A stretch of DNA of 29,821 nt from Candidatus Thorarchaeota archaeon (GTDB lineage Archaea > Asgardarchaeota > Thorarchaeia > Thorarchaeales > Thorarchaeaceae). The position numbers were made by a program, and so were the translations under genes. Position 1 is the first letter of the stretch, and every line of letters starts with the position of its first letter. This document shows positions 1-29,821 of this stretch, piece after piece. The stretch is taken from assembly GCA_048882485.1 (NCBI GenBank), contig JBHLRP010000035.1, positions 3,259 to 33,079 of the forward strand, given 5' to 3'. A model generated the notes under the pieces. It saw only the letters and a list, made by a program, of their open reading frames with translations. It was not told the origin of the DNA and made no database searches.

Positions 1-2150
1 TATATCACATAGTTCTCTCCGCCATGGACTTCCCAATCATATTGCTGAGTTCCTTTTGCCCACTCTATTATGTCAGAAGCTGGTACCTCCGTCATTACAG
101 GCGGGCTTGGGGGAATGACATGCAGCCAGGTAGTTGAAGAGGCTACATTGGAAGCAACGTCTTGCAGGAATAGTGTAATATTGTATGTCCCCTCGTCAAA
201 TTTCGGAACTATCCAGTCTATATCATTGGCGCTTCCGTTCCATGTACCGGATTGCTGAAGATCCCCATTTAACATGAGAAACCATTTGGTTGGAGACCTA
301 TCAAAGACCGACCAGCTCATAGTCGTAGTTGAATTCCAGTCTAATGTTGTATCCTCAGGCGAATTGATGAACTCAGGTTTCGCGGATGGATTCAAAGCGG
401 CCCAGAAGGAATCTGTATAGACTGTTCCAGAGGTGTTTGAAAATTCTAGAATGATGTTATGCAGTCCGACTGCCAGGTCGTTCAGGTCCAATAGAATATC
501 TGAACCGTACCAAGGACCCTGCTCAAGAATGGTGCTGTTTGCTGACAATTCATATGATACTGGAAAGGAGGTGACACCACTCCATCGGATGGTTGAATTT
601 GAGGACCCGGTCTCCGTGAACAATGGACCACTTCGATTGACTTGAAATGTCTGCACGCTTACATTCACTGTATCAGTGGTACTGTGGCCTGCTTCATCGC
701 TGACGGTCAGGGTGACATTGTGGTAGCCAACGTCAAGAGATCCGATATTGAAGCTCACATTCGTGGGGCGCCAATATTTATCATATTCAATGGCTCCATT
801 TTTCGAAAGAATGTCATCTACATACAATTCATATGTACCGTGCATAGTCCGCTTCGGTCTGAAGTTGTACCATGCCTGCCACGATAGGTCAAGGTCTGTT
901 CCATAGCTGACTAGGACATCGTCATGTGAAGAGAGAACCGGGGAGAATCGTATTCTCTCCATCCTGTATACACCATAGATGATGTCTTCGGTGTCTCTAA
1001 ATGACATCTCCCAGACGACCTCACCCTCATCATTCACCTCAACAAGACGAGCACCGTAGGGGCCTTCATATTTGATCTCTGTGCCGAACGTCCCTAGACG
1101 ATTTCCATTTGCTAATAGATCAGCGTCACCCCACCAAGCAGAAAAATAACTCAGATCACCAGTCCAGGACCATACCTCCCGGGCAGTCATAGCTTCTTTG
1201 TCAATCTCAATCTCAAGAATGCGGGACCTGAAAGAATACTGTTTGGTCTGATTATGAAAGTCATTATCGAACAAGATGAATCGGTTGTCAGCAATCTGTT
1301 CAACGGAATGAGCATGGTAGAAAAGACTGGCTCTTTCTCGACCGAACCTGTCGAACAACGTGAAATCCCCATGTTCTCCAAGAGCCCAGATTACTTCTCC
1401 AGTAGCATGATCTATCTTGTAGAATTTGTTTACATTTCGCACATTCAGAATGATGGTGTCTTCATCCGCATCGTAGAAGATGCTGTTTGCATGTGTTACG
1501 TCATTCTTGCCCCCATCGCGGTCATGAAAAGGGCACCAATCTGAAAGGCCAATGAAGTCATGAAGGTCCAGCTTCCAAACAAGCGAGCCATTGAGTGCGT
1601 ATTCACGAATCTCATCAAATCGGTAACTCTCACCTTCAATATCAACAAATGTCATATTCAGAGTGAAGATGGTGTCGCTGTTTGGATTATACTCAAGCTC
1701 ATGGTGTCCTCTGATATTGGTATGATGATACTCATCAGTTTCCATATTCCATAGCATGACACCATTTGGACTGTAACCAAGTATCGTTGTGGAATCAATC
1801 ATCTCGACCGGCTTTCTGAAAGCTGAATTCTCAAGGATGAGATTGCCATCCATATCAAAGATGACCAGAGAGTTGTTTATACGTTCGTTATGTTTGCTGG
1901 CATTGATGGCATGCAGATTGAACAGGTTATACCCATCCAGGTACCCCTCGGTCTTTGTTAAGTCAAAAGATATGCCTCCATAGAGAGAGCTTGTTAGTCT
2001 AGTGGTTGCATCCGAGCTATGAGGAGTGTAAGGACCTGGACCGAAGGGGGATGTGCTTTGGGAATAGATGAAGGCTAGAGTGACCCAGAGTCCACTGATA
2101 ATCAATGCCATCAGCGCAAGTGCAATCAGAGTGGCTCTACGCCCCTTCAT
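1..2150 (-). CDS. Aryl-sulfate sulfotransferase (ASST)-like secreted/surface protein with C-terminal Ig-like repeats; 3' end runs off the window
   Basis: Not in the ORF track because there is no stop in the window. Manual translation from ATG at 2150 (GGAGA upstream): MKGRRATLIALALMALIISGLWVTLAF (signal/TM), then GHHELEY, DVTHANSIFYD, LNVRNVNKFYKID..TGEVIWALG, FYHAHSVE, ILFDND, WGDADLLANGNRL, the motif series of the arylsulfotransferase beta-propeller. Frame spot-checked as open at 1139, 659 and 59. Confidence 0.8.
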   Translation of the reverse strand, partial: MKGRRATLIALALMALIISGLWVTLAFIYSQSTSPFGPGPYTPHSSDATTRLTSSLYGGISFDLTKTEGYLDGYNLFNLHAINASKHNERINNSLVIFDMDGNLILENSAFRKPVEMIDSTTILGYSPNGVMLWNMETDEYHHTNIRGHHELEYNPNSDTIFTLNMTFVDIEGESYRFDEIREYALNGSLVWKLDLHDFIGLSDWCPFHDRDGGKNDVTHANSIFYDADEDTIILNVRNVNKFYKIDHATGEVIWALGEHGDFTLFDRFGRERASLFYHAHSVEQIADNRFILFDNDFHNQTKQYSFRSRILEIEIDKEAMTAREVWSWTGDLSYFSAWWGDADLLANGNRLGTFGTEIKYEGPYGARLVEVNDEGEVVWEMSFRDTEDIIYGVYRMERIRFSPVLSSHDDVLVSYGTDLDLSWQAWYNFRPKRTMHGTYELYVDDILSKNGAIEYDKYWRPTNVSFNIGSLDVGYHNVTLTVSDEAGHSTTDTVNVSVQTFQVNRSGPLFTETGSSNSTIRWSGVTSFPVSYELSANSTILEQGPWYGSDILLDLNDLAVGLHNIILEFSNTSGTVYTDSFWAALNPSAKPEFINSPEDTTLDWNSTTTMSWSVFDRSPTKWFLMLNGDLQQSGTWNGSANDIDWIVPKFDEGTYNITLFLQDVASNVASSTTWLHVIPPSPPVMTEVPASDIIEWAKGTQQYDWEVHGGENYVI

Positions 2151-2188
2151 CGAGAGATCTCCGTTTTCTACTACATCCACAGTAGCAT

Positions 2189-2218
2189 TATTGTGGTGTT
2201 GACTATTGTGGTCTTGAA
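2189..2218. repeat. Tandem 15-bp direct repeat in divergent intergenic region, possible regulator site
   Basis: TATTGTGGTGTTGAC (2189-2203) followed by TATTGTGGTCTTGAA (2204-2218), 13/15 identical. Confidence 0.45.
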
Positions 2219-2353
2219 ATATTTGTCCTCACTCATGCAGCAGTTTAAACTTGACCCATAATCAAGAACAATTAATATTCATAGAATAGACTGACATCCT
2301 ACAAATAGGACGGCCTTTGTCTTGCCGCCCCTCAATCGAAGGGTTCAGTCAAA

Positions 2354-3256
2354 ATGGAAACCGCGAATAGCACCATCAAATTGAACATCATCTGCCCAGA
2401 TACCAGCTGTGGAACACACAGGGAGATCTCAGTCCCCGCTGACAATCTGAAGCAATCTGAGTCTGGCATTGTAACTATCTCAATCTCAAAGGGGCTCATA
2501 TGTGATCACAGTTTTCAGGTGTTCGTTGATATGAATGGGAGAGTCCGTGGATACAAGAAGCCCGATTTTGAACTTTCGTTCTCAGTGGAACAAGAAGAAC
2601 CTGATGCTGCCTCTTTTCGTTCAACAGACAAGGTCTTGCAAGGTATCAATGTTATCCTTGGAGAAGAGATGTTCTATAAATCACTTCGATCTGCGCTCTA
2701 TAACTTGCCAACCTATGTCATCACTGGCATTCCCTCCATCCATTCCATGCTGGACAGTTTCAGGAACATATTGAAGCCCTATCTTGATGAACTCACTATC
2801 TGTACATTGGAAGAATACAATCGTGATTATCGGGCGAAACTGGCATTATCCAAAGATGCTGCCTCTTTTGTTATTGCGATAGATCAGCGGATAATCATCA
2901 ATCAAATCTTTGATAGCAGATATAATGTGAAGCAATTCGCTTTGGAAAGATCGATGTTAGACCAAGTGGATCTAGGCCAATCCAACGAACAGACCATACA
3001 GAGCCTGCATGCGCTTTTTGATAATGTGTTGGATACGGCGAAAAGAATCAAGATTGACATGGAGAACGACAAGATTGACAGTAGGAAGGATGTCAAGTCG
3101 AGAGTTACGAAGATGGTCAAAAAGAAGCTGATACTGGACCCAGAAACCGTAGAAGGCATAATAACCAATCGTTATGACTTCGATGTGGATGCCTACTTCA
3201 AAGAGAAATCGAGAGCCTCTGAATGGGGGAAGGGAATTCTCGACCTGACTGGCTAG
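2354..3256 (+). CDS. Hypothetical protein with N-terminal Cys/His Zn-binding domain (Asgard-type) and possible DENN-like core
   Basis: 300-aa ORF; CPDTSC...ICDHSFQVFVDMNGRVRGY pattern, which I recognise as recurrent in Asgard hypothetical proteins. The DENN resemblance is by eye only. Confidence 0.75.
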   Translation: METANSTIKLNIICPDTSCGTHREISVPADNLKQSESGIVTISISKGLICDHSFQVFVDMNGRVRGYKKPDFELSFSVEQEEPDAASFRSTDKVLQGINVILGEEMFYKSLRSALYNLPTYVITGIPSIHSMLDSFRNILKPYLDELTICTLEEYNRDYRAKLALSKDAASFVIAIDQRIIINQIFDSRYNVKQFALERSMLDQVDLGQSNEQTIQSLHALFDNVLDTAKRIKIDMENDKIDSRKDVKSRVTKMVKKKLILDPETVEGIITNRYDFDVDAYFKEKSRASEWGKGILDLTG

Positions 3257-3261
3257 ACGAT

Positions 3262-3765
3262 TTACATCTCATCTATCATATGGCAGAGGAAATTCACTAG
3301 GTCGTCGAAGTTCTCCCCAGTCTTGGAACTGACCATCATATGGTGGATGCCAAGATTCTCAGCCTGTTCCTGTAGGTCTTCAGATGACACAACACAAGGC
3401 AAATCAATCTTAGTCCCAACAAGCACTTTCCTGCCGTTTGGAATCTGAGATATCATTGGCATCCATTCATGGATCTCAAGAAGAGAGTGGAACGATGTAC
3501 AGTCCACTAAAATCAAGGCAATCTTGGATCCAGTCACTAGAGCTCCTTGAAAGAATCTGAACTGCTTCTGTCCTCCAAAATCGAAACATGAAACCTTCAC
3601 TGAATTTGACCCATCGGGCACAACTGTCCAAGACTCGACATCAAAACCAACTGTCATTTTATGACTTATGAAGGAACCAGTGATCAGCCGGGAAATTAGA
3701 GTAGTCTTTCCCGCACCTCCGGCACCAACAACAGCCAGCTTGACAACCCTTGGCAGAGTAACCAT
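3262..3765 (-). CDS. Small Ras/Rab-superfamily GTPase
   Basis: G1 GAGGAGKTT, G2 MTVGF, G3 DFGGQ, G4 GTKID, G5 SSK; 167 aa, no C-terminal lipidation motif. Confidence 0.93.
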   Translation of the reverse strand: MVTLPRVVKLAVVGAGGAGKTTLISRLITGSFISHKMTVGFDVESWTVVPDGSNSVKVSCFDFGGQKQFRFFQGALVTGSKIALILVDCTSFHSLLEIHEWMPMISQIPNGRKVLVGTKIDLPCVVSSEDLQEQAENLGIHHMMVSSKTGENFDDLVNFLCHMIDEM

Positions 3766-3959
3766 TTCCTCTCATCCCTGTGTTTCGATTTTGAAAACGC
3801 AATCCAAGATTGTTTGCCATTCTTCATTCAGTTTAGTTACATATTGCACTCAAATCCCCATTTCATGGATTCGCTCATCATTGTGGGATGTTTGGCTAAA
3901 GAGTGGGATCTGCGCCAGTAATCCCGACTCTCTAGCGTGAAACAAATCTTCTTTGAGCG

Positions 3960-4271
3960 TCATTTAATCCTGTTTAATCCAATGAGGAAAAGCACCAAGC
4001 TTACCACTGCCAGTCCCTCATAGATTTCCTTTACTTTCTCGCCTATTATTGGAATCATCTCGTATCCTGTCTTGCTCAAGACGCCGGAAATACCGCCGTA
4101 GAGACCTGATATAGCGAGCATTAGAAAAGCTGCGAAGAAGTATTTGGCAAGCACGTTCTCTGTCTGTCTGTACTTCCTATAGGTGAAATATGACAGAATC
4201 AAATAGACAAGGCCATAGCCCACCTCTATGGAGTACTCAACCAGGTGTGGTAAATCCAATTGGAGCAACAA
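3960..4271 (-). CDS. Small 3-TM membrane protein (paralog of upstream neighbour)
   Basis: Three hydrophobic segments. Start moved from the track's 4319 to TTG 4271, which follows GGAGGT and lies just after the upstream TAA (4273-4275). Confidence 0.75.
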   Translation of the reverse strand: MLLQLDLPHLVEYSIEVGYGLVYLILSYFTYRKYRQTENVLAKYFFAAFLMLAISGLYGGISGVLSKTGYEMIPIIGEKVKEIYEGLAVVSLVLFLIGLNRIK

Positions 4272-4272
4272 T

Positions 4273-4602
4273 TTAAGATACCTCCTGGGTTGCCTGTCTA
4301 CCAATACCTTGGAGTCCAAGGAAGAATAAGGCGCCTGCTATGAATTGCACGCCCTCGACTATGGCTTCGAGATATTCTTCCTCGATGCCAATAACAGCGG
4401 CCTGAGGAATCACAGTTATTTTCATTACTATTGATGCAGCTACTACTAGGAATGCTATTCCTATGAGTAGCAGTGTTCTGCTTTTCATCCGCGAATAGGA
4501 GAGAAGCGTGTATATTCCAAGAAATAGGAAACCGATCCCTGCTATCACCTGAAGGGACAGGATAACAAGGGGGTCCGTCCAAACGATAGATAACATACTC
4601 AC
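4273..4602 (-). CDS. Small 3-TM membrane protein
   Basis: 109 aa, three hydrophobic segments, YSRMKSRTLLLIGIAFL loop; GAGGGTGA at the start. Confidence 0.78.
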   Translation of the reverse strand: MSMLSIVWTDPLVILSLQVIAGIGFLFLGIYTLLSYSRMKSRTLLLIGIAFLVVAASIVMKITVIPQAAVIGIEEEYLEAIVEGVQFIAGALFFLGLQGIGRQATQEVS

Positions 4603-4834
4603 CCTCTTCCGATATTACATATTTAATTATATGCGGTCTAGTTTCATTACATCTTGAAACTTTTTAATCAAAATTCTAATCCACAGTTGAAAATTTTTGC
4701 TTATCATTTAATGATTCGAGAACGTAACCGAAAGACGATAGAATCTCGTTTTTAGGCCATCTTGCCCATGAAATGGATATCGGGAGAGAATTATAGCAAA
4801 GTAGCCCTATAGTGAATATTCGCCTGGAGGAAGT

Positions 4835-5110
4835 GTGCATAAAACAAAACAAGGACAATCACATCCTTGCTCTTGCCCTTGGTGCTATATTGGTCAAATC
4901 AAAGATGAGGTAATCGTAACTGTTCTTCAAAAACCAACAACTACTACAGCCACAACATCTACGAGTCTAGTTACTAGTCCAGCAAATATACCCACCAGTC
5001 CTATTCCAACAGTCATTAGTCCAATGATAGAGGGAACCCTCCCAATAGCCCTCGGGCTTTCAGGACTTATCATAGCGCTCAATAATGTCATGATTTGCCG
5101 AAGACCTTGA
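4835..5110 (+). pseudogene. Probable remnant: C-terminal Thr/Pro linker plus membrane anchor of a surface protein
   Basis: DEVIVTVLQKPTTTTATTSTS...IALGLSGLIIAL...CRRP looks like the tail of an archaeal surface protein, but no body precedes it and the upstream DNA is AT-rich. Confidence 0.4.
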
Positions 5111-5202
5111 ATACAGGATGCGTGTCAGAAGATAGTTCTGAATGGAAGAGGACGATGACTTGCCGACGTTGACTGCTCAGGTCGATTCATGTCTTTCACC
5201 AA

Positions 5203-5829
5203 TTACCAGCCCAGAAATGTCATCACCTCTTCGAGCAGATAACATGGTGTCTTGCTCAAAGTCCTGCTCACATTCCCCTTCGTGGTCTTTACAGCTTCGG
5301 CAATCTCGGAAATCTGTTTCTTTTCCCAGAGGTAGTAGAAACAATAATGCAGTTGAGTTGCGCTTAAACTGAGAAGATTGGTGAAGAAAAGAACAACATT
5401 GACAATCATCGTTTTCTCATTGTCTGAGGCACTCTCATCAATTTTGAAGCTGGCTGACCTCTTCATGTGTTTCATGCGCTTTATTTCATCCAGAGCTTCT
5501 CTCGCATTCCAAAAGGCAGGTCCATCACAATCATCTGCCATCTCATTATGGATTATGATCTCTCCTGTTCCTAGTCCTACATGAACCTCCAAGTCTTTGA
5601 TCAGGAGCTTATGAAGGAGAAATACAATTGGCTGCCAACTGCTGACTAACAGCTCTATACTATCACCCTGCGTCAAGGCAGGCACGGCAACACAATATTC
5701 TTTGAACCGTTTGTAAGTTTCATCTATCACGCCTCGTATCTCTTTGTCCAATTTTCTCCGCTCGCGGACAGAAACATCTCTGGATGCTACGATGTCTATG
5801 ATAGATGCAATCATTTCCTCATCAACCAA
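5203..5829 (-). CDS. SatD-family protein with C-terminal helix-turn-helix
   Basis: IASIIDIVASR, TQGDSIE, VGLGTGEI, DGPAFWNAREALD motifs; C-terminal KKQISEIAEAVKTTKGNVSRTL HTH. Confidence 0.85.
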   Translation of the reverse strand: MVDEEMIASIIDIVASRDVSVRERRKLDKEIRGVIDETYKRFKEYCVAVPALTQGDSIELLVSSWQPIVFLLHKLLIKDLEVHVGLGTGEIIIHNEMADDCDGPAFWNAREALDEIKRMKHMKRSASFKIDESASDNEKTMIVNVVLFFTNLLSLSATQLHYCFYYLWEKKQISEIAEAVKTTKGNVSRTLSKTPCYLLEEVMTFLGW

Positions 5830-6313
5830 TTAATAGGAACCTAAAGATGCCCCATGTCAATGCCAGAGCCATCGTTATGCTCATGAGCGTGCCTAGAATA
5901 TACCAATCTGCGCAAGCACGATCATCTGTTCCTCTACTCGAATACCTGAAAATTGCTTTGCCAGCCACAATGACTGAGAGAAAGCTTAGAATCGATGCGT
6001 ATGTTAATGCAGTGTCATAATAAGCAATAACAACAGCCAGGAATATCAAACTCCTCTCAGCGTATCCTATAAGATAGCCTCCATGCCTCAACCCTCCACA
6101 TTTGGAAGCAAGGTCTTCACCTGCTTCCTTTCCTATTCCGCTAAAGACGAGGTCTATTAGTAGACCCGGTAAGAAGAGAGCCAATAGGTATCCAAAGACG
6201 ATTGTCAAGAACTCTGAATACAAGGAGGGTATTGGAAATACTCTGATGAGATATAGAGCAATGCTACTTACCAGAGCTACTAGTAGACCTATAATCCTTT
6301 GATATGTTCCCAT
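5822..6313 (-). CDS. DUF3307/SatE-like membrane protein (C-terminal half type)
   Basis: GYLIGYAERSLIF, AGKAIFRY, WYILGTLMS match the motif pattern of the usual SatD partner; 8-nt overlap with satD. Confidence 0.75.
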   Translation of the reverse strand: MGTYQRIIGLLVALVSSIALYLIRVFPIPSLYSEFLTIVFGYLLALFLPGLLIDLVFSGIGKEAGEDLASKCGGLRHGGYLIGYAERSLIFLAVVIAYYDTALTYASILSFLSVIVAGKAIFRYSSRGTDDRACADWYILGTLMSITMALALTWGIFRFLLIG

Positions 6314-6362
6314 GAGAACACCACAATCCAGTAATGACTAACATACAGGTCACACATTATAA

Positions 6363-6439
6363 GTTTACCTTATTAGTAAACAATATACAATGTTAATATA
6401 TTAGGTAAACAAATCTAAATGTTTACCAAAATAGTAAAC
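6363..6439. promoter_or_regulatory. Three phased 19-bp palindromic operators GTTTAC-N7-GTAAAC
   Basis: 6363-6381 GTTTACCTTATTAGTAAAC; 6392-6410 GTTAATATATTAGGTAAAC; 6421-6439 GTTTACCAAAATAGTAAAC. Exact 29-bp period; abuts TTATAA (6357-6362), a candidate TATA box for the minus-strand operon. Confidence 0.8.
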
Positions 6440-6616
6440 TCGCTCCCTCTTTTTAGCTACACTATGTGGATTGTCGAACATATCACCTACTATTGAGTAG
6501 GCGAAGATTGCTCTATGTGATATTCATATGCAGTGCTGTGGACCGTGGACTAGACGATGTGGCTCGGAGAAGCATAAAGAGGAATTGACACCGAAACGCG
6601 GGAGTGTGACCACTCA

Positions 6617-6853
6617 ATGAATGATGAAGATTTCGGGGAGATCAAATTCAAAGGGGATGCGCCAACAGGTCATGCACTCAAGATTATCCTTCTGCTTTCG
6701 GTCTTTATATTGCCATTTATCCTCATCCTTCTACTGCAGGGAATCTTGATTGATTTGTGGGGTGATCCCAGCCCCACTAGCCCATTTTATCTAGCTCTTA
6801 TTGGCGGCTTGCTGATTTGGTTCGCAGCTGGATATGCAATTATCATTCCCTGA
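6617..6853 (+). CDS. Small 2-TM hypothetical membrane protein
   Basis: 78 aa, two strongly hydrophobic segments, ATG start with GGAGTGTGA upstream. Confidence 0.6.
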   Translation: MNDEDFGEIKFKGDAPTGHALKIILLLSVFILPFILILLLQGILIDLWGDPSPTSPFYLALIGGLLIWFAAGYAIIIP

Positions 6854-6913
6854 GTTGGAGAACGAATTGATGTACACTACGGCACTAACTGAGAGATTTG
6901 AATGGGATTTCTG

Positions 6914-9298
6914 TTATGTCAACTGCCGGTCACGGATCACTCTGTCAACATCAATACGTCTGAGGCGCCTTACAGAAGGCAGTGTTGCAATAACAGACGT
7001 TAGAAAAGTTAGAACAGCTATTCCTAGGAGCACCAAGACATTGTACGACGGAACATAGAAGGATATGTACGACTGCATGAAGGTGTTGAACATCCCAGAC
7101 ATTGCAAAGCCCACAGGATAGGACAGTATCACGCCAACGAGAGTCACTATTGATATCTCCAAGAATAGAAGCCGTGTGAGTGTATTTCTCGACCAACCGA
7201 TAGCCTCAAGCTGTGCCAGTTCAGGGATTCGTTCTCCAACGCTTATCGAAACGATATTCCACACAACAGCAAATAGCAATAGCATCGCGATGGCTGCCAT
7301 GCCTACAGCAACTGCGAGCCCCTGAGCTTCACTTAACACGCCACTTGATGCCTGTTCCATGGTCATTGCATTCTCCACATCATCCAATGCAAATGCCTCC
7401 TCGGCTACTGCATCAGGATCTATTCCTCCGGAAGTCTTGACGAACAGTCCGCTAATCATCTCAACGCCGAGTAAGTCGAATGCCTCACTAAGAGAGATGT
7501 AAAGCACATTCATAGGCGAACTCACTAATCCAACTACGGTGAACAATTGGGTCGAACTACCAACGGTGAGATTGACTACATCTCCTTCTTCAACTCCAAT
7601 CGAGTTGGCCACTGCGACATCAATCAGAGCTTCATCATCATCTTGAATGGTCCTGCCTATTTCGAGATTGAAATCATGTAGCTGCCCCATTGTGTTTAAA
7701 CATAGCAAACTGACCAACCTTGATCTGTCAGAAACAACCGCCCTCGTCCCGAGCTTGAGATAGGGCTCATAGCTGTCGATATTGTCCACCTGCGCCATCA
7801 GCGCATCAATCTCTGTCGAGTTCATTGGTTCTTTGAAATCCAAGAGCATGTCCCAGTGCTCATTCTGATCCATATAGACAACGATACTAGTGTTGAATCC
7901 CCCAACCATGATTGTGCCCATTGAGGCCACTGAAGCTGCCAAGGCAATTCCAATGACCATCAATCCTGCGCGGACCTTGTTGAGAGAAATCCCCCTAACT
8001 ACAAACTTGAATCCATATCCTCGAATTCCAATCCGCTTTCCAACTTTCTCTAGGGCTGTTTCACCAACGTATCCTTTCTCCATCATCCACCCACGAATGG
8101 CCCTTATCGGCTCGTACCTTGAGATTTTGCGAATCGGGAAGTATGCAGAAACAAGCACAGTGCCGGGTCCTGCGATTAACGCCCAAACAAAGACCATTGG
8201 TGGCACAGCCCCTGTCAGTATCTCTAATGAATAGACAGAAGCAAAGCTCTGAAGAATCGCCTTTCCTGATGGCTCACCTAGAGGTAGAGCTACAATGGTT
8301 GCTATGAATGCCAAGGCTCCCAAAATGAGAAGGTAGGCTCTTTGAACCTCTGAGGTTGTGTAGCCAAGAGATTTGGTGATGCCAATCTGTCGAGAGTTGA
8401 ACTCGACAATTCTCTTCACCGTGGTGAACACTACAAATGCGGCAACAGCAAAGATGATGCCTGCGAAGAGAACGATGAACTCGTCCGCGACATCAAAACG
8501 TGTGAGTTCAGCGCTTCTCAAATCACTGATGTCCAGAGTGGTCACAATTGGATACGGGTTAATAGCCTCAATAACCAATTCTGAGAGTTCAGTATGGTCA
8601 TAGCCTTCCTCGAAACGAACGATTACCTCATTCACAACATCCTTCTCGCCATATCCTGCATAGGCCAGCTCCTGCAGCACTGAAATGTCCATCCAAATCG
8701 GTGCAACTGCAGAGAATGAAACACGTGAAGGGGCATAGATCAGTTGCTTTGGATTTCTGTGGGGAAACAGATGCTCCAAAGAAATCACTATACCAACCAC
8801 TTCTACTTCGTGGTCCTCTCCAAACACTGACACTGTGATTTCAGACCCCAGTTCGATTCCGTTGTTCGTTGCAAATGTCTTCTCTACCAATGCAGAACGA
8901 TTGTCTGCGGGATTCAGGTAATTCCCTTCGGACAGGAGAAGCCTGAACACATCCGGGGGATTTGCTGGATCAATGCCATAGAGGTCTGCTGGGTTCTCAG
9001 AAGTGCCGGTGAAACTGATATCCCCAAAGACATGGTAGCGACTTGTGAATGCTTCAACGCCCTCGATGTTTTCAATAACACTGATATGATCTCGAGGAGC
9101 GGAATAGGCAACAGCCATGAAGTCTGGTGCAGCATAGGTTTCGTATGTATTGTCAATTGTGGCCCTCATCATTGGCATCATTGCTGAAAACATGACATAA
9201 CTCAAGACAGCGACAAAAACAAGGAACATGCTGCTGACAACTTTTCCTCTCTGACTGAAGATCTCTTTCCTAGTCTTCCGCAGGAGAGTTCCAGCCAA
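6914..9298 (-). CDS. ABC transporter permease, FtsX/MacB-type (duplicated)
   Basis: 794 aa; two MacB-periplasmic/FtsX halves with RQIGITKSLGY and ERIPELAQLEAIGW motifs. Confidence 0.92.
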   Translation of the reverse strand: MAGTLLRKTRKEIFSQRGKVVSSMFLVFVAVLSYVMFSAMMPMMRATIDNTYETYAAPDFMAVAYSAPRDHISVIENIEGVEAFTSRYHVFGDISFTGTSENPADLYGIDPANPPDVFRLLLSEGNYLNPADNRSALVEKTFATNNGIELGSEITVSVFGEDHEVEVVGIVISLEHLFPHRNPKQLIYAPSRVSFSAVAPIWMDISVLQELAYAGYGEKDVVNEVIVRFEEGYDHTELSELVIEAINPYPIVTTLDISDLRSAELTRFDVADEFIVLFAGIIFAVAAFVVFTTVKRIVEFNSRQIGITKSLGYTTSEVQRAYLLILGALAFIATIVALPLGEPSGKAILQSFASVYSLEILTGAVPPMVFVWALIAGPGTVLVSAYFPIRKISRYEPIRAIRGWMMEKGYVGETALEKVGKRIGIRGYGFKFVVRGISLNKVRAGLMVIGIALAASVASMGTIMVGGFNTSIVVYMDQNEHWDMLLDFKEPMNSTEIDALMAQVDNIDSYEPYLKLGTRAVVSDRSRLVSLLCLNTMGQLHDFNLEIGRTIQDDDEALIDVAVANSIGVEEGDVVNLTVGSSTQLFTVVGLVSSPMNVLYISLSEAFDLLGVEMISGLFVKTSGGIDPDAVAEEAFALDDVENAMTMEQASSGVLSEAQGLAVAVGMAAIAMLLLFAVVWNIVSISVGERIPELAQLEAIGWSRNTLTRLLFLEISIVTLVGVILSYPVGFAMSGMFNTFMQSYISFYVPSYNVLVLLGIAVLTFLTSVIATLPSVRRLRRIDVDRVIRDRQLT

Positions 9299-9301
9299 GG
9301 T

Positions 9302-10009
9302 CTATTCCTCCTCATTCCGTTCTGAAACTCCATATATCAAACCAGAGCGCAGAAAGACCGACCTGTCGGCCAGCTTTGACACTGATGTTTGGTGAGTCAC
9401 TGCGATGACAGTGGTTCCAGTCTGCTTGTTGAGTGTCTGAAGGAGCTCCCAAATCACCTCAGATGTTTCCGCATCAAGGTTGCCTGTTGGTTCGTCAAGT
9501 ACAAGTATGGGCGGCTCTTTAGCCAAACCCCTAGCGATCGCTACTCGTTGCTGTTCTCCTCCACTCATCTGTGATGGATAGTTGTTTGCCTTGTCGAGTA
9601 TACCGACTAGCTCGAGGTATTTGCTAGCCCTATTGCGCATCTCGTGTTTGTCCTTTATTTCCATGGCGATGCCAATCTCTACATTCTCGAGAGCGGTGAG
9701 GGTGGGAAACAAATTATAGAATTGAAAGACTAGTCCGATGCTAGAGCGTCTGAATCTGGTCCGCTCATCTCTCTTCATTGAGGAGATGACTGATCCCTGT
9801 ACAGAAACCTCCCCTGATGTCGGCGTATCGAGGGCAGAGATCATGTTCAAGAGAGTTGTCTTGCCGGAGCCTGATTGGCCCAAAATGGCAACAAACTCAC
9901 CATCTGCGACATCTAGCGAAATCCCTCTCAGGGCATGGACTGTAGTTTCACCCATCCTGTATTCTTTTCTAAGGTCTGAGATCTCAACGAGGCTGTCTGT
10001 TGAAGTCAC
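9302..10009 (-). CDS. ABC transporter ATP-binding protein, LolD/MacB family
   Basis: Walker [10 protein letters not shown], signature MSGGEQQR, Walker [12 protein letters not shown]-loop VTH. Start moved to GTG 10009 (GGAGTGA upstream) from the track's 10117. Confidence 0.93.
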
Positions 10010-10159
10010 CTTTCTTTCACTCCATTTGTGGTATGCATTAGGGCGTTTCTTAATATGAATGAACACGAAACGATTTCTCGCAGAGTGTAGGGAAAAGTTT
10101 CCCTTGCTCTGGTCCAATACTACATAAAGAAGTCTTTACCTATTTACTGTCAGAGCAAG

Positions 10160-10750
10160 ATGAACGATGTTCTGCCTGTATCAAAGGCACTATCCAATGC
10201 CACAAGGGTTCGAATCCTAGAGTATCTTCTCACCAAACGAGTCGCCAACAAAGGCGATGTAATGGAGGGGCTTGGGTTGGAACGTGCAACTCTGGAGCAT
10301 CATCTAAAACCTCTTGTGGATGCAGAATTGGTGTCCGTTATAGATGTCGTGATTGACAAGGTCAAGAACTCGCTTCTGTTTCCAGTAGCTTCAGTGAGTC
10401 TGGAAAAACGTCCAGAGATATCTGCCGAGGCCATGAGGGATGTTATTGGCACAGAGATTGAGAGCGACGTGAATCATGACGAGATTGAGGAGAACGCCCA
10501 AGCAGAAGTGAAGGCTGGTCGCTTGGATCCAGAGGATGCAGTTGCGATAGTAAGAACCCTGTTTGTCCACAGAGGTCGCGGCACTAAGAACATGTGCTCT
10601 GTGTGTGGCCGTATCAAAAAGATGGCTGACCTAACGCTGTGCGAGCGTTGTTTCAGACCTGCATGCATGAACTGCAACCAGACCATCAACAGGGAGGACG
10701 GGTATTCCGAATTTCTGTGTGATCGATGTGTGAATCAGCTATTCAGCTAG
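10160..10750 (+). CDS. ArsR-like winged-helix protein with C-terminal 8-Cys zinc finger
   Basis: KALSNATRVRILEYL...TLEHHLKPLVDAELV (ArsR/HTH_20 pattern); C-terminal CSVC-x11-CERC-x4-CMNC-x14-CDRC. Confidence 0.8.
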   Translation: MNDVLPVSKALSNATRVRILEYLLTKRVANKGDVMEGLGLERATLEHHLKPLVDAELVSVIDVVIDKVKNSLLFPVASVSLEKRPEISAEAMRDVIGTEIESDVNHDEIEENAQAEVKAGRLDPEDAVAIVRTLFVHRGRGTKNMCSVCGRIKKMADLTLCERCFRPACMNCNQTINREDGYSEFLCDRCVNQLFS

Positions 10751-10773
10751 ATGAAAATGCTTCACTGACAAAG

Positions 10774-10780
10774 TATAATA
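10774..10780 (+). promoter_or_regulatory. Candidate TATA box of the aro/tyr operon
   Basis: TATAATA preceded by purine-rich GACAAAG, about 250 nt upstream of the first gene. Confidence 0.5.
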
Positions 10781-10818
10781 GGGTTGTTTCCAAAGTCACC
10801 GGCTAAGTGATTCTCTCG

Positions 10819-10899
10819 ATGAATATAGAACTAGCCACGAACACTTGTGCGACAGGAAGAAACCAGTCGTATAGTGGCTATTATAGCTATTATCTGTAG
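10819..10899 (+). CDS. Putative tyrosine-rich leader peptide (26 aa)
   Basis: MNIELATNTCATGRNQSYSGYYSYYL*: five TAT codons among the last nine sense codons; GTGAT SD-like site at 10807; lies upstream of a tyrA-containing shikimate operon. Confidence 0.75.
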   Translation: MNIELATNTCATGRNQSYSGYYSYYL

Positions 10900-10923
10900 T
10901 CGAGAGTCACCGACGAATTCTGT

Positions 10924-10963
10924 CCTGCTCAGCAGGTTTCTATTCTGGTGATTCTATGCTTCT
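10924..10963 (+). terminator. Candidate attenuator terminator: short hairpin plus U/C-rich tract
   Basis: CCTGC-TCA-GCAGG (10924-10936) followed by TTTCTATTCTGGTGATTCTATGCTTCT. Confidence 0.5.
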
Positions 10964-11029
10964 AAGTGACAATACTCCAAATGCCATACCTCCTGACCGA
11001 TGGGCTCCAATTAGTGAAGGTGATTTCCA

Positions 11030-12427
11030 TTGACCAAGAGTGCCCAACTTGAGAGCCTGAGGAGCGAAATTGCTGATATTACTCTAGAGATTGTAGATTT
11101 GGTCGGGAGGCGGAACTCACTTGCTGAGGAGGTTGGTAGGGAGAAAGAACGACTTGGCTCTGCACTTGTGAATCGCGAGGTCGAGAAACGACTCAGGGCG
11201 GCAGTAATTGCACAATGCGAACAGAAGGGAGTGGATACGAATTTCGGACTCAGACTACTCAACCAGCTAATGGCAGAGTCGATACGAGTGCAAAGGAAAC
11301 GCACGAAGCAGCAGTTGGCTCTCGATGCGCACTACATCTTTGTCAAAGCTAAGGAGATGGAACGAGCCGGAAAGGAAGTCATCCATCTGGAAGTAGGTGA
11401 GCCAGACTTTGGTCCGCCCGATGCCGTGAAGAGGGCCATGATGGAAGCGGTTTCGAAAGGCCACACGCGTTACACACAGTCAATCGGTATTCCAGAACTT
11501 AGAACGAAGATCGCAAATCTACTAGGGTTACAATATCGGAGAGAAATTACTCCTGAAGAAGTGGTCATAACAGTCAGTGGTAAGTATGCACTGCATCTCA
11601 GCATGGCGGCAACACTCCGACCTGGAGATGAGGTAATACTAATCGATCCTAGTTTTCCAGCATATGCCGCAAGTGTCAGGGCACTCAACATGCGTCCTGT
11701 CCACATCTCAACCAAGCTGGAAGACAACTGGGACCTTGACCTTAGCCTTGTTGAGGATACCCTCAACGAGTCTACGCGGATGATTATTCTAAACAGTCCG
11801 TCCAATCCGACTGGCAAAGTATTGGATAAAGAAACACTGGTCGAGCTGAATGATTTGGCGGTCAAAAACAACATCATAATTCTCAGTGATGAGGTCTATT
11901 CCAAGTTTTCACTCAAGCCCCACTCGAGTATCCTGCAGGTTCCAGGTGCTAACCACATAGTAGCCAAGTCTTTCTCGAAGCCATATGCCATGACTGGATT
12001 CAGGCTTGGGTACGCTATCGCGGATTCTGATATCATCAAAAGGATGGCAGCTATTCAGTATCGCCAAGTGACTTGTGTACCAGAGTTCATCCAGCATGCG
12101 GGAATTGCTGCACTCGAATGCGAGAATGACGTTTCACGAAATGCATCAATAATCGAATCGCGCCTGAAGACTGCCAGTAGACTCCTTAGGCCTCTCCCTC
12201 TCACCTTCACTGAGTCCGAAGGAGGCTTCTACATATTCCTTCGGATGGCTAACGATGCAATGAGTGGACTGGAGTTTGCCGATCGGTTACTTTCAGAGAA
12301 AGGAGTCTGTGTTCAGCCCGGTGTATTATATGGAAGCCTGTTCTCATCATACTTCAGAATTTCAGTCTGTGCGTCCGACGAAGAGCTAGTAGAGGCAATA
12401 GCGCGTATAGGGAGGATTTTGGATTGA
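11030..12427 (+). CDS. Chorismate mutase (AroQ) - class I/II aminotransferase fusion
   Basis: N-terminal LESLRSEIADITLEIVDLVGRR...VGREK...REVE (CM type II); C-terminal LEVGEPDF, NSPSNPTG, SDEVY, SFSKPYAMTGFRLG (PLP Lys). Confidence 0.9.
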   Translation: MTKSAQLESLRSEIADITLEIVDLVGRRNSLAEEVGREKERLGSALVNREVEKRLRAAVIAQCEQKGVDTNFGLRLLNQLMAESIRVQRKRTKQQLALDAHYIFVKAKEMERAGKEVIHLEVGEPDFGPPDAVKRAMMEAVSKGHTRYTQSIGIPELRTKIANLLGLQYRREITPEEVVITVSGKYALHLSMAATLRPGDEVILIDPSFPAYAASVRALNMRPVHISTKLEDNWDLDLSLVEDTLNESTRMIILNSPSNPTGKVLDKETLVELNDLAVKNNIIILSDEVYSKFSLKPHSSILQVPGANHIVAKSFSKPYAMTGFRLGYAIADSDIIKRMAAIQYRQVTCVPEFIQHAGIAALECENDVSRNASIIESRLKTASRLLRPLPLTFTESEGGFYIFLRMANDAMSGLEFADRLLSEKGVCVQPGVLYGSLFSSYFRISVCASDEELVEAIARIGRILD

Positions 12428-13308
12428 GAGTGGCTATCATTGGCGCAGCCGGACAGATGGGAGGGTGGCTCATCAACCACTTTGTTTCTCAGGGACATAT
12501 CTTAGTGGTATCTGACGCTCGCAGCAATGCCCTTCGTGAATTAACTGAAACGCATGACCTAATCCTTGCTAGCAGCAACTCAGCAGCTGCGAAGGATGCT
12601 GATGTTGTAGTGGTATCCGTTCCAATCGCAAAGACGGCAGAAGTGATTCGGAACATAGCACCACAGATGAAGCAAGACGCGGTTCTATGCGAAATATCTT
12701 CAGTGAAGGGCGATATTCCCATAACTCTCCAAGAAGCATCCAAAAATGGAATTCGACCATTATGCATCCATCCGATGTTTGGTCCAGGTACGCGTTTTCT
12801 GAGGAAGAGAATCATTCTGATACCAACTGTGAATCTGACTGTTGAGGATGATCTTGTCGAAACTCTGTTTCCTGACTCTGAGATTATAGTTACAGACCCG
12901 GAGGAACATGATAGAATTATTGCACTAACCATCGCCTTGCCCTACTTCGTCAATATGGTCCTAGCCTCAGTATTGGCTGAAGAAGATGTCAGTTTGCTTG
13001 AGCAACTTGGTGGCACGACTTTCACGATGCAGCTCACCCTCACGGCGAGTGTTATGTCACAGTCCTTAGCCCTTCATTCGGCAATGCACATTGAAAACAG
13101 GCATGTGCTAGACCTGTTGCAGAAACTACAGCTCAGAACTGAGGAGAGCATCGCGAGCATCTCAGACAACAACCTTGACAATCTCGAAAAGATATTCTCG
13201 GAAGCGAAGGAGGGGCTTGGGGGCTGCATTGACCTTGAGGCGAAATACAGCGAGATGTATAGAGTACTTGAGGTTCTGAGGGGAGAGAATGGGATGGTGA
13301 AGCCGTGA
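12424..13308 (+). CDS. tyrA: Prephenate/arogenate dehydrogenase
   Basis: IIGAAGQMG Rossmann motif, EISSVKG, IHPMFGP, EEHDR. Confidence 0.92.
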   Translation: MRVAIIGAAGQMGGWLINHFVSQGHILVVSDARSNALRELTETHDLILASSNSAAAKDADVVVVSVPIAKTAEVIRNIAPQMKQDAVLCEISSVKGDIPITLQEASKNGIRPLCIHPMFGPGTRFLRKRIILIPTVNLTVEDDLVETLFPDSEIIVTDPEEHDRIIALTIALPYFVNMVLASVLAEEDVSLLEQLGGTTFTMQLTLTASVMSQSLALHSAMHIENRHVLDLLQKLQLRTEESIASISDNNLDNLEKIFSEAKEGLGGCIDLEAKYSEMYRVLEVLRGENGMVKP

Positions 13309-14390
13309 TAGAGGTTTCATTTGTTGTCAAAACAAACAGCAGAGAATATCCAGTATGTGTAGGTCAGAACATTCTGCCCCAAGTTGGTGATAGTGTTTCA
13401 GATACTGCAGATAGGGTCATCATTGTTACAGACGAAGGTGTTTCAAACATCTACCTAGACATGATCATCAAAGGCCTAAGCAACTCAGGCGTAGAAGCAA
13501 TCACAAAGGTCCTTCCATCGGGAGAAAGCATCAAGTCACTAGCTAGCACTGAGGAGCTATACCATTTCTTACTTGATAGACATGCTTCAAGGTCTGATAC
13601 TATTCTTGCTCTTGGCGGAGGAGTCATCGGAGACCTCGCTGGATTTGTCGCATCGACATACAAGAGGGGAATGGGCTTAATTCAAGCTCCAACTACTCTG
13701 CTGGCTCAAGTCGATTCAGCTTTGGGTGGGAAGACAGGTGTCAATCTTAAGGATGGAAAGAATCTGGTTGGTACATTCTATCAGCCAAATGCTGTTATAG
13801 CAGATGTTTCAGTTCTTGATTCTCTCCATGCTGATGATTTCGCTTCAGGACTTGGTGAAGTTATCAAATATGGGGCAATCATGGACAGGGAATTACTTGA
13901 CCTTCTTATGGACAATCGGGATGGGATTCTTGCACGAGAACCGAATATCATGTCCCAGATTGTAGAACGATGCTTGAGAAACAAGGCACGCGTAGTGGAG
14001 GAGGATGAGAGGGAGGAGAAGCGCCGGAGAGAGATTCTCAATTTTGGCCACACCATCGGTCATGCAATAGAAACCTGCTCTAGGCACAACATACCTCATG
14101 GCCATGCAGTAGCAATTGGGATGGTTGAGGAGGCTCGTTTCGCTATGAGGGAAGGTCATCTTGATGAGCAATCCCTAGATTCACTGGTTTCTATTTTGGA
14201 GGCTTTTGGCCTCCCCACTAGAATTCCTGAAGACGTGGATATGACTGAATTTGGAGATGTTATTCTGCAAGACAAGAAGATTCGACAAGGTCTGCTCATA
14301 CTCCCAATTCTAATTGAACTCGGTAGGGCTGAAATAAGGACTGTGGATGCGCCACACGCTCTAATCCCAAAAAGGGGAGGAGATAGATAG
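13305..14390 (+). CDS. aroB: 3-dehydroquinate synthase
   Basis: GGGVIGDLAGF, PTTLLAQVDSALGGKTGVN, KNLVGTFYQP, LNFGHTIGHAIE. Confidence 0.96.
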   Translation: MIEVSFVVKTNSREYPVCVGQNILPQVGDSVSDTADRVIIVTDEGVSNIYLDMIIKGLSNSGVEAITKVLPSGESIKSLASTEELYHFLLDRHASRSDTILALGGGVIGDLAGFVASTYKRGMGLIQAPTTLLAQVDSALGGKTGVNLKDGKNLVGTFYQPNAVIADVSVLDSLHADDFASGLGEVIKYGAIMDRELLDLLMDNRDGILAREPNIMSQIVERCLRNKARVVEEDEREEKRRREILNFGHTIGHAIETCSRHNIPHGHAVAIGMVEEARFAMREGHLDEQSLDSLVSILEAFGLPTRIPEDVDMTEFGDVILQDKKIRQGLLILPILIELGRAEIRTVDAPHALIPKRGGDR

Positions 14391-15466
14391 TGTTAGTAGT
14401 AATGTACAAAGAAGCAACAGAGAAGCAAATACAGAAAGTCATCGACTTAGTTGAGGAACTCGGATACACAGCAATCCCCAATCCTGGGGTGAGTCGAACT
14501 GTAATCAACATCACAGGAGAAGTGGATCTGCTCGACTCCGGTAGGCTTGAGGGCCTTCCGGGAGTCATGGATGTCATTCATGTAACCAAACCGTATAAGC
14601 TGGCAGACATTGAGTCAAATCTGGAGGGGACGGTCATTGAGGTTGGCAATGTAGAGATTGGAGGGCGTCGCCCCATAGTTATCGCAGGGCCCTGCAGTGT
14701 AGAGTCGAGGGAACAGATTCTCCAGGCCGCAGTTGCAGTGAGAGAAGGTGGTGGTGACATGCTCAGAGGAGGTGCATTCAAACCTCGGACTTCCCCATAC
14801 TCCTTCCAAGGTCTTGGTGTAGATGGTCTCAGACTTCTCGATGAGGCTCGCAAGAAAACAGGTCTCCCGGTAGTTTCCGAGGCTGTCGATGTTGAGAATT
14901 TCCCCGCTGTAGAAGCCATGGTTGATGTCATCCAGATCGGCGCTAGAAATATGCAGAATTACTCCCTACTAAAGCGCGCAGGACGAGCTAGAAAGCCGGT
15001 GTTGTTGAAGAGGGGGCTATCTGCAACACTCTCTGAGTTACTAGCTGCCGCTGAGTATATCATGGCAGAAGGGAATCATGACGTAATTCTATGCGAACGG
15101 GGTATCAGGACTTACAGTGATCACACACGCTTCACGCTTGACCTGAGTAGCATACCCGAGCTACGAAGGCTCACGCATCTCCCACTGATTGTGGACCCAA
15201 GCCATGCTGCAGGGAAAAGGGACATGGTTATTCCTCTTGCACGAGCCGGTCTCGCAGTTGGCTCGGATGGCATCATAATTGAGGTTCATCCGAAGCCCGA
15301 GGAAGCACTAGTAGATGGCCCACAGTCACTCACGCTTGATATGTTCCGCGAGTTCATGGAGAAGCTTCCCAAGAATGGGCTTTTGACTCACAGCCCGAGA
15401 TATGTGCACAACGGGACTAAGGAAACGCCAGCGGCATCTTGGACACAGAGCGAATCCGGGGAGTAG
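14390..15466 (+). CDS. aroF: DAHP synthase, type I-beta with N-terminal regulatory domain
   Basis: IAGPCSVES, RGGAFKPRTSPYSFQG, QIGARNMQN, LLKRG, CERGIRT, DPSH. Confidence 0.96.
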   Translation: MLVVMYKEATEKQIQKVIDLVEELGYTAIPNPGVSRTVINITGEVDLLDSGRLEGLPGVMDVIHVTKPYKLADIESNLEGTVIEVGNVEIGGRRPIVIAGPCSVESREQILQAAVAVREGGGDMLRGGAFKPRTSPYSFQGLGVDGLRLLDEARKKTGLPVVSEAVDVENFPAVEAMVDVIQIGARNMQNYSLLKRAGRARKPVLLKRGLSATLSELLAAAEYIMAEGNHDVILCERGIRTYSDHTRFTLDLSSIPELRRLTHLPLIVDPSHAAGKRDMVIPLARAGLAVGSDGIIIEVHPKPEEALVDGPQSLTLDMFREFMEKLPKNGLLTHSPRYVHNGTKETPAASWTQSESGE

Positions 15467-15480
15467 GTGGAGTTGAGAGC

Positions 15481-16161
15481 TTGACGAAGAAGAAGCTCTG
15501 CGTTTCACTGACAGAGCAATCCATTGAGGCATGCTCTAAAGCTATGACTTTGACTGATGCTGATTTGATAGAACATAGAATGGACTTCATGGATGGTATC
15601 GAGGGGCTGGCCACCATCTATGATGAATCGAAAGCTCCTATCATTGCTACATGCAGAACTCCTCAGGACGGAGGTCATTATATTGGTAAGGAGGAGGTCC
15701 GGATTGGTCATCTTGTTGAAGCATTATCAGCTGGGGCATCTTATGTCGACATTGAGCTAGATACTGATCCGACTCTGATGAGCAAGATTCGCACGGAGGT
15801 CGCAGCAAACAACTCCAAACTGATTGTATCGAAGCATTATATTGACTCAACCCCTGCTGTGTCGGAATTGCAGAATGTGCTGGACAGACTTGTCATTGCA
15901 GGAGCAGATATCATGAAGCTGGTCACCACTGCAATAACAATTGACGACTGCGGAAGAATATTGCACCTCTATCAGTCAAATAACAAGCCAGCTCGTCCGA
16001 TGATCGCATTTGCGATGGGTGACATTGGCAGATTCACAAGACTGACTGCGATGTTTCTTGGCGCACCTTTCATGTATGTATCACAAGACCAAGGTAAGCA
16101 AGCTGCTCCCGGACAAATCACATTATCAGAAATGAGGGCACTCCTGGAGGTACTAGGGTGA
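15481..16161 (+). CDS. aroD: Type I 3-dehydroquinate dehydratase
   Basis: EHRMD, IATCR, YVDIEL, SKH, DIMKL, AMG, APGQI. Start placed at TTG 15481 (track: 15439). Confidence 0.92.
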   Translation: MTKKKLCVSLTEQSIEACSKAMTLTDADLIEHRMDFMDGIEGLATIYDESKAPIIATCRTPQDGGHYIGKEEVRIGHLVEALSAGASYVDIELDTDPTLMSKIRTEVAANNSKLIVSKHYIDSTPAVSELQNVLDRLVIAGADIMKLVTTAITIDDCGRILHLYQSNNKPARPMIAFAMGDIGRFTRLTAMFLGAPFMYVSQDQGKQAAPGQITLSEMRALLEVLG

Positions 16162-17006
16162 AACGACTCGTAGTTGTCGGATATCCTCTGGGGCACTCAT
16201 TGAGCCCCGCGATGCATAATGCAGCGCTAGCTGAACTGGGTCTGGATGATGAGTTTAGATATGATGCTCTGCCACTTCCTAGTGACGAGCTTCGCGGATT
16301 TATGGAGTCTGTTCGAAATCGTGAGATTGAAGGCGCCAACATCACTATTCCTTATAAGACAAGGGTGATGGCTTACCTCTCAACCGTTTCTGCAGAGGGC
16401 AAGGCTGTAGGTGCAGTGAACACGCTCCATCGAAAAGATGGTCTGATAATTGGTGGTAACTCGGACATCATGGGTTTTATCGAAGCGATTAGAGAAAGGG
16501 GTGTGGATCCAAGAGGCATCAAAGCTGTAATTCTAGGAGCAGGAGGTGCGGCTAGGGCAGTTGCATATGGCCTTGCTGAAGCGGGAGCGACAAGACTGGG
16601 AATCTACAACCGCACTGTAGATGCGGCCTGGCGATTAGTATCAGTGATTGGCCGTGATAGACCATTGATAGTTTTCGCCAGGGCAAAACCAACTACAGAT
16701 GACCTAGATAAGACCAACCTAATTGTCAATTGCACACCAGTTGGAATGGCTGGTCACTCACTCAATGAATCACCTCTGGAGTCATCTAAGCTACCTAGTC
16801 ATGTTGCTGTGATGGATTTGGTATACAATCCGTTGAGGACTAAACTGCTCCTGGATGCTGAGCGTGCGGGATGCAAGACTATTGATGGAGTTGGAATGCT
16901 TGTCCATCAGGGAGCAATAGGCTTTCAGCTATGGACCAGCATGAATGCGCCTGTCAAGGTCATGAGGGAGGCCGTAATCCACGCATTAGGGGGCAAGAAA
17001 GCATGA
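16158..17006 (+). CDS. aroE: Shikimate dehydrogenase
   Basis: HSLSPAMHN, GANITIPYK, GAVNT, GAGGAARA, NCTPVGM, DLVYNP, MLVHQG. Confidence 0.96.
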   Translation: MKRLVVVGYPLGHSLSPAMHNAALAELGLDDEFRYDALPLPSDELRGFMESVRNREIEGANITIPYKTRVMAYLSTVSAEGKAVGAVNTLHRKDGLIIGGNSDIMGFIEAIRERGVDPRGIKAVILGAGGAARAVAYGLAEAGATRLGIYNRTVDAAWRLVSVIGRDRPLIVFARAKPTTDDLDKTNLIVNCTPVGMAGHSLNESPLESSKLPSHVAVMDLVYNPLRTKLLLDAERAGCKTIDGVGMLVHQGAIGFQLWTSMNAPVKVMREAVIHALGGKKA

Positions 17007-17527
17007 AGAAGGCCCAGAGAAGCATTAGTCTGATTGGTTTCATGGGCACTGGCAAGACAACAATAGGACGAGCCCTAGCTAATTCGCTCAGGCGCGATTT
17101 CATTGATACTGACTCACTCATTGAGGAGCGTGTGGGTAAGTCAATTTCTCGCATCTTCTCAGAGGATGGCGAACTATTCTTTCGTGACATAGAAGCCCAG
17201 ATCGTTAAAGAGGTGTGCGGATACAGATCTTCTGTTTTGGCTCTAGGAGGTGGAGCAATCCTCAATCCGAAAAGCGCCATCATTGTTAAGAGAAGCTCAG
17301 CTGTCGTACTTCTCAGGTCTTCAGTCGAAACCATCATTTCTAGGACGTCATCAAATAGGCTACGACCACTACTCGATGTTGCAGTTGGGGACCTGGTACA
17401 GAGAGTCGTAGCACTCCTCGCCGAAAGAGAGGCCGCATACTCTGAAGCAATGGACATTGAGGTACAAACTGACGCATTGAGTGTGGGAGAGGTTGTGTCA
17501 GAGATACTCAGGAGGTTGGAGATCTGA
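17003..17527 (+). CDS. aroK: Shikimate kinase (bacterial AroK/AroL P-loop type)
   Basis: GFMGTGKTT, DTD, GE.FFRD.E, LGGG, RPLL. Start ATG 17003 overlaps the aroE stop. Confidence 0.94.
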   Translation: MKKAQRSISLIGFMGTGKTTIGRALANSLRRDFIDTDSLIEERVGKSISRIFSEDGELFFRDIEAQIVKEVCGYRSSVLALGGGAILNPKSAIIVKRSSAVVLLRSSVETIISRTSSNRLRPLLDVAVGDLVQRVVALLAEREAAYSEAMDIEVQTDALSVGEVVSEILRRLEI

Positions 17528-18813
17528 GGGCTATAGTTCATCGCTCCACTGTCAATGGCGTTGTGGTTGCGCCCCCATCCAAAAGCTACACACACAGAGC
17601 CATCGTATGCGGTCTTCTTTCTAATGGTACTACAAGAATTCAGAATACCCTCCTTAGCGATGATACAAAGGCCACCTTGCGAATCTCAGAGATGTTGGGC
17701 GCAGAAGTTCATGTAGGGAATGACACGGATATTATAGGACCGGATGTGCTCAAGGCACCTCTTTCAGAGATGGACTGTCATGGCTCTGGTACTACGCTCA
17801 GAATCTTCACAGCATTGTCCGCTCTAGCATCAGGAAGATGCGTTCTGACGGGTGATGCGACTCTGCGGAGGAGACCCATCGGAAACCTACTTGATGGCCT
17901 GCGTCAGCTCGGAGCGGGTGCAAAGTCTTTGGGTGGGAATAACCTTCCACCCGTGGAGATTTGTGGTCAGGACTTCACTGGCGGCACGGTGAGAATTCGT
18001 GGTGATGTGACATCCCAGTACATAACTGCGCTTTTGTTCGCTTGTTCAAGAGCCAAAAGTGATACAGAGATAGAACTCACAACCGAATTGGGGTCGCGCC
18101 CATATGTTGAGATGACCTTGGATGTCATGCGCTCATTCGGCGCTGAGGCTAGGCCGTCTAATGATTGGAGGAGTTTCTCAGTTCCAGGAAACCAAGTGTA
18201 TCAGTCACAGGACTACTCTGTCGAGGGAGACTTCTCTTCGGCTGCATTTCTATTAGCGGCGGGTGCTCTCACGGGAAGAGTGAAGGTGAAAGGTCTTCGA
18301 GGGGACTCAATACAGGGAGATGCCGCTGCTGTCGGTCTATTCGAGTCTATGGGCGTCGAGATTAGTCATGATGTCGACAGTTTCACTGCCAGCCGCAACG
18401 AGATTCAGGCCATTGAGATTGATGCATCACACATCCCTGATCTAGTGCCAGTGATGACCGTGCTGGCGACTCAGAGCAATGGCACCACGACGATATACAA
18501 TGCAGGACGGTTAAGGTTCAAAGAAAGTGATAGACTCTCATCAACAACTCAGGAGCTTCGGAAAATGGGCGCACAGATTACAGAATCGAGCGATGGGTTG
18601 ACTGTTAGGGGTCCAACTGCTCTTCGTGGAGCGGTTATTGATCCCCATAAAGACCATCGCATTGCTATGGCAGGAGTAATAGCAGGACTAATTGCAGATG
18701 GTCAAACTGTAGTTGAAGACATTGAGTGTGTAACAAAGAGCTACCCTAGCTTCGTGGAAGACATCCAATCCATCGGCGCCCAGGTTGAGTTGGAATCAGG
18801 AGGAATTATATGA
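17524..18813 (+). CDS. aroA: EPSP synthase (3-phosphoshikimate 1-carboxyvinyltransferase)
   Basis: PPSKSYTHRA, GSGTTLR, RRPI, SQY, SRPYVEMT, RFKESDR, DHRIAM, KSYP. Probable CTG start at 17524 (track: GTG 17563). Confidence 0.95.
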   Translation: MRAIVHRSTVNGVVVAPPSKSYTHRAIVCGLLSNGTTRIQNTLLSDDTKATLRISEMLGAEVHVGNDTDIIGPDVLKAPLSEMDCHGSGTTLRIFTALSALASGRCVLTGDATLRRRPIGNLLDGLRQLGAGAKSLGGNNLPPVEICGQDFTGGTVRIRGDVTSQYITALLFACSRAKSDTEIELTTELGSRPYVEMTLDVMRSFGAEARPSNDWRSFSVPGNQVYQSQDYSVEGDFSSAAFLLAAGALTGRVKVKGLRGDSIQGDAAAVGLFESMGVEISHDVDSFTASRNEIQAIEIDASHIPDLVPVMTVLATQSNGTTTIYNAGRLRFKESDRLSSTTQELRKMGAQITESSDGLTVRGPTALRGAVIDPHKDHRIAMAGVIAGLIADGQTVVEDIECVTKSYPSFVEDIQSIGAQVELESGGII

Positions 18814-19883
18814 CATTCAAATTTGGCAAGGAATTCAGTATACAGGTCTTTGGAGAGAGCCACGGAGAAGGCGTGGGGGTAATTGTAGAGGGTTGTCCAG
18901 CGGGCCTACCAATTGACAAGGCACACATTCAGCTAGAGCTGGATAGACGCCGCTCTGGGGCAAGCAATCTTGCTTCTTCTAGATCTGAGAGCGACATCGT
19001 AGACATACACAGTGGTGTCTTCAAGAACAAGTCAACTGGGGCTCCCATAGCAATGAGTGTGCCCAACGTAGATGTCGACTCATCAACATATGAGGAAATC
19101 AAGGACAGTCCGCGACCCGGACATGCAGATTATACAGCTAGAGTCAAGTATAAGGGCCATCACGATTTTCGTGGGGGCGGCTTCTTCTCAGGTCGGATTA
19201 CTGCATCATTTGTCATGGGCGGTAGCATTGCCAAGCTCCTACTGAAGGCTGGTGGTATAGAAGTCCTAGCTCATGTTGTTCAGATAGGGGCAGTCAGGGT
19301 TACCAAGGAGGTTCCGGTCCAAGAGATAAGGACTCGAGTGTACACCAATGATCTTCGTTGTGCCGATGAAGAATCAGTGCCTAAAATGAGGGATGAGATC
19401 GAGAATGCAAAGAAGGAGGGCGACTCAGTCGGAGGAATCATTGAATGCCGCATTCTTGGAACTCCTGCGGGAATAGGCGAGCCCATTTTTGACTCTGTGG
19501 AGAGTGTTATCAGTCACGCTATGTTTAGCATCCCGGCAGTCAAAGGAATCGAGTTTGGATCTGGTTTCAAAGGAGCAGCTCTTCGAGGGTCCGAGAACAA
19601 TGATTCACCAGCCATTGAAGAGGGGAGAATCACATGGTTTCAGAACAATGCAGGAGGTATCCTTGGTGGTATCACTAATGGCGCTCCCGTGATCTTTAGA
19701 GTGGCTTTCAAGCCGACCCCAAGCATCTCGAAACCCCAAAGAACCATAGACCTCGAGAAAATGGAGGAAACTACCATCAGAGTCAGGGGCAGACATGATC
19801 CGTGCATTGTTCCAAGAGCGGTGCCAGTTGTGGAGGCGATGGCGGCAATCGCAATTACTGACCTTCTCAGAAGGGCTCGTTGA
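18810..19883 (+). CDS. aroC: Chorismate synthase
   Basis: FGESHG, PRPGHADY, SGRIT, IPAVKGIEFG, NNAGGILGGIT, KPTPSI, GRHDPC. Confidence 0.97.
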   Translation: MTFKFGKEFSIQVFGESHGEGVGVIVEGCPAGLPIDKAHIQLELDRRRSGASNLASSRSESDIVDIHSGVFKNKSTGAPIAMSVPNVDVDSSTYEEIKDSPRPGHADYTARVKYKGHHDFRGGGFFSGRITASFVMGGSIAKLLLKAGGIEVLAHVVQIGAVRVTKEVPVQEIRTRVYTNDLRCADEESVPKMRDEIENAKKEGDSVGGIIECRILGTPAGIGEPIFDSVESVISHAMFSIPAVKGIEFGSGFKGAALRGSENNDSPAIEEGRITWFQNNAGGILGGITNGAPVIFRVAFKPTPSISKPQRTIDLEKMEETTIRVRGRHDPCIVPRAVPVVEAMAAIAITDLLRRAR

Positions 19884-19903
19884 GTTTTACTTGAGAAGTA
19901 AGC

Positions 19904-20144
19904 TTTAAGTGAGTTTGATTCGGAACGAGATTCGGAGAACTGACGTGAGGTATTGCGTTCATCCGAGGCGGTTGCGTTCACTAAGAACGTCGCCAACAAC
20001 CTCCTAAGAAGACGAATCCTTCCTTCAGTTGACTCTCTGTATTCTATTTGTATCAACGTCATCATTCCAGTGACCAGTAGACGTTCTATTAGTTCATTCT
20101 TTGTGCTTCTGGTCTGCGTGAGAGGTGGCGAGTTGGTGATAGGT
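19904..20144 (+). promoter_or_regulatory. Candidate his promoter and long structured 5' leader
   Basis: TTTAAG at 19904-19909 after purine-rich GAGAAGTAAG; about 210-nt leader with several complementary segments (see findings). Confidence 0.45.
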
Positions 20145-21134
20145 ATGAAGAAGATTAGACTAGCGATTCCAAATGGACACTTAAGTAAAGCAACACTGGA
20201 CACCTTTGCACGTGCAGGCTACCGAATCTCTGGTGAGGAGAGGACCTACACACCTATCATTAACGACCCGCATATCGAAGTTAGGGTCCTGAGGCCCCAG
20301 GAGATCCCCACATTCGTTGCTGAGGGACTTCAGGACGTTGGTATCACTGGAAGGGACTGGATGAAGGAAACGAAGTCAGATGTCGAGATACTCTTGGATC
20401 TGGAGTACTCCAAGGTGCGATTGGTCATTGCTGTGCCAGAGAGCTTGAGCGGAGTGGATTCACTCTCGGACCTGATTCAGCACTACAAAGAAGCCAACCG
20501 TCCCTTCAGAGTGTTCACCGAATATCTCACGATAGCGAAAGATTTGCTGGTTGAAAATGAGGCATACGAGGAAATTTACGGCTCTGAGGAGCCGCTGATA
20601 GTGACTCCATGGTGGAGGAGCGGTAGCAATACCGAGGTGGGTGTCTACCTGTCCTTTGGTGCAACTGAGGCAAAGCCGCCCGATGTAGCCGATGCCATAA
20701 TTGAGATTGTTGATACTGGCGCATCACTCCAGCGCAACGGTCTGAAGATCCTTGAGGAAATCATGGACTCTACTGCTGTATTTATTGTGAACAAGGATGC
20801 TATTGAAGACTCTGATAAACAGGAGAAGATTTTCGATGTCATGACCTTGCTAAGGGGCGTTGTTGAAGCACGAAAGAAATTGCACATATTTGCTAATGTT
20901 GAACGCAACAAGCTTGATACACTGCTCAGTGAGCTCCCTGCATTGCAAAAGCCGACTATTAGCCCTCTATCTGATCCAAAATGGGTAGCAGTCAACACCA
21001 TTGTAGACCGCACACGGTTTCTCGAACTTGTCCCAACTCTGAGAAGGTTGGCTCAAGGACTTGTTGTATACGAACCACGTCAAGTATTGCCACTATCGAG
21101 TATGACTCAAGGAGGTAATCTGAATGGTGCTTGA
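20145..21134 (+). CDS. hisG: ATP phosphoribosyltransferase (long form)
   Basis: IRLAIPNG, RPQEIP, DVGITGRD, SFGATEAKPP, EIVDTGASL, C-terminal PTISPL domain. Start ATG 20145 after GGTGAT (track: 19953). Confidence 0.94.
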   Translation: MKKIRLAIPNGHLSKATLDTFARAGYRISGEERTYTPIINDPHIEVRVLRPQEIPTFVAEGLQDVGITGRDWMKETKSDVEILLDLEYSKVRLVIAVPESLSGVDSLSDLIQHYKEANRPFRVFTEYLTIAKDLLVENEAYEEIYGSEEPLIVTPWWRSGSNTEVGVYLSFGATEAKPPDVADAIIEIVDTGASLQRNGLKILEEIMDSTAVFIVNKDAIEDSDKQEKIFDVMTLLRGVVEARKKLHIFANVERNKLDTLLSELPALQKPTISPLSDPKWVAVNTIVDRTRFLELVPTLRRLAQGLVVYEPRQVLPLSSMTQGGNLNGA

Positions 21135-22416
21135 GATCAGAGATCCAGAGCTTCTTCCTGAGATGATCACGAGAACGAGGTCGCCTAATAGTGGCAAGCA
21201 TTCTCCGGTCATGGAAAGACAGGTGAACGGCATCATCAACAGAGTCAGTGCATTTGGAAACAAAGCACTGATTGAGTACACAAGGTGGTTTGACAAGGTC
21301 GAATTGACATCTTCAAAACTCCAAATCTCGGAAGAAGAGATTGCAGAAGCATATTCCAAGGTGGACGAAGATGAGATTATGGCGCTCCAAGAGGTTTCTT
21401 TCAGACTGAGAGAAATGTCTGAAAAGGCACTCTCTCAATTGACTTTTTCAGCTGATATAGACGGAACATCTGTTACTTCCACTGCTAGACCGCTTGATGA
21501 AGTAGGATGCTATATACCTGGTGGGACGGCATCCTATCCAAGCAGTCTCCTCATGTGTGCAGTACCTGCGCGTGTGGCTGGAGTCAGAAGAATCGTGGTG
21601 TGCACCCCTCCCAAGCCTCAAGGAGTGAGTCCGGTGACTCTCGTGGCTGCTGATATGTGCGGCGTTGAAGAGGTCTATCAAGTGGGAGGCGCTCAGGCGA
21701 TTGCCGCCTTATCTTTTGGGACTGAAACAATACGTCCAGTGCAGAAGATTGTTGGACCCGGAAATGCATATGTAACCCTTGCAAAGAAGAAGGTTTCAGG
21801 CCGGACCCAGATTGACATGCCTGCAGGACCGAGTGAACTTTTGGTGCTAGCAGATGACTCTGCTCCTGCAAGGACAATCGCGCTTGACTTGATTTCGCAG
21901 GCTGAGCACAGTCCAAATGCAATCGCTCTCCTGATCTCACCGTCTAGAAACCTATGCAGTCAGGTAGTGAGGGAGCTTGATATCCTCCTCCCGGACTCTG
22001 AGAGGAGCGAAACAGTTGCTGAGTCTTTGAGGAAAAATGGGGGCGTGTACTGCTGCTACAGTCTTAATGACTGCATTAGCTTCGCAAATGACTTTGCGCC
22101 AGAACACATTCAGATAATGACAAAGAATGCCCAAGAGGTTGCGAAGAGTATCACATCAGCTGGTCTGATTCTTCTAGGGAACTTCACGCCAGTAGCTGCG
22201 AGTGACTATGGACTTGGAGTGAACCATGTATTGCCCACACAGGGCTATGCCTCGCTCTACTCAGGTCTGTCAGTCCTAGACTTTATACGTATTGTCTATT
22301 TGGTTGAGTCAAACGAAAATGCATTGAGAAGTGTAGCGAATACAATCATCACCCTTGCCGAGGCTGAAGGACTGCCTGGCCACGCTCAAGCTATACGAGG
22401 GAGGTTGGATCAATGA
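21124..22416 (+). CDS. hisD: Histidinol dehydrogenase
   Basis: YIPGG..YPSS, GGAQAIAAL, GPGNAYV, DMPAGPSE, SQAEH, APEH, NHVLPT. Confidence 0.96.
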   Translation: MVLEIRDPELLPEMITRTRSPNSGKHSPVMERQVNGIINRVSAFGNKALIEYTRWFDKVELTSSKLQISEEEIAEAYSKVDEDEIMALQEVSFRLREMSEKALSQLTFSADIDGTSVTSTARPLDEVGCYIPGGTASYPSSLLMCAVPARVAGVRRIVVCTPPKPQGVSPVTLVAADMCGVEEVYQVGGAQAIAALSFGTETIRPVQKIVGPGNAYVTLAKKKVSGRTQIDMPAGPSELLVLADDSAPARTIALDLISQAEHSPNAIALLISPSRNLCSQVVRELDILLPDSERSETVAESLRKNGGVYCCYSLNDCISFANDFAPEHIQIMTKNAQEVAKSITSAGLILLGNFTPVAASDYGLGVNHVLPTQGYASLYSGLSVLDFIRIVYLVESNENALRSVANTIITLAEAEGLPGHAQAIRGRLDQ

Positions 22417-23513
22417 GGTCTCTAGACTCCTCCTATATCTCAAAGAAGGTGGCGCAGATGCAGTCCCTTTCTTCATACTCCTCACAGACCACATCAGAGG
22501 CAATAGAAAATCAGGATTCTCTGCTACGATTGGATAGCAACGAGAACCTCCTACTTCCTGAAGCTTTCATCAACAGGATATTGGGAGAAGCTATTGCGAT
22601 GGTAGACCCGAGGCGCTATCACTCCGATTCCGTGCAGCGGCTTAGCGAATCACTGGCTGACTACCTCAATGTAGAGCAAGAAGAGATCGTGATTGGTGCG
22701 GGTGGAGATGGCATCATCGACCTAGTTGCCGGACCTCTCATGAATCCCAATGACTCGGCAATGGTGATAGAGCCGACTTTTCTGATGTTCCAGAAGTGTC
22801 TGAACGTTCATGGGCGAGGCACACGCACCGTCTACTTGCAGAATGACTTCTCCCTCTGCGTTGAAGAGATTCAAGAGCAGTTGTTTGGAACAAATGAAGT
22901 GGTCTTTCTTTGCTCGCCTAACAACCCAACAGGAAATCAATTTCCAAGGGATGATGTTAGAGCTATCGTTGAATCAACCGAAGGTCTTGTTGTCCTCGAT
23001 GAGGCATATACAGAGTTCGCTCCAGAGTCTTTGCTAAAGATGGTTTATAAATACGATAATCTGTTGGTGCTACGGACCTTCTCGAAGGCATTTGGTCTTG
23101 CTGGAATGCGAGTAGGCTATGCAGTCACTGGACGGAATCTTGCTCAGGCCATTCAGAAGCATGTGATTCTGCCCTATCCTGTTGCGACTCTATCCACAGC
23201 TGTGGCATTTCTAATGTTAAACGAAATCGATGAGATCCAGCGTGCAGTGTCTGTGGCTCAACAAGTGAGAGAGAGGCTCAGTAATTCCTTGGAAAAGATT
23301 TCTGGTGTGACCGTTTATACGTCGGACGCAAACTTTGTACTCATTCAGATTCCCATGGAGTCAACGAATGCTGCGCAAATGCTTCAAGCGACAGGGATCA
23401 AGGTGCGTATCATTGACTGGATGCATGTGAGTGGTAACTTCCTGAGGATTACCGTGCCTCCGGAACAAGAACTCGACCGTGTTATTGATTCGTTTAAGGA
23501 GGTGCTTGGATAA
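22413..23513 (+). CDS. hisC: Histidinol-phosphate aminotransferase
   Basis: LDSNEN, CSPNNPTG, DEAYTEF, RTFSKAFGLAGMRVGY. Confidence 0.94.
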   Translation: MRSLDSSYISKKVAQMQSLSSYSSQTTSEAIENQDSLLRLDSNENLLLPEAFINRILGEAIAMVDPRRYHSDSVQRLSESLADYLNVEQEEIVIGAGGDGIIDLVAGPLMNPNDSAMVIEPTFLMFQKCLNVHGRGTRTVYLQNDFSLCVEEIQEQLFGTNEVVFLCSPNNPTGNQFPRDDVRAIVESTEGLVVLDEAYTEFAPESLLKMVYKYDNLLVLRTFSKAFGLAGMRVGYAVTGRNLAQAIQKHVILPYPVATLSTAVAFLMLNEIDEIQRAVSVAQQVRERLSNSLEKISGVTVYTSDANFVLIQIPMESTNAAQMLQATGIKVRIIDWMHVSGNFLRITVPPEQELDRVIDSFKEVLG

Positions 23514-24088
23514 TGCGCTCTTCAAAGGTGAATAGGACGACTCGAGAAACGGCCGTTAAGATAGAAATAAGTCTGGATGGGAATGGAGAGGCCTCTCTTG
23601 ATTTCTCTCCGGAATTCATGCGGCACATGCTGACAGCCTTAGTGGTCCATTCTGAGTTTGATGTCACATTGGATGCCCAGGGTGACCTGCAACATCACCT
23701 CATCGAAGATATCGCACTTTGCTTTGGAAAGGCGATTCGGGAGAGCATCGATGATGTGAATGTGATAGGAAGGTTTGGAGATGCCATAATTCCAATGGAT
23801 TGCTCCCTAGCCCTTGTTGCTGTTGACATCTGCAACAGGCCTTATTCAGTGATAGACCTGTGTTCGAAAGAGTCACGAGTAGAGGACACACTTGTTCAGG
23901 ATATTGAGCATTTCCTGAACTCTCTCGCCGCATCTCTGGCAGCCTCCATTCATGTCAAGGTACTATATGGTGAAAACGACCATCACAAGATTGAGGCTGC
24001 GTTCAAGGCTCTGGGAATCGCCTTGAAACAAGCCACTCGTTTTCGGGATGAAGCAGTCGTTCTGTCGAGCTCCAAGGGTGTGCTCTAG
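23513..24088 (+). CDS. hisB: Imidazoleglycerol-phosphate dehydratase (monofunctional)
   Basis: RTTRET, HML, HHLIED, PMD, NDHHKIEAAFKA, SSKG. Confidence 0.95.
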   Translation: MRSSKVNRTTRETAVKIEISLDGNGEASLDFSPEFMRHMLTALVVHSEFDVTLDAQGDLQHHLIEDIALCFGKAIRESIDDVNVIGRFGDAIIPMDCSLALVAVDICNRPYSVIDLCSKESRVEDTLVQDIEHFLNSLAASLAASIHVKVLYGENDHHKIEAAFKALGIALKQATRFRDEAVVLSSSKGVL

Positions 24089-24090
24089 AA

Positions 24091-24693
24091 ATGAGGGTCG
24101 GACTCATCGACTATGGTGCTGGAAACATGTACAGCATTTTATGCGGTCTTGAACGCGCAAATCTAGACACCTCTGTAATTGCGAATCCTCAGGATTTAGC
24201 CTCTGTTGATGCAGTAGTTATCCCAGGGGTGGGGAACTTCTCCCAAGCCTCGCAGGAGCTTCTCAGATTCCGCACGAGTCTTCAAGAGACTGCAAAAGAG
24301 GGTCGAATCATTCTCGGGATCTGCCTTGGCATGCAGATTCTTCTCGAACAGAGTGAAGAAGGGGAAGGTGAAGGCTTGGGACTTATCGAGGGTTCTGTGA
24401 AGCGGCTACCTTCTGATGTCAAGGTACCTCATATGGGATGGAATACAATAGAGTGGACTACGGACTCTCCGTTACTATCAGGAATATCAGAGGGATCCTA
24501 CTTCTACTTCGTACACTCCTATTACGCTGCACCAAGACAACACTCGAGAATAGTCGCCACCACTAATCATGGTGTGGATTTCCCTTCTATCATAACAAAG
24601 GATTCGGTATTTGGAGTGCAGTTTCATCCAGAGAAATCGGGTGAGTTCGGAGCAGCTGTCCTCAACAATTTCAGGAGTATGCTGGTGAGGTGA
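24091..24693 (+). CDS. hisH: Imidazole glycerol phosphate synthase glutaminase subunit
   Basis: DYGAGN, PGVGNF, GICLGMQ, PHMGWN, YFVHSY, QFHPEKS. Confidence 0.96.
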   Translation: MRVGLIDYGAGNMYSILCGLERANLDTSVIANPQDLASVDAVVIPGVGNFSQASQELLRFRTSLQETAKEGRIILGICLGMQILLEQSEEGEGEGLGLIEGSVKRLPSDVKVPHMGWNTIEWTTDSPLLSGISEGSYFYFVHSYYAAPRQHSRIVATTNHGVDFPSIITKDSVFGVQFHPEKSGEFGAAVLNNFRSMLVR

Positions 24694-24694
24694 T

Positions 24695-25426
24695 ATGATG
24701 AGGATATATCCAGCAATTGACCTGTTGAACGGAGAAGTTGTTCGACTACGCCGTGGCAACCCCTCAGACGTGAAAGTGTTCAACTCACAAGGCTCTCCCA
24801 TTGACATTGCTAGAATGTGGGAGTCTCAAGGTGCAGAACTTCTCCATGTGATAGATTTGGATGGCGCAATTGGAAAAGGCAACAATCAATCAATGGCTGA
24901 GTCCATCGCATCTGAGTTGTCCATTCCTGTCCAATTTGGAGGTGGTGTTCGAGATGGGAATACACTGACACGGCTTCTCGGTACTGGAATTGAAAGGGTC
25001 ATCTTAGGAACGCTTGCCATCCGTGCTCCTGACATTGTTCTCAGTATCGGAGAAGCATATGGCTTTGACAGAGTTGTCGTGGCATTAGATTACAGGAATA
25101 ACAGGATAGTCTGTGATGGCTGGCAAAGCCAGGAGTCAACTGACCCAAAGGACCTGCTCGCATCATTCCGTGACGATGGTATCAGCCACTTTCTGATGAC
25201 ATCTGTTGAAAAAGATGGAGAAATGAAAGGACCTGATTCCGAGCTAGCTTCATCATGCGGAGGGACGCTCTCTGATATTATCATAGCTGGTGGAATTACT
25301 TCGATCGAGGATGTAAAGACTCTCGCCGCTATGGGCTTTGAGGCCGCAGTCATCGGAAGAGCACTCTATGAAGGAGCAATCAAGCTCACTGAAGCCATAT
25401 CTGTTGGAAGGAGGTTTACATCATAG
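24695..25426 (+). CDS. hisA: ProFAR isomerase
   Basis: [30 protein letters not shown]...GPD, AGGI, GRALY. Confidence 0.95.
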
Positions 25427-26199
25427 CACTAGCAAAGAGAATCATTCCCTGTCTTGATATCGAGAATGGGCGTGTCGTAAAGGGAGTGAATTTTGCCAAT
25501 CTAAGAGATGCAGGAGATCCAATAAAACTTGGGGAGAAGTACTGTCAGGACGGAGCTGATGAACTTGTGTTCCTAGATATCACTGCATCCGTGGAAGGCA
25601 GAAATCCATTATACATGATGGTTCGGAATATAGCCTCCAGGTTAACAATCCCCTTCACTGTGGGTGGTGGAATTCGCACGGTATCAGAAGCGAGAAAGCT
25701 TCTTTCAAACGGCGCTGACAAAGTTTCTGTCAACACAGCCGCCGTTGAGTCCCCACGATTGGTTCGAAACCTAGCACTATCATTTGGGAGTCAGTGCGTG
25801 GTAGTTGCCATCGATGCTCGACGACGGAGAAGTCTCAATTCTGGTCCCTCTCCCTTTGAGGTGTTTGTCTATGGCGGGCGTAAGAGAACAGAACTTGATG
25901 CAGTGGAATGGGCCAAGAAGGTTGAAGCACTGGGCGCTGGTGAGATTCTTCTGACTTCCATGGACAGGGATGGCACACGAGTGGGCTACGACATCGAGCT
26001 GACCAATACTATCTCAAACTCTCTTGGGATACCTGTAATCGCTTCAGGCGGTGCCGCGGGGCCAGAGAGCTTCCTAGAGGTACTCACCAAGGGTGCTGCT
26101 GATGCAGCCCTCGCAGCATCTGCATTCCACTACAATCAATTTCCAGTTCCAGTCGTCAAGGAGTTCCTTAGGAGACATGGGGTGGCGGTGAGAATTTGA
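25423..26199 (+). CDS. hisF: Imidazole glycerol phosphate synthase cyclase subunit
   Basis: [10 protein letters not shown]...VVKGVNF lies in frame upstream of the track start (25486); [26 protein letters not shown]. Probable ATA start at 25423. Confidence 0.95.
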
Positions 26200-26534
26200 A
26201 GCACATTACAATAGACGACCTTGATTTCATCAAGGGGGATGGGTTGGTACCTATAATAGTCCAGGACCGGGAGTCACGCCAGGTGTTGACTCTCGCATAT
26301 GCAAATCGTGAAGCGCTGGAACTCACACTCGAAACGGGTCTTGCACACTTCTTTAGAAGATCTCATCAAAAGGTGATGATGAAGGGAGTAACGTCGGGCA
26401 ACTTGCAGGAGGTTGTTGGGATGTATTCTGATTGTGATGCAGATGCTGTCATCTATGTGGTGGAACCTCAGGGTCCGGCATGCCATGAAGGAGAGCATAG
26501 CTGCTTCCACTTCCAAATCGATGTACAGAAGTGA
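26196..26534 (+). CDS. hisI: Phosphoribosyl-AMP cyclohydrolase (no HisE domain)
   Basis: [33 protein letters not shown]. Confidence 0.94.
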
Positions 26535-26562
26535 GTACGCCTGAGCATACTCGGAAACATCG

Positions 26563-26816
26563 GGAAATCGCTATATATTGCATTCTGCACCAATTCAGTT
26601 GCCAAACGAAGTCATGTAGTAAGAGAATGAAATCAAAGGAGAAAGCGAATCTGTGATAGTGGTCCACCTGTAGAGACCGCTCAGTTGACAGGCCATGGTC
26701 TGTTGTATGTCAGGCCCTTCTCAACTACGACTCGTATGGCACTAGTCCGATTTTGATGTCCTTCTCTTAGCGATTTAGCGACATGGCAGGAATGATTTGG
26801 CTAGGAGGCTAAGAAA
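26563..26816 (+). promoter_or_regulatory. Candidate promoter and long leader of the homocysteine/asd operon
   Basis: GGAAA (26563-26567) and TATATA (26572-26577) about 240 nt upstream of the first gene; leader contains short ORFs and hairpins. Confidence 0.45.
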
Positions 26817-28172
26817 TTGAAGCGAGAGAAGACTATACAAGAGATAAACGAGAAAATTAGAGACGGATCTGTTCGAGTTGTGACTGGCTCCGAGATGACT
26901 GAGATAGTTGGAGAGCTTGGAGCAGAAAAAGCAGTACATGAAGTGGATGTAGTTACTACAGGTACATTTGGTGCTATGTGTTCATCAGGTGTTTGGATGA
27001 ACTTCGGCCATGCTGAGCCTCCAATGAGAATGACACGCGTATGGCTGAATGATGTCGAGGCATATTCAGGCGTTGCAGCAGTAGATGCATTCATCGGGGC
27101 CACACAACTGTCAGAGTCATTAGGAATGGAGTACGGTGGAGGCCATGTGATTGAGGACCTAGTCCGCGGGAGGTCTGTTCACTTGCACGCGGAGTCATAT
27201 GGTACTGATTGCTATCCAAGAAAGAGTCTCTCAGTTGACATTCGAGCGGATGAGATGAATCAAGCTACAATGTCCAACCCGCGTGTCGGAGCGTTTGGAG
27301 CTGTGGCTACAAACTCATCTCGGAAGACGATCTACACATATATGGGGAAACTGCTACCTGACTTTGGCAATGCAACTTTCTCTGGAGCCGGAGAACTCTC
27401 TCCAATCCGAAATGACCCGCAATTCCACACAATAGGTGTCGGAACTCGGATATTTCTTGGAGGAGCTGAAGGATACATTACCGGGAGCGGTACACAGCAC
27501 AATCCTGATACAGGCCAAGGGACTCTGAGAGTCGAGGCTGATTTGAGGCAGATGTCCTCAGACTTCATCAAGGGATGTAATCTAGCGAGATATGGAGTAT
27601 CACTTTACGTTGGTCTTGGGGTGCCTATCCCGATTCTCAACGAAGATGTTGCCAAGAGCACAGGAGTTTCTAATCAGGAGATCGTGACCAAAGTAATTGA
27701 TTACGGCGTGCCCTCACGTGACAGACCAAAATTGGGGAAGGCTTCCTACGCGGATCTAAAGTCCGGTTCAATTGAGATAGATGGACGAGAAATCAGGACT
27801 GCACCTATTTCAAGCTTCAAAGTGGCAGAAACTGTGGCGAACGAACTGAAGCAATGGATTGAATTGAGTAAGTTCTTCCTAGCAAGTCCTGACATATTAG
27901 TGCCATCATCTGGAACTTATCATCATATGGTACAGAGAGAATTGACGGCCGCCACTTCTGCAACACCTGCGACGTTCCAACCGGCAGATAATCAGTTCGT
28001 CAATCTGGATAAGGACCGATGTGTAGAATGCGGTCTATGCACTTCATTCTGTGAACCTGGCGTCTTTGCATTTGATGATGAATGGGCATTCAAGTTCAGC
28101 CCGGACCTTTGTTCTGAGTGTGAGCTGTGTGGTGATGTCTGTCCACAGAGAGCAATCTCCCTTGGGAGCTGA
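26817..28172 (+). CDS. Aspartate-semialdehyde sulfurtransferase-like homocysteine biosynthesis protein (DUF39) fused to a 2[4Fe-4S] ferredoxin
   Basis: EINEKI, VDVVTTGTFGAMCSSG, GGGHVIEDL, GTDCYP, GIGTRIFLGG-like, GVPIPILNE (MA1821/MJ0100 family); C-terminal CVECGLC..FC and CSECELC..VCP. Confidence 0.88.
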   Translation: MKREKTIQEINEKIRDGSVRVVTGSEMTEIVGELGAEKAVHEVDVVTTGTFGAMCSSGVWMNFGHAEPPMRMTRVWLNDVEAYSGVAAVDAFIGATQLSESLGMEYGGGHVIEDLVRGRSVHLHAESYGTDCYPRKSLSVDIRADEMNQATMSNPRVGAFGAVATNSSRKTIYTYMGKLLPDFGNATFSGAGELSPIRNDPQFHTIGVGTRIFLGGAEGYITGSGTQHNPDTGQGTLRVEADLRQMSSDFIKGCNLARYGVSLYVGLGVPIPILNEDVAKSTGVSNQEIVTKVIDYGVPSRDRPKLGKASYADLKSGSIEIDGREIRTAPISSFKVAETVANELKQWIELSKFFLASPDILVPSSGTYHHMVQRELTAATSATPATFQPADNQFVNLDKDRCVECGLCTSFCEPGVFAFDDEWAFKFSPDLCSECELCGDVCPQRAISLGS

Positions 28173-28183
28173 GGTGATGTCAC

Positions 28184-28897
28184 TTGTCACGACATTATCT
28201 GAGAATCGGTGAAACAATTGCTTATGTGGTTGCAGATCCGGAGTTCTTCACAGTAGCTGAGGCTGCTGTAAAGCAAGCAAGGAAGGACATCATTCGGTAC
28301 ATCAACTTTGATCCACATTTCCAGTTCAGCTTGGAGCCAATAACGGTTCTTGATAATTCTCCTGACATCGTCAAGAGGATGGCTGCTGCTGGTGCACGTG
28401 TCGGAGTGGGACCGATGGCCTCTGTGGCTGGTGCAATCGCACAGTATGCTGTCGAAGAAATGGTAGCTAGTGGAGCAACCCACATTCTGTTTGACAATGG
28501 TGGCGACATCGCCATGTACCTAGATCGGCCGGCTGTAGTTGGTATCTACTCCGGAGAAAGTGGTGTTGACAATCTAGGAATACGATTCACTACTTTGGAT
28601 GAACTGCAGGGCGTCTGTACGTCCTCTGCATCTATTGGTCACTCCCTCAGCTTAGGAAGAACGGATGCATCCATTGTCTTCTCAAAGGATGTGGCCCTTG
28701 CTGACGCCGCAGCCACAGCCCTTGGCAATTCTGTCACAGAGGAGAACAAGGACCAAGTGTCACACGCTTTGAGGACCGCTATGACCGAAGACATAGATGG
28801 GGCCATAGTCATTATTGGTGATACAATCGGGGCAGCAGGAAACCTTCCTCAGATTGTCCGAGCCAATGTCGACTACAAGCTCATCGCTAGGGGGTAG
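28184..28897 (+). CDS. UPF0280 (ApbE-like, COG2122) protein
   Basis: VGPMASVAGAIA, DNGGDIA, GVCTSSASIGHSLSLG, ADAAATALGN. Confidence 0.9.
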   Translation: MSRHYLRIGETIAYVVADPEFFTVAEAAVKQARKDIIRYINFDPHFQFSLEPITVLDNSPDIVKRMAAAGARVGVGPMASVAGAIAQYAVEEMVASGATHILFDNGGDIAMYLDRPAVVGIYSGESGVDNLGIRFTTLDELQGVCTSSASIGHSLSLGRTDASIVFSKDVALADAAATALGNSVTEENKDQVSHALRTAMTEDIDGAIVIIGDTIGAAGNLPQIVRANVDYKLIARG

Positions 28898-28908
28898 GAG
28901 GTGAAAAG

Positions 28909-29821
28909 ATGAGTAAGCTAGAAGCTTGCGTCATGGGAGCAACTGGCATCGTGGGGCAACACTTTGTTAGAATCCTGGACAACCACCCCTTCTTTGAACT
29001 GAGTCTAGTCACTGCGTCAGAACGTTCTGAGGGATTGGAATATGGTGAAACTACTGATTGGATAGTCACTGAGAGAGTTCCTGATGCAGCTCGACAATTG
29101 CGGGTCAACAGGACAGAAGCCGAAGCAATCGCCTCCAACGGTATTGATCTCGTCTTCAGTGCGCTCCCTTCTGGAAGTGCGTATAGTATTGAAGCGGAGC
29201 TGGCCTCTCGTGGTCTACCAGTGTTCTCAAATGCTAGCGCCCATAGGATGAGTCCTCACACGCCCATCCTCATTCCGGAGGTGAATCCTGAGCACCTGAG
29301 ATTGATAGAGCACCAAGAATACAATGGTGGCTACATTGTCACAAACTCGAACTGCTCAGTTTCAGGACTTGTTTTTGGGCTGAAACCACTCATGCCATTT
29401 GTAATCAAGACAGTGACTGTTTCGACCTATCAGGCACTCTCAGGAGCTGGACGGAATGGTGTCGCATCAATGGACATCCAGGGAAATGTGATTCCCTTCA
29501 TTGCAAACGAGGAGGATAAGATGCGGATCGAGGGGCAAGAAATTCTGGGCACATTTCGAGATGGTTTCGTTAAGCCTGCAGACTTCAAGGTCTATGCTAG
29601 CTGTGCTAGAGTCCCCGTGATGGATGGGCATCTTGAGAGTGTTGTAGTGGACTTTGATGCACCGGTTGATGTCGATGAAGCATCGCACATTCTTTCCGAG
29701 TTCAGTGGGCCACCACAGGAGCTCAGGCTGCCAACAGCGCCTGTGAAACCTATCACCCTACTTGAGGAACAAGATCGACCACAGCCGAGGCGTGACATCT
29801 CGGTGACAGAGGCCGGCAAAG
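28909..29821 (+). CDS. asd: Aspartate-semialdehyde dehydrogenase; 3' end runs off the window
   Basis: Not in the track. ATG 28909 after GGAGGTGA; MSKLEACVMGATGIVGQ..LDNHPFF, FSALPS, PEVNPEH, TNSNCS, YQALSGAG, RVPVMDGH. Confidence 0.94.
   Translation, partial: MSKLEACVMGATGIVGQHFVRILDNHPFFELSLVTASERSEGLEYGETTDWIVTERVPDAARQLRVNRTEAEAIASNGIDLVFSALPSGSAYSIEAELASRGLPVFSNASAHRMSPHTPILIPEVNPEHLRLIEHQEYNGGYIVTNSNCSVSGLVFGLKPLMPFVIKTVTVSTYQALSGAGRNGVASMDIQGNVIPFIANEEDKMRIEGQEILGTFRDGFVKPADFKVYASCARVPVMDGHLESVVVDFDAPVDVDEASHILSEFSGPPQELRLPTAPVKPITLLEEQDRPQPRRDISVTEAGK

Follow-up and report, generated by a model that had tools for sequence, protein, structure and literature searches.

The question raised by this locus is whether a short, tyrosine-rich reading frame in front of an archaeal operon can act as a sensor for tyrosine, and by which route its signal would reach the genes behind it. 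The locus lies on a stretch of 29,821 nt from the genome of an uncultured Candidatus Thorarchaeota archaeon (the window; all coordinates refer to it, and all features named lie on its + strand). Leader-peptide attenuation is a textbook mechanism of bacteria, and no report of it in archaea was found in the full-text literature searched, the coverage of which is incomplete and which includes a ribosome-profiling paper on Haloferax. An earlier note, made from the letters of the window alone, had described a leader with alternative helices ahead of a tyrosine-only aro operon, and had placed its output in the termination of transcription at a U-rich tract. The conserved reading frame and the two competing pairings stand, whereas the output at the U-rich tract is not supported, and the proposed tyrosine attenuator probably acts on translation.

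The operon concerned (11030..19883) comprises, according to Pfam scans, the genes of a chorismate mutase-aminotransferase fusion (11030-12427, with a TTG start, the first enzyme gene), tyrA, aroB, DAHP synthase, aroD, aroE, aroK, aroA and aroC, and is followed after a spacer of 260 nt by hisG. Its content is as first described, with tyrA and without pheA or trp genes. In the 90.5%-complete assembly, no PDT (prephenate dehydratase) and no Chorismate_bind (trpE/anthranilate synthase) domains were found, and 14 of 14 control genomes gave matches in this search. The organism appears to make tyrosine without any synthesis of phenylalanine or tryptophan, and because the genome seems to make only this one aromatic amino acid, a leader with tyrosine codons only fits well to it. 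Tyrosine accounts for 3.4% of the codons genome-wide as opposed to 5 of the last 9 codons of the leader. A tRNA-Tyr gene was not found in the assembly by ARAGORN, for which an intron or an assembly gap could account. The assignment of the host to the Asgard archaea, already suspected from the letters, agrees with the close relatives of the fusion protein, which are titled Candidatus Thorarchaeota or Promethearchaeota.

Upstream of the leader, the gene of an ArsR-type regulator ends on the same strand at 10750, followed by an archaeal BRE/TATA-like box, AAAGTATAATAG (10770..10781). By BLAST and then by a covariance model made from 14 leaders, the leader was found in 23 of the 86 genomes of the family, belonging to 6 of 16 genera (labelled g1, g5 and so on where they have to be told apart). 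The box is kept in all these leaders, also between genera with differing upstream genes; the next 20 nt are not kept, and conservation returns at CTAAGTGA, about 20 nt further.

There the tyrosine-rich leader frame begins (uORF1, 10807..10899), which has 30 codons counted from GUG 10807, an in-frame AUG at 10819 and the stop TAG at 10897-10899. From ATG 10819 to the stop it encodes MNIELATNTCATGRNQSYSGYYSYYL, with five TAT codons (10870, 10879, 10882, 10888 and 10891) in a cluster that spans 10870-10893, and in this respect the first description could be read directly in the sequence. The frame and its tyrosine codons are also kept in the leaders of relatives, a comparison that the earlier note had proposed. 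Of the 23 leaders, 22 have an open frame, and the only broken copy is the decayed leader of genome G014, in which a deletion of 1 nt, a GAG in place of the GTG and an in-frame TGA are found. The 22 intact leaders contain no stop in frame 0, as compared with 75 and 60 stops in frames 1 and 2, with at least one in each of these frames in every leader, and shuffled sequences of the same composition are stop-free with a probability of about 0.13 each. The length of uORF1 is 87, 90 or 96 nt, with indels of +6 nt in three g1 genomes and of +3 or -3 nt in g5, and the spacer between its stop and the next AUG varies from 56 to 71 nt with every remainder modulo 3 present. The stop itself can be TAG, TGA or TAA, and its position is constant across the leaders. 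Also the start codons covary: there is either a GUG at codon 1 together with an AUG at codon 5, or an AUG at codon 1 and none at codon 5. In each of the 22 intact leaders, the distance from the first T of the TATA box to an in-frame AUG or GUG is 31-33 nt. From the integrity of the frame, the start codons and the phase of the indels we infer that uORF1 is translated.

Translation probably starts without an untranslated leader, at the 5'-proximal GUG 10807 rather than at AUG 10819. The usual archaeal distance from TATA box to transcription start places the latter 1-4 nt before GUG 10807, and the predicted transcription start is thus at about 10803-10806. It would thereby lie upstream and not downstream of 10819, where it would have contradicted the first reading of the locus. 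With such a leaderless start, the segment at which translation begins (segment A, 10807..10819, which overlaps both start codons) would be the extreme 5' end of the RNA.

The peptides encoded by uORF1 contain 3-6 tyrosines in 29-32 codons, two of them at invariant positions and the last one only 1-3 codons before the stop. A motif, (Y/F)SG-YY-S-Y, is kept in six genera, and the remainder of the peptide is poorly conserved. This motif could indicate a functional Tyr-rich micropeptide, either the precursor of a modified peptide or a small regulator, and it is the observation on which such a reading would build. The substitutions point in another direction. There is no periodicity of codon positions (entropies of 0.77, 0.88 and 0.84, with no excess at the third position) and no excess of synonymous changes in the real frame (0.26, as compared with 0.20 and 0.35 in the others), which is why no selection on the peptide sequence is claimed. 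The absence of such selection is what is expected of a leader peptide. Moreover, the conserved residues coincide with stems of the RNA, and there are no modifying enzymes nearby, only aro and tyr genes following, so that a product with a function of its own is extremely improbable. The coincidence with stems also means that the conservation of the tyrosine codons may be partly structural, several of them being in stems, but they persist in g5 and g29 despite the changed sequence around them.

The RNA of the leader contains all the pairing segments that the earlier note had worked out by hand. Segment A can pair with segment B (10900..10912), which directly follows the uORF1 stop, and this pairing is termed P1 here. 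Inside uORF1, the helix P2 (10832-38 with 10874-80, together 10832..10880) surrounds the hairpin P2a (about 10846-10873), and the 3' strand of P2 consists of the Ser-Gly-Tyr codons of uORF1. Segment B has a second possible partner in segment C (10946..10955), and the B:C hairpin is capped by the hairpin CCTGC-TCA-GCAGG (hairpin T, 10924..10936). In the unconstrained fold, the stems TAGCCAC/GTGGCTA (10832-38/10874-80) and TATAGA/TCTGTA and the inner GCGAC hairpin are all present, and P1 is modelled as closing a three-way junction with P2 and P3. For the single sequence the fold energy of the whole leader is not unusually stable (z = -0.76), and the structural case therefore rests on the relatives.

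For 15 leaders from five genera, the covariation of P1 (the A:B core), P2, P2a and a further helix, CACCG:CUGGUG, was analysed. In these helices 85.7% of the cells are paired, as opposed to 31-39% when the partner columns are slid by 1-3 positions, seven pairs are changed on both sides, and the covariation amounts to 0.286 versus 0.158 in shuffles, none of 500 of which reach 0.286. It is evident in P1 (pair 12:115 as AU, CG or UA, and pair 13:114 as CG or GC) as well as in P2 and P2a, which have 2 and 3 pairs changed on both sides and 93% and 83% of their cells paired, respectively, and the pairings originally drawn for one genome are in this way found to covary among relatives. In genus g5, P1 is wholly different in sequence and AUCUUGAC pairs with GUCAAGAU. 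The A:B duplex has -13.1 kcal/mol with its own partner and -9.0 kcal/mol with that of another genus, and most A:B energies beat shuffles at p < 0.05. Likewise, the B:C duplex has -13.7 kcal/mol with its own partner and -9.7 kcal/mol with that of another genus; it was judged by duplex energies and cross-genus controls, as MAFFT puts the genera in different registers, and it beats shuffles in g1, in g6 and in about half of the g5 leaders. In g2, g7 and g29, the B:C complementarity is not significant.

The strong covariation together with the lack of a coding-type substitution pattern is what would be expected if the RNA alone were the switch, be it a riboswitch or the site of a regulatory protein, with the P1/P2/P3 junction as the sensor and with the open frame and the tyrosines as by-products of UAUAG-type repeats. 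A closing helix like P1 is typical of the control that riboswitches exert over an expression platform, and the tyrosine codons are partly within P2, P2a and P3. Such a switch, however, has no need of a reading frame, and the frame is free of stops in 22 of 22 functional leaders as against some three stops per leader in each of the others, with indels that are all multiples of 3 inside the frame and not outside of it, with covarying starts and with a constant spacing from promoter to start. The tyrosine codons have outlasted the sequence change in g5 and g29, and a search of region 10000-12000 against Rfam gave no match at E values up to 10, T-box included. A switch that operates without a ribosome is quite unlikely in view of these data.

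As A:B and B:C share segment B, they are mutually exclusive, and the balance between them is fine. Forced-helix energies favour the P1 state in the free RNA by a mean of 2.7 kcal/mol, and in 15 of the 22 leaders. A ribosome placed on the first tyrosine codon of the cluster reduces this margin to 0.9 kcal/mol and the number of leaders in which P1 is favoured to 10. The two states are thus near-isoenergetic in the models, and stalling shifts the balance by about 1.8 kcal/mol towards B:C, which is the direction that had been predicted. Hairpin T is compatible with both states and competes with no helix. A pairing of B with the 5' arm of hairpin T, which would have been an antiterminator, could be recognized by eye in a single genome (G091) and is not general.

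What segment C contributes to the leader was absent from the earlier note. It consists of a Shine-Dalgarno (SD) sequence, GGUGAU (10947-10952), and a 3-nt spacer before AUG 10956, and it thus belongs to a second small frame, uORF2 (10956..11033), a relay ORF of 25 codons the TGA of which shares bases with the TTG from which the first enzyme gene starts (TTGA). The same GGUGAU is found as an SD before hisG and before the fusion gene, the SD of the latter being GAAGGTGAT (11016..11024), and UGGUG does not vary among the 22 intact leaders. All of these (22 of 22) have a uORF2, which is 25-52 codons long with a poorly conserved peptide and the stop of which is placed between -8 and +5 nt relative to the main start, that of the fusion gene. 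This main start is the weak TTG in 11 leaders, an ATG in 9 and a GTG in 2, and 19 of 22 leaders have an SD-like motif 8-13 nt upstream of it; in the three g29 leaders the nearest GGAG is further upstream. Judged from the sequence, the uORF2 stop and the main start are laid out as in termination-reinitiation coupling. The B:C duplex covers GGUGAU and its spacer, and since C is the SD of the coupled uORF2, it is the masking of a ribosome-binding site that B:C achieves most directly.

The output had originally been placed elsewhere, namely in the pyrimidine/U-rich tract TTTCTATTCT (10937..10946) between hairpin T and the SD of uORF2. According to this reading, hairpin T and the tract terminate transcription when A pairs with B or when a ribosome covers B, and stalling permits read-through by the formation of B:C, which masks the tract. 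The termination would be intrinsic or would involve aCPSF1/FttA. A hairpin and a U-rich stretch indeed occupy this position in 23 of 23 leaders, with hairpin sequences that are unrelated between genera and energies of -6.7 to -19.5 kcal/mol. A consensus scan marks hairpin T together with TTTCTATTCT as terminator-like, and the modelled shift to B:C upon stalling yields the classical logic directly. The U-tracts bound by aCPSF1 are single-stranded stretches of RNA that has already emerged (PMC8716108), so that a masking of the tract by pairing is conceivable. However, the aCPSF1 of M. maripaludis needs two U4 tracts for efficient binding and does not bind U3, and terminators in this organism usually carry 4-7 U (PMC8716108), whereas the leaders, with 5-8 U in 13 nt throughout, have a longest U run of only 2-4 (3 here), and two U4 tracts exist in only two of them. 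In addition, the exposure of the tract is nearly equal in all modelled ribosome states (0.39-0.49), so that folding under the constraint of a ribosome footprint agrees with the first reading in that stalling tilts the RNA towards B:C and disagrees with it in that the exposure of the tract stays flat, and it does not settle the sign of the switch. There is also no terminator that competes with an antiterminator, as would characterize an attenuator of the classical type, hairpin T fitting both states. Because of the short U runs, the flat exposure, the uncontested hairpin T and the position of C, which is downstream of the tract and made only after it, termination is less likely to be the primary output. 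A transcription attenuator would, moreover, leave the invariant SD and AUG at C and the coupled uORF2 without a role, and it is on the whole rather unlikely. It is possible that factor-dependent polarity follows a loss of translation, and hairpin T with the U-rich tract, which has B on one side and C on the other, would be in a suitable place for a pause of the polymerase.

How far the position of a ribosome on uORF1 could influence the SD of uORF2 was addressed by modelling the probability that the core of this SD is unpaired. It is 0.22 without a ribosome, lowest (0.11) with the 5' end (A) occupied, 0.17-0.18 with a stalled ribosome, and highest (0.29) when a ribosome on the stop codon covers B, and the SD is thus largely paired in every modelled state, including the P1 state of this genome. 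As for the geometry of the stall, B begins 0-6 nt past the stop, and a leading edge of 13 nt touches only the first nucleotides of B. The high value for a ribosome on the stop codon would also suit a leader that senses nothing and in which uORF1, uORF2 and the first enzyme gene form a constitutive coupling chain, or in which a 5' structure stabilizes the mRNA. The anti-SD arm starts right past the uORF1 stop, and such a layout is the usual design for positive coupling. But this would leave the conserved enrichment of tyrosine at the 3' end of uORF1, helix P1 and the tie to a tyrosine-only pathway unexplained, and if the chain were a sensor it would turn the operon OFF under tyrosine starvation; a leader with no sensing at all is very unlikely.

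The reading that is on balance favoured, with some reserve, is that of a cis-acting tyrosine sensor that is read by the ribosome and in which the ribosome position decides on the translation of uORF2 and the operon. Transcription would start a few bases before 10807 and uORF1 would be translated from the very 5' end. When charged tRNA-Tyr is scarce, the ribosome would stall on the tyrosine codons, and when it is plentiful, the ribosome would come to sit on the stop codon over B. The position of the ribosome would thereby select the partner of B, this would determine whether or not uORF2 is translated, and termination-reinitiation would pass the decision on to the operon.

The sign of this switch depends on its wiring, and a kinetic wiring is preferred because the juxtaposition of stop and start, the weak starts and the upstream SD point to positive coupling. 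Hairpin T and the U-rich tract would pause the polymerase after B has been made and before C. A stalled ribosome would leave A and B free, P1 would form first, and C would stay open, with the operon ON; an unstalled ribosome would cover B and leave, and B would then pair with the nearby C, with the operon OFF. The loss of translation could add transcriptional polarity to this. Since at equilibrium stalling leads to B:C and the SD of uORF2 is mostly paired, an operon that is ON under starvation requires such a kinetic argument or else another output. Another wiring would be a sign-inverting relay of the two uORFs, in which stalling leads to B:C, an inhibitory uORF2 falls silent, and the operon is ON under starvation. 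Here, uORF2 may be inhibitory in that its ribosomes cross the start of the first enzyme gene and the SD before it. This relay, in which B:C is the ON state, agrees with the equilibrium-folding prediction and is similar in its logic to the eukaryotic ATF4 and GCN4 with their overlapping, inhibitory second uORF; it is unlikely.

For this sensor, the nearest working analogue would be the class of mycobacterial leaderless poly-Cys sORFs, the Ms5788A class or 'Cys ribulon' of Canestrari et al., in which the stalling of ribosomes prevents a duplex from hiding the next ribosome-binding site (bioRxiv 10.1101/834739). Like in the Thorarchaeota, where the leaderless start is predicted and the translational output is inferred, the sensory ORF is leaderless and is the first cistron of an operon for the same amino acid, its cognate codons are clustered, and the output is translational and does not involve an intrinsic terminator. 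Apart from the bacterial versus archaeal context and the unrelated sequences, the difference is that the stalled mycobacterial ribosome directly blocks the duplex, whereas the tyrosine codons are just upstream of it here, and that in the archaeal leader the 5'-end segment A competes for B and a relay ORF is placed between sensor and enzyme gene.

With the classical leaders trpL, pheL-pheA and hisL, the locus shares a short ORF that is rich in cognate codons, in which the final regulatory codon precedes the stop by 1-3 codons, ahead of the cognate operon, and a stop that abuts a segment with two partners (region 2 there, B here). Unlike in those leaders, there is no 3:4 terminator alternative, the U-rich tract is short, C in the place of segment 3 serves as a ribosome-binding site, and region 2 pairs with the 5' end of the RNA and not with the codon tract; Trp_leader, Phe_leader and His_leader of Rfam do not match, the promoter is archaeal and the start is probably leaderless. 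In Corynebacterium glutamicum, the aroR leader before aroF (Neshat et al. 2014) has Phe-Tyr-Phe codons and responds to Phe and not to Tyr, as summarized in PMC11802643. It likewise is an aromatic-codon leader peptide before a shikimate-pathway operon, but it is bacterial, transcriptional and Phe-sensing, whereas the archaeal leader is Tyr-only and no Phe or Trp branch was found in its genome. In the translational attenuation of ermCL/ermC and cat, the position of a ribosome on the leader ORF remodels hairpins that hide the next SD, as is modelled here, but those systems respond to a nascent chain arrested by a drug and not to the supply of charged tRNA, and they lack a relay ORF.

There is, then, strong comparative support for a conserved leader in this Asgard lineage with an architecture of its own, consisting of an archaeal promoter, a putative sensor ORF that is probably leaderless, a competitor helix at the 5' end and a relay uORF. 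If it functions as proposed, the use of a ribosome's position to sense charged tRNA has arisen, or has been kept, outside of the Bacteria, and the leader would be a mutable test case in Asgard archaea for transcription-translation coupling, leaderless initiation and termination-reinitiation, and a portable amino-acid-responsive switch for archaeal genetics. If the relay is real, it would represent the first working family of ribosome-mediated amino-acid attenuators in Archaea, in the group that is closest to the eukaryotes.

In a sample of 125 genomes that represents 14 further families of the phylum, the covariance model had no convincing match, its only hit, of 28 bits, being at chance level, and no Tyr-rich uORF is present upstream of the Caldarchaeum loci that have the same chorismate mutase-aminotransferase fusion. 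Ahead of the other amino-acid operons of this genome, no comparable leader with cognate codons was found. The genome was scanned twice for small ORFs with a high content of a single amino acid; one scan was too noisy and the other gave 41 candidates, and for 5 His- or Trp-rich candidates the scanned downstream genes included no matching biosynthetic operon. Five genomes of the family without the leader have generic aminotransferases only and no fusion.

Within the family, tyrA is present in 23 of 86 genomes. Leader and tyrA occur together in 21 genomes, the leader alone in 2, tyrA alone in 2 and neither of them in 61, these counts being from related genomes and not from independent events. In the two genomes with tyrA and without the leader, tyrA is divergent (33-34% identity). 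As to the two genomes with the leader alone, the start of the fusion gene directly follows the leader in G090, in the assembly of which tyrA was not found, and in G014, the genome with the decayed copy, the SD of uORF2, uORF2 itself and the fusion gene are missing after hairpin T, and tyrA was not found in the genome. Because leader and tyrA co-occur and the only broken copy stands without parts of the operon, it can be said that the leader lives and dies with its operon. The presence of the leader also marks which Thorarchaeota of the family carry tyrA.

The spacer that separates the aro/tyr operon from hisG is 260 nt long (19884-20145) and ends at the likely hisG start codon, an ATG at 20146 that is preceded by the Shine-Dalgarno sequence GGTGAT. 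Within this spacer lies a block of about 55 nt (approximately 19929-19986), preceded by a TATA-like box and containing the tandem direct repeat TTGCGTTCA(T/C), and this block is found with 81-92% identity upstream of hisG in 7 genomes of the family (5 other genera; loci L109-L115). The block has no match to an Rfam family and does not represent a tRNA. No conserved His-rich uORF was seen. The block is therefore regarded as a candidate for control of the his operon in cis, either as a regulatory RNA or as an operator.

Another possible regulatory element is found on the other side of the operon, where a gene of the ArsR/HTH_20 regulator type (10160-10750, on the same strand as the leader) ends 20 nt before the TATA box of the leader; the C-terminal half of its product is rich in Cys. 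The coding sequence of this gene is kept at the same position in two related genomes, G009 and G014, but is not conserved there in the other genera, and the encoded protein may be an extra transcriptional regulator of the aro operon. Two short direct repeats surround the leader. One copy of AGTCACCG lies immediately before the predicted transcription start (10794-10801) and the other in segment B (10905-10912); for CTAAGTGA, the first copy is at the RNA 5' end (10803-10810) and the second covers codons 3-5 of uORF2 (10962-10969).

The operon itself encodes a shikimate kinase of the SKI type and a DAHP synthase I that carries a ferredoxin-like domain (15439-17527). Both are bacterial-type enzymes; the usual archaeal route employs ADH-synthase and a GHMP-kinase. 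Because the distribution of the operon is patchy, with tyrA present in 23 of the 86 genomes of the family, horizontal acquisition is a possible origin. The same genome bin contains a second copy of tyrA outside the window, near one end of a short contig, where the contig begins (C77:429-1307); it shares 79% identity with the tyrA of the window. The contamination of this bin is 5.8%, and the copy could reflect either strain heterogeneity in the bin or a paralogous operon.
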